Source: Klebsormidium nitens
Taxonomy: Eukaryota > Plantae > Klebsormidiophyceae
Reading direction: 5' to 3'
NCBI GenBank assembly: GCA_000708835.1
Contig: DF236971.1
Location: forward strand, 248,001-312,000
DNA: 64,000 nucleotides
Shown: piece by piece, positions 1-64,000 of the stretch
Layout of the letters: the number at the start of each line of letters is the position of its first letter
Position numbering within the stretch: the first letter of the stretch is position 1
The notes under the pieces: generated by a model
Databases searched by the model: none
Told to the model about the DNA's origin: nothing
Seen by the model: only the letters and a program-made list of their open reading frames with translations
Position numbers and translations under genes: made by a program

Positions 1-299
1 CTTACAAAACTATATAACTGCTTCATCATCGGGCATATACGACATACTAAGCTAGCCGGGCATGCATAAGGGGCCGGAATCATCCAATCATGATATCATA
101 TGTTTGTACTTAGGTTATCCTGTTTGGTCATTTATGTTCCACATTTGCAAGGGGTTACACTTCTTCAGGTCCCTGCTACTTCTGACACTTCTACGCATTC
201 CCTAGGCTCCATCCGAATGACACTTAATTGCGGAATCATGCTATCTACTTTTGAGTCGAGCGAGTTCACTAGGGCTGGTTCACAATCTGATTATCAAAC

Positions 300-3200
300 C
301 TAGGACGTTTGTCCCTTGCAAGCTTCCCTGTGCCCCTTCCGCCACGCAGCCGACTGGCATTCCCGTCCACAATATTTAGCCTGCGCAACAAACCATCTTT
401 GATTAGACCACTTCCCCTCTTCCCCAAATCTCCGTTCTTCGGTAGATAGTATGGATCGGTCCGTTTTCATTCATCGCTCGTGAAGGGCCAATCCAACAAC
501 CAAGCAGGTTATCAGCAGCACGCATCTGGATGCTAAGTTCCTCAATCTTCTGCTAAGGAGACAACTCGCGAACGGCTAGAGCTTTTTACCTGGCCCAAAT
601 AACCAAAGCAGACGGGTTGTACCGTTTTCGTCGGATCTTTTTGTCGTCGAACGGAGTAACAACCAGAGAGTCTGACTTCCGATTGCTGCACCAGTGACGA
701 ATAGAATCTACGAACCGAGCACGTCACATCCTCCTCCGAATAACGCGTTTTATTCGGATAAGACCAGTGGACACCGACCCTGCTTCAAAGCCACTCTGCC
801 CCCATCTTGCCCGCACGAACAAACACGAAAGCAAGAGCTAGCACGGACAGAGAAAACGCGCTTTCGCTTGCGCACCTTTCTGCAGACGCCGCACCGCTGG
901 AGCTTCTTCCCCTCCCGGGCCTTCTCCCCGCAGTGGTCGCACACCTTGGCCGCCGTGGCATCGCCTTCCCGGGTGCTTTCCCCGGGTGCTTCCCGCGTGC
1001 TTCCCCCGGACGCTCCAGACTCGTTGCGGGCGCCCGAAACCGCGCGAGCTGCGGACGCCCAAAAGGAATAAGAGATTCTGACGGCTGTGTCTCTTTAAGA
1101 CAAATATTGCTTTCGGTTACTCGTGCCCTTTCTGACAAGGCTCCGGAATCTTTTCGCCAGGACCTGCGGCCGCTGCAGGCGTCAGAAGAAAAGGGATCAG
1201 ACGACATGACCGGTTGTACGTCTTTACGACTGACTTACTGCTTCCGGAATACTGTGTGTGTTTTCTTCAAACGCTTCGGACTCGTTGCGTGCGCCCGAAA
1301 CCGCGCCAGCTGCGGACGCCCAAAAGGAATGTACTCAGAAGTTTTTGCAGGGATTATTCAAGACTGGCGTACTGCCCCCAGCTTCCCGTGTGCTTTTCTC
1401 GGACGCACCGGACTCGTGGCGTGCGCCTGAAACCGCGCCAGCTGCGGACTTACAACGAAAGGGAATCAGAGATTCTGACCGGTCTGTATGACTTTTGAAC
1501 TCGCTTATCGCCTCCGGCTTCCGTTTTCATTTCATAATAATCTCTTTTAGCGGGTCCTGGTTGCGTGCGCCAGAAGCTGCGCCAGAAGGGGACGTCACTA
1601 GAAAGGAGGACGAGAGATTCTGACGCTGGAATGGCTTTGAGACCGCCTTATGCGGGTACCGGCTCTGTGTGTGCTTGCCCCGGACTCGTCCGGTGCTCCG
1701 GAGACAGCTCCAGCTGCGGCGTTCGCAAAAGGATGGTAAACAGGGTCTTCAGCGGTCCTTGCCTTTGTCCTTGTCCTCGTGTCTGCAGACGACAACGCAG
1801 ACCAGCCCGCTTCAACCGCGTACTTCTGTCCGAACCCCGCGGCACGTCAGCATTGGCTGCAGCACCTTTCCGTCAAGCCCAGATACCTGGATACGATGTT
1901 ACCAGGTACAGCCCTCTATCTTCAGTGATCTGAAGATTCCACTAAAGCCGCAAGAGCTTCCATCGACCGGCACCCTTACTTGAACGAGGGCATGGGTAAA
2001 ACGAGTTCAAGAAATGGGATACTTTGCTCTCGTCTTGCCAGACAACCCGACAGACTGATCGACTGTTGGAATAGTGTCTGAGGCGCCGCGGAAAGGAGTC
2101 AGGACTTCAAAAACAGACCAGCACCGCTGTGTGCATTCTCTTTTCTTGCTTTGGATTGTCTCTGTCTGTGTAGCAGATCTTACCCCGGAGGGGATAGGGT
2201 CGTTGCTAGTGGGGCTCGCACCCCCGCTTTGCTCCTAGGTTCTACTCTAGCGCACGTGTAGATTTAACGAGGAAGAAGCCGGGGGGCAAGCAGTGACCAC
2301 AATTGCTTCAAGCTCTTCCCAGGAAATTGCAAGCCTCTATGTTTAAACCCGTGCTCGTGGCTGCGTCCGTTTGCTACCAAGGAGATTTTTGTGGCGTCTT
2401 CCTTCGAAGGACTCTTCAAAGTAAGAGGGTCTTGACACCGCAAACAGATTTCATTTCGTTCGAGCCGTTCCGTCCATGCATACACAAAGCTACGAAGAGG
2501 CTTCCAGAGGAATCGTAGCCTTACCTTCAAGCGCTGCACATTTTTGCCGGTACTCAAGCAGCTCTCTTCTGACGTCAGCCGCTGTCGGCGGGTCCTTCGC
2601 GAGCAGAACGCGCACTGCCTTCCCGAAAAAGGCGCGGCGCGCAGCCGCGAGGGCCTCCTTGGCGCGCGCCTCGGGGGTGGATTGACGCCAGCCGCCTGGA
2701 AACACTTTTTCTTTTCTCCTCTTTTACCTTGACATCTCCTCAGAGCTTTGGATTTGTGTTTTCTGGGATTTCTTTCTAGTTAAAAATATGCTTTTTAACC
2801 TAGAATCTTTAGAAAGAGGGGGGGGAGATTCCGTGATTCTATGAATATTGTAAAACCTTACTCGTTTTTAGGGTGCAGTCTAAGTTGGCCCCCGATGTAG
2901 CGGGTGGGCGAAGGTCTAATTCGCCCGGGTACCATGATCAATGAGCAAAGCATGGAATTAATCATAGAGAGCAGCTTAGGGAAGCCGCGAAGAGGTGAGC
3001 AGATTTTGCTCGGAAAAAATCAGAAAGGGCTATTGACGCGATATGTGCGTGGTAGGGAAAACATAGAGACCGATGTGGCCCAGGACCACCGGGGACGGTC
3101 GAAGAGGGTGTGGTGTAACCCGTAACTTGGTGGTGACCAGAAAGACCGCATGCCAACTTTCAGGTCGCTGGACACAGTAGCACGTACTCAACTTCTCGAA

Positions 3201-5701
3201 GATACAAGAGCAGGACCACCGTGAAACATCGTGCTCAGACTCCTCTTTCGGACTCTAGGGGTCTAGAGTTCAAGGGTTTTAGTGGTTTACATTTCCAGGT
3301 AACCGAAGACATGATCGGGTATCCTTGGCCTGCTAAACCCCTGGACATCGTTGCGCGCTGCGACACACTTTCTACGCATCCCATACGGATCTTTCCCTTG
3401 ATCTTTCGATCTCAAATACCGAGGGGCACAACGGAGTCGAAAATTCACAGAGTTGAACGAAGAAAAGGAACCGACCCCTCAAACATGCGCGGCCGGCTCA
3501 CCCGTGCTGTCCACCCATCGCCGCACCTGCTGCGTGTTTTCGGCCAGCTTCTCTTGAAAGAGAGCGGTCCCCGGAGCGATGTTGAGCTTTCTGACTGCTG
3601 CTTTAGCGGTGGCGATGCGCTCTTCGTTTGAAGCGGGGAGGTCCAGCTCCTTGAGCCACGTCAGATAGTTGCCGTCGAGGCACTCGGCGTAGGCCTCCAA
3701 CTTGGACGCCTGCAAAATTGCACGATTGTTGTCAGCGACTGATCGGTTTGTTCAGATTCTATTCACACCTCAGGCCTGCGACGTGAGAATGATGGCGAGC
3801 ATCTTTCACAAGATCTCACGAAGATCAGGATCCGAGCAGAGAAATGGAAGAGGTAACGACCTGGAGACGGAAACATTTTCCAGATCCCTTTCCAGCAAAC
3901 AGAGCGTTAATGTTCTGATCACCGGGGCGGATATGAATCTCAATCTCACAGCCTTCAGAGCGGCGAGAGGGTTTCCAAACTTAGAACCATACAACTTCCC
4001 TCACCTTGATCACCAGATCGTCCGCGTCTGCCACATGTAACCGCTTCAGCTCCGAAAACAGGCACCCGTTCATCCAGTTCCGCGCCCCGGGGTGCCCCCC
4101 GGGGCCTCCGATCCCCCTTCTCAACTCGTCGTTGATCCTTTCGACGCCAAAATCATCCCGACACAACGAAACTGCGCACGCCAGAATGTGCTCGTCATGC
4201 ATCGGTCCCCCCCAAGGTTCGTTCCGGAGGAGTATCGGCCGCAAGGTTCCGAAGTACTCCTCAGTTTTGCCCTTGGTTATGGCGGCGGTGGTTTCCAGAA
4301 CCATGTCCCAAACCCAGGGGCATTCGGAGGGGAGGTCCCAGGCGGCAAACATGTCCTTGGCATGATGAACAACGTATTCGCCTGCAAATCGGAATGGAAA
4401 GAGTTGCACGACGTTGAAGGCTGATGGAACGTTTCTGATAGAGAGAAAGCTTTTCTAGAGAAGGCTTTTCTGGTAAAGACGAGGGTTTTTAAAAATCAGT
4501 TGTGTACCACAATTAGAGGACTGATGTAATCTGGGGTGACCAGGGTTGGACAGATTGGAACAGGACCTGGATGTTTTGAGGTGGATCTGATGTGTACGAG
4601 AGGGTACAATGACCCTTCTGGCTGGTTGTGAACACTAAAAAGGTACCCAGACTGCTGTAGATCGATGACACCAAAACATCTTTGCAATCACAGCGAGTAA
4701 TACTGCTAATAAAGACTCCCTCCCGTTATAGAAGCAGTACCAGTGTCCTCAAACCAGACCAATGGAGGGACACTCGAAATGAAAACAATTTCAAAGGGGA
4801 CTGAAAAGCCCCACTCCTCACCTCTGTCCCACTCCCCCATCAACAACGCCAGCTTCCGCAGCTGCTCGTCTGAGCACAGTGGCAGGAACGGCGTGAGCGC
4901 ACGCGCAGCATGATTGCAGATCGAGCCCCGGGGGTCGTCGTAGTCGAAGGCCTCGGCCACAGCATGGCCGCAACACGCAATCTCGACCAGCTCGTCAAGA
5001 ACGCCCTTCAGCTTTCCCGCCGCACCTAGTTCTTCTTCCGACAGCTCGGCCCACATTCCTTCCTCCGCAGGCTGTACGGACTGGAAGTCCGAATGTGGTT
5101 GTCCAGATTGGCTTGGATTGTCCAAACCTGGCTGTCCAGATTGGTTTGCCGTTTCCGAATGCTGATTGTTTGGCGCGCTAGAACCTTGCTCACTAGCCGG
5201 TTTCTTTGCTTGAGCCTGGAACGGGCCCCTGATCTCCGCAAACACAGTCCCGGACGCCTGCACAAACTCCTGCGGCGAGTCCTCAATGTCAAACACGGCC
5301 CCATACTCTTTCACAAGCGCCAGCCTGTAGTCGGCCTTCGCAACCCCCGCCTGCACTCGCAACGCCCTTTTTCTAGCCTCTGCAAGCATTCCAAACTCGT
5401 CCTTTGTGTAAGGGCTCCTCCGCCGCGGTCCGCCCCCCCCCCTGTGGAAGTTCTCAAACGGGTCATGCCCCGAAAGTCTGCTCTTGAACCGCTCCCCCCG
5501 CCCCAGGTCGAGCATCCCGGTCTCCACCAGCTGCCAAGTCTTGAAGCGCTTGAGCAGCTTCTTGCGCTCCTTGGCGCGGTCCGCGTCCGAGGGTTTCTTC
5601 TTCAGGTCGGGCCCGTTGGTGGCCATGTAATGCTGCGCCTGGAGGAGGATGTCGCGCAGCGCCTGCGCGTCCTCCCCGTTCATGCCGGGAAAGGGGAACA
5701 T
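300..5701 (-). CDS. Multi-exon gene for a large protein with a C-terminal MYND-type zinc finger
   Basis: Exons read by hand: 5701-4822, an exon starting at 4381, ~3715-3479 and ~2690-2520, then repeat-derived exons. An exon ending at 876 (CDHCGEKAREGKKLQRCGVCRK, GT donor at 875) splices to 380-300 (AKYCGRECQSAAWRKGHREACKGQTS*), completing the CxxC..CxxC..CxxxC..HxxxC MYND pattern. Middle exons only partly resolved. Confidence 0.8.
1015..1720 (-). repeat. Five tandem diverged copies of an exon segment (AGAVSGAxxESGAS-like) in the MYND gene
   Basis: Motif GGACTCGT..CG.GCGCC.GAAACCGCG..AGCTGCGG recurs near 1015, 1278, 1410, 1555 (partial) and 1682. Confidence 0.85.
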
Positions 5702-5837
5702 TGTGACTTGATGGACCTCGAGACCAAGGAGATCTACCTAGATTTCAACAGAGCGCCTTAGCTTTCTGAGGTTTCTGAGAAAAGACCACGTTCTTCAAGT
5801 TCAGGCTTCAACTTCAAGTTCAGGCTTCAAGTTCAAC

Positions 5838-6095
5838 TACCGTACCAGCGTTTAATTTCGTTTTTAATTAAATAATTGTTTGGGCTGCCGAAAATTTTGG
5901 AAAATGTTTGTGTTCGATGACGAAAAGGTCAAATAAAATTTTTGGGCGTTAAAGGCTGGTAATGGTTGTTTTTAGAAGAGGAATGCTACTTTTACGAAAT
6001 GTTGGAAAAATAGAAAACACTCCGCCGAAATGTCAGATCGATTAGAAATTAATTAATTGGCACCCAGACCGACAAAATCAAACGCTGGTACGGTA
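5838..6095. mobile_element. MITE-like non-autonomous DNA transposon (Tc1/mariner-pogo-like ends)
   Basis: 14-bp perfect TIRs CCGTACCAGCGTTT (5840-5853) / AAACGCTGGTACGG (6080-6093) with TA on each side. AT-rich non-coding interior. Also flanked by a 13-bp direct repeat CTTCAAGTTCAAC (5825-5837, 6096-6108). Confidence 0.75.
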
Positions 6096-6838
6096 CTTCA
6101 AGTTCAACTTCTTTGTTGTCCTGCCTAGCTCAGCCTAGCTCCACCTCCCGGCCTTTCATCATAGCTGGAGTTCTGCGCTCTCTCGAGATGTGAACCCCCG
6201 GGTTGCGGGTGCCGGGTGAAACAACCCCTCGACGGTCTCGGGACACCCTCCCGGCCATTTCAAGGAAAAAGATACGCCAAACCCTTAAACCCTGACATAG
6301 GGCGATGGCAAGGCCAAGCGGGCCGGCCGCGGCCGCGCCATCCATGCAGCCTGATGCTGCTTTTGCAGCCGCAAATGTTGTGATTGCAAGCTTTGAACTT
6401 GTTGTAGGGCGTTCACAGTCTGATCAGGCCGTCTGTGCCGTCCAATTCGGGTGGCGTAACCAGCATTGAAGCTCTTGAGTTCAGGGATTGCAGGGCGGGC
6501 ACGGGAAGCGGCACACGGACGCAAGGGCGGGCTTTGGGTAGGGCGGCAGGAATCACCAAAGCAAGCGCTGTAGAGTAGTTCAGATAGCAGCATACCATCA
6601 AAGGTTCCCTAAATCTGAGCGGAAGACTTTCTTGATAGCCTAGACTTTAGCCTAGCTGTTGTAGTTGTTTCTGTCACTGAGTCGTATCACCAACGATGCG
6701 TCCTATTTCTGCAAGCTCATAAGTTTTGTCGTTGGTTGTGGACCGCAGACCACCGCACTTCACATCAGACCGATGTTCCGAGCGCAAGATATGTTAAACA
6801 ATCTTTGAAATCTGGATCCTTCTTTGATATTCAATACG

Positions 6839-9800
6839 ATGCTGTCAGCGGCCCGCCGGCTCGAGCTTCTCGTCCCGTGTGCGCCTCTCCCCCTTCTCGG
6901 CCCTACGGCACGGCACAGCAATCCTCAGCACCGCCGGATTCATCAGACTTGGACTTGCGCAATGAGCTCTCAAAACAATGGAAGCCCCCCCAAGCTGGAC
7001 ACTTCGGTGAAGCCTCCCTGTCCAGTGATGGATCCTGGAATTGAAGCATTGGTGCAAGCGATACATGCAACACCCATGCGTGCAATGCTGCTATTCTCAG
7101 GTGGAGCTTCTCAGGTGAGTTAACTATTGGATGCAATTGGCACTTAGTTGCAAGTCTACTCACAGGAAGTCCTCCTCAGAATGCTGTTGACTCCCAAGGT
7201 TATTGTACTTAGAAGTAGGAAATCTGCATCGAATTTGGAGTGTTTACATTTTAGACTAGTTCAAACACTCAAGTTCCCACTTGCGTTCCTGCCATTTGGT
7301 GCGGTCTTTCAAGTCTGTGTCAGAATTTACTCCTTTGTGTTTGTTCTGCCCTTCTGTGAACGAGCAACCCGCAGCACGGCACAATTCTCAGGCAGGTCGC
7401 TTCGCGGACCAGTGTTCCTTGGATTGATCATTGACTGAAAGTTCCTCTGTGAGATACTTATCATGCGGTGACCTTTCTGACAGGCCCTCAGCTGGCTTCT
7501 CTCAGTTCCTGGGGCTTCAAGTACTCTGCTGGAGGCAACAACACCATACTCAAGAAGAGCCCTCCATTTGGCTCTTGGCAAGGTAGCAAGATACTTGCTT
7601 GGCCTTCTGAGAACGGCGTTAAGGCAACTGAGCACTGTTTCAGCTACATTTACGAGGCCACAGTCTTTCAGTTGACTTGAAAGAGATGTTTCAGCAATTT
7701 TTGTCTGTTCTCCTTCCCTTCTGGAAGTAACTGTCATAGCAGACTGCAGTCTGTCACAATATCCTCACACACTTTTCCATTTGACGATAAGTTCCAGAAA
7801 GCCTTTGCAATTTTGTTCTTGCCTGCTCTTATATGGCAGAGAGGTACAAAAGCTGGTTATGGTCTATCAGCTCAGAAGAGGCTTTAATATCTCCTCATGT
7901 TATGCAGGAGCCAGAGCAATTTGCGAGCCAGGCAACAGCCAACGATATGGCCCTGAAGGCCTACAACAGAGCGCTTATGTTGGCAGGACCTGGTAGGTTT
8001 TACTCTTTCTTAAGCCTCACATCCCCACATCCCCCGCAGTTATGGTTGCATTCTTAGATGCCGAGAGGTCAATACATCCTTTCTTTCGTTTGAAAGCCCT
8101 GCCGTAAGTTAATGGCTGCCCCCGGGGCAATCTTCGAATTGAGCTGGCAAGCACCTTTGTCCTGAGCTTGATATTAGTGCCCCCAGTACGAGACCGGGAG
8201 AGCTCAAAAGACAACCAAAACCAATCTCATATCTCATAGTATGCCAATTTGGATACAGAGGCACTATCAGCTCGAAAAGTTCTCTTGAAGCTGATCTTAA
8301 GTTTGTTTTATACGCTGTGGTTCAAGCTGGATCGGAACCTACGACATGCCTTTTAAACCAAGCCCCGAGGACTCTGTCAATTCTGAGACCTACTGTGGTG
8401 CAACTCTGCAGGTGTCCCGGTTGCTGGGATCGGTTGTACCTGTGCGATTGTCTCTGGGGCCCCAAAGAGGGGCGACCACCGGTCAGTGCTCAAAGACCCT
8501 CGAAAACACAATTGTTTCCAGTGACTTTTGTTTCGCCCACTCTTATCATTGCTTCTTTCGCTTCATCTGGTTCCCTTGCGAGCTTTGTGGATTGCACGGT
8601 CACACCGTCTTAGCTATAACGAGTCCAGGCTTGAAAAGCGCGACATTGGGTCTGCATCCTGGTCGACCATCAACCTCAAAGGCAGTCCCGAATTGGGCAC
8701 AGATCCTTTCAAGGATATTCCTACTGCTTTTTCGTGTCAGCTGGTTCGAACGCTTCCTAGGCCACGTTGCCAATCAGGGCATCGCAGATTTGCTGACGGA
8801 TTGGGTCCTGTGTGCGGCTCCTTTGGGAGGCTGTCAGAATGCGAGAACTCGCTTGCTTTTCTTGTCAAAGTCTCTAGTTGGACAAGCCCACATTCCGGCA
8901 CGACACTCAAGACGTTCCATAGAAATCATTGTTCGTTCACCTGACACACAGCCTGTGTCTGAACTGAAAGAATCTAGGATCACGTCACTTTGCTTTGGGT
9001 TACATGTGAACAGGCGCCGTTCGGTGCAGGTGTTTTGTGGCCGCGCGCACCCAGGAACGCACGTGGGAGGCCGGCATGTTCCTCGACAAGGGCCTCCGAG
9101 ACCGCCTCGGGGAGGATGACGTCACCAGCAGGCTGCTCCTGCAGGTGCGTGCCGAAAGCTGACGTAACCAGCAGCCTGCTCTTGCACGAATACTCTTTGA
9201 AGCTGACTTCATTAGGTCTGCTCCTGCTGGTGCGGGGTTAAAAGCTGACGGCTTGGTTCCTGAGGAACGTCCTCTCTGTCCAGAGAAGCAGCATGGCAAT
9301 TCCCCGCTCGTGGCTGAGGTCGTTTGCCCTCGTCGCTCGTTCCCTGGCTGGATTGGTTGTGATTCATAGTCTTTGAGCAATCTGCAGTTCCCGATGGCTC
9401 CAGAACCTTCATCAAAAAGCTCTACCAACGCATCGTCATACAGCTAAGTCGACGGATATATCTGGTACTCGGCATCTATCTTGTAATACCCATTCGCATC
9501 GAAACCTCCCACTTCCTTCACCACTCCTTCCGTGCCGCTCCAATCCGCCGCCGCTCGCTTCTCTCAGGCGATCGCAAACGCCAGCGGCGTCCCCCGCCAC
9601 CTGGACCTCCGCTTGACCGACTCCGAGGCGCAGCGTCTCCAATGGTCCACTCGGTCTTTCTCCCGCGACGAGCAACTCGAGCAGCTCTTGCGGCGCGAGG
9701 TGCCGTTCGTAACGTTTCTCCCCGAGGGCCTGAGCTTGGAGGGGAAGCGGCGCGTGATCCTGCCCGGGTCGTTTAACCCGCTGCATGAGGGACATCTCGG

Positions 9801-12413
9801 GATGATGGATGCGGCGTGCAAGTAAGTGCATATTCATCTTAAGAGAGATTGAAGCTTTCGTTTTCTTTCGGACAATCGCTCGACCTGCACCGTATCGAGC
9901 AATCTCTTAGTGAGTGCCACTCGGCTTGATTCTGGCAAGAGGCTTTTGAAACTGGTGACGGGGACATTTTCAGTCTGGAGGGGAAGCGGCGGGTGATTCT
10001 GCCCGGGTCGTTCAACCCGCTGCACGAGGGGCAGCTCGGGAATTGTGGACGCGGCGTGCATGTAGGGGCCTTTCTTAACATGCGTTTCGTGTTTCATGGG
10101 AGAAGGTTTCGGAAAGAAGGACACACCTTTTCTTTGGGCTTTTCAACACGTCTCGTTGAATTTGGGAAATTCTTTAAGGCAAAGGATAGTCTTTCCACTT
10201 TGGGAAGAATGTCTGGACAATCAGTATATATCTGCTATCAACACGAGACTCGTCGCACTTGTCAGTACTGCCCTTTTACATGGTTTGGGCCTATGAAGGC
10301 TTTGAATCGGGGCATGAGGACCAATGCCTTTTTTCACAACCGCAGTTTACAAGCAACGACAATCACGTCCGATCCTACTCCATGTGCGTCTGCCATACTA
10401 TTGTATGCAATATAGCCGGCAATTCAGTCGTTCCCAGCATCAAACTTTAGCGGAAGGGTTATGCTCCCTTTTGCAGGTTGGTTCGTAACCCCGCCCCCTG
10501 CTTCGAGCTATCGGCCACAAACCCTGACAAGCCGGCGCTTCCCGTAGACGAGATCCGACGGCGAGCAAAGCAGTTTGAAGATAGAGGTACGCATCCAAGA
10601 TTACCAAAGTCGCGTGTGTTTGATCTGCAACTCGGCAGAAAAGACTGCTCGCGAAGCCTTTCAGCGTTTTTATGCAACAGTCTGGACGCAACTTTGTCGA
10701 GTGACGCAGAACGACAAACTATTGATCTTCACCTTGTATAACCGCTTTTGTCAAGGACGCCGTTTTGTTCAGGAGTCCACTCGAGTGTCGCTTGTGCAAG
10801 GCATGGGTTTGTACTTTAAGCCATCTCTAAGCCAACTTCAAGTCTGCTCCGACTAGCTTTTTACGGATTTTTTTAACGATTCTTTGCTGTTAACCCGTTC
10901 TACCGGTGCTTCTGACAAATCTGCTCAGTTCAAGAATACAAGAAGATCTCGTACAGAGCAGAAATTGCCCCCCAACGTCATTACCTGCTCCATACCCTAG
11001 GAGGTGTTTACCGGTTCTAGTCGAGTCTGTAAGACGTTGTACAGTACTCATGGTGTCTCACAATTCCGGCACAAATGGCCAATGAGAGATTCTCAAAGGG
11101 CGCAAACGTGGGTGTTTCGCAGGCTCGATGCTGGTCGTGACGGACGCGTCCCTCTTCACACGCAAGGCCCAGCTGCTTCCGGACAGCACCTTCGTGGTCG
11201 GAGTCGATACCGCCAAGCGGCTCTTCATGGTGAGGCGGAGCATCAACTGAAAGACAGAGCAATCCGTGAAATGGACGTTTGAACTTCTACAAATAAAGCC
11301 TTTCAAGTTGCGTTGAGACAGCACCTTCGTGGTCGGAGATGATACCGCCAAGCGGCTCTTCATGGTGAGGGGAAAGGTGACGTCAACCGAAGGACTTGAC
11401 AACCGTCGACGCTCGTATCTTTCTGGGTTTGTTCAAAGCAAGCTTCCGATTGCCTTGAATAACAAGTTCGTCATCTGGTCGGTACAATCAGGAGGCGCTC
11501 CAAGGTGACGGAGCAGAGGGGCTCAAAAAAAGAGGAGCTTCAAATTCCCTGAGGGTCAGCCTTCGGTTTGCGTTGGGACAGCACTTTCGGAAATTGGAAT
11601 TGATACCGCTCAAAAAGGCTCGTCATCGTGAGAAGTCATGTCGTCAGGTCAGGGACCTGGCACCTGTCCACCTTCAGAGGAGACGTCACTCTAGTTCGGC
11701 CGAATCAGCTTCCGACCTGCGCTTACAATAGCAGTCTAGGACACAAAACGCCTGAGGCTAGCATAGGTATTAAGCTCACCACTTCAAGCCTTCATCTGCG
11801 TTGAAAACGCAGTCGCAGACCGGAATGGGAACTACCGAGGCTCCCAGAATCTGCCTAACATGTAGTGTATTAACGTTCTGCCGTGCAGAAAAAGTACTAC
11901 GACGACAGCCGTGCAAACATGATCCGAGAACTGTCTCAAATGCGGGAGAACGGGTGCGACTTTGCCGTCGCTGGGAGGGCTCTTGGGGAAAATGGATTCG
12001 AGGTGAGAGCAACATTGTCTTTTCCGCGAACATAGGGTCCACCTCGAATCTTGCACGTTTGGTAGGCTAAATCTGGGTCGGCCGTTATGGTTCCTTCTTC
12101 TATCTTCTGTTGCGTTCATAATCGCATGTAAAGTTTCATACAGATCTGAAAGGGTTTCAACTGCGGACCGGTCTATGATGTGGGTTCTACCTCTCCCATG
12201 TCCCCTGTGTTCTGCAAGAAGGACTTTATCAAACCAAGGAAAACGAGATCGGTGTTGACGACTCCCTCGGATTCTCCCTGGGTGCAGCGTCTCGAAGACA
12301 TCGAAGTTCCTCACGAAGTTGCGGACATCTTCAAAGCGATCCCGGATTTTAGAATGGATATCTCTTCCACCGAGCTCCGAAAGAAGCTCCAAAACGCTGC
12401 TCCGAAAGGATGA
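6839..12413 (+). CDS. Nucleotidylyltransferase-superfamily protein (CinA/PncC-like N-domain plus HxGH NadD-like domain), multi-exon
   Basis: GT-AG exons give SGGASQ|ALSWLLSVPGASSTLLE..., ILPGSFNPLHEGH, PCFELSATNPDKP, FVVGVDTAKRL, DFAVAGR and DISSTELRKK...*. The HxGH and ISST motifs are typical of the family. Confidence 0.9.
9974..10065 (+). repeat. Intronic degenerate copy of the HxGH-encoding exon end (source ~9736-9825)
   Basis: Near-identical to the preceding exon, but HEGH is changed to HEGQ and there is a 1-nt indel afterwards. Confidence 0.85.
11182..11635 (+). repeat. Three tandem copies of an exon 3' end plus donor (GACAGCACCTTCG...CATG|GTGAG)
   Basis: Copies start at 11182 (true exon), 11317 and 11577 (more degenerate). 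Confidence 0.85.
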
Positions 12414-13541
12414 AGCTCGTATGCTGTGCTCTATTTGGTAACTACTTGGACGCCGAATCTGTTGTCCCACTTCTCATGGGCGTGTCGAAGTTGCAAGTCA
12501 GTATCGTCGTTCACTGTAATGTGCCAATAATGCCATGATGAGCTCCTTCCTCACTGAGCAACAAAGGAAGTGATCATGGACCTTCATGAAGATGAAGGAA
12601 CCCTTCAAGTGCATGCATAAGGTGCAATCATCAAAGCCTATGGCCTATTTGGCTACGGCGAGTACGAAAAGAGACCATCAAAAAGCTACCTTCAAATTGT
12701 CGGACGCGGCGGGGTTCGATGGACCGTGCGCTGTTAAACTGTGCCGACGTTGCTAACTGTTCATATATGCAGTACCATGCCAGTGCATCATGGTGACTGG
12801 CGATATAAAGCTGGCCATATGGGACCCCAATATTGCCCGCGCGCGCGGCGAGCCTGGTTAGACGAGGTTACATGCGACGAGCGATTCGAGGCCCATGTGC
12901 CGCCATGGCATGCAATCAACTTTACTAAAGCAACTATGCATAATCATTCATGCTAATCGGCGCGCATCCCGGCGGCCGCGGCTAGGACTCTCATGGGCCT
13001 AGGCGGCGCGCACACGTCGACTATTGCATGAAGTTTCTTACAAGCATTAGTAATTTAGGTATTAAGTTCATCTGCCCGCGGGCCATTTTGAGCGCATGGC
13101 TAGATCTAGCATTTTCTGATATCATCGATACCGACGATCGAGCACGCAGATCGTAATTAACGATTGCGCAGAGTTATAGGTTAATTCAACAAATGAATTG
13201 CACGTTGGGGTCCGCAAAAGCTCTTCAGCTTTAATTAACTTGGGCATCTGGCCGGGGCCGCCCGGCCTCACCTATAATTGCCGCCTGCACATCGGATTCC
13301 CGACCTTAAACAAAAAGCCCCAGCCGCCGGTTAGCAATGAAACATACCGACCAAGTCAAAATAATGATACGACCTGATTTATCTAGCTTTTGAGCAAGTA
13401 ACATACTGGTTAGAAAGCAACGACACTAATAGTCGGACATTGCAGTCAAATTGAAGTCCCCCTGGAGCTTTCGAAAGTTCGCTAGTCCGCACAACTCAGG
13501 CCGTCGGACGGTAGCAACAAATAGCGATATGTACAAAGTGA

Positions 13542-16418
13542 TTATGAAAAGGGCAACCATCCTGTTCGTTTCTTCGGCAACTCTTGTGCTTCTTGTTGCG
13601 TGCTCGTCGACTGCGCTTCCATCTGTTTCGACGACACTTGCGACTCAACGTTCTCCGACGGTGGTAGACTCAACGGTAAGGAAGGCGGCAACAAGCTAAT
13701 AACCTGATGGCCAGCACTCTGACCGCTTTTTGAAGCTTCTAGCAAGCCTAGGCGCTCTTTTAGTTGCCGCAACTCTTCCTGAGTCGCTTTGTTCATCTCC
13801 AAAGCTTCCCGAAGTTTTGCGTCCATCTCTTCCGACCGCTGTACACTTTTCTGCAAGGCACCAGCGGACCTGGATATGAGCAGAAAGAATACATACTCCG
13901 GACAAGACGTCCGGAGTATGTCTTTCGTCATGATTCCATTGGCGCCCTTGTCACGGGATCTTGCCGGACCTTGCAAAGCGGACGAGATTGGCTCCTCAGA
14001 CGAGTTGAACACCTTCCAAACCACTCTGATATCGATTGTGAGATTCAAACCTCCAACCAAATCAAATTCAAATGTCAAGTAACTTTTGTCTTCCAACCGA
14101 TGAACCCGAAGAACGTTTTGCCTATCATTCTCAACCAGTCTTTTTGAAGCACTATCACGCCTGCTCACAGTCTTCAGGAGCCGCCGGCGTTTCTACTAAC
14201 GACTGCGTGTGCTCTTCTGGCCACCTCTTTGGCTCCCCGACAAAAAGACATGTGCACGACTGACTTCACCAGAGAGAATCTGCTTGTGCCATAGATCAAA
14301 AAGGTAAAAAGCGCTTACCTCCTGAGCCTCTCGCGCTGCTTCTGTCTTCCGGTAGTCCGACTGGGCGTTCCGTTGGTACTCCCACACCAGAATTCCGGCT
14401 GCGACCTGTGAAAGAGCAAAGGCTTCAGCGGCGCATTCCAAAGCCGCTGCGCGCGATCGAAAGCACGTCGAACAAAAGTCAGACAAAGTGCGTTAGCGGG
14501 CGTTTCTCCCCCCCCCCCAAAATCTCTTCAAGAAACTCAGAAAGGCTTCAAAAGCTCTTCTTTTCCAGGCAGATAGGGGTGTCGACATCCTAGAGTGACT
14601 TCAAGTCAAGTAAAGTCAAGCCCCCGTTGTTCGGATACCGAGTTTTTTTGACTGTTCTCTGTGCGGCCCGCAGCAGAGGAAAGACGAACGGTCCCGTGAA
14701 TCCATTGTGAAGGGCCTGTGCGAGAGAGTCTGCGCCGCACTGAGAAGTACCAACTTCGAATCAAATCCGCTCAGTATTGCTTCCAAGGTGGACAAGCAGC
14801 TTTGAAATGGTTCCTCACGGAACAGTTTCAGTCCTCGTTCCCACTCGAAGAACACGCACAACTCAAATTGAAAGAGAACGGCACTAAGAGCGTATTAAGA
14901 CTCGCAGGCTCCGGGAATCCGTTCAGTTTTTGAGGGATGAAAGAACCCTGGTAAGTTGAGAATCCAATTAAAAGAGTGTGCTAGAGAGCTGGTACAATTA
15001 CTTGGTAGATAACTAGTCAGAAACTCAGCCCGGAGTTTGTTGTGCAGAATTTCTTTCATATAAAAGCAACGACACCTTATCTATCGACGGTAAAAGGTAT
15101 GTAAGGATAAAAGCGCTCAGCCAATGTGAACAGGCTCCAAAAGATGAAGCGCCTGCCTCTTCGAATATGACTAAGAGCCTGGATGACCATCCAGAAACCG
15201 TTCCAGAATAAGTTCAACAACTTTACCACACGTGCTCACCGAAAAGATGGTGACTTCTCCAACCAGGTCTGCCGCAGTCTGCAAAGCCCTCTCAGCATTC
15301 AGCGGCCGGATCTCCACGTCCGTGTCTTGCGCATACAATCGCCGTTGCATGTTGACATTGTACCGATGGTACTTCTGCACGTCAAAAGGACACGGTCACT
15401 ATTCATCTTCGATATGACACTTAGTAAAACTGGATTCCACCTGGTCTCGGATTCCAGTGCATTCGTCCTCTTACCTCGTGGGCAACAGATTATCTTTCTT
15501 CCGCGGTAGAATCTGTTCAGCGTTCCCGTCCAATTGAACGCTTCTGGCTTCGTCTGAAATCGTTCTGCGCATATCAAAGAGAACGCCCGACTGGCAGCCC
15601 ACCATAGTGAGTGATTTTAAAGCCCTTTTTGGCAGAGCGATTGAAGCAAACTTTCCGCAGATGTGACTTGGGGTTCTGAAAATCAGGCAGGCAAAAAGCG
15701 AAGACCTTGCCTACACTTCTTGGATAATACAGACCACAGCAATGACAGCAGCGGATTAGGGAAGCTTGGAACAGCACAACCGGAACAACCACTAGCAGGG
15801 GAGTAAGTTGCAATCTATTACCGCGCAGATTCTAGGTTGCACCATTTCATGATCAGCCAACTGTGACTCTGTTGACTCTAGGAATAACACCCTCACTAGG
15901 AGTGAGGGTGCAGACAAGGCAAGGTGAAGAAGACGGAGTCGCACTTGTCAACGTGACGTTCATGAATCACCGTTTGTACTTTGAAGAGTGTTCGGGTATA
16001 TGCATACACTTCCCAGGTTATCAGCATGTATTGAGGACGCTTTTGAAAGGCCTGTAAAGCTTATTTCTTGTTTCAACCACAGGCTAGACACCATTCCAAA
16101 AGGGAGAGAGTACCAAGATTACAAAGCCTACTAAGATCAAACTCCATATAAACACAACTTTGTAACTTACATGGACAAGCCCAAGAGTCGATAGAGTGCA
16201 TGTACAAAGTTTCAAAAACCTGCCCCTAATGAGTATGGAACTCGAAGACGTGAGAAGGCCTGGAACCTGCAAACGTTGCTGTTTCTCACCTGTGCTACTC
16301 CCGTAACCCATTCCCGAAACACCTCGTTCCGTACCGCCACCCGCTTCACCTGAGCTGCCAGCGGCTTTGTGAGCTGCCGCAGGAGCAGAGTCCCAAGCTT
16401 AGCTACGGGGAGAATCAT
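13542..16418 (-). CDS. OPA3: OPA3-like protein (4 exons)
   Basis: Exons 16418-16290, 15374-15240, 14405-14319 and 13850-13542, all phase 0 GT-AG. Protein MILPVAKLGTLLLRQLTKPLA...IRPLNAERALQTAADLVGEVTIFSVAAGILVWEYQR matches the OPA3 family. Confidence 0.9.
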
Positions 16419-17926
16419 CCCAGGCTTTTACTAGGCTTTTACTAATTGTAGTTCTGACTGTATGTAATCATTGAACTGAACGTTTGAAGGAAGCTGTCTA
16501 GGGGACTCAAAATGCTGGTATTCTCTACAGTAAGCAAAGTAGGTGGTTATTAGTGCCGCACCACTGTGGCCTATCCAGAGGTCCTTTCAAGTCTTTCCTC
16601 AGACAAGGGCAGGTTGGCTTGCTCTGAAAATCAATTGGCGTGGGCCTGACAAGTTGCCGAAACAATGAGGCTAACAATCGTGACCTGCAGGTTATCAAAG
16701 GTGCGGATCAGTCAGCTTCATGTGGCGCGAGAAGGCAACCAGAGAAGGGCTTTTGAGCTTCACATGCCATGAAGAGCTTGCGCATCAGAACCTTGCACAA
16801 ACCGCCAGCCTTTGCAGAGCTATCGATTTGATAAAGGAGAAAGTACAGAATGCTTAACAAACGACGATACATGAAGCGGGATTGAAATGCTCGCTTGCCC
16901 CAATGGAGACAAATCAGATGTAAAGACCGCCTCCTTTGGGGGTAATGAACGTGCTCAAGATAGGAATTGCCGGAGAAGATGAAGAACATACCTGTCTCGA
17001 CGATGTCCCTGTTCTCCAGCGGATTGCTTTGTCCTGGAAGTGGCGATGCTTGACCTGAAGCAGCGTCTTTGAAGTCTAGACCTTTCGACTCTGTTCCGTG
17101 GATATGAAACTTTGAAAGCATGAGGCGCCACCATCCGACGTTTCTTCTTCCTCATCTGCTGCAGACTGCCAGTGCAGTGCAGAAAGTGCAGAAACTACGA
17201 TCAGGGTTGCGCTACCCTGTGCAAGAAATCAAAATTATTGACACTGCGGCGCCGGATCTCCTCAAAACCGTGCGCGCTGCCTAGAAGGCTAGATTTGTGG
17301 TGTCAACGTGGTGCGAAACCTTGAGCTCCCTGTGTGCATGCAATTAGTGCAGCAGCCTCAGAGTCAGGGTCGCTGCCAACACGGCCAACAGGAAGGGGCG
17401 CTTCGGATCGGAGCGCGCAGGAAATAGCACTTCGGGCCTGGCAGAGATCTCTGTCGATCCAGGCATAGCACTCCCGTCAGAGCCCGGATGAGCTAACCCT
17501 CGGCAGATGCGCTTGTTGGAGTTGCGGCATGCTTGGGAGCAGGCACGTCGGCGCACATTGCCATTTTGCAAGTCAACTACGAGTGCGAGCTCTTGGGGTT
17601 GCGGGAAGCAAGCGCTGATGAGATCAGCATTACCTGCCAGCACACTCTCTAATGCTGTGCGCCTGCCTGATCTGCATTATCAATCGACCTTACGGCAGTC
17701 TGTTGGTGCCCCCTCAATAGCCTCCACATTTCTGAGCCAGCATTCGACACCGAAGATTCTCCACTTAAGAAGGCCCTTGAACCAATCCGGCTGTGATTCA
17801 CAAAGGTCTCTTCACAGTCTATCAACCCACCCAGAGGCACCGATCAATCAGAACGTCAATCTACCAGCAAACAAGCTGCGCATTGGTCATTCCAGATTGA
17901 CCTCCACTCTTCTGTCAAGAATCTCA

Positions 17927-21713
<3,787 letters not shown>

Positions 21714-23162
21714 GCGTTTCTACTTCTCAAGAAGCGACTGACTTTTGCAAAAGCATAACAAGTGTTCTGCTCACTGAAAGAGGATCGCCTGATATGAATC
21801 TCTATTGCGCAAGTCATGAAATAGCTCGACATCTCAATGTGAGATACACAGAGGTTGTGCTTGATTGCTAAGGTTTTTCATTGTCGCAGAGAGTTTTACC
21901 CCAATAGTGGATGCTTGCATAGAGATTTTTGGCGTGCAGACAAAGTTCCATACATGAGCATCACTCGATCCTCATGTCCATAGACTTAGTACTGCTTTAG
22001 CCCCTCTCTAGGCCTTTAGTAGCCAGGTATCATGTGCTTCAAGGAATACTGCATGAGACTCAGTATTCGGTGAATAAAAGTTGCTCAATGTAGGAGTTTC
22101 CGGTCGCATGTTGAAATCATGCATGATCCTGTTTTCTGATTCTGATCATGCACGCCTTTGATGCGCACGTCGGCTTCAAGACAATTGCAACCATCCGACC
22201 TTGCCCAAATGTGCCAAAATGTCCGAGCTACCCGGATGGTCAGACGCCGAAGGCCGAGACCATGACGGTTGTGGTCTCTTTTCGTTTTCGCCGTAGCAAA
22301 ATACTCTAAGGCCTAAGGCTTCTCATGGCATACATATGTGGTTTGTGTTTCTTCTACTTCTACTTCTTCTTCTACTAGTGCTTTTGTGTACTCCACTTAA
22401 CATTTGCAATGCCGGCCTTGCACCGTACCCACCATTGCTACATTGTCCTCAAGACACACTACATTCTCCTTCTCTCCTCGATCAACACGTACACACTCTC
22501 TAAAAATCGTACAAGCTGCTCAGCATGTCAGCAATGTACTTGGGGGATTGGGTGGATTGGGGACTGCAAATTGGAATTGGAGATTGGGTGACATGGCGAC
22601 TTGCTACGCTGGGGGCCAGCCCGCCTGCAGTCTGATAACGTCGGTGCATTATGCATTGCATGCATGGCATTTAGTAGCTACTGACCCTGAACCGTTCGAT
22701 GATGTCCCTGACTCGCTCGATGGAAGGTGGTGCATGCACTCGGGATCCGCTGCTGCATGCGACTGTCGCTGCTTGCTGATTTGCGGGTCACGTGGCCCCT
22801 AGCTAAGCAAGCGAGGAATCCGAGGATGCCGACAGGCTACAATGGCGTTCGAGTTCACAGTGGTGAGAAGTCTCGGATCCCTTTAGAGCTCAAGCTCTGG
22901 TGGTGAATGCAGATCAAGCCCTTCAGGGTTCATTTTTGTAGGGGGAGGAATATGAGTTAGAGATGGTCGTTCAGGCCTTGGCAGTGGGGCGCCCGCTAGG
23001 GGCCGCCCCTGGAGCAATTAGGAGCTTTGTCAGGGCGCTGCATGCGAGGTACGGCGCTTCCTGACGTTCCTCTCCTCTGTTTCATATCACTAGGAACCTT
23101 TTTTTGAACCTTTGAGGACTTAATTGGCTCCCGTACGCACTGCATGCTTACTGCATGCTTAC

Positions 23163-23879
23163 TGCGTCATTCCAGGGCAGCCATCGCTGCAACTGGTGAT
23201 GATTGCAGCATAAGGGGTTGCAAATATTGTGGTCTCTTCTCCTTTGTACTTCTGATCTGTGGAGGAGCTGTAACAAGCAAGGTCTTTCAAAGCATTGTCA
23301 AGTCAGCTCGAGTGCCATTCTGAGGTTTCCAAGCCAGTGGACAGTTCTAGTATTCTATCTTTTGTTTTGACAGTCAAGCTTGGCAAGTTTACTTGATTGA
23401 TCTGTGCCCCTTCAAAGCGGTGCTAGAAACACCATGTGGGCTGTCCAGATGCAGCCAAGATAGACAGATCTAGAAACATTACGTGGCACTCCTGTCTGGG
23501 AGTTGTAGCCCATTGGAGATCTTCCAAATAGGCAGAGCCTACTATATCCACAAATCTTAGGGCAAGAATTTCAGCACTGCAGCAGTTTTGAGGAGTGAGC
23601 TGATTAACATTGAAAGTGTGAATGCTGGGTTTTTGCACCGTCAACTGTCTTGACTACCTTGACAGAAGGGGTTTTTTCAAATGGTTGGATGTTGGTCGTT
23701 GCGCCAAAGTAGTCTTCAATTAGACTGTTAGTTGACCATCTACATTTGTCCTCGGACGTTTCATGGTTCCAGTCATTTGGTCTGGATTGCTTTGCAAAAT
23801 CCGTATTGAAAGCTAAGTAGGAAGCTGCTAAACAGAGATTGTCTCGTTTCGTCTCCAACAAGCGCTTTGTCACCCTCAC
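23163..23879 (-). CDS. Possible multi-exon gene or fragment of unknown function
   Basis: Three stop-free segments (..-23658, 23599-23483, 23267-23163) joined by GT-AG phase-0 junctions. No start codon found, and it abuts the 5' end of the + strand membrane gene. Confidence 0.3.
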
Positions 23880-23906
23880 TCTTGTTCCTCTGCTCCTGTT
23901 TTTCAG

Positions 23907-26900
23907 GCCCCTTCCAGTCCCCAGTGCCCGAAGACTCCCAAGTGTTAGACCTGCTTCCCGCGTCTATGCTTCTTCTCATTTACGCCCCACCAAGCCCTTT
24001 CTCAAGCGCTTACACTTTCGGGAGTCAGCCCCTTTGAACACCCAAATCATGAGGCGTTTTGCACTGCGCGCGGGTTCGAACAAGGGTGGGAACACGCCCG
24101 TCGATGAGAAAAGGGCCCCCGACGGCTCGCCCCCGAAGGAGGAAGCGGATCGGAGACTGCAGCAGGAGGGGGAGGGATGGTGGAAGACGGAACCGGAAAA
24201 GAAAGGGGAAACGGACGCCATGGTCACATGGCCCTCGGAAAAGATTACCGAGGTCTGGAAGGTGTTTTTCAAGCCCAACATGGGGTACACCGACACGTTC
24301 GGGTTTTCGGTGCCGATGCGTAAAACGGACGACAACGTGAGTACCATAGTTCTTTGGGGCGTCCTGGTTGCGGCATCGGGAGATTGGCTGATTATCAATG
24401 TCTGATTTGTTTTTGGAGCGCAGCCTTTCTTTGCTCTAGTCCTCTGCGGGCTTTTCTAGACTTCTTGATGTGCGATCAGAGAGTCAATTTTGATGGTTGG
24501 GCGGAAGAAAGCTTGCAAGCAGAGGCAATCAAGCTGTGAAGAAGCCCCTGCGTGGTTGCTCGGGAGACCTTCTCTGAACGCCATTTCCGTCGGGCGACGA
24601 TGATCTGTAGCTCGAACAGAGCGAAAAGGCGGAAGAATGATGAGCTTTTGGAGATTTTCAGACGAATTGTTTGCGAAGGACCGAGTTGAAGCAACCAGGT
24701 TCGGTCGCCCTCCCTCTATCGAAGTCTGCAAAGTCTTTTCCTGTATTTACTCGACTCACTGTGCTTGTGCCTTCCTCGAGTTCTTTGAGATACGACACTG
24801 CAACGTCCTTCTTGCCCTTACCTCCTCTGTTGCATGTCAATCTCAATCCCTTCAGATCCCCTCCTCCATTAATTTCAGATATTATTCACTTTCTCAGATG
24901 AACGGCGTTTGTGGTGCCTTCCCTTAACACGAGCCTCTGGAGTTTCCAAAGACGGAATCATATCCGCAATTCAGTTCCCCCCTGCATCCACAGAAAACGG
25001 AATCAGATTCGTTAAGCTGGCTTCTGACTTCTTTTACGTGGTGCAGCGCTCCCCCGAGGAGCGTGCAGCGGCTAGGGCGCGTGCGGCGGAGGCCGCTGTC
25101 AACATCGACGATGCGGAGCGCAGGCGGCGCATGCTCCTGGGGCTGATTCTCCTGGTGAGTGACGTCACTTGAAGTGCACTCGGTAACCTCCACGAAGTCT
25201 TTGACAGCAGTAGATAAGGACACCAGAGTTGTTAATAGCCTCATCATGCCTGCTCCATTCTCCCCTAAACCGAAGCAGCCGTGGTAATTTTCTTTGATAC
25301 GCGTCTTGAAATGAACAATATCTGTTGGGTGTGTCAGCCGGATCCACTTGGGCCGAATGTAATGCTCGATCAAAGGACTCTTCTCGTGCTCGCCGTATGT
25401 TTTGAGGAGGTTGTCAGATTGAAATCTGGCGCTTCACTTGGTTTCTGTGAACAATCTTTCCGCAGCAATATCACCGTGATTTGCCCGAACAGCCGTATTC
25501 TCCGCTCGGTTTCGCTGTCTTAGTCTTCAAGGAGACAACTTGTCTGTTTTATGTTGGATTAGATTCACACTCCGTTGTTGGGTTTTAGTGCATCGGCTTG
25601 GAGCCGTTTACCTTCCTTCACAAGAACGATCGGGCCGGTTCCTTCTCCAACATGATAGGTCTGTGCATTCGGTTGCGTTCCCGTTCCGTTGTGCAGGGCG
25701 TGAGCGGAGTTATCGCCACGATCATGGTTCAAAACCGCGCGAGCCCGTGGGAGCGTTTGTATATTCTGCCCATCTTCTTCCTGGGCGGCGCCGAGTTCGT
25801 GTCCGGTCTGACGGGTCTCTGATCCATAGCCTTTGTAAGTTTCTCTTAGCCCGAAAACGCTTTTGTTGTTGTTGTAGAAAGTGTCTGTAAGTTTCTTCGG
25901 CCTCAATAAGTTCTCGTTCTTTTAGGCAGTGATCGCTTGTCTCCGGTTTGACGGGTCTCTGATCCATAGCCTTTGTAAGCTTCTTCACCCTCGCATCAAA
26001 AAGCCCTCGTTGTTCCAGGAAGTGATTGCTTGTCTCTGATTTGACGGGTCTCTGATCCATAGCCTTTGTGAGTTTCTTCAGTCTTCGAAAGCTCTTGTCG
26101 CTCAGGGACTTGCTTCTTTGCTCCCGCCTTACGGTTCCTTGAGTTATCGCGGTTGAGACTTTTCTCAGCCCCAGAGATCTCTTGTGCCCTACTGCACTAG
26201 TGGTCGCGGGGATTTCAAAAATGTGGTGGAAAGCCTTGCGTAGTGGCCGTCGATATATCTCGACATTGAAGGTACCCGTGCTACAGTATCTGCCAAAAGA
26301 CTTGCTTTGCCTGTATCTACGATTCGCTCGTCCGAAAACGAAAGCGATAGGTCGTTTTTGGCTCTTCCTTGCGCCGAAAGCCAAACCTTTTTAAAAGCTG
26401 AGGCCTTGTCAAGCGCGTCGTTATCAGGAATGCCTCTCATTTCGCGGATGGTACTGTTGCTGACAAATTCATCGCCGTTTTCAAAAGAGGCACCGCTACA
26501 AGAGGGACTTCAGTGCTCAGCGGCGAGTCGCCAAAATGAAGCCTTTGGAATTGAATCCTGACTTCCTCTAGTCAAGCTTTCTGAACGTGGATTTGTGTCC
26601 ACTGCAGGCCAGTGTCTGGGATGTGGACGGCACTGGCATGCAAAAGGTGGACGACCCGGCGGTCGATATGCGCATTCGGAAGGTGGGTTAACCTCAGAAC
26701 CTCAAAACCCGGATCCGGAACTTAGAAAACTCTAGAACTCCAAAAGCCTTAAAGCTCATCAGCCTTAGCTGCGTGTAGCAGTTTGCCTACTGAACATCGT
26801 TTGCTGACGAGCAGAAGTTGAACCATGTCACCAGTTCTTTCATCGAGCGACGCAGATGCTTTCAGCAATTTGCCGGCTCATCATCGTCTGCTTTTAGGAA

Positions 26901-27573
26901 AGCTGAGCGAGTTTGTCCTGGTCATCTTGTAATCCGATATGTGACTGTTCTCGGCTGATCGCGCTTGCTTGTTTTTAGAATGTTGTCGCGTGGTTGCACC
27001 CATTATTGCGGATGAGAAAGCCCCCGTAAAGGCAAATCAAAGCTGTCCATCGTGGTCCATCTCACAAAATCCGTGGTTCAAGCTTCTGTAGGACGAGTAC
27101 TCTGGAGGAGCGCGTGTGGGAAGTCAGAAAGCAAACTGCCGTTCTAACCAATCTAGAATTTTGTGCAATATTATCTGGAGTTTTCTCCGTTTTGAAGGAG
27201 TCAACGTGAGCAATTCCTCTCGTGTCCCTGGACGAACATTATTTATTTCCTCCTTTAAGCAATTGACGTGCGCCGCCCACAAAGCGTTTCTGATCCGAGT
27301 AACTGTAGCGAACTGCTCAAAGTAACGCCTTTCTCCGTCACTCTGCAGAAAGTGGTTGTCTTCGTACTAAGCTACTCCCTTCTCTGTCTCCTGGTTGTCG
27401 GGCCATTTGCTTTTTGGTCACTGTAACCCGGTTGGAGGGTCGAGATTTAGAGAAGATGTATGTAGACGCCTCAAAGCTAGTGTTTTCTGGTGCAGAAAGT
27501 GGTTGGTTTCGTCTCGTTTGGGGCGGTGGCTTCGCTGTTCGTTATTGGGGCGTTCTGCTTCTACCCGCTCTGA
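23907..27573 (+). CDS. Putative membrane selenoprotein (in-frame UGA = Sec at 25820-25822)
   Basis: Exons ~23907(or ATG 24049)-24336, 25047-25154, 25697-25834, 26608-26682 and 27496-27573, all joined in phase 0 by GT-AG. Product ...NIDDAERRRRMLLGLILLGVSGVIATIMVQNRASPWERLYILPIFFLGGAEFVSGLTGL-U-SIAFASVWDVDGTGMQKVDDPAVDMRIRKKVVGFVSFGAVASLFVIGAFCFYPL*. SECIS 48 nt after the stop. 5' end unresolved. Confidence 0.88.
25789..26075 (+). repeat. Three tandem copies of the UGA-containing exon end plus splice donor
   Basis: TGACGGGTCTCTGATCCATAGCCTTTGT(A/G)AG occurs at ~25809, ~25949 and ~26042. Confidence 0.9.
27349..27426 (+). CDS. Duplicated alternative terminal exon of the selenoprotein gene
   Basis: CTCTGCAG acceptor at 27348, then KVVVFVLSYSLLCLLVVGPFAFWSL*TAA. 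Same 25-aa length and phase as exon 27496-27573, and alignable with it. Confidence 0.6.
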   Translation, partial: KVVVFVLSYSLLCLLVVGPFAFWSL

Positions 27574-27621
27574 TAGAGGTCTCGTGACCAGTAGCTTGCA
27601 TGACTCGGTGCGGTAGGCAGC

Positions 27622-27698
27622 GTAATCCTAACCCCCATGACTGCTTCTCCCGAAAAGAGCTCGTTTCTTGGGAAAAGCACGAACTCGGTTAGGATTAC
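27622..27698 (+). promoter_or_regulatory. SECIS element (eukaryotic type II)
   Basis: Helix I GTAATCCTAACC/GGTTAGGATTAC (12 perfect bp). Core ATGAC (27637-41) opposite CGAA (27680-83). Helix II TGCTTCTCCCG/TGGGAAAAGCA (11 bp, 1 mismatch). Unpaired AAA (27653-55). Apical mini-stem AGAG/TTCT. Confidence 0.92.
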
Positions 27699-28496
27699 CT
27701 GACCAGCTGCAAGTGGGTTAGTGCAAGCTAGGAAAGTGAAAAGTTGGCAGACAGTCTTGTACGATAGTCAATTTAATAAATGAATCAACCTACCATTTTT
27801 CAAAAGCCTCCCTATCCTCAAGCTGGCAGTCCAACGGTTCCTGAAGTACCGGCAATCTGTGCGAGTTGCTCGCAAGTGTGGGTATCCCACCAGTGAGGGT
27901 GAATACAATTAGATTGCTGCTTGCATAGATGCATATGTTCGCGATGACATAATCTTCGACGTCTTGATACATTGAACAGAATTTGTTATCCTTGCGTCTA
28001 ATTGACCAAGTACACTGAAAGCATCTCATTGTTGAAATTATGGTTGTGGCAATATCAGCCCGATGTTAGGCCGGCAATTTGGATAGGTACATGACATTGC
28101 GCTGCATATGATGACGCGAATGTTAAACCATACGGACGTACATCTATATGTGGTCAGCCTATTCACAACTTGGTCGGGCAGGTTCACGATTATGTGCATA
28201 GGGTGGATGACAGCAACTACTGTGGTACTTGCAATTTTCCCTGAGGTGTCCACTCATTGTTTGGAGGGCGTCGTCGATTCTTCCTCACATGCTCCCTCTA
28301 ATCCGCTGTCTTGAAATTCAGAAGCCCTTACTTCTAATACTTTCTACTGAAGCAATCTTTTAAGTGTGGAATCGCTATCTACTCAGCTCTTTGTAGTATG
28401 CGGATTCCGGCTTCACGAGATGCTGAACGGATTGGGACTCTGAGATAGATTTTCAAGCACAGCTTTCCTACCTTACAAGGTGCTTTGACAACAACC

Positions 28497-29334
28497 TTAG
28501 TACGGCGTACACATAAAGTCCGATAGATACACCGTAGCACTTTTCTCATTGAGCGGCCCAGGGATTGCCCTGGACTTGGGATGGTAAACCCTCAATCTGA
28601 TGACCGTGACTTCCGGTCCCGGGGTGGGGACATCCCCGGCCGCGTAAGTCTTGCTGCTGAGGAGTAGGCCAGCCTGAGTGCCTCCCAGTAAACCTGCCCG
28701 GGGATCCACGTGAAGGAGACGAAGAGGGGGGGAGTCGATGTGGTAACGGGGGGTGTATACCATCTCTGCGGGCGGAAATAGTGTGCGGTTGAGGTCTAGG
28801 TTTAATGGGCTGATGTACAGTTCTGATGGCCTGTTCGGCATGTCGTCATTCGTTGGTTGATGGAGAGGGAACGCGGAGAAAAGCGGGTTAAATTTAAGAA
28901 CGGACTGGCGGTTTGTGGGCGGTCTATGGACAATGTGCTCCATTTGTGGCCAACCAGAAAGAGATTCGACGGCATCTCCTTCCAACTTGCAACAAAGTTT
29001 CCGGGAGACGAAGCGCGTTCCAGAACTCACTCAATCTTCAAAAAATAACTAAAGCAGAAAGGTCAGAGGCCTCAAAGAAACTTTCAAGTCTCGAACTCAA
29101 AATCACAACAAAAGATGGTGATCCGTGGATCTCGCCTGCAGGTGGCCAGTCGCATTGAACGGCTGAAGAACGAACTGGCGTTCGTCGGGTCCCTGGAGGA
29201 GACAAGCCGAAGCGGCCGAACTCGATGTCGATCTCTCCGTGATTCTGCTCAGGATCTCCATGGCGTATGTGAACAGGCCGAGGATGACGTTGGTTTCGAG
29301 ATACCCGACGTCAGACGTCACTGTCCACTCGTAG
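28497..29334 (-). pseudogene. Frameshifted, apparently 5'-truncated GH16-like glycoside hydrolase (2 exons)
   Basis: Exons 29334-29136 and 28765-28497. Switching frames gives YEWTVTSDVGYLETNVILGLFTY..DPEQNHGEIDIEFGRFG..DPTNAQFVLQPF..FVSFTWIPGQVYWE..SKTYAAGDVPTPG..ATVYLSDFMCTPY*. This needs four single-base insertions. Confidence 0.65.
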
Positions 29335-30134
29335 CTGCAATTACGGAACGGAAGATCATCGGAAAGCAGGTGAAGTGTCGCCTGAGGAACGAAGTCGAAG
29401 GTGGAGTTTATCGAGATTAGGACGGGTTGAGTACCAGTCCAAATCCGAACAACACAGTTAAGCACGTCGGGAAAGGGGTTAAGAGCGGGAACACAGCCGA
29501 TGGACGATCTACCCGAATTTTGATCGTTTAAAAACAATGATTGAATGCACTTGAACCTAAGCTGCTTTCTGCAGCCGGCCCAGTGGCATGCACCGGATCT
29601 CAGCGTGCTAAAATTAAGCTGTGCATGTGTCCCTTGGTATCTTGATCATTTGACAATCGTTTTTGTCATGCATGACCCTGTCTTCATTACAATCATTAGA
29701 AGGCTGGGTAGGCGCGTGCCGGCCTGCATAAGTATATGTGTAGTGACGGAAAGCAACCACCATGTATACGATCTGGAAGACTCGAGACTTGCGCAATCCT
29801 CTTCGAAAACATCTTTACCTGCATGCACGCATCAATGCAGTTTAATGAGAAATTCATGTCCGGCCAATGGCATGCAACATTTGATAGGCGTTCCGATCGA
29901 AAAGGCTGCATCTTGAACCATCATGAAGACCACCTCAAGCAGCTAGGCGGGCTGACTGATTTTGCCGATCCAAAGACAGCCATGTGGAAGTTCATGTCGC
30001 CAACCTGGTTTGATGTCTTTCCGCAACTCGCGGAAAGAGCGAAACAACATTATCGATACTCAACTTAACAATTTTATTGTTGCACAAATGATACCAGCGA
30101 CCAAAATGGTGGGAGTGAAGCAAGCACTAAGAAC

Positions 30135-33100
30135 CTAGCGTAGGTCGTTTTCCTGCTCGCTCTCATCGACAGCGTCATCCTGCGGGGCTGGCACGTCCCC
30201 AAAGTCTAGCGTCTTCGGCGACCCCATTAGCGACTTTGCACCGGGTGACGTCGCCTGGTAGCCGCCCTCCCGTTCCTTCCGCGCCGAGCCGCCCTCCCGC
30301 CGTTTCGTTGCGGCGGGTGCTTTTTCCGCTGCGAGTGGGGCGTGAACTAAAACCGGCATCGCCCATTCGGCCCTCTCGATCCTATCCTGCTGTGCCCGCC
30401 TATCTAGTTTCGCTCCGTCCGTTCGCGCCTGCGGCGACGCCAAAAACTCGAAGCGGAGCGTCCACTTGACGTCGACCAGGGGGGTCGTAAATGACTGTGG
30501 GGCGTCCCCCGGGATGGTGAAGATAAAGTGGGTGTGAATGAGGTCGGCGGACAGCTCGTGGTACTCGGTCTGTACCTTTGGGATGATTTGAGAACCGGAG
30601 GGGCCGCGGCGGGAGGGGTGCAGGAAGGACGGGGTGACGATTTCTTGCGTTTCGAGCGTCACTGACACCTGCGGATGGAGGGAGACAAGGACAGGGTCAG
30701 CAGAATCATAAACGCGGCGCAAAATGGTGAATTCTTTAAAGCCAATCTGGTTGAGAAAGTCGAATGGGTGTCGAGATCTACGGAAGCAACCCACGAATCT
30801 GAACCGCAGCATCTCCGCATGGCCTCTTCAAAACGTGGACAGAACAGAACAGAGGAGTAAACGCCGTTGTCCGACAGCCGCAACTTTGTAGGAGATCGTC
30901 TCGACATTCCGTCGACTACAGACTATGTCAGTCGGCATCAGTGTTAGGTTGGCTAGGGTGAAGCATGCCGTGTGTGTGAAGTCAGCTTTGTTCAAGAAAC
31001 AATTCTTTGACTTGGTTCATTCCTATAGTCTTAATCTTCTGTTTGGGTAGCTCAGTTGGTTAGCGAAAAGGACTGAAAATCCTTGTGTCGGTGGTTCAAG
31101 TCCACTCCCAGACAAGAATGGCTCTTCTCGCCTTGCGTGGGAGCAGTCAATTATAGCTCTTACACTAGATGACCCCAGGTGACCAGAGCCCCGCCGGCAC
31201 AAATCCGATACCGGGAGAGAAGACGAGAACAAGGAATCGGTAAGAACATGGACAGAGAAAGGGGCAGGAAAGGAAAATAGCAAACAGTCCGACCTTGAGA
31301 CATCGCCGCTCGCCGGGCCGGTGGTCGCTGAAGTCTAGGGTTCCCGAGACTGCGTCCCCCAAAGTGTAAACAGGCTCCGGGTTTCGCGGAGAGAAGCGGA
31401 CCAGCAACTGGTCCCCTATTCGGATGTTGTACGTCCTGCAAAGAACGGCCGTCCATTGAGGACGCCACCGTCCGAATGTTTGAAAGCAAAGGTCCTCAAG
31501 TAAAAGCAATAAAAGATTGCAGTGTTGACGCAGCTCTTCCTCACTGCAGAAAGACTCAGGCAACGGAAAGCAACCTTCCAACCCATGCATCTCCGACGCT
31601 CCTTGTAACACACCAGACGCGTCTACTAAGAGACAGAACAAATGCGCAGTGGATACATCCGCAAGTGCTAGCCGTCAGGTTAATTGCGCTGTGCATCGGA
31701 CGGAAAGAAGCCCAGCGAGCGTCCATTTGAGCAGTCTCCAATCGAACTTCGACCGCGAAAAGAGGGCGTGAAGACGGCGCAATCCTGCAAGTACTCGGTC
31801 TTGGCAACCCGGTTTACAGAACCAAACAGGCGGCCGCTCTCTGCTTGAAAGGGTGAAGGAACCTCTTGAAAATGCTCAGTTACCTTCCCCTTATAGCGGA
31901 GAGCAAAGGCGAGGGGGGCGGGGAGGACATGTCGTCTGAGTCGTTCCGCGCTAAGATGCCCGGAGCGGGCGGAATGGGGGTGCTAGTGAAAGCGCGCAGG
32001 TCGAGGGAGCTGGCCCGCTCTAGTTCGGGGGTGCCGTTGCCGCTCTTGGACGCAATGGGGGCGTCCGCCAGCTCTGAGAGTTAGGGTGGGAGAGGATGAG
32101 GGAGATCTTTAAGCAGGACGTCCGGAGAGTTACTAAAGATAATGTCCTGGCTTCCTTACTCGCGGTTCCTCTTCCTGATTCAATCAAATGATTTTCTTGT
32201 TTCTTCTTGCCAATTGGCATCCAGCGGAAACCCATACTGTGGACACTTACTTTCCTGAGGGGAATGAGAGGTGAGAACAGCAGTGGACTCCGTCACAGAT
32301 CGGCAGAAGCAGTCTCAGGGCAGCCTTGGATGACGAGAAGGACTCGACATCCCATTCTCGCCAAGCTCGCAAACCAGGGATTGATTCCCGGACGTTCAAT
32401 GTTCTCGTGACGGTCTTAGAAGTCACTGGCAAAGCTCAACCCAGCAGTAAAGCAGGATGAGCGACGAGAGCGGGCACCCTTATGGCGTGGACCGTGGGGG
32501 ACTGTTCCGTGGAGATAACAAGAAAACGAACAGACTCAAAAGAGTCGTGCCTTGACGTTGGAGGCCAGTTTCGGAGCACGTTGCACCAACTCTTGACAGG
32601 GACCAACAGACCGTGCTAGGAGCCACACAGCTTCACACCTTGCGAAAACACACTGCGATTGCCATTACATTCATTAGAGCCAGAATGAGCAGTCAAGCCG
32701 CGAACCAAAGCGCAGGCAAGAATGGACAAGCCGAAAATCTCAACGAAGGTTTCGAGAATAAAGTGGTTATACCTGTGCCGTTGGACTGCGTGCGGGATGC
32801 GGGGATGCTTTGCGACCCTCCTAGGAAGAAGGCTGAGGGGGATCCCCGTGAATCCAGTGGAGATCCGGGGGGGAAGGGTGTCCGGTCGACCGGCAAAGAA
32901 ATTGCTCTCAAGGTTGGGGACTTGGCGGGGACTTCTATAGGCTGCGAGGCGGAGGCTTCGTTTCGGGGGGGTGGATCACCGTCGTCTTCCTCCCCCCCGG
33001 AGAGGGCCTCGGCAGCAGCAATCCAATTCGACCGGGCGGTCTTTTCGCGGCAGAGGATGCCAATCTCGACCGGGCTGGTCGGGACGATGCCTGGAGAATT

Positions 33101-35631
33101 GAAGTATCGGGTTATGAGTAAAAGAGAGCCCGTCGCTCACAAAGAAAAACTTCTCGGCAAGACTTGGCAAAGGCAAAAGGCAAAGCCGAGGGCCTTGACG
33201 GAGGGGAAACTGACCCGGGCAATGCCGCCGATGAATCCACAAGAACCTATTGCTCTCAAGAGGAGCTGCCGCAATGGAACAAGGGAGGGTCTCGGGCAGA
33301 AAGCGGGCCAGAGAAGAAGGGGACGAAGCGGAGATGGGTGAAGGATCTGAAGCGGCGGATGTGGATGCTTTTTCAATCTTAGAGCGCCTGAGCAAACCAA
33401 GCGATTGGTGAACGGCTTGTTCGAGGCTTCTCAAAATATGGACTTTTGCAAAAAGTCTGATCAGGCTTGCATAAAAGGGCAGCATATGCTTGACCAAATG
33501 GAGCAATGTCTGTTGAAGATGGACTCCGCTTCTTTCCACAGTGCTCTTCAAGCGAAATCAAAAGCATGGACGCTTTGGCAAGGCGGTTCTTGCCAAAGGA
33601 CGAAATCGAGGAGCTGCGACTTGGTGTGACAGAAGCGAAACCACCAACGGCCGGTCTGCACGTCAAGAAGGAGCAGCCTATTGATACTTTAAAGTGATGC
33701 GCTTGGAGACTGGGTATCCGATTGCTGATACAGAGAGTCAATGCATGGGATCAGATACACCCGCCGTAAAATTTGACCAATTCGAAATAAGTGCAAACAA
33801 GTTACTACACTCAACGGCCACATCTATCCTTGAGAAATTAGGCGCCGCAGAAGCTGAATGCATGTCTAGATTCGTAAAAAGTGGAAACAAGAGAGTAGGA
33901 AAGCGCACCACCATCTTCGTAGAGCTCGATGCCATCCTCCGCCTCCTCGCCGAGCCCGCTCGCGCCTGGCAGGCTCCAAACTCTGAAGGGCGCCCGTTCG
34001 ACCTGAAACAGACGGGGTCTGGTTTTGGGTCCAATCTCACGATGCCATTTCCGACATTTTGGAACGTTTAGCGAGAGATGCAGCCAACCAAGCGAGCCTG
34101 CAAAATGCACCCCAGCTTTCCCGAAAAACGAACAGTGTGCCGCAGTTTCTCACCACTGGGAGCGTGCTCTGTGTAGGCTGAACGGAGCTACTGGGGTCGT
34201 CAGCCGCCATGACGACAGGCCCATAAGTGACAGTGACGACGATGAAGTAAGCATAGCGCAGAGCGGTGCCGCGGTAGGATGGTGGCAGGACTTTGGGGAG
34301 AGTGGCCCTAATTGCCCCTGTGAGAGATGACCACCGAAACATAAGCGTGCGAATGAACGGTCAGTAGATGTCTACTGATGTCTGATACCCCTTCAGACAA
34401 TCAGTCAATATCTGAATACCCCTGCAAACAATCAGGAGATGTCCGACTACCCTGCAAACGATCAATAATTCACTGATTGCCCCTGCAAACGATCATTGAG
34501 TTCTGATTACCCCTGCAAATGTTGGACAGCGTTCTGAGCAGAAGACCAAGCAGTAGATGAATATTGTCAACGCTGGGCGGTGTGCGATAAGGATGCAAGC
34601 AGATGGAGAGCGACAATATGAGAGAGGAGACTCCGAGAACGGCAGTGAGTCACTCGGACGGTATCTCCTGATGTGAAGAAGCCCCCTGAGAGAATGCTTC
34701 TTTTACTCGAGCTGCAACATCCAGGTGACCTCGGCTTCTCACATTTTTGTAGCCAGCAAGCAATTGAACAAAAGGCCGCCAGGCATGTATCCAGGAAGGA
34801 AGAAGTACAGGGATCGTTGAAGAAGGGATGGTGCTGAAACGAAATTGGCGGTGTTTCTCAAAACTCACATGTTTTGGTGCCTCCTGGTTTCAGAAGCAGG
34901 TTTGAGGCAAGAGGTGTCACCTCGGATGTCAGGATGAGCCGCTCTCCTGATGATGGAGACAAAGAGAACAAGTGTTAGCAAACATGATTGGATCATCTCA
35001 CTGCCAAATGGCACATGCTGCTTATTTGTCCCCAGTGTTTGCTTCTCATAGATTGTTGACAGGGCGTTGAAGGGTCTGGTTCAGACTTGACACATTATTT
35101 GACATCTGCACTCTACTGACAGTAGGCAAATACGAAGACTTGCACCATTGGCACTGCAGTGAACGCACTGCAACTTTCAAGAATTCAGCTCAACCAATCA
35201 CTCGATGCGACTCCATATCTATCCTGCGGCGCAAGGCGCCACCACATGCCCCCCCAATTCCACGCACGCTTCTATTGCACTTCAGCAGACGAAGCACACA
35301 GCAGGGCGAATTGCTTACCCCTGCCACCTCCACCCCCGCTGACCTTTGGCGTCATAATCCATGTCGGATCCACCTTCTCCATCCCCCTGATCTCCACAGA
35401 CACGTCCTTGATAAGCACCGCATGCTGCAAGTCTGCCACGGCCGAGCTCTGAGAACCACCGTTTGGCGTCCTCGCCTGAGAATGCTGCACAAACCGCTCA
35501 TTGTGCACGTCGATGGAAGCGATCACTTGCTCCCCAGGGCGATACGCCGGTCGGCCTACCGTGATCCTGACGGAGGGCGGAGGGGAGGCGCTGCTCTTGG
35601 GAGGCGGGCCGGCAGACTGAGATTTGAACAT
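30135..35631 (-). CDS. RGP1: RGP1 (Rab6 GEF complex subunit) homolog, multi-exon
   Basis: Exon motifs RITVGRPAYRPGEQVIASIDV, GERLILTSEVTPLASNLLLKPGGTKT|WAIRATLPKVLPPSYRGTALRYAY, YNIRIGDQLLVRFSP..GDAVSGTLDF, and FTIPGDAPQSFTTPLVDVKWTLRFEF. Confidence 0.85.
31041..31114 (+). tRNA. trnF: tRNA-Phe(GAA), mitochondrial type, probably a NUMT-derived pseudo-tRNA in an RGP1 intron
   Basis: Acceptor stem GTTTGGG/CCCAGAC. Anticodon stem AAGGA/TCCTT with loop CTGAAAA. T arm GGTGG-TTCAAGT-CCACT. D-stem 3' side is GCGA instead of GAGC. Confidence 0.8.
34382..34520 (-). repeat. Five ~30-bp tandem copies of a splice acceptor plus first exon bases in an RGP1 intron
   Basis: CTGA.TA/GCCCCTGCAAAC repeated. 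On the minus strand this is TTTGCAG|GGG(T/C)AATCAG, resembling the real acceptor CTCACAG|GGGCAATTAG at 34318. Confidence 0.8.
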
Positions 35632-36936
35632 TATGGCGTGTCTCTAGAAGGCGCCTGCACTGAGCTGGGTAGCTGCATTTCCAGGTTGCGGGGCCTTTGA
35701 TGATTTGAGCGTTTTACAAACTAAACATTAGAGTGCCACTAAGGATGCACTCACAAGCCAGCAGGTTGTTCCCCTGTGAAGTGAATCTGTTTGGCGGGAA
35801 CTGAGACCGCCGCCCGATCACAGGTGCTCCTGCCACTCCAGAGCTGGCTTCAACTTTATAGAACTTACATCACAGATTTATCCCACTCACTGAACTGCGC
35901 TGATGCAGCGAATCGAGGCAAGGTGCAACGTTCAAGCGCCCTAAATTCCTACTCAACGTTCTGAGAATGTCCCAAACAGCAGAAGAGAACTGGACAGAGA
36001 AGACGCCTCCGATCACTCTCATCTGCACAAGCTTCTTGAAGCAGAATGTGAGTTGGAAGTGGGCTGATGATCGCTGATCAATGACATATTTTGTTGTATG
36101 GCTGCAAAAATCTCATTGTATCTCGTGAAAGTGGTGGGTTATGCTCCGAGCTGCCGCGGTAGACCCTCATAAGAGTACAGGAAAGCAGGCGCGTACGGTA
36201 TACGGTACAGCCAGGGGGACCAAACGCCCCAGGTAAATAGGTTAGCAACATGAACAGTGTTCCAGCAGCCAAACGGCTTATTGCCCGGAACCGAAAACTG
36301 GTGGGATTGAACCTCCACAGGGTCACCTTCGAAACCCCGAGGTTTCGTGTCCGGGCAAAACGCCGCTCAGGAGATGTAGAGGGCTGGTTTAGGTGGGTTT
36401 CACAGGCAAAAACCCATTAACCTTCTTCTAACAATCTTCTTAACCCTCTCCTGAGACCAACCGAGGACCGCAGCGGCCTCGGGACATCAAAATGAACCAA
36501 TCTTGACCGTCAAAGTGGAAAATTTCTCATCTGACGGTGCGGTACACGGTTCACGGACTTTGAGTGGCGTTTGGTCCCCCTAGGTACAGCCGAGACTGGC
36601 GTGGACTGGGGCCTTCTCAATCCAAATTTAGCTTTGGCCGAGTGTGTTTTTTTATTTTCGAAAGCATGTATATAAGTGCACTGATAGAACGGCTATAAGC
36701 AAAGAAGACACAGGCATGGTCTACATAACCGGGCTGCCTTCGATCCGCTATAAAGTATAAAACAGTCTGCTACAAATTGCGAATGTGGAAGACATCTTCT
36801 GAACATGAATTTTGGACCTTTAATTGTAGGCAAAAAGTAGGGGCAAAAAGTCGAGCTGCTCGTGCATTTCAGGTTGTTTTCAAACAAGGTCTACCGTAAT
36901 AATATTAGGCTTGAAGCAAGGAAGGTTAGAGCAGCA

Positions 36937-39900
36937 ATGGAGGCTGCTGTCTCCCCTTGTTAGAAAGAAGGACGAACAGAAGACTGGAAGATCAGTAGAT
37001 TGTGCTCCTTGCAGCTGCCAACTCTCCAGATGCCGCCGTTGCTCCACACGAAATAATGCGCTCTCCTCCTGAGCTCATCATGCAAGGGCCAGCAGAGAAA
37101 GTGCCTGCTGAGGCTGGGGCACTGATGGGACATTTGAAGCAAGCATTGAAGTGCGTCTTTCTAGAATCAGCCCATGTATCAGGAGCAAATGCGAAGCCTG
37201 CTGCCGAAGCGGCTCTCGAACGTGCGGTTCCGACAGTGGAAGGATTTCTTAAACTAGCCAATGCGGGTTCAGCCAGCAACGGAGACACGCACGCAACGCA
37301 GCTTGGCGGAGAAACCAGGGCTTTGAACGGCAACAGGGACGCCGCGTCTGCAGCTCCCCTAGCGATTGGCATTCTTGGCGGAACCACAACGCTTCCTGGC
37401 AAACTCTCTGCCGTGGCAAACCTGTGTAGCATTCTAGAGCAGATTCTGCAGCATGGCCTCCGCCCAAGCGTCTCGGAGGGGGGCTACGGACTCATCGGGG
37501 GGGTCATGGGGGGCTGGCGGAGAGCCCCCTCCCAGCAGCCGCCCCCAGGTGCCTGGCGTTTCCTGGAGGCCGTGGTTGCTGCGCAACCTGCCGGCGGGGC
37601 GTTGGCTCAACCGAGGGAGGTTACAAGCGCAACCGAAAAGTCAACCGAAGCCGCAAACCCCTCAGCAAACGAAGGGACAGAAGATGCCGTTTCAAGTGGC
37701 AAAAATGGTGATTTGACCGCCTCTTCATCTTCTGGGGGGGAATGCGCAGGGGTTAGAGAGGGCTCCCATTCCTATCCCCCACTCGCTAGTGGCCTCGCGC
37801 AAATCAGAGCGGTTGCTGGGACCTCAACCGACTCGGTTAGACTTCAGGCGTTACTTCGTCTGGGACTCAGCTGCCGCTGTCTAGGGCCGTGGTTAGCAGA
37901 AGCGCTTTTGTCTCCGACTGCGCAAGGGGCGTCCGGCAAGGGGGGTTTGTTGGCCCAGCTGTACGACGAGATTGCGTTTGTGCGCAGCCATGATAACGTG
38001 GAAGCGTTAGTGGCCACGATGATGGCCCTGGGGCCGCTGCGTTTTGACGGTTTGGAAACGGGGTTTAAGGAGGGTTCGGGGTTGGTTAGGGAGTCGGGCC
38101 ATGCGACGACCGAGGGGCCGGCGGACGCGCCAGGTGGTGCCACGGGAGCAGGCGTTTCTGAGGGGCTAGGGTCTGGGGCGAAACTTTCTGAAAGCGGCCA
38201 GAGTGCTGGAAAGGCAGCAGTCTCAGCGTCAGGTAAGGCCTGCTTTATGGAAGAAGCGATGACTATTTTGATAGAAAAGTCACAGGGCCGTTCTTCGCAC
38301 CTTGTTTCGCTGTCGAACTTTTGCGTACATCAGGGCTCTTATTTATTTTCTGCCAGGCATTGTCCAAGAAAGACTAGCAAAATTACTCTTCTTTTCAAAG
38401 GAAATCATTCTTATTCAGCACCACTGTCAAGTTTAGACGAATAGGCTTCAATCCCAAAGTGCGATCGGTGTGTACATCTTATCAAGCACTGGGGAACTAG
38501 CGAAGGATCCACCACAAGATTCTCACCACTTTGCCTGCCACTGGGTTCCGAAGTCATGTTCAACCTTTTTTTCTTCCATCCAGGTGGCGTGCTTAACACC
38601 GGCTGGTCCACCCTGACCTCCGTTGGGACTGGCGCAGCTTCGCTGGTGTTAGAAGGCGGCAGCGCTGCCTCGGGCCTGTGGAAAACTGTCAACTCCACGT
38701 CTCAAAACTGGGGCACCTTTGCGGCCTCGCGTGTGCTCCCGAAACCGGCCCCTGCTTTGAGTACTGGGCCCAAAACCGCGTCGCCTATTGGGGTTCACAA
38801 CAGCATCACAGAGGGGGGGCAACTTGGCAAGGAAGGCACCAGCTCTCAAGCCCCCCAAACGGACGGAGCCGGTGTCCGGGAAAACGAGGAACTCACTGCT
38901 CCTCTGGAGGAGAATTCGAACGAGAGTAACGGTTCGGAACCAGCTGGGTCTATTCTGATTCCGGGTCAGGATATGAATTTGCAAACTGAGGTGTCCAGAA
39001 AAAGTACCGGAGGAGAGAAGCAACCAGATCTTTCCCAGCCAGGGTCGTTTCTCCCGACGGTGGCCAATAAGGCCGCGACAGCTGTCACGGCGGCGGCCTC
39101 CACCATCTCTGAAGGTTCTCTTAAGCCCATGTTCAGTTACCCCTTCCGGCGGCCCTCCTCCAGCGGGGGGGCAGAAGCAACTGGTCGGCCCCCAGTCGCC
39201 TTACCCCCCACAGAGGCCATGACTACGCCCGGTGCTGGCATGATCTCTGAACGGCTCTCTTCCGCAAATGAAGCGATGCCCGCCAACTGTGCAGACGATT
39301 TGGAGACAGTGAAGCCCTCCAACTACGCTGAGACCGCAACGAGATTGGGCTTTTTCTTCCCATTTCAACGGCCGTCTTCGAGCGATGGGGTGGGGGACAG
39401 GGGCACTTCGCAACCGGCTTCAAAACCCTTCTGGCGGCGCTTCTCCAGTGGGAGCGAGCCAACAAGCAGCGGGTTTGACGAACTGTTTCCAGAGGCGGAG
39501 TTCGGTAGCAACGAGAACGGGGAGGTTTTGCAAGCGGGGGTGGCGGACGGGCGGGAGAAGGACGGTTTAGATTGGCTGAGAGCGGAAGAGCACGTCGGGG
39601 GTTTCGATCCCGGAGGGGGGTCGCTTACGGGTGGAGGTAAGCAAAGAGAAGAGGTTCAGAGAGAGATTCTTGCAGAGGGACACGGCGCTAATCGAAGCGC
39701 GTTTCAGGGACTTCGAGGTCGAGGAGCGGCCCCTGCTGAGCAAAAGGGGGCTGAAGAGCTGACAGGCAGCCACTCAGCGGCATCCGGAAGCAGAAGCGGT
39801 GCGTTTGAAAAGTCAGGAATGGGCACGGGGAGCCAAAAAGGGGCGTCTGAAACTCGGGGAGGGGCGTCCGAAAGTCAGAAGGGGTTTTTCAATGATTGGG

Positions 39901-42900
39901 CTGGACAGGGGGTCGTCGTCGGACGAGAACAGAACGAAGAAGGACGAGTGCCTACTCAGCTAACGGCTCAAACGCCCGCTCGGCCCTGGTCCGAATCCTG
40001 GGCACCGGGATCGCTTTTTTCGGCAGCGGGCGTCAGCGTCAGGAACGGGGTCCTCGCACCTCAGGAACTGCTCTCGTCCGTGGTCTCCAAAGGCTGGCCC
40101 TTCGGAACCGGTTCTAAACCCAGCCTCCCTCTGGAAAGCTCTAGCAAACCCCCGAAAGTAGCGGCTAATTTTCAAGTCCAGAATCAGGGCACAGGGCTCG
40201 TAGAGTCCAAGTCTGGCTGGTTGGGGGACCAAAACGCTTCTGCGAAAGGCCCCCTGGGGCGGGTTGGTTCTGAGCGGGGGGCAGGAAAGGCTGCGGAGAG
40301 TGACCCCCAGAGCGACGCGAGCGTAATAGTGTACAGCAGCGGAGATGACTCGTATCAGAGCCAGGTCCCCAGTCCCCAGCAACTCGCCAGCCTTCTCGGG
40401 CCGGGGGCTGAGGTACTGATTCTCGACGGGCGGTCTGGGGACGAGTTGGAAACGGAGCCGGGGCTTCGAGGGGGGGGCAACCAAAAGGGGGGGGTGAAAA
40501 CCGCCTCGAGCAGCGAAGACGATCTGGAGTCGGACCTGGGCGCGATGTTGGGAGGGAGGTTGTACCGACGTAAGCAGAAACGCCTGGAAAACAAAGGGTT
40601 CTCGTTAGAGAGTGAGACTGGACCGCTCCTAGCGGAGGGGGCAGCGTTGCACTGGGGCGGGCCTGAGCTTGCTGACGTTCTCCCAGGGCTTTCGAGTGAC
40701 GTCACGAGGGGTGGGGAGTTGAGCGGGGACCCTGGGGACCTGAGCTTCAAGCACCTTCTGGCGCAGCCCGAAGTTGCGGACGGGTCTGAGCCGGACGCTG
40801 GTATGTCGTCGGACGCTGCAACATCTGCGGACGCTGTCAGGTTTCCGGACGGCAGTCAACTGCCTGAAACTGGCGCGTTGGGCGGAAGTCCGCTGGGCCA
40901 CGGGACGGAATTTGACGCTGCCAAACTCTCGGGGGCTGCCCAACACTCAGACGTTGTCCGATCTCTGTCCGAAAGTGGCGCGCCGGACGACGGGCCCCTG
41001 GTTCACCGGACAGATTCGGACGCGGCGCGGGGGGCTGCAGCGGGTGAGAGCGTGGTGGGCGTCCGGAGCCCCCTGTTCAGGCTGGCCAGCGACTCGACGA
41101 CCGGGGATGCGAGCCCACGAGCGCCCTTGGACGCGGTAATTATTTTTGGCTTTGTGTTTTGATTTCCTGAAATGGTTGGAGTCGTCGTTTCCTTGAGCAT
41201 AAAGACGAATCCCAGCAGGTCGTTATGGAACACAGATAGACACCCCGTTTCGCACAGCTAGACACCCCCCTGGCATCGAAAGACAGTCTTTCGTGCATTT
41301 TGAAAAGCCTTACCCCAAGGATTTCATTGGAAAGACCTTTTCAAGCAATCCTAAGAGGCGTGCAAGAAAGAGGACCCCACAAACAGGTTCATTGACATGT
41401 TTTAAAGGCGGCAACTATCTACCTTTCCCAGACAAGTTTTGTGGCCGTTTCATTACAGCTTCGCGGGCTGCTAACTTTGGACGACGGCTACTTGGACAAT
41501 GATCCAACCATCTCTAATCGCTGAGCGACCTTCGTGCGTGATCTTCAAATGGCTGTTGTCTCAAGCCATCTCGAGTCAGATAGAGGTTTCCGGACAGCTG
41601 TACGGTCCGCTACCTGGGCGATGGCTACTAATGCGGACACATTTAAATCCCGCTTTGCTCCACTGCGTATTTCTCTTTTCCAGAAGTCAAGGTGGTTCTT
41701 CCTCGCAATCCTCATATTTCAGCATCTTCCCTAACGTCCGAAGGCAGGTTTTGGCCAGCTGTGCGGTCCGCTCAATCTGGACGTCCGCTCAATCTGGACG
41801 ACGGCTACCTGGACACGTTCTATCTAAGCAGCCCCTCCGGAGAACCATATTCTTCTACACGCAACGTGGTTTTCCTCTCACACGTCTTCATGGAGTTTTC
41901 ACAAGTTTCAAGCGTCTGTCCCAATGCACGTATCCGGACAGCTGTACAGTCCGCTTAATCTGGAAGACGGCTACCTGAACACGACTTGATCAGGTTTATC
42001 CGTCATACGACCGGACCACGAGCCCGTTGTTTTCTCGAACAATCGGCTTTTGTTCGTCCGAACGCAGGTCTCCGGACAAGTGTACGGTCCGCTCAATCTC
42101 GACGACGGTTACCTGGACATGATCTAGCAGTTCCTGCTCCACTGCACGATCAGCCATTGCGGAAGTCAAGGTGGTCCTGTCTCGCAAGTCCCGTCTCAAG
42201 AAACTTCGAACCTCCTCTTTAAATGCAGGTCTCCGGACAGCTGTACGGTCCGCTCAATCTGGACGACGGCTACCTGGACATGGTCACCGACATGGAGGAC
42301 GTCCTCCTCGACACTGACGGCGGCTCGGGACTGTCACGTGCCTCCAGCTCCTTTGGCCACGTGGCGCACCCCTCGTCGTCCCGGGTGCCAGGTGGCGGCT
42401 TCCGGAGGGTGGAAGTGGTGGGCGTCCGCTACGTTGCGACCTCCCCGTCTGAACGTGCGCAATTCCCGTCCGAGAGAGTGAACTTTGCGTCCGAAAGGAC
42501 GAAATTAGCGTCCGGAAGCCCGTTTTCGGACGGGGGCAGGAAGGGTCCGCAGAAGAATCCCGGGGAGGTTCAGCTCAGGCAGACGAGAGGCGGGTTTGGG
42601 GTTTCTGCGGAGGCGGTGCGGACGCAGGAGTTGGGAACAAATGCAGCGGCGTTGATGCAGCCGCTCACAAACGAGTTGACTACGTTCGAGTCAAATGACG
42701 GAGAGGGTGACCACTCTCCTTCTCGACAAGCCGGGTTTAGTGGGTCGGCAAACCTGGAGGTGGAAGTATACGAGGACCTTCTGCGGGGCAGCGACGATGA
42801 GTTCGAAGACTCCCCGCATGGCAAGAGCCCTTCGGACGCTCGGACGCTTCGTGTCGAAACCGCGTCGGACCTGCGGAACTTTCTCGGTGGGGTGGAGCGG

Positions 42901-45900
42901 AACGGAACGGACGAAGGCGAGCGCGGCTTGTCGGGGGAGGGGACTACGAAACCGGGAGGTCTATCGGAAAACCGGAGCGCGGCTGGAGAACTTGAGCCCA
43001 CAAGCGGTTTGAAGTCCCCGGTTGGAGAGGGGCTATTTAGAGATTCTTCGAACGAAATTGGCGGTTTTCGCTTCAGGGTTTTAGTAGCGGAGGGTTCGAC
43101 CGCGGCCGCTGCAGCGGCAGCCATGGCTGCAGGTTTGAAAATCGGGTTACCGTCCGCAGCTTCCGGAAGCCCAATTTCCGGGGAGAAAGGGCGTCTTGAC
43201 ACCCCCCTGAACCTGAGCAGCGAAGCCCAGGTTAAATCTTTGGTTAGCCCGTTGGGAACGGGCGCCGACGGGGGGTTTAAAGAAAATGCGGAAGAGCCGA
43301 AACTGCCGCGACGGGTTTCGAGACACGAGTCTTCAGCGGAACACTCGAGTCGGTCCGAAGAGGACCTGAATCAGCATCCTCTGGTCGAACAGTCAACCCG
43401 AGCTAGCGAGTCTAGTGTATCTACCCGTAGTTTTAGCACGGATCTAAGAATCGAAGTTGATCAGAACCTCCCCTCCAAGAGCACGCTTGCCGCCTCCCCC
43501 AGAAAGCCTCTAGAAAACACTGTAGACACAAAAAAACCCGCGCAAGCCCCGCAGCAAAGCGGCCTCGTCGCGTCTCTTAGCCATGCAGCGCACGCCTTCT
43601 CCCGGCCCAAACCATACACAGCGTACATACTCCAGACGGTAACTAGGGACGGGCGGGTCTGGACGACGGAGCGCCGTTACCGCGACCTCGCCGCGCTCCG
43701 CACAGAGCTTGGGCGGGCGTTACCGGGGGCGATTTTACCGTTGCCGTTCGCCCAGGTGTCTGCCCAGAAGCGGAACCTTTTCGGGAGCACCGATCCGGAC
43801 GTCGTAGACCAACGGAAGGAGCTGTTCGAAACGTGTCTTAACGCGCTCATTGACTCGGGGCCCCCGCTAGCCACCGCCCCTCCGCTCATCAAGTTCCTCT
43901 GTGGTTCTGCGTACCAAACCGGGTCAGCCTTAACCAGCAAAGCTAAACCGGCTTCCGGGGTAGAGGAAGCAGGGGAGGTCATGAGCCCGCGGATGACGTC
44001 AGGGCTGACGTCACCTTCGTCAGCCGGGTCCCCGAGGTCCTCCAAGGGGGAGGACGCAGGTGGGGCTTTGGGTGGCGGCGGGCTCGGTGCGGCCGAAACG
44101 GGTCCGGCTGTGCTCGGGAGTTCGATCCGCTTGATCGTGGACCTGCCGGGGAAGCGATCTGTGAGCCGGCAATTGCAAGTAAGGACCTTATGCGGGTTTG
44201 CTTTCTTTCTGATAGTCTGCAATCACCAATCTGGATCTGGTACGGCTTCCAAGGTCGTTCCTGTCTCCTTCAGTTGCGCTCGAAGTCTGTGCATTCTCTT
44301 TCCTTACACTGCGAAGTCCGGGATAGATTGAGCTTTGCTGTTGGACTGGTCTGCCCTAATTTCCGTCATAGACAACCTATTGCCTGTCATAGACCAACTT
44401 TTGCGAGAGTCTCCGCAAGTCAGGCAGTAAATACCTCCTCAGCCCGCTGAAGTTTTACTTTCTGCTCCCAACTCTCCCTCTTATCGCCGTCCTCTACAAG
44501 CTGCTAACTGTCTCTTCTCCAAGACGCCCCGGTCCTTAAGGCGGCTTATCCGCAGCCAAACTAGCCCGTAACCCGCTCGCTAACACGGCCCCTAACCCTG
44601 TCTGTCGCCTGCCCCGTCAGGCCCAGCACAATGCGTGTACGGACCGCAGCCACTCCTCCGAGCCTTCACCCCCCTCTACTTAAAGCACCTTACTTATCTG
44701 CTAAACCTCTTGTTTCCTTTCGGACCCTTTTCTGCATCGAGTTTTCTGTCTACTCCCCTGCTCTTGGGCTCAGCGGGCGCATGTACGGGCTCCTACAATC
44801 GTTCCTTCCCGCCCCCGCCCTTCTCTGGACTAGCCCGCTTATGTCATTGTCTGTCCAACTCTCTTCGAACTATCTTCACGTGTGTGTCTAAACAAGGTTA
44901 TCCCGCTCTTAACCTTCCCCGCTCCCTCTTCTCCAGGCTCAGCACAACGCGTGTGCGGGCTGCTACAAACCGTTCCCTCCCGCCCCCGCCCTCCTCAGCT
45001 GGACGAACCCGGCGGCCCGCTTATGCGAGTACAGCGGGCAGCTATACTGCGCCGACTGCCACCATAAGGACACCGCCATTCTGCCCGCTTATGTGCTGCA
45101 GTACTGGGACTTCCGTCCCCGCAAAGTGTCGCAGATCGCAAAAGCGTACCTGGACTCTATCTACGACCAGGTGCGTGGTCCGTCCGCTATTCCGGTCTTC
45201 CGGTCCGTTCTGATTTTGCCGTTGGGAACGTTGGGAAGCGTGCTTCGTCCACTTCTTTGCTTCTTTCGTTCCGTTCGGGGTCCGCCTGAAGTCTGTGAGT
45301 CTGCCAATCTTTCCGTCATCAGTGATCGAGATTGCACCTGGGCTCCTTTTCCGCTTTGCCCACTCTATCGGCGTTCTGCGAGTTGGGTCCTTCGTATCTG
45401 TTCCCATATCCGCTGACTGGTGCGTTTCGGCGATTTTGTGACTCGAAATTGGGACCCTCGTCGCGGTGGCGCACAGGGCCTGTCAGTGCGTGGTATCACG
45501 TGGTTCCGCTTTCAAGCCTGATGCTCTGTCGCTCCTGTTTTCACCCTCAACCTGCGTTCTGGCCTCTTGCTGTTCCATCGTAACCCTGAAAATCCAAACC
45601 CTTCTAAAATCTCCAAAAGTGGTGTCAAGATTTCAAGCACTCCCCTTTCCAGCCGATGCTGTGCGTGAGCGCCGTCAACCCGCACCTCTACTCGCGCGTC
45701 CCTGCCTTGGCCCGGGTTAAGGAGCTTCGTCAGCGGCTGGTCAAGATGGTAACCACCACGGTTAGGCACTGCCCGGCGAAACGGCGGCTGCTTGCGCCAG
45801 CGGGTTCGCGGCGGTACCTGCTGGAACCCGGGGACTTTTTCGCACTGCGTGATCTGGTAGACTTGTCCAAGGGGGCGTTCGCAGGTGAGAATGCGCTCCC

Positions 45901-46545
45901 ATTACCTTGTCGGACTGATTTGTCGTGATTGGCTGCGAACTTGCAAGCGAGTGTCGCCTTTTGGAACGGGGTCGGGCTTCCGACTTACCAGGAGGTTCGA
46001 TAAACAAGTTGCTCTAAAACGGTTGTTGTGGAAATTCTCTGCCATCTGATTGAGCTCATTGCTTCTAGGACATTCAGGGGGAATGAATTATGAACTTGGG
46101 TTGGTCGTGCACAATTCTCGATTTGTGAGAGTCTTCGATCTTGGGTTCACCGTCGAAGCCCCTTCTCAGCAGTGGACCCCGGCCCATTAGCTCGCGCGCT
46201 GAGGTGCATCTTTAATGCAACTTGTATCGAAGCCAAAAAACAAAAGTTTGTTGGGAGAAGCTTCAGGAAAGCCTATCAACGACTCCTGCCCAAACCCTTC
46301 GTTTGAACATCACCCATCAGCGTTCTGGAACGACTCCGTCTTTGTCAAAATTCAGGACATGTGCCTTCTTCCTCACTGACCTTGGGAAAGAAGCACAAGT
46401 GCATACAATCGAGTATCCAGCCTGAACCACTTCTCTTACTGCAGTGCTGCCCGAGATGATGCAAACGCTGACTGAGCGAGTCAGCGCTCACATCGCCTCC
46501 GGGTGCGACACATGCACAGAGTTGGAGATTGGAGGCCCGAGATAA
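36937..46545 (+). CDS. RUN + PX + Rubicon-homology (DUF4206-type) domain protein, multi-exon
   Basis: RUN: LCSILEQILQHGL..RLQALLRLGL..LYDEIAFVRS. PX: YTAYILQTVTRDGRVWTTERRYRDLAALRTEL..RKELFETCL. RH: CAGC..ARLCEYSGQLYCADCH..LPAYVLQYWDF..HIASGCDTC. Start codon and C-terminus are tentative. Confidence 0.88.
41478..42290 (+). repeat. About six ~150-bp tandem units, each containing the acceptor and start of the PX-containing exon
   Basis: GGTCTCCGGACAGCTGTACGGTCCGCTCAATCTGGACGACGGCTACCTGGACA variants at ~41478, 41584, 41746, 41930, 42064 and 42226 (true exon). Confidence 0.9.
44620..44990 (+). repeat. Two degenerate intronic copies of the Rubicon-homology exon start
   Basis: GCCCAGCACAATGCGTGTACGG (~44621) and GCTCAGCGGGCGCATGTACGGGCTCCTACAATCGTTCCTTCCCGCCCCCGCCCT (~44767) versus the true exon GCTCAGCACAACGCGTGTGCGGGCTGCTACAAACCGTTCCCTCCCGCCCCCGCCCT (~44937). 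Confidence 0.8.
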
Positions 46546-48880
46546 AAGGTAGATCTTGGTTTAGAAAGCCTTCACTGAGTTCAAGGTTTGGAAACCTTCG
46601 GCAGAGACGCGCGGCACTTTTCCGATTGAAGTTTCCGGCCGATAGCCAAGGTTAAGCAGTGTGTCTGTTAAGTAAAATGCTGACGAGGTTTAAAATGCAG
46701 TCTTCATTTCCAAGCGCCCTTAGAATGAATCATGGGGTATGCATGGTTTAATTCTTATGCTCACCTCTTGTGAGTCAACATCGCCTGGGTTGCTGCTATG
46801 GTTTTGCTGTGATGTTTGGTACTGCACCTTTACATCTGCTTTCGTCCCGATGGTGACTGGGTCGGGTGAGGCGGTCCCAAGTGGCATCTGCATCTACCTA
46901 CTAAATCTTGACCTCAGTTCAACGTGCAAATAAGTCCGGCGGATTAAGCAGCTCTACAGATGCAGTTGAAATGACTGCAGGACAAGCATGATGCATATTT
47001 TCAATACGCTTCAATGTGGGATGGAGATTTATCAATCATTTCACACAGCGGCCCGCCGCTTGCCCTCCCGTCACATGTACGCGTGAGCTAGTACATCACA
47101 TATGTTTCCAAATCATGAACATGGAGTACAGTCGCGGTAACCATGTTGATTGTGGACAATGCTTAAGCACACTCGAATCATTGGAGCCAAAACATTGGAG
47201 TATGCAAGTCTGGGGATGCGCAGAATGCAATTAAAATCAGCAAGCCTGATTTTTAAAAAAGCGGGGCCGGTCGCTAGCGTTTCAGCACCCAGACTCAGCT
47301 GCTGCCAGAATTGTATGCGAACAATTTCTGAACGGAAGCTTGTGGCTGAGAGCTCGCCGCATACCCGTTGATTGCATGCGGGCCACGGATCACTGAGTGA
47401 AGAGCTCAACAAAATGCACTATGTGCTTAATTCGCCATGCAATAGTAGGCAGTACATAAGCGGTTGATTCAGGCTAATTGAAGGAACGTTGTGGTCTGCT
47501 CACTGAATCCATTGTGAAATCGCATCAAAATTCACAGCAGGATCGGACTCATATGACAGATCAAATAATGTTCAAAATGTGAACGGAACATGCAGGCATT
47601 ATGACCAAAAGACCAAAGCCCCTTCTGGCCGTCCTCTTTGCATAGATCAGATGAAAGCTGTTAAGTTTTACATGAATCAGGACCTCTCGAGGAAAATTGA
47701 AAGAGATGGATGTTCCCCAGCTAGCATCATGTGCACTGGAATTGACAGTGAGATTCGAAGTTGCAGTTCAAGGAAGCATTAGAAAGCAAAGTCGGAAAAT
47801 GGATGCTCAAAATGAAGGCTCCAAAATCTTTCGATGTGAATCTGCTGCAGGATTTTTCATTATCTTCGCCTCTTCAGGCTTGGCCCTCTACAAATCCTTA
47901 ATGATCTTCTATAGTCTGTCCGCATCGATTGGGGACTGACGCTACTAATCCTTCAGCTCGGCCGGATTCAATGACTCCATATAAATGGTAACCATAACCC
48001 AAGATCCAGCCTGAGAAGAGCCGTACACACGGTGATCTATGACCGTTTCTCCAAACATTTCCGTACGTGAGCGCCGCTGCCCGTTCAAGGAAAGCCCGCT
48101 GCTTTACGAGAATCAAGGCCATCTCGATCTCCGACGTCGCAACTGTTGATTGAGGAGATATTGAAATTGGCCAGCTGCAGATTCTGCTAAGGGCTGTTGA
48201 CCTTGGTTCGTGTCCAAGCTGTATGCCCACGCCACAATTGAGAGATGTGGCCCACGATTTCTTGTTGTCTACTTCATAAATAACATGAAACTGCTCGCTG
48301 ACCAGGTAGGAAGCACCCTTTCAGCATGTTCACATCGCGATTTGCATGCTGAAGAAACGTGGATCCCGATTAACGTGAATCTCAGGTTGGACGTACCTTA
48401 TTTAGTGTCTCTTCCATGTCAGTTTTTATCAGGGCTCGCGCATCTGCCAGGTCTTGCTGGGTATGAGGTCATCGTTCCGCTTGGGGGTCGGCTTTGCTGT
48501 GCGGGGTCCAATGTGCGGGATCCAGGGTGCGGGTGGCGGGGTGCGGGGCGTCACATGACCTAAGACCGGAGACTGTGACGTGGGAATTTGACAACACGTC
48601 TAGTCTGAGGCCGATGATGTTTTGTGTGGCAACATTGTCTCTTTTTTGAGGGCCTGAGAAACGGACAAAATTGAAACGCTACATGTCACGGAAGGTCAAT
48701 AAACAAAATGGCTGTAGAAGCAGTAGAAGAGGCCGTCACATGTGCATGCGACCATACAAGGCCCTGCGGCATGCCTTTTGGCACCACTAGCAAACTGCCC
48801 ATAAATGATATACAGCCAGCAATCCCCTTGTTGACTTGCAGAATGCTTTGGTCCGTTGGGGGTTCGGCTCATGCACTTAC

Positions 48881-50297
48881 GCACAAAAACGAAAGTTCCA
48901 CCCTCCAGTGTGGTCACAGACAATAGCCCGTAGTACGGCAGTAGGGGATCGTCTAGATTGTACAGTACACCGGAGGCACCAGCAAGAAGCTGCGCTTTGC
49001 ATACGAGCTCCCCCGCTAAGATCGGGCCGATGGCAGTCAGCTCCAGCCAAGGTTGTCCCGGGCGAACCACCACTAGGACTTTCACCTGCAAGACAACAAG
49101 GACCTCTGGAAGCTCAAGGAATGTGTATTGGGATATGAGAGACAGCACCCTTGACTGCCAAAGGCATCTGCCAATCAAGACGTTTGATGAACTCAGGACG
49201 TCCGTTTTCTACCCCTTACATTAAAGTCAACGCAGCCAGCTGATATATAAAAGGCGCGCAAGGTCAGTGAGGATTACCCATGTCAGTGTAATTGCAGTCT
49301 CAGCGGCCAGCCGCTTGCTTGGCTGCAGATGCCAAAGATCTGACAGTCGTATGTTCAGCTTTGCAATCATCGTTGAGGTTTTACGTGACGTCTGAGTATT
49401 ACACTTGCCTTCGGTTGCTTGCCGCCCGTTTCCCCCACCTTATGCGCTCCAGTCACAGCCGACCACACAAATTTGGCGAGCATCTCCCAATTCCACGTGA
49501 CATAGGCAAGTATAGCAAACAGGGAAATGGCAAAGAGCCATGCCATTGCATAAGTCTGTCGTGAGGCTGGAGACGGAGGTGAGGCAACAGATTGGCAGCT
49601 AGCTATTGGTTGGTGAGACCTATTTTGAGGGTTGGAAGGGGGCAGGAACGAAGGCAGGTGAGAGGGGGGAAGCTGAAGGCGTTGCTTGGGATATATGGTG
49701 AGGTTTGCTGGAGAAATGGAGGGGTTGACGGCCAGGATCTCGTCAACTGTGGTGTTGTGTGAGCGTGCAATCGATGCCAGCGTATCCTTTTGCTGGACGA
49801 CAATATATGCGTTGTACCCATTTGACGCTGTCGGTCTTGGTTGATTCGAGCCAGAGGGATCTGCATGAACAAATGCGGTATGGCGAGCTTCAACATCACC
49901 TTGAAGGTGCCTCTCTTGACATAAGCTGAAGGTTTTCCTTAATTGAACTCTCTTAGAACAAGAGTAGGCAAGTTGCCAGCTTAGAATACCAAGGTCAAAG
50001 CCACATGCCCGCCATGTATTTCATCTGTGCAGTCACTGGGAGTGGTACCTGATCAAGTCTTTGAGAACAAACATGATTGACGAACTTACCTTTTAACACC
50101 GCATGAACCCTATGATGCAGAGGAGTCAATCTTTGACGATTGCTTGATGAAGAAGGCGCTGCTTGTTGATAACGCCTCTGTCGAAGCAGCCCCGCATCAA
50201 GGAACGGCCCACTCCTTGGCCTGCTGGCGATTGTTGAGCCACTTACAGACCCTGCAATACTTATAGCTGGTGCCGCCCTGACCAACGCCGCCGCCAT
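48881..50297 (-). CDS. LysM-domain membrane protein with transit-peptide-like N-terminus (3' end unresolved)
   Basis: Exon 50297-50090 is Ser/Arg/Ala-rich (MAAALVRAAPAISIAG...). Exon 49860-49439 encodes YIVVQQKDTLASIARSHNTTVDEILAVNPSISPANLTIYPKQRLQLP (LysM) followed by hydrophobic AMAWLFAISLFAILAYVTW. A probable third exon is 49085-48881. The LysM frame is missing from the ORF track. Confidence 0.8.
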
Positions 50298-51200
50298 GCT
50301 GCCAACCACTAGAAATCGCTGACCGCATATGCTGTGCGCTGTAAACGCCCGGTTTGTGCGTCTCCTTGACACTGTGACCTTTAGAATTGATATGAACAAC
50401 TTCAAAGCCGGAATAGGTAGAAGCCTCCAAAATGCTCCCAAGGGGCTCCCAACCGCACAGCTAGCACTCCCTGCTCCGGTGGCGCCTACCTGGGCAAAGT
50501 ATCTCACATGCTGGCTAAAGCCCCGCTCACTTCTGGCGGCTCATTGCTGCCAAGCCTGCAGGTCGTATGCTCAGCGATAATGCGCTCGCCAATGCGCTGC
50601 TAGACACGCATGGGGTGGGCGACGCCCAGCAGGGCTTCCTGCTTGCCACAGGGCCAGGAGGCGGCACGCGCGTCAGGGCGCCAAACGGGGCACTTCTCCA
50701 GCCTTGCGAACCACACTTCGGAAGGCGGCAGGGCGGCTCCTTGCCTAGTCATCTCACCTCGTCTTGCGTGTGAACAAACCCTCCCTGCACCAGGGGCCGG
50801 CCCTCATGGAGATCTGATCGAGCAAGTCCGGCAATTCCCTGATTCCCTGCAAGCAGCAGTTTGAAATTCAAACCCGACAGAATGCAAGTTGCAGTGCTCG
50901 CGCGCAACACCACAGATCGGTCGGCCCAAAGTCCGCGGCATCAAGACTCTCCGTGCCATCCGACGGCAGGAAAGACTTGGTGGCTTGCATTTTCGCCTGG
51001 TTATGCATGGGGTTTGCTGCAAACCGTCCTGCGAACTTGTTCCCCAGCAGAGAAGAGCGGTTGTGGAATCTCTGAGCTCTTGGAGCTCTTTCGAGCAGGG
51101 ACACTCTTCTTGTATCATAGAAACCAAGCAATCTTTAAACATGAGCATCTTGCATTGATCAGTTGCCCGTCTTTTCTTGGACGTTACAAACGGCGTCATT

Positions 51201-54200
51201 ATGGTCACGAACAGCACCGCACTCAGTGCCAGGAGCCATCATGCTGCTGCAATTCTCAGCTCACAGCGTTCTGAGACACAAGCGGAATCTCAGAAGCCAT
51301 TCGTCTCTGCAAAGCTGCGGCTGCATTCATCCATGTTCGCAGAAATGTGGTGTGGAGTCATTCCTGCTGGCAGGAGAAGACCTTGCAAGTCTGAGAGATC
51401 TACTTCCCTGGGGTCCTGCCGCAAGCAACCAAGCAACATGACAAGACAGTGCCAGCAGCTGTGGGGAGGCAGAGGGCAGAAGAGTCGCGTCGGGCGCCTC
51501 CAGATGGGGAAGGATGATGTAAGTACCAATAGCCTGATGTGGCCTGATGGAAGACACCTACTTCAGAACAATAGGCCCAGAATGAAAGTAATATCAGGAG
51601 CAAATGCTGTGAGCGTGCTCTACACAATGCTGTGAATAATTGGTGCAGCTTCTTTTTGAAATCCCTGCAAAAGTGCTCACCTGGAAGCTCAGGGTCCGTA
51701 TGACTCCCAAACTGGACTCGGACTCTAACTGCGGATTCAACTTGGAACAAAGATCAACGACGCTTTGAAGACCCAATGCTGCATTAGGGGAGAACTACAT
51801 TCAACACTTCAAGAATGCGTGAGGGACAGTGTGCCCTTACAACACTTCATTCGGGGCAGCCTCAGGAGCCTGCCTTAGCCTAAACCGACTACTTATCATG
51901 GTTTGCTTCAACATCGATAAGGAACTCAGGTGAAAGAGGACTGTTTCTTGATTCAGAATCTTCATGATCATCAATGAATATGAGTTTTCACATGAACTTT
52001 GCCGTCTTACCAACACATTTACAGACTCGTCGTCAAGATGCAAAACTTCTAAAAGTCTGTTTCTACTGCTTCAGTACTATCTGGTGGACGCCGATTTATC
52101 GTATGGCGACGGCTTCAGCTTTGCGGGGGGTATGTACTCCCAAGAACCGGGGCCCTATGAGGAGTGGCAGGAGAGGGGCAAGATTGTTGAGGCGTACGCT
52201 CTAAGAGGGGCTAAAGGAGAAGTGAAGGACCCCATCTTTGGGCTCAAGATGGGGGAGAACTCGCAGACAGGAGAGTCTGGCCTCAGGTTGGTATGCTTCT
52301 TCTTATTGGCCGCTTGCAGCTGCCTGGCTGTCAGCCCCTATCCTCTGGCGCTGCGATGTGACCCTACGGCGCTTAGATTTGTTTGACTCCCCTAGGCTGT
52401 GATCCTCTTTGTCTCTTGAGAGGGGCTCCAAACCTCACCCACATTTGGCTCCCGGCTCTTGGCAAGTGGAGAAAAGTCAAGCCGCGGATTGTATTGAAAA
52501 ACGCTAAGATGAGAAAGTTCCAATGCCATTGGTCGCAAGCATCGGAATATGACCTCTGTAGCGCTCTGATAGCGGCCTTCCCTTCCAGGGGCCCTGCGGA
52601 AAAGCATCCAGCAGAATAGATTCACAGTTCCCTGAAATTTTTTATCTTTCACGTCTTTTCCAGCCCTCTGCCTCCAATTTTTAACCTCAACAATCTCGAA
52701 AAGGCGGCTTCCGGGTGCGTTCGCCTCCTTCCGTCCTTTAGGCAGCATCTCCTTCAAAGGCCACGGCCCACGAAAAGAGCAATCTCAACTCATGCTATCG
52801 TACGTTTGCGTTTCTGCGCAGATGGTTCTATGTTGAAGAGGGAGAGGAAAGCGCCCCCCCCGTCGTGCTGCTGCATGGGGTGCCGTCACAGGCATACTCC
52901 TATCGAAAGGTGCTACCTATTCTGGCAGAGGCAGGGTATCGGGTCATCGCACCCGACTGGCTAGGTGAGAAATATAACGTGGGGGCATCGTACTGACTGT
53001 CGGAAACCCTGAGCATTCTGCGTGCAGCTTCTCTCCTGCCAACATGCAGCCTTTTGCTTATTGCAATCAAGAGGCGCTAAGCACTGGAGGTTCGCAAAGT
53101 AGGGACAGGGGAAACGAGACGGTTGACGTAGAAGGAAATGAAACATATTGGATCGCAGTCCATTGACTGCTCCTCTTCGCCCTGACGAGTCCTTCTGGAT
53201 CCTTACAAGGCCTTCAGTTCAAAGCCAAGCTTTAGTCACGTCTTTCCCCGGGGCTTATTTCGACAACCCGCTCAAGCTTCTAACCGGAGAATACAAGTCC
53301 TGAACATGCGTTCGTCTGGTCCAGGTTTTGGCTTCTCCGACAAGCCCCAGCCCGGCCCCAGCTTTAGCTACGGCCTGGATGAGTACCAGAAAGCACTCGG
53401 CAGCTTCTTGGACGCCCTGAGCCTGGAGAAAGTCACCCTTGTGGCGCAGGTAACGCTCTGACTGATCTCTGCCCTAGACGTTACAACGAGTAGTTGCTCT
53501 GTGACGGACGGCCGAAATGCTGAGTTGAGCATCTTCGCCTTGAAAGAAGGACGAGAAACATAGTCTCTTGATGGCAGTCGGGAGCAGCGCTCCCTGTTTG
53601 CAAAAAAGTCCGTAGAAAGTTCCACGTGATGTTAGGGTGCGCGTCGGCCGAAAGCTGCAAAAGGCTTTTCAGATTTTGTAGCCAATCGGATGCCTTTTTC
53701 AGATGACGTGATGTACCAAGGTACATACCAGAGCAGTAATATGGCTTGAAAAGTACCGTACCTCCTACCTGTCGGTACTACAAAGGCAACCGTTGAGGCC
53801 AAGTAGGTTTTTGGTCGACGCGCAGCTTTATGAGCATTGGGCCCAAAGATGGTCGATTGCGACCTTTCGAATGACACAAGTTGCGCTTCCAACTCCGTCT
53901 GTCGATCTTCGTTACCACCGGTGCCATGTCAAGCCACGAAAATGGACGGAAAACAGCGATTTTGCAACCATTCTTTGACGGCCTGCTTTGAGCCCCTTTC
54001 ACGTTTTCTACTCAACCTTCCTATAAACTCCTCTGGTCTTTCGTATCTCTGCAATTTCTCCTGGCCATCCCCCGATTTACGTTCTCCTTACCCCCCAGAC
54101 AGTCTCAAGAATAAAGTTTCGGACGTCCGAGCTTAAATCCTCAAGCTATCTTGGCAGTCAACCTTGGGCAAGGGTTCCCTAGCTTGGTCGGACCTGTCGA

Positions 54201-56843
54201 CCCCGCATGCGTCGAAACTTGCTGATTCCCACCAGGCACCGTGCAGGGCCACCTCGCCCCCGCGGCCATTCGATGGGCGACATCTAACCCCGACCGGGTT
54301 GAGCGTCTGGTCCTGTTGAACGCCCCGGTGACAAGCCAACACGCCAAGCTACCGGGCGCCCTCTCGACCTTCTCTACCTTCTTACTAGGCGAGGTCTTCG
54401 CTCAGGTAGGTGGTGGCCGACTGAGTTTTCAAACGTCAGATTTTGGCATTTGACAAACTTTCTTTCGAGAGTTCCAGGTCGTCTGAACGCCTAGCAATTG
54501 TTGGAAACTTACCAGAAACCTCAGGAGCTGTGATAAAAGCTGACGCAGATTCGGGTCTCTTCTTCTCGATTCTTTCTCACTTTGTTGACTAGGCTCTGCA
54601 TCCTTGGCAGGCTCGAAAGAACGTCGTCGCCGCTTTTTAAAAACAGACTCCTTAAGGCGTTCACATTCCTTTCAATAAAGGCGGCATGCCAATGTGCTGG
54701 TCGGAAGCTGTTGAAAATACTCGGGACACCGGTTGAGCGCTAACCAACTTCAGTTGTGCCCAAACCCCTCTTCATTATAGGCAGAACCCGTTCGAGGCCG
54801 GCAACAGTTTGGTCCGGTAGATCTATCAGGACAGTTGTAACCAGAAACCGACCAACTCAGAATGCTCACAGATCACCCTTACTGGGGCAACAAGTCAGGT
54901 CCGGAAGGAGTTTTCGTCAAACTCCAATTACGTCGCAACATCAGGCACCCAAAAACGCGCATCGACTAATTGTTGCGCTTGTAGCATGAGCGGCCGGCGG
55001 AGTCTGAACAAGGAAGGAATGAATTATTGTTTTCATCCGCCGCTTTCAGGACCCGATCAAGGCGAGCGACAGCACGCTCAACAGCTGCGGGCCGTACGTT
55101 TTGGACGAGCAGGACGCCATGGTGTACCGGCGTCCGTACCTGACAGCTGGCATGGCGGGATTCGCGCTGACAGCTGTCACGCGCGCGCTCAACAAGGAGC
55201 TCAAGGTGAGGCTCGGTTTCCAAGGCCAATGTTGTGGAGGAAAGATGGCAACGAATACACGGCTGCAACGAAGGAAGCAGAATCGGAAGAGAAAGGAAGT
55301 TTCAGCAATTAAGTAGAACTTCGAAATGAAAGCATCAAGCAAGCGACGAGAAACGACTGCTCGGCTACTTGTCAACCCGACAGTATCATCGCTCGACTTC
55401 AGGCGCCGGAATGCGGTCTAACATTCAGTAACCCGAATGCGGCACAGAGAGAAGACACGGGATTCCAGATCGCTCACGCAGCCTGTTCCGTACCTTGCGC
55501 CAGTTCAGAGCCTACCTTTGTACTAACGGGCAATCGATGCTTTGCTGCAGGGCGCCATCGAAGTTTGTCAAAAGGAACTGGCCCGGTGGTCTGTCCCGAC
55601 CACCTTAATGTGGGGCCGTAAGGCGAGTCGCCTCTTCCAGAACTCCTCTCGGTTTGGTTCCTCTATTTCTATGCTTACGCGCGCAGAAATTACCATTCCA
55701 AGCGAGCCGCGAGCTGCTGAAGGCCGGGCGGAATAGTGGCGCTTTGCAGATGATACAAATTTACTTCACGCTTGGACGCTGCTATTGCAGCTTATTCAAG
55801 AGTGGATGAGGTTCCAAGGCTCGCTTTGCCTGAGCGGTCGGAGAAGAGAGACTTGAACGTTGGGTTCAGTTCCCAGGTCCACTGCTCCTCTATCAGAGTT
55901 GGATACACTTGAACGTCCGCTGACACCTGTTCATTGAGCGTGACCACTTGCCGGTTGTGATTTGGCGCCTTCAGACGGATCCTTCTCACCATCCAAGCCA
56001 GTTGGGAATCTGACTGTAGACTTGGTACGTGACAGTTCCCTCCGCGGCTCTCCGACATGAAAGTTGGACTTCGACAAAGTGACCTCTGCTTGAGATAAAG
56101 AGCACAGTCGCATGAGATTCCATTGTTTTGGTGGCTCGCAATATCAGAGTGGGAAGGACGCTCACGGTCTCACGGATGCTTCGTCTTGCAGGACTACTGG
56201 CTCAAGTTCGACGGCGTGCAAGAGTTTGCGCGATCGGCAAACGTGCCGCTCGTCGAGTTGGATCAGGTGCCTTCTCCTACTACATCCTCTCAATTGTCCA
56301 CCTTTTGATGTAAGAGCAGCGCTGGAAGTTTTTTTCGGCCGCTTAGTCTGACCATTGGTTTCGAATTCATCTTACTATTCCAGATCCTTCCCGGTTTGAC
56401 TGCTCGGAGACAAAGCTGATCGTTGAAGAAAGCGAGTGACCTTGGAGGTTGCTGTGATCGCTTTCGATTAGATATCGCTCTTATTGTAGACGAAACTGGA
56501 CCCAATTCGGTGTGTTTCAAAGCCTTCGAGTCCGAAGTTGGGCGAATCTATCAAGGTCGAGGTCACTCGTTGATGGGACATTCTCCTAGGAGTGCAGTCC
56601 TTGTCATATGAAAACCCAGCCGACAAAAGCACACAGTGGCCAGTTCCAGTCCCGTGCACGGGGTAGATAGTCAAAATCTGAAAGGGCGAGTATGGCTTAG
56701 CTGACTCGACAGTTTGCAAAGCCGCAAGGAACGCTTCTTAAAAAAACGTTTGCATTCATTTGCAGGTGGGCCATCACGCCCAAGAAGATTACGGCGAGGT
56801 TGTCGGTGAAGCGTTGCGGATGGAGTTGCGGCGTCAGGCTTAG
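51201..56843 (+). CDS. Plastid-type alpha/beta hydrolase (haloalkane-dehalogenase-like family), multi-exon
   Basis: Exons give YYLVDADLSYGDGFSFAGG..KDPIFGLKMG, PVVLLHGVPSQAYSYRKV..IAPDWL|GFGFSDKP, VTLVAQ|GHLAP, LVLLNAP and VGHHAQEDYGE..*. Confidence 0.9.
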
Positions 56844-57483
56844 CGAATCAAAGTAAACTGACCGAGACAGCTAGGTTCACTTGTGTTTGTAGTGTCCCCG
56901 TGTCTCATGTCGGACTCACCGGCCAGTTGTTGTAGGCCGGGCGCGTTGACTTCAAGAGGCTTTCAACTCTTGATTTTCAGGCCGCGAAACTAACATTCAA
57001 GCTTGCATGAACGAGTCCGCTTCCAACCTAGTTTAGATGTTCACCAAGTTATGCATGCCAAAAGATGTTCCGACTATACAACTGCATACGTATCTCTTCG
57101 ATCATGGAATCATGTCGGACGTTCATTTTCGCGAACGTTGCCAAGAGGGCCTCATGTGTCCGGTCTTGATGTCATGTCTTTTTATTAAAGGACATCACTG
57201 CCAGCGACATATCCAGTGGATTGACACAAAACTGGTATAATTTTGCAGCCAGCAGCTAGGGGGGCCCCCACCGTCAAGTTACAACTTATAAAAACACGAA
57301 TTACACGCTATATAGAGTATATCGAAAGAAGCGCGGGGGAGTATATCAACATTGCACGTTCCCGCCCGCCCGGGTTTGCCGGGTCATGTACATGCACAAT
57401 CACTATAGGTTGCCACGTCTGTACATTCAACTTTGAACTACAGGAGTATTATCGGGTTCTCTCGTGAGTCCAGGAGAGTCCAG

Positions 57484-59156
57484 CTATGCGGTGAGCGCCT
57501 CGAGACGAATTGGACGCTTGAGCACGAAGATCCTGACGTTGTAGCCGTAGGTAAAGAAGCCGTTGTTGCTGGTCAAGCCGCTGTAGCGGGCCACGCCTGT
57601 TGCGCCAGTGAAGTTCCCGGTGCCCCCCACAACAGCGAGGTCGCCCGTCGTCTCAAAGCGGCCCTGTGAATTGTCGGAATCAAGCCGTGTCAGAAGGGTG
57701 AGAGAATGAATTGATGAGAGACAATGAGTGACGAAAGATGTTTCTCCTGGCATCTTCTCAAGAATCATGTTAGACAGGCGCCGAAGGCATTATAGAGCTT
57801 GAAAAGACCTTTTGAAGAAGCCTTTATGTATGAGAAGTCAAGCTGGAAACCATACAGCATCCAACTCAGTATCCGACGTTTGCTTGGGATCCTTCGCAAG
57901 CTGTTGTTGCGCCTGCATGGTTTGGAAAGTGTATTGCACCTGAAGTAAGGCTCGATCAAAGGCTGATTTGTCGGAGCGTGGCCATAGCAAAGACTCCTAG
58001 GCACCCTTGCACTGGAGATCCCCGGAATATCATCACTTGAGTGGCGAACCAAACCTCTCGCCTCGGTTTCCGAGACAGAGTGGCTCCACTCCGGCTCCCC
58101 CGGCTATACTACAAGAAGCGCCAGGTCGATTACGGTTGAATGATCTGAAAATTGAGGTGTAAGTTCTCGCTCGTTCCTGCGCTTATCTCAGCATGAACGG
58201 GCCGGGAAGCTTCGAGCTGTAAATATGTACGCGTCTGTGGTGACTGAAGCAGGTATTGCTAACCAGGTTTGCATAGCGGCAGGTTAACCCCGAAACAAAC
58301 TGGGGCATGGAGTGGCCAGGGAAGTGACTCACTGTCACGGTGAAAGAGCTGCCGTCGTAGAAGATGAAGGAGAAGTCGCACTCTTGCGCTACGTCAGTCT
58401 CAATCCAAGTGCAGATGCCTTGGTCGAAACCCAGGAGCTCGCCGGTGTTGAAGTCCTCAAAGGGATCGCTGCAGAGAAGGAAGACTTTTCTATGAAAAGC
58501 TGCCAGAAGTCCTCCGTTCATGATGGCATGTAACTTAGGGGCACGCTGCAGAGCAGCAGCTAGAGCCCGACTCCAACAAGCGTATTTTGGGTCCCTGAAT
58601 TGAGAATCTTCCCTCGGTTTGTTCCAGAACAAGTGATGTACAGGGAGATGTTCTGGCGATCATAAATCCTATCAAGAGCAGATCATGGCAATGATCACAT
58701 AACGGCACGCTGTTAGAAGTATTTGCGCACTGNNNNNNNNNNNNNNNNNNNNCGCGGGGGCGTTCACTTCGATTGCGGCTAATGGTCAATCAGGTGAACC
58801 AGATTTCTGGACTTTAGTACAGTCCGCGCCTGACCTGAAGACATACGCTTGAATCTTAAAACTACGTCTCAATCAGGAGCAGCAGGCCAGAAAGCCTTCA
58901 CCCTCAGCTTGTTGAGCATCGGGACTTAGAGTCATATCCAAGATCGATAACGCCTCCGAAGGATTGTAAGTTCTTAAGTTCAAGACTCTGCTCACTTGAA
59001 GTAGCTGATGGTTCCAAAGGTGGTGCCGACCTCCGGTAGCGTGAAGGGCGTCGCAATCTGCCTGAGCTGCAAGTTGACCTCCGTGTACTTGAGCTCTATG
59101 TTCTTCTGACCATCCGCGCGCGCGCTGACGAACAGCAGGGAGGCTAGAAGCAGCAC
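57484..59156 (-). CDS. Secreted dirigent/allene-oxide-cyclase-like beta-barrel protein, copy 1 (5' end unresolved)
   Basis: Exons 59156-58996, 58468-58333 and 57663-57484 in consistent phase. Signal-like VLLLASLLFVSARA, DPFEDFNTGELLGFDQGICT, and the dirigent-type motif AVVGGTGNFTGATG. Confidence 0.8.
58733..58752. other. Assembly gap (20 N) in an intron
   Basis: Run of N. Confidence 1.
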
Positions 59157-61962
59157 CTGCTCAAAACAAGCGGGAGGTCAGATCAACACTGCAGAAATGA
59201 CTACTACAGAAATCGATGCCAAACATATTACATGCACGGAAGGACGCCGAAGGATTCGGCTGTTAGGACAAATGCTGATTCCTGCCGGTGTTGAGAACCC
59301 GTCCAAACGGGTATAGTCATCTATAAAAGCACTCAGTGACGTTCTGACTGGCTAGCTTGCAGAGCATATCGATTGGTCAAATCATCCCGTTGAATGTGTT
59401 GTCTGTTCAGTCTTTCTGAAGTAATGGAAATCGTCAAGAATGCTCATATAATGGAAGAAAGGAGAATGTGACAGAACCAGAGGAACGTAAGCAGATTGAT
59501 TATTGGCTCGAGCCATCGACTTGACGCCATGTAATTAAGGTATGTGTTTGCTGGCATACCAAACAATGGACAAGTGATTCTAGTCGATTGAGAACTGATT
59601 CTTCAGTCCGACGTCGTTCATTTCAGAAGAATCTACCAATTAGTGACTGAAGATAGTAATTGAAACTGTATAAGGATGAAGCTGCAGAATGATTCAGAAC
59701 CGCAATAAAAGCTTGATGAACCCTTCCTCGGACATGATTTCGAACGCGCTCTTACCTGAACGATGGTGTTGTACGCCATCTTGATGACGGTAGTGAAGCG
59801 CCTTGGTCGCGTCGAAGCAATCCCAAAAGAAAGGTCCTAGCCAGCTCCGCCGAGCAAGACGCTTGCAAGCCTGCTGAAATCTGGTCGAAGAAAAGCTGAA
59901 ACTTGAAATGGCTGTATGCAAATTGCCGAATGCGCGGATCTCCATTTTGTAGGCCCGCACTTTGCTGCAGAAGAGGCGACCACGAATGGTCTGCAACATG
60001 TCACCGATCTCCTTCTGCAAAGTGGGGTAGAGTAACAGCCTTCAATTGAGAGGCCTTGCAAGGCCTCTCATTAACCCTGGTAGCCATATGCAGCGGCGGC
60101 ATCTTCGAATTCATCTTAAATCATTCAACGTTCGTTGAGAATTCCGATGGACCCTGACCTCTGAAGCTCACCGCAGCTTACTAGATTTATGCAGAATTCA
60201 TAGCCGATGGTCCGTTCAAAGTTAGCTACTGTTAGCCGGAAGTATCCCGATCAGCTAGTCATTTCTATCATCCGTAATTATTTGGACATTTTGTCGAGCT
60301 GATCGAGGTGCTTTGCATGAGGTACTAAAACGACATTTGCATGTGCCTGAAAGTGCTAAAACAGCCGGTGTCAAAGTCGGTCTGCTCTCTGTCACGGGCA
60401 ACTGGAAGTCGTGCACAAAAGGCACTGAGTTGGATGACACGCAGACGACCAATGCCATTGTAGCCTAGAAGGCGGTTGCTCAAGGTCAAGAAGGAACGGT
60501 TTTGATTTGAGAATATAAGGAATTTAGACATGGAAGTGGAGTGGTCCGCTATAGCGACGTCTCCTTCGATGCTACTGATTCCTTCTAGCGGCCCAGGGAT
60601 CTAGTAGCTGGCAAATTAACCTAATCGGCATATCCACTTGACCGCATAAAAGCCGACCGGAAAAGTGGAAGGGGTTTCACGCACGCCATACATTAAACCT
60701 CTGTTTGAATAACTCCAACATTTGAGGACGATTAATTTGTGAAGGCCACGTGGCCCTCTGTAATATCAAATGAGCAGGACACTCGAGGACGAGGACGACT
60801 GCAGTGATCAGAGTCACAGAATGAACTGTAGATCTACGTATACACCGACGTACCTCGAGAACTTCACAACTCATGGATATCACTCGGATGATGAGAAGTT
60901 AAGATCGAGTCGGACCCTGTGACAAGCACTGCGGGTGCTAGAGTGAAACGTCGAGTCCACATCCCCTTCTCCTTCACATTCTTCACTACTATTTATTTTC
61001 TCTTGAGATTAGCTTCTTTGAATGCTCAACTCCGGATCCACCTAGGAAGTTTTTGCCTTACGCCCCGAAAGCTATCTCCAGCCACCGCCTGCGGGTCCCC
61101 CTGCAACGTAGAACTTACAGAATAGCGTCAGCACTGTCAGAAGTGTCGCCTCCAAAGAAGTTTGTACGTTATGTGGATCTTCCAATCAGGCCGCCTGCCG
61201 CGGAGCTGATTCCCAAAGATGATGTAAGGTGTGCGCTTTTGCTTCTTTACGTCCAGCTGAGTTTGCAAGCTGGGCTACCGGTGGGAATCCGCATTTTGTT
61301 GGCAACAGTGGCTGACGACGCGACCAGACAAATCAGCAAACCAGGTTCCTGGGCTGAGTGTGAGCGAGTCAGAACCACGGTTTGAAGAAGAGGATTTGAT
61401 GAAGCCGTCATCGAATCGTTGCTGTCAACCAAAGGCTAAGGCATAGCCTTTGTTGACAGCAATTTGCCGTGTTGGCACGGCCCCCTTTTGGTCTGGTCGG
61501 GGCTGGGCTGCATTTTCACGGGGCTGTCTAGCAGTGCCACGACGTCAGCCTGTGGCGCGCGCATCTGGGCAAAGATGCCCGCGATTCCGCCGCTGACCGC
61601 CACCGAAACGGCCGCTTCTTCGGGTTGGGGGATCCCTTCCGGTTCAGTGCCCAAGATTTTCTCGCTGGCCGCCGTCGAAACGGCCGCTTCTTTGGGAGGG
61701 GGAATTCTTTCCGCTTCCCTGGGCTTTTCCGGCTGGCTGTCGGCGTTTCCGCTTCTGCAACAGCCGGAATCTCGTCATTTAATTGACGCATTTGGCGCCC
61801 CCTGATTGAGAAACCTGGAGCCTCTAGAATGGGGACAGCTGGCAACGTGTCAGTGGGCAGAGCCGGCATGTCTTCATCCCAAATAAACGACGCCCCCTAA
61901 TCGGACACATGCTCACTGATGGAAGCCACCCCGTGAGAAGGCAATTTCGATATTGGCTTCTT

Positions 61963-62038
61963 GGGCCATCAGGCCCAAGAAAAGTACGGCGAGGTTGTAG
62001 GTGAAATGCTGCGAATGGAGTTGCGGCGTCAAGCTTAG
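61963..62038 (+). pseudogene. Orphan copy of the hydrolase terminal exon
   Basis: GHQAQEKYGEVVGEMLRMELRRQA* versus GHHAQEDYGEVVGEALRMELRRQA* at 56766-56843. The AG acceptor is missing. Confidence 0.8.
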
Positions 62039-62619
62039 CATCCGGGCATAGCCAATAAAAGCTGACCCAGACGGCGTCACTTGGGTAATATGTCGTGTCC
62101 CCGTGTCTTATGTCGGACTCATCAGCTACGTCGTATTAGACGCGTGGACTCGAAAAGTTGCAATCCTTCATTTTCAGGCCGCAAAGCTTTCAGACTTGAA
62201 AGAGTCCGTTTCGAGCCCACTTTACATGTTCACAAGCTTGTGCATGAGAAAGATCTGAGTCCGACCACATTGTATACGCCATCTCATGTGGGCGCGTAAG
62301 CTTTGATTATATTTTCTCATGGAATCAGGACTTGCAACTTTAATGCCGATAGGGGCGGCGCCAGTCCGGTTTTGATGTCCCACGCGTCAAATGCCGGTAC
62401 TAAACACTGTCGCCATGACTAGCACTGCCTTATTGAACGCCGGCACACGAAACTGGAACATATGCAGCTAGCCAGCCTAGTGCCAGGCCACTTACAGCTT
62501 TGAAAAGCCGGGGAAGAACGGGCCTAGGAGAATTCTACGTCCGGGGTTTGATCATGCTCACACAATCACTCAAAGCTTGTCTAAGGTGATTGCCTTTTCT
62601 CTTTAGTCCAGCTACTGAG

Positions 62620-63609
62620 CTACGCGGTGAGCGCCTCGAGACGAATTGGCTTGAGCAAAAAGATCCTGACGTTGTAGCCGTAGGTAGAGAAGCCGTCGTT
62701 GCTGGTCAAGCTGCTGTAGCGGGCCACGCCTGTTGCGCCAGTGTAGTTCCCGGTGCCCCCCACAACAGCGAGGTCACCCGTCGTCTCGAAGCGGCCCTGT
62801 ACGGAAATGTCGGAAGAAGTGTCAGAAGAAGTGTCGGAGGTTGAGGTTGCATATAATGAGGGACAATTCGACCACAGCCAGGAGGATGGAGGACGATTGT
62901 CTAGTAGTCTTCACGACGAAGCGTCCGACAAGTAGACTCCGAAGGGCTCAGGAACCGGCGGGAAACGTTTTTTGAAGACCCATTGAGAAGGAGGTACATG
63001 CATTAAAAAGCTGGTAAACATTCAGTGTCCGATAAATCCAGGATCCACTGAACGTTTGCGTGAATCACTTCGCAAACTGTAGTTGCGCCTGACTCGGAAA
63101 GCGCGTTGCACCTCAGTAAAGTAAGACTTGATCAAAGGCCTGAACAATCAGAGCACAGCCGCGACACATAGTTTTAGAGATTTTTTTTTTGCGGACACTC
63201 AGCAAGATGGCACCCCAGTCCTTTCAACTCGATTCAAGACAGACTCCCTAGTTACCCTACAAGGCGCGCCAGGTCGTTGACGTTTGGAAGATGTGAGGAC
63301 AGAGGTGGAAGTCATCGCTGCTCACCGCGGGCAACTCAAATCTGAGCTGGAAGTGGCGAACTAAAAATACGAGCTCGTGTCACCATTGGAAGGGGATTGG
63401 ACCAGATGCTGAAGCTGTGGAGAGCCGTGTGATCTCCGTAGAAAGAGGAAGGAGTGGCAGGGAATCAACTCACGGTCACTGTGAACGAGCTGCCGTCAAA
63501 GAAGATGAAGGAGAAGTCGCACTCCTGCGCTACGTTAGTCTCGGTATAGGTGCAGATGCCCTGGTCGAATCCCAGGAGCTCGCCGGTGTTGAAGTCCTCA
63601 ACAGGATCG
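62620..63609 (-). CDS. Dirigent/AOC-like protein, copy 2 (last two exons; 5' part beyond the window)
   Basis: Exons 63609-63474 and 62796-62620 are intact with the same splice sites as copy 1. Differences are substitutions and one in-frame 3-nt deletion. Confidence 0.8.
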
Positions 63610-64000
63610 CTGCAAATCCGAAGGATTTGATACAGAAACTTGGTGATATTGAAGAGTTCCGTTCATGAGGGCATGGATTGTAGAGGTACGCTGCAGAGAC
63701 CAGCTGGCCCCCCGTTTCCAATCGACTTTTCTGACTCTCTGAAACCGACATTTCTTCCCGCGCTTCTTTCCAAATGGAGCGATCTGAAGGCAGAGAACGG
63801 TAAAGATTCCATCAAGAGCAGATTAGGAATGAAAGATTGCGCACGGAGCACTTATGGCTGATGACCAACCAGGTAATCGATTGAAGTGTCAATTCAGGTG
63901 TCCCTTCAAATTGAATCGATTCCCCGCCTGATCAGAAGCCAGACGGCTGACTCTCAAGCACAATCAACCAGGACCAGGCCAGAAAAACCCTTCATGTCCT

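What the first reader, a model, noticed from the sequence alone, without database searches (positions are those of the whole stretch)
23907..27698. Hidden selenoprotein gene: in-frame UGA, continued downstream exons and a canonical SECIS
Seen in sequence: the apparent stop TGA (25820-22) is followed by TCC ATA GCC TTT and a perfect GTAAGT donor. Two further phase-0 exons continue the protein (ASVWDVDGTGMQKVDDPAVDMRIRK; KVVGFVSFGAVASLFVIGAFCFYPL). The 3' UTR holds a type II SECIS about 210 nt downstream of the UGA in the spliced mRNA. Established: UGA plus an AUGA/AA/GA SECIS specifies selenocysteine, and land plants lack Sec while many algae keep it. Inference: this is a three-helix membrane selenoprotein with Sec in GL-U-SIA just after a helical hairpin, possibly organelle-targeted given the Arg/Ser-rich N-terminus. 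It resembles algal membrane selenoproteins and bacterial NIxxxERxRR..C proteins as I recall them, but I cannot confirm the family. Standard annotation would truncate or split the gene.
Basis: partly seen in the sequence, partly recalled or inferred. Interest (0 to 1): 0.95.

Follow-up and report, generated by a model that had tools for sequence, protein, structure and literature searches.

The report
Mis-annotated membrane selenoprotein gene in Klebsormidium
This is a real, expressed selenoprotein gene of the streptophyte alga Klebsormidium nitens whose in-frame UGA encodes selenocysteine; it belongs to a little-studied algal membrane-selenoprotein family first listed in 2007, and the public gene model is wrong.

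Summary
RNA contigs from at least five studies confirm the splice chain 24336>25047, 25154>25697, 25834>26608 and 26682>27349 or 27496. The TGA at 25820-22 is present in the RNA. Three related Klebsormidium-like sequences keep the TGA. In the one compared codon by codon, the 54 codons after it differ almost only at third positions (22 of 25 changes). A type II SECIS lies at 27622-27698 (Rfam SECIS_1 28.6 bits; 31.2 bits in the relative). Seven of its base pairs show compensatory changes in an otherwise diverged UTR.

The window is Klebsormidium nitens. The public model KFL_000220370 shifts frame to avoid the TGA. The true product is about 304 aa with Sec at 250. It has an Arg/Ala/Pro-rich presequence, three membrane helices and a WDVDG hairpin.

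The family is not new. It is "hypothetical protein 3" of Ostreococcus (Lobanov 2007), not MSP. About 30 homologues stop exactly at the Sec position, and a few carry Cys there.

What I add:
- A confident fold model resembles long DUF2892/YgaP-like proteins and the fungal Rax1 C-terminal domain.
- One member is fused to glutaredoxin.
- K. nitens has two alternative last membrane-helix exons.

Verdict: real and well supported, a new or overlooked member of a known kind. The function is inferred only.

The parts
22963..23048 (+). First coding exon, starting at ATG 22963 and followed by donor GT at 23049. It encodes the start of an Arg/Ala/Pro-rich presequence (MVVQALAVG...).
   Evidence: The loose 5' ends of the RNA contigs match 23017-23046 exactly. 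The N-terminus of the public model P0001 agrees.
23907..24336 (+). Second coding exon. It holds the rest of the presequence and the conserved VTWPSEK..WKVFFKPN.GYTD.FG block.
   Evidence: Joint 24336>25047 is seen in X1, X5, X6 and X7. Relatives are 69-100% identical here.
25047..25154 (+). Third coding exon. It encodes the amphipathic helix, the VNIDDAERRRR motif and the start of TM1.
   Evidence: RNA joints; translation; family alignment.
25697..25834 (+). Fourth coding exon. It encodes TM1-loop-TM2, the Sec codon, then SIAF, and ends at a GTAAGT donor.
   Evidence: RNA joints 25154>25697 and 25834>26608. L003 and L004 have the same exon with the TGA.
25820..25822 (+). In-frame TGA read as selenocysteine, residue 250 of the 304-aa precursor, in the motif GLTGL-U-SIAF.
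   Evidence: The TGA is present in all RNA contigs and conserved in L001, L003 and L004. Homologues have TGA here in L008, L009, L010 and L011. P0046, P0049, P0073 and P0074 have Cys at this column.
25939..25984 (+). First intronic copy of the exon-end/donor segment (93% identical), TGA included. It is apparently not used as an exon.
   Evidence: the repeat finder families D1 and D2. Only intron-level RNA depth (6-8 against 250-400 in exons) and no joints.
26032..26077 (+). Second intronic copy of the exon-end/donor segment (89% identical).
   Evidence: no RNA joints.
26608..26682 (+). Fifth coding exon. It encodes ASVWDVDGTGMQKVDDPAVDMRIRK: the WDVDG beta-hairpin and an amphipathic helix.
   Evidence: RNA joints. 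About 86% nt identity to L001, L003 and L004, with one amino-acid change. The WDVDG column is invariant in the family.
27349..27426 (+). Alternative last coding exon 5a, encoding TM3 variant KVVVFVLSYSLLCLLVVGPFAFWSL and ending in TAA. When its acceptor is used, the 5b region becomes 3' UTR.
   Evidence: Joint 26682>27349 in X6, X7 and X5, and contig 27347-27523 in X3. blastn found no copy in L001, L003 or L004.
27496..27573 (+). Last coding exon 5b, encoding TM3 variant KVVGFVSFGAVASLFVIGAFCFYPL and ending in TGA followed by TAG. This is the variant conserved in relatives.
   Evidence: Joint 26682>27496 in X1, X3, X5, X17 and X19. Conserved in L001, L003 and L004.
27622..27698 (+). Type II SECIS element in the 3' UTR. 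AUGA is at 27637-40, the apical AAAA at 27653-56 and the GA at 27681-82.
   Evidence: Rfam SECIS_1 28.6 bits, E 4.5e-4. Fold z = -4.2. The orthologous element in L001 scores 31.2 bits. The four-sequence alignment has 28 pairs, 7 of them with compensatory double changes.

Best explanation
This is a nuclear gene of Klebsormidium nitens with six coding exons, spanning 22963-27573. It encodes a precursor of about 304 aa.

The UGA at 25820-22 is recoded as selenocysteine (residue 250) by the eukaryotic Sec machinery. A type II SECIS in the 3' UTR directs this; its AUGA lies 228 nt (5b mRNA) or 375 nt (5a mRNA) downstream of the UGA. These steps rest on evidence shown here.

The product belongs to the algal selenoprotein family first listed as Ostreococcus 'hypothetical protein 3'. 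Its parts in order are:
- a variable targeting presequence;
- a conserved soluble block;
- an amphipathic helix ending in NI..ER.RR;
- a TM1-TM2 hairpin;
- the Sec/Cys immediately after TM2, at the membrane surface;
- a WDVDG beta-hairpin;
- an amphipathic helix and TM3.

Alternative 3' splice sites give two interchangeable TM3 exons.

The following steps are inferred, not shown. The protein is imported into an organelle, probably the plastid. Its single Sec is a membrane-surface redox centre on the same side as the N-terminal domain. That centre is oxidised to a selenenylsulfide or selenenic state and recycled by glutaredoxin/glutathione. The fold is shared with long DUF2892-annotated proteins, and the Sec falls where YgaP-like TM domains appear to carry a Cys.
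For: Gene structure: splice joints in RNA contigs of 7 runs from at least 5 studies, at exon depths of 35-500 against 2-15 in introns.

Translation past the UGA: against the relative's transcript L001, the 54 codons after the TGA carry 25 nucleotide differences, 22 of them at third positions. That is 20 synonymous and 3 non-synonymous codons, binomial P = 2e-8. The two genomic relatives L003 and L004 keep the TGA, SIAF plus GTAAGT, and exons 4 and 5b.

SECIS: Rfam full-length matches of 28.6 and 31.2 bits, with 7 compensatory pairs. AUGA, AAA and GA are invariant while the rest of the UTR does not align.

Family: HMMER against 1.84 billion representatives returned 46 hits. About 30 of those inspected end on the residue just before the Sec column. 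All four contigs I checked have TGA there and an open frame with WDV.G after it. P0046 (Ostreobium), P0049, P0073 and P0074 carry Cys at that column. The published Ostreococcus sequences have ..SAKSGL-U-NIAQAGVWDV.G...

Machinery: K. nitens is reported to have eEFSec, PSTK, SBP2, SecS, SPS and tRNA-Sec (PMC6627142).

Fold: the AlphaFold2 model of the Cys homologue P0049 has pLDDT 94.6 and pTM 0.83. Long DUF2892-annotated proteins match it at TM 0.70-0.80.

Redox link: P0043 is a glutaredoxin (PF00462, E 1.6e-17) fused N-terminally to a Sec-form domain of this family. Bacterial YgaP-like_TM clusters are 88% glutaredoxin-fused.
Against: There is no direct biochemical proof of Se incorporation for this protein or for any member of the family: no 75Se band has been assigned and no mass spectrometry done.

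Both Rfam SECIS scores are below the gathering score of 35, and the hit disappears in multi-kb searches. A SECIS was not recovered by Rfam in the more distant homologue L008.

The function is inferred only. No Pfam family reaches its threshold; the best is PF11127 at 20.8 bits against a cut-off of 25.3. hhalign to E. coli YgaP gives 3% probability. No solved structure matches.

Organelle targeting rests on composition only. No targeting predictor was available.
Confidence: 0.92

Rival explanations
1. The TGA is an ordinary stop. The gene then makes a 249-aa two-helix protein, and exons 4 and 5 are spliced 3' UTR.
For: Gene callers end about 30 homologues at this codon. Under selenium limitation some termination at UGA is expected for any selenoprotein mRNA (general knowledge).
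Against: Differences after the TGA sit at third codon positions in 22 of 25 cases, and the downstream frame is open in every relative checked. Cys-form homologues read straight through into the same WDVDG and TM3 segments. The SECIS is conserved with covariation. On general expectation, a stop followed by two exon junctions would make the mRNA an NMD target, yet it is abundant.
Confidence: 0.04
2. The UGA is read through by a near-cognate tRNA (as Trp, Cys or Arg) without selenocysteine, and the hairpin downstream is not a functional SECIS.
For: The Rfam SECIS scores are below the gathering threshold. There is no Se-labelling evidence for this family.
Against: The hairpin has every SECIS hallmark: AUGA, a 10-11-bp helix II, AAA in the apical loop, the GA, and a mini-stem. 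It is the only conserved island in the 3' UTR and has 7 compensatory pairs. The Cys/UGA alternation at a single column is the classic selenoprotein signature. The organism has the Sec machinery (PMC6627142).
Confidence: 0.03
3. The locus is a pseudogene or an assembly or sequencing error at 25820.
For: Duplicated fragments of the exon end lie in the adjacent intron, which could suggest local instability.
Against: RNA contigs from seven runs are identical to the window. The same TGA occurs in three related sequences and in distant homologues. Purifying selection is evident on both sides of the TGA.
Confidence: 0.01

Closest known systems
'Hypothetical protein 3' selenoprotein of Ostreococcus tauri and O. 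lucimarinus (Lobanov et al. 2007, PMC2375036, supplementary file 2). It may be counted under 'Hypo' in Jiang et al. 2020 (PMC7539508); I did not confirm this.
   Same: The order of motifs is the same..VNID.EER.RR.., two hydrophobic helices..S.(K/L)(S/T)GL-U-(N/S)IA.., VWDV(D/E)G.G.Q, an amphipathic stretch and a last hydrophobic helix. There is a single Sec at the same column and a SECIS in the 3' UTR. P0028 from my search shares PLFFALGFVGSAKSGL with the O. tauri sequence.
   Different: The Klebsormidium/Coccomyxa branch has -SIAF/ASVWDVDG..DDP.VD..IRKKV- where the Ostreococcus branch has -NIAQAGVWDV.G..IED..IA..IR.KVNDFN-. It also has a longer conserved N-terminal block (VTWPSEK..WKVFFKPN) and, in K. 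nitens, two alternative TM3 exons. It comes from a streptophyte, not a prasinophyte.
MSP, the 'membrane selenoprotein' of Ostreococcus, Chlamydomonas, Volvox and Dictyostelium (PMC2375036)
   Same: Both are small multi-pass membrane selenoproteins of algae with unknown function.
   Different: MSP has its Sec in a PSLVGS-U-CWPLL motif inside the first helix and lacks NI..ER.RR and WDVDG. No part aligns by eye. It is a different family.
YgaP-like transmembrane domain / DUF2892 (Pfam PF11127; E. coli YgaP b2668)
   Same: Both have a basic ER..R-type motif before a two-helix hairpin, and a small-residue stretch ending in G-(F/L)-C/U straight after TM2. Compare YgaP ..AGISGF-C-GMA.. with ..SGLTGL-U-SIA... 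Three family members give sub-threshold PF11127 hits over profile positions 1-50 of 66 or a shorter part of them. Long proteins annotated DUF2892 match the model at TM 0.70-0.80. Both are found fused to glutaredoxin.
   Different: No member reaches the Pfam cut-off, hhalign gives 3% probability, and E. coli YgaP is not among the fold hits. The classic domain has two helices only. This family adds the WDVDG hairpin and a third helix. It is eukaryotic, carries a targeting presequence and uses Sec.
RAX1_C (PF27892), the C-terminal membrane domain of fungal Rax1/RGS bud-site proteins
   Same: The predicted fold covers residues 24-143 of the model at TM 0.77-0.81 (S. pombe Rax1, E 1.7e-4).
   Different: Sequence identity is only 14-20%. 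The context differs (an RGS domain, polarity landmark). No Sec is known there, and I did not test whether a Cys is conserved.

Membership tests
Algal selenoprotein 'hypothetical protein 3' (Lobanov 2007) | A single in-frame UGA in the motif G-L-U-(N/S)-I-A, immediately after the second hydrophobic helix | tested here: met
   The window has GLTGL-TGA-SIAF. The published sequences have SAKSGL-U-NIAQ. The same column holds TGA in L008-L011.
Algal selenoprotein 'hypothetical protein 3' (Lobanov 2007) | N-I-(D/G/S)-x-x-E-R-x-R-R motif before the first helix, and a VWDVDG motif after the Sec | tested here: met
   The window has VNIDDAERRRR and ASVWDVDGTG. These are invariant columns in alignment A1 and conserved in A3.
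Algal selenoprotein 'hypothetical protein 3' (Lobanov 2007) | Significant sequence similarity to recognised members | tested here: met
   phmmer with exons 2-3 of the orthologue P0004 returns 46 family hits down to E 1.6e-17. These include P0028, which shares a 16-residue identical stretch with the O. tauri protein. I did not run a direct pairwise alignment to the published sequences, to avoid typing them.
Algal selenoprotein 'hypothetical protein 3' (Lobanov 2007) | A eukaryotic SECIS element in the 3' UTR | tested here: met
Any selenoprotein | Selenium is actually incorporated at the UGA | not testable with these tools
   This needs 75Se labelling or mass spectrometry. The literature reports the Sec machinery in K. 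nitens (PMC6627142).
MSP (membrane selenoprotein) | VGS-U-CWP(L/V)L motif in the first transmembrane helix | tested here: not met
   The motif is absent from the translated product. The MSP alignment was read.
YgaP-like_TM / DUF2892 (PF11127) | A score above the Pfam gathering cut-off of 25.3 bits | tested here: not met
   The best score is 20.8 bits, E 4.3e-4 (P0009:140-204). Others are 13.8 and 13.3 bits, and most members give no hit.
YgaP-like_TM / DUF2892 (PF11127) | The same fold, with the conserved Cys after TM2 at the position of the Sec | tested here: inconclusive
   Foldseek matches DUF2892-annotated proteins at TM 0.70-0.80, E about 1e-4. Atlas two-helix YgaP clusters give only TM 0.41-0.47. 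hhalign places the family Cys on the YgaP ..SGF-C-G.. Cys, but at E 0.013 and probability 3%.

The most novel reading that the evidence does not exclude
The 'hypothetical protein 3' selenoproteins are the eukaryotic, organelle-targeted, Sec-using branch of a very old membrane-domain superfamily. That superfamily would include the bacterial and archaeal YgaP-like/DUF2892 proteins and the fungal Rax1 C-terminal domain. In it, one Cys or Sec at the membrane surface acts as a redox or sulfane-carrier site served by glutaredoxin. On this reading, K. nitens keeps it as a selenoprotein that homology-based surveys (each reporting only two) may have missed, and tunes it with two interchangeable last membrane helices.
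Probability: 0.4. Interest if true: 0.55.

Novelty: new member of a known kind. Interest (0 to 1): 0.4.

Why it matters
Klebsormidium is one of the sequenced algal relatives of land plants. Land plants lost selenocysteine entirely, and two dedicated surveys list only two selenoproteins in this alga. A firmly supported Sec gene here is therefore relevant to what was lost on the way to land.

It also shows a systematic annotation failure. The public models in K. nitens, Coccomyxa and Elliptochloris frame-shift or splice around the codon, and about 30 database entries are truncated at it.

The fold model, the sub-threshold YgaP-like/DUF2892 signal and the glutaredoxin fusion give the first testable functional hypothesis for a family that has stayed 'hypothetical' since 2007. 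Still, it is one more member of a known selenoprotein family, not a new mechanism.

Tried and rejected
- Pfam on single exons returned nothing. Pfam on full Cys homologues gave only chance-level DUFs.
- The Rfam search of the 6-kb region found no SECIS. The hit appears only in a short search. A multi-locus search likewise lost the L001 SECIS, and L008 gave no Rfam SECIS even in a short search.
- Tandem Repeats Finder missed the exon-end copies. The repeat finder found them.
- A profile search of PDB sequences gave only chance hits such as P450 EryF. Foldseek against PDB gave nothing with E below 1.
- hhalign against E. coli YgaP was not significant.
- MSP membership was rejected after reading the published alignment.
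- I could not find which two K. nitens selenoproteins the surveys reported. The supplements held as text do not list them.
- No paper in the searched library holds both 'DUF2892' and 'selenoprotein', and the three that hold 'YgaP' and 'selenocysteine' are unrelated by title.
- The window holds no tRNA-Sec, only tRNA-Phe.
I used pieces, the orthologue P0004 and natural Cys homologues instead.
Full report
**What is in the sequence**

The region 23700-28000 reads as an intron-containing eukaryotic gene on the + strand. Two further exons with ..cag acceptors (26608-26682 and 27496-27573) continue the frame. The 3' UTR folds into a long hairpin (z = -4.2). Rfam SECIS_1 matches it end to end at 27628-27692, with 28.6 bits and E 4.5e-4 in a 161-nt search. 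That score is below Rfam's gathering score of 35. The hit was not reported in a 6-kb search, and the tool notes that its filters are stricter on longer input. Taken alone, the SECIS call is therefore suggestive rather than proven.

**Transcript evidence**

Public RNA runs hold the locus. Logan contigs of X1, X5, X6 and X7 and of X3, X17 and X19 carry these GT..AG joints:
- 24336>25047
- 25154>25697
- 25834>26608
- then either 26682>27496 or 26682>27349

Summed contig depth in exon bins is 35-500, against 2-15 in introns. No contig differs from the window by a single letter, so the TGA is real.

The contigs also carry an upstream exon. Their loose 5' ends match 23017-23046 exactly. The ORF therefore starts at ATG 22963, and 23907 is an internal acceptor. 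The full CDS is 915 nt, giving 304 codons with the TGA at codon 250.

**Organism and annotation**

A protein search with the second coding exon returned KFL_000220370 of Klebsormidium nitens at 100% identity. That 323-aa public model has the right N-terminus. After the third coding exon it inserts a spurious exon and reads the rest in another frame, which avoids the TGA.

**Is the UGA translated?**

L001 is a metatranscriptome contig from a relative about 75-85% identical at the nucleotide level. It has the same TGA and an open frame after it. Over the 54 codons downstream there are 25 nucleotide differences, 22 of them at third positions. That makes 20 synonymous and 3 non-synonymous codons, binomial P about 2e-8. 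The upstream exons show a similar pattern.

Two genomic relatives (L003, L004) keep the exon structure, the TGA, SIAF plus GTAAGT, exon 4 and exon 5b.

The 3' UTRs are otherwise not alignable, but the SECIS is. In a four-sequence alignment the consensus structure has 28 pairs, 7 of them with compensatory double changes, and AUGA, AAA and GA are invariant. The L001 element scores 31.2 bits against SECIS_1. The apical mini-stem makes it type II.

The AUGA lies 228 nt (5b mRNA) or 375 nt (5a mRNA) after the UGA.

**The family**

I ran phmmer with exons 2-3 of the orthologue P0004 against 1.84 billion representatives. It gave 46 hits. About 30 of those inspected end on the residue aligned just before the Sec (..S.xxGL, then stop).

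I fetched four of their contigs. All have TGA at that codon and continue in frame with ..(N/S)(I/V)A...WDV.G... One of these is P0024, whose caller had written W for the TGA. Another is the glutaredoxin-fused P0043.

P0046 (Ostreobium quekettii), P0049, P0073 and P0074 carry Cys at that column. The annotated Coccomyxa and Elliptochloris models splice around it.

The supplement of Lobanov et al. 2007 prints 'hypothetical protein 3' of O. tauri and O. lucimarinus, with ..VNIDDEERARR....PLFFALGFVGSAKSGL-U-NIAQAGVWDV.G... This is plainly the same family. The MSP alignment in the same file (VGS-U-CWP) is unrelated. The family has therefore been listed as a selenoprotein since 2007 and has no assigned function.

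**Context in K. nitens**

Two surveys report a complete Sec machinery and only two selenoproteins in K. nitens/flaccidum (PMC6627142, PMC7539508). I could not find which two, so this gene may or may not already be counted.

**Structure and function**

An AlphaFold2 model of the Cys homologue P0049, built with the 38-row family alignment, is confident: pLDDT 94.6, pTM 0.83. Its elements in order are:
- an N-terminal helix (residues 3-24);
- TM1 (30-56);
- TM2 (67-83);
- Cys86 in the loop just after TM2;
- a short beta-hairpin holding WDVDG;
- a long helix (107-136) whose end is TM3.

No solved structure matches.

In AlphaFold DB clusters the best non-family matches fall into three groups. The first is prokaryotic proteins of 125-147 aa, two of them annotated DUF2892, at TM 0.68-0.80 and E from 2.6e-7 to 1.6e-4. 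The second is the C-terminal domain of fungal Rax1/RGS proteins at TM about 0.78. The third is other members of this family.

Three family members give sub-threshold Pfam PF11127 (YgaP-like_TM) hits. The two longer ones cover profile positions 1-50 and 3-50 of 66, and the third covers 4-33. The best is 20.8 bits against a cut-off of 25.3. hhalign puts the family Cys on the Cys of E. coli YgaP ..SGF-C-G.., but without significance.

P0043 fuses a glutaredoxin N-terminally to a Sec-form domain. An Atlas cluster of bacterial YgaP-like_TM proteins is 88% glutaredoxin-fused. P0052 carries a SnoaL_2 domain instead.

From the positive-inside rule (inference), the RRRR before TM1, the Sec after TM2 and any N-terminal glutaredoxin lie on the same side of the membrane.

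My working model is a membrane-surface selenol or thiol redox site recycled by glutaredoxin/GSH. This is inference only.

The first 80 residues hold 13 Arg, 11 Ala, 10 Pro, 7 Ser and one acidic residue. Several homologues begin with long basic or signal-like N-terminal extensions. Together these suggest organelle import, probably into the plastid. I did not test this.

**Extra anatomy**

The last 46 nt of the Sec exon plus its donor occur twice more in intron 4, at 25939-25984 and 26032-26077. These copies show only intron-level RNA depth and no joints.

Exon 5a (27349-27426) is a diverged copy of 5b. It has the same length, 50% nt identity, and is equally hydrophobic. It is used in X6, X7, X5 and X3. 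blastn did not find it in the relatives.

**Verdict**

Both the observation and the core interpretation are confirmed. The gene is a new or overlooked, mis-annotated member of a known selenoprotein family, so its novelty is modest. The possible link to the DUF2892/Rax1_C fold and to glutaredoxin is the part worth following up.

Noticed in passing
window 27349-27426 vs 27496-27573: There are two tandem, equally long (25 codons plus stop) last exons, selected by alternative 3' splice sites. They encode different hydrophobic TM3 helices. Both isoforms are assembled in RNA runs. 5a was not found in the relatives L001, L003 or L004, so it looks like a recent K. nitens duplication.
   Followed up: partly
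window 25939-25984 and 26032-26077: Two intronic copies (93% and 89% identical) of the Sec-exon end, including the TGA and a GT donor. They show intron-level RNA depth only and no splice joints use them. They could act as decoy donors.
   Followed up: partly
L003 6925-6956 and L004 9022-9056: In the related genomes the first ~35 nt of the Sec exon is duplicated about 100 nt upstream of the real exon. Small tandem duplications around this exon seem to recur in the lineage.
   Followed up: no
window 27571-27576: The 5b reading frame ends in TGA directly followed by TAG. L001 and L003 keep TGA-TAG, while L004 has TAA-TAG. This terminal TGA is only 63 nt from the SECIS AUGA. The tandem stop may guard against a second Sec insertion.
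   Followed up: no
P0011, P0075, P0076 (Coccomyxa), P0077 (Elliptochloris), P0001 (K. nitens): Public gene models of this family in several green-algal genomes splice around or frame-shift past the Sec codon. About 30 database proteins are truncated at it, and one caller wrote W for TGA (P0024).
   Followed up: yes
L011 169-1038 (P0043); P0052: Natural fusions of this membrane domain with an N-terminal glutaredoxin (CPYC) and with a SnoaL_2/NTF2-like domain. The glutaredoxin fusion is itself a TGA (Sec) form.
   Followed up: partly
window 31040-31115: A tRNA-Phe (GAA) gene lies about 3.5 kb downstream of the selenoprotein gene. There is no tRNA-Sec in the window.
   Followed up: no
window 22952-22960: A minimal upstream ORF (ATG AGT TAG) lies 11 nt before the main ATG at 22963, inside the transcribed 5' exon.
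   Followed up: no

Follow-up and report, generated by a model that had tools for sequence, protein, structure and literature searches.

Around the hairpin at positions 27622-27698 of the window (the whole 64-kb stretch of Klebsormidium nitens DNA that was analysed here), there are no long open reading frames (ORFs), and the gene that carries it is therefore interrupted by introns. The translation of its second exon is a 100% match to K. nitens KFL_000220370. Transcript contigs from public runs of four studies (X1, X5, X6 and X7, those of X6 and X7 being identical) were compared with positions 23500-28300. Their RNA origin is concluded from the removal of the introns, the run label 'RNA' being only a guess. 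The contigs are joined at GT..AG junctions (24336/25047, 25154/25697, 25834/26608, and either 26682/27349 or 26682/27496), and when spliced they extend through the hairpin to 27781, 27822 or 28028. The mRNA thus defined has six exons (Table 1), with the hairpin in the last exon, in the 3' UTR of both isoforms. The contigs of isoform 1 stop at 27781, just beyond an AATAAA at 27775-27780. The original prediction had placed the hairpin on the same strand as, and downstream of, a gene with an internal UGA, and the spliced, RNA-derived contigs show both features; RNA coverage of the element within the 3' UTR, which had been put forward as a check, is found in both isoforms.

Table 1. Coordinates in the window of the exons, the predicted selenocysteine (Sec) codon and the parts of the predicted SECIS element.
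Feature	Position	Strand	Basis or remark
Exon 1, CDS part	22963..23048	+	from ATG 22963; contig 5' end maps to 23017-23046; N-terminus of P0001 agrees
Exon 2	23907..24336	+	RNA contig pieces, GT..AG joints
Exon 3	25047..25154	+	RNA contigs; joint read with cut +1
Exon 4, bears the UGA	25697..25834	+	RNA contigs
In-frame UGA, predicted Sec codon	25820..25822	+	spliced ORF
Exon 5	26608..26682	+	RNA contigs; joint read with cut +2
Last exon, isoform 1	27349..27781	+	stop TAA 27424-27426; RNA contigs
Last exon, isoform 2, alternative acceptor	27496..28028	+	stop TGA-TAG 27571-27576; RNA contigs
SECIS element, form 2 (predicted)	27622..27698	+	sequence, fold, pattern scan, covariance model, covariation
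SECIS helix I	27622-27633 with 27687-27698	+	12 perfect Watson-Crick pairs
SECIS 5' loop CCC	27634-27636	+	sequence
SECIS core, AUGA opposite GA	27637-27640 opposite 27681-27682	+	in register, base of helix II
SECIS helix II	27642-27651 with 27670-27679	+	ten stacked positions
SECIS unpaired AAA	27653-27655	+	12 nt after the core UGA
SECIS mini-stem, 3 bp	27656-27658 with 27666-27668	+	AGA/UCU

In both isoforms the spliced ORF is 304 codons long and contains a single in-frame TGA, at codon 250 (codon 174 if counted from an internal ATG at 24049), which is followed by 54 open codons. The hairpin begins 195 nt past the stop of isoform 1 and 48 nt past that of isoform 2, and its core lies 375 nt and 228 nt, respectively, from the UGA. 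In 1996 Martin et al. reportedly found that the SECIS has to lie some 50-110 nt or more from the UGA, and by this measure both distances are adequate. The public model of KFL_000220370 (P0001, 323 aa) has exons 1-3 in common with the RNA-supported ORF and sidesteps the UGA by means of other splice sites and a change of frame; the model is thus incorrect for exon 4 and all that follows it.

Several other traits of the gene were observed. The 3' end of exon 4, comprising the predicted Sec codon and the GT donor, occurs three times (25799-25844, 25939-25984 and 26032-26077), the two further copies lying within intron 4 and being 93% and 89% identical. Only the first donor is in use in the RNA contigs, and the copies in intron 4 could be decoy or alternative donors. 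The alternative acceptors of the last exon (27349-27426 and 27496-27573) each lead to a different hydrophobic helix at the C-terminus, KVVVFVLSYSLLCLLVVGPFAFWSL or KVVGFVSFGAVASLFVIGAFCFYPL, the two being equally long. RNA-derived contigs show both isoforms, relatives can be aligned with the isoform 2 type only, and in isoform 1 the second helix copy turns into 3' UTR upstream of the predicted SECIS. At the other end of the protein, the 75 residues that precede the internal Met at 24049 (encoded by 22963-23048 and 23907-24048) have a high content of R, S, A and P and resemble a transit peptide for an organelle, and similar N-terminal extensions are present in many homologues.

On the forward strand, the sequence of 27622-27698 reads GUAAUCCUAACC / ccc / AUGA / c / UGCUUCUCCC / g / AAA / AGA-gcucguu-UCU / u / GGGAAAAGCA / c / GA / acuc / GGUUAGGAUUAC. 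The 12-bp perfect helix I that had been predicted was borne out, all of its pairs being Watson-Crick, and it closes an asymmetric internal loop of CCC(A) versus ACUC. The A-UGA/GA core motif is likewise present and in register and could form tandem sheared G·A pairs, and the unpaired AAA and the apical mini-stem are present as well. The '11-bp helix II' of the original prediction is slightly generous, because there is one mismatch (C27647·A27674, the only one in the helix) and the eleventh pair is only a G27652·U27669 wobble; a helix of ten positions, or eleven with the wobble included, still stands. The minimum-free-energy fold has an energy of -37.7 kcal/mol (z = -5.6), and none of 200 shuffled sequences was equally stable. 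This fold adds about five outer pairs beyond helix I, so that the arms reach 17 bp with bulges. It also pairs the AAA motif in part, and both this and the C·A mismatch of helix II count against the SECIS reading.

We scanned both strands of the 64 kb with our own SECISearch-like pattern, which demands (A/G)UGA, AA 10-13 nt later and GA in register, together with a helix II of at least 9 pairs with at most one mismatch and a helix I of at least 6 bp. The hairpin at 27622-27698 was the sole match. From first-order Markov controls, 0.065 sites per window are expected at the 6-bp minimum for helix I; at a minimum of 10 bp, no site appeared in any of the 200 controls. The view that a chance match is very unlikely is thus upheld by a sole site in 64 kb against 0.065 expected.

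The element resembles the eukaryotic SECIS of form 2, or type II (RF00031; SECISearch consensus), in its location in a 3' UTR, its helix I and internal loop, the A-UGA opposite GA (the non-Watson-Crick quartet), a helix II of about 10 bp, the unpaired AAA 12 nt past the core UGA, the extra mini-helix with a small apical loop, and a distance of more than 200 nt from the recoded UGA. It differs in that its helix I is unusually long and perfect, in that it has no reportable score under the Rfam model, and in that the nucleotide 3' of its GA is an A, so that the first quartet position could be a U-A pair. A U·U is commoner at this position.

A score under a curated covariance model was another check put forward with the original prediction, and Rfam SECIS_1 gave none: there was no match at the gathering threshold in the whole 64-kb window, nor at E <= 10 in 27300-28000. 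The same model also missed all the family candidates in five relatives (L001 and L009-L012). For this reason we tentatively read its silence as a low sensitivity of the model for algal SECIS elements, and treat it as uninformative and not as a refutation.

Related sequences indicate that the codons past the UGA are maintained. In three close relatives (L001, a metatranscriptome cDNA contig, and the genomic contigs L003 and L004), the TGA is retained together with the ORF that follows it and the hairpin, and the TGA at the Sec codon is also kept in L009-L013. Four contigs (L002, L005, L006 and L007) were left out of the comparison of the 3' end because they end before the 3' end of the gene. 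Over the 54 codons past the UGA, 25 nucleotides distinguish K. nitens from L001, and third positions account for 22 of them; at the codon level, 20 changes are synonymous and 3 non-synonymous. This pattern of substitution points to a clear purifying selection on the post-UGA ORF. The more distant cDNA contigs L009-L012, with a protein identity of 45-52%, have the TGA followed by exactly 54 conserved codons, in the pattern SIA.A.VWDV.G.GMQ...RKK and then a hydrophobic helix. A scan of metagenomes with a codon-degenerate pattern around the UGA recovered only L008, which is the same as L001, and nothing further.

When the 3' UTR of K. nitens was compared with those of relatives, the hairpin was the sole alignable island. 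Within it the AUGA, the 5' half of helix II, the GAAA and the GA are invariant (AUGA and GA being unchanged in all the relatives compared), and the helices change in a compensating manner. The mini-stem is AGA/UCU in K. nitens, GGC/GCC in L001, L003 and L004, and CAGGAC/GUCCUG in L011, with two-sided changes in all three pairs; in helix I, four of the seven modelled pairs covary. When a covariance model was trained on the four Klebsormidium-type sequences, it detected the element of L011 (E = 0.006), which differs in the sequence of helix I and of the mini-stem. In the resulting alignment, which consists of five sequences, three of them close, and which was fitted to the model, 96.9% of the cells pair and compensatory double changes are found in 10 of 20 pairs. 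None of 500 shuffled controls reached any of these measures, and slid registers pair at 33-50%. By pattern scan, a SECIS-like hairpin is found 60-240 nt past the stop in L009-L012, and those of L009, L010 and L012 have AUGA, 12-13 nt, AA(A) and GA. With a second covariance model (R2), the candidates of these last three were the best plus-strand matches of their contigs, at non-significant E-values (0.5-2), so that their status as SECIS candidates comes from the pattern scan.

A HMMER search of 1.84 billion representative proteins, run exhaustively, returned 49 matches, of which 30 were aligned. About 26 of the 30 end exactly at the Sec codon, after ...S[GA]xxGL, and two skip it by mis-splicing (Coccomyxa BDA48335.1, here P0012, and P0013). 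P0032, a JGI gene call, has a 'W' at the Sec position where the DNA has TGA (L013:649-651), and this 'W' is an artefact of the genetic code used by the gene caller. Ostreobium quekettii CAD7701472.1 (P0043) has a Cys at the Sec position (...SGRAGL-C-NLAQAGFWDVDGAG). UGA in most homologues together with Cys in one is, at the level of sequence, the classical Sec/Cys signature.

Lobanov et al. 2007 (PMC2375036, supplement 2) described selenoproteins of Ostreococcus tauri and O. lucimarinus under the name 'hypothetical protein 3', with the sequence ...NIDDEERARR...PLFFALGFVGSAKSGL-U-NIAQAGVWDVEGAGLQKIEDE... and the Sec region GSAKSGL-U-NIAQAGVWDVEGAG, also given as ...GSAKSGLUNIAQAGVWDV[ED]G.... 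The K. nitens protein reads ...NIDDAERRRR...FFLGGAEFVSGLTGL-U-SIAFASVWDVDGTGMQKVDDP..., its Sec region is VSGLTGL-U-SIAFASVWDVDGTG, and the peptide across residue 250 is ...LTGL-U-SIAFASVWDVDGTGMQK. The two were compared by direct reading of motifs and by a HMMER link through P0023, which matches the Klebsormidium-type query with E = 4.6e-6 and whose PLFFALGFVGSAKSGL is identical to that of O. tauri. The family motif S[GA]xxGL-U-[NS]IAxAxVWDV[DE]G and the upstream NIDxxERxRR are both found in the K. nitens protein. Given the P0023 link and these common motifs, the host gene is assigned, on sequence grounds, to the known, functionally uncharacterised 'hypothetical protein 3' family of selenoproteins. 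Both have NIDxxERxRR, two hydrophobic helices, S[GA]xxGL-U-[NS]IAxAxVWDV[DE]G[TA]G, a C-terminal hydrophobic helix and the same Sec position. Compared with 'hypothetical protein 3', the protein of K. nitens is extended in its N-terminal region (WPSEKITEVWKVFFKP...), as are otherwise only the closer relatives P0008-P0015, and it has two alternative C-terminal helices that arise from the alternative last exons. This family may be the one that Jiang et al. 2020 (PMC7539508) named 'Hypo'.

Two other assignments were considered and rejected. Green algae have a further small selenoprotein with several membrane passes, the membrane selenoprotein MSP (Lobanov et al. 2007), but its Sec motif in the published alignment, PALVGSUCWPLL (PMC2375036, supplement 2), bears no resemblance to the K. 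nitens protein. The MSP motif, PALVGS-U-CWP, sits in the first transmembrane region, and MSP is a separate family. The Pfam family YgaP-like_TM (PF11127 / DUF2892), in which the Sec would be aligned to a conserved Cys, gave 13.5 bits (E = 0.08) against a cut-off of 25.3 bits. This sub-threshold match was confined to P0004:140-233, and neither the Cys form P0043 nor P0032 matched the family.

Taken together, these data make it very probable that the hairpin at 27622-27698 acts as a form-2 SECIS element from within the 3' UTR of the mRNA of a K. nitens selenoprotein (KFL_000220370). Indeed, the type II SECIS that had been proposed for the 3' UTR has all the sequence-level hallmarks of form 2 and is supported by the transcript, by conservation and by covariation. 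The observations behind this reading are the structure of the transcript, the position of the hairpin in the 3' UTR, the conservation of the UGA, the purifying selection past it, the Sec/Cys correspondence and the covariation of the hairpin. From what is established for characterised eukaryotic SECIS elements, we infer binding of SBP2 and insertion of Sec at the UGA. The AUGA/GA quartet would form a kink-turn bound by SBP2, which would in turn recruit eEFSec·GTP·Sec-tRNA(Sec) to ribosomes arriving at the UGA. This codon would then be read as selenocysteine, residue 250, and translation would proceed for 54 further codons, through exons 5 and 6, to the true stop. According to Liang et al. 2019 (PMC6627142), K. 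nitens (= K. flaccidum NIES-2285) possesses the whole of the Sec machinery.

Three other explanations have to be weighed. If the UGA were a real stop, the hairpin might be an unrelated stem-loop involved in stability or regulation in the 3' UTR, or a chance inverted repeat. The absence of a score under Rfam SECIS_1 would agree with this, as would the fact that the loose pattern, with its 6-bp minimum for helix I, extrapolates to about 100 chance matches in a genome of roughly 100 Mb. However, the 54 codons past the UGA are under clear purifying selection and keep their length and sequence in distant relatives, the helices covary around an unchanged AUGA, AAA and GA, and published members of the family are selenoproteins, with one homologue having Cys at the UGA position; we regard a real stop as very improbable. 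The hairpin might also be an inverted repeat derived from a transposon (MITE-like) that landed in the 3' UTR, given that its arms are perfect over 12 bp and reach 17 bp with bulges. Such an origin is hardly credible, as the window contains no second copy of the hairpin and as three related sequences have the hairpin at the orthologous site, where it has undergone compensatory changes and not decay.

A SECIS-independent read-through (near-cognate Trp, Cys or Arg), with the hairpin as a generic stimulator, deserves a hearing insofar as the case made here is built on sequence and transcript data, and insofar as the gene caller of P0032 put a W at the homologous TGA, albeit as an artefact of its genetic code. 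Nevertheless, known stimulators of read-through directly adjoin the stop, whereas a specific SECIS signature (AUGA, 12 nt, AAA, GA) is found here at 228-375 nt. In addition, the Sec machinery is present in K. nitens (PMC6627142), the Ostreococcus members of the family were reported as selenoproteins (PMC2375036), and the sole non-UGA homologue has Cys, the usual counterpart of Sec. Generic read-through thus seems highly improbable, and decoding of the UGA as selenocysteine under the control of a form-2 SECIS is the reading that we retain.

Liang et al. 2019 (PMC6627142), by homology, and Jiang et al. 2020 (PMC7539508), in a de novo approach, both credit K. nitens with only two selenoproteins. 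The KFL_000220370 locus may already be among these two. We suggest only tentatively that the gene might be an uncounted selenoprotein of K. nitens, the third or a later one, in a widespread family of membrane proteins that nearly always use Sec and that public gene models nearly always cut short at the UGA. Should it be uncounted, the selenoproteomes of streptophyte algae would be under-counted, and the family, which is possibly targeted to an organelle, would be a good candidate for asking what land plants lost with selenocysteine. The public gene model can be corrected, since it gives KFL_000220370 as a frame-hopping protein of 323 aa where a selenoprotein of 304 aa is predicted here. A predicted SECIS and selenoprotein are also added for a streptophyte alga that stands near the land plants, a lineage from which selenocysteine was lost, and attention is drawn to a family of small membrane selenoproteins whose database sequences are systematically truncated. 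The mechanism is a textbook one, with a canonical SECIS in a new, or at least mis-annotated, member of a known family; the value of our study lies in a sound call and a useful fix of the annotation rather than in a new kind of biology.

Elsewhere in the window, a tRNA-Phe (GAA) gene at 31040-31115 (+) was the only Rfam match at gathering level. The upstream neighbour of the selenoprotein gene is an ORF at 19530-20846 (+) with Peripla_BP_2 and DUF5522 domains, and this neighbour is syntenic with the selenoprotein gene in the contig of a relative (L002:2624-3994).
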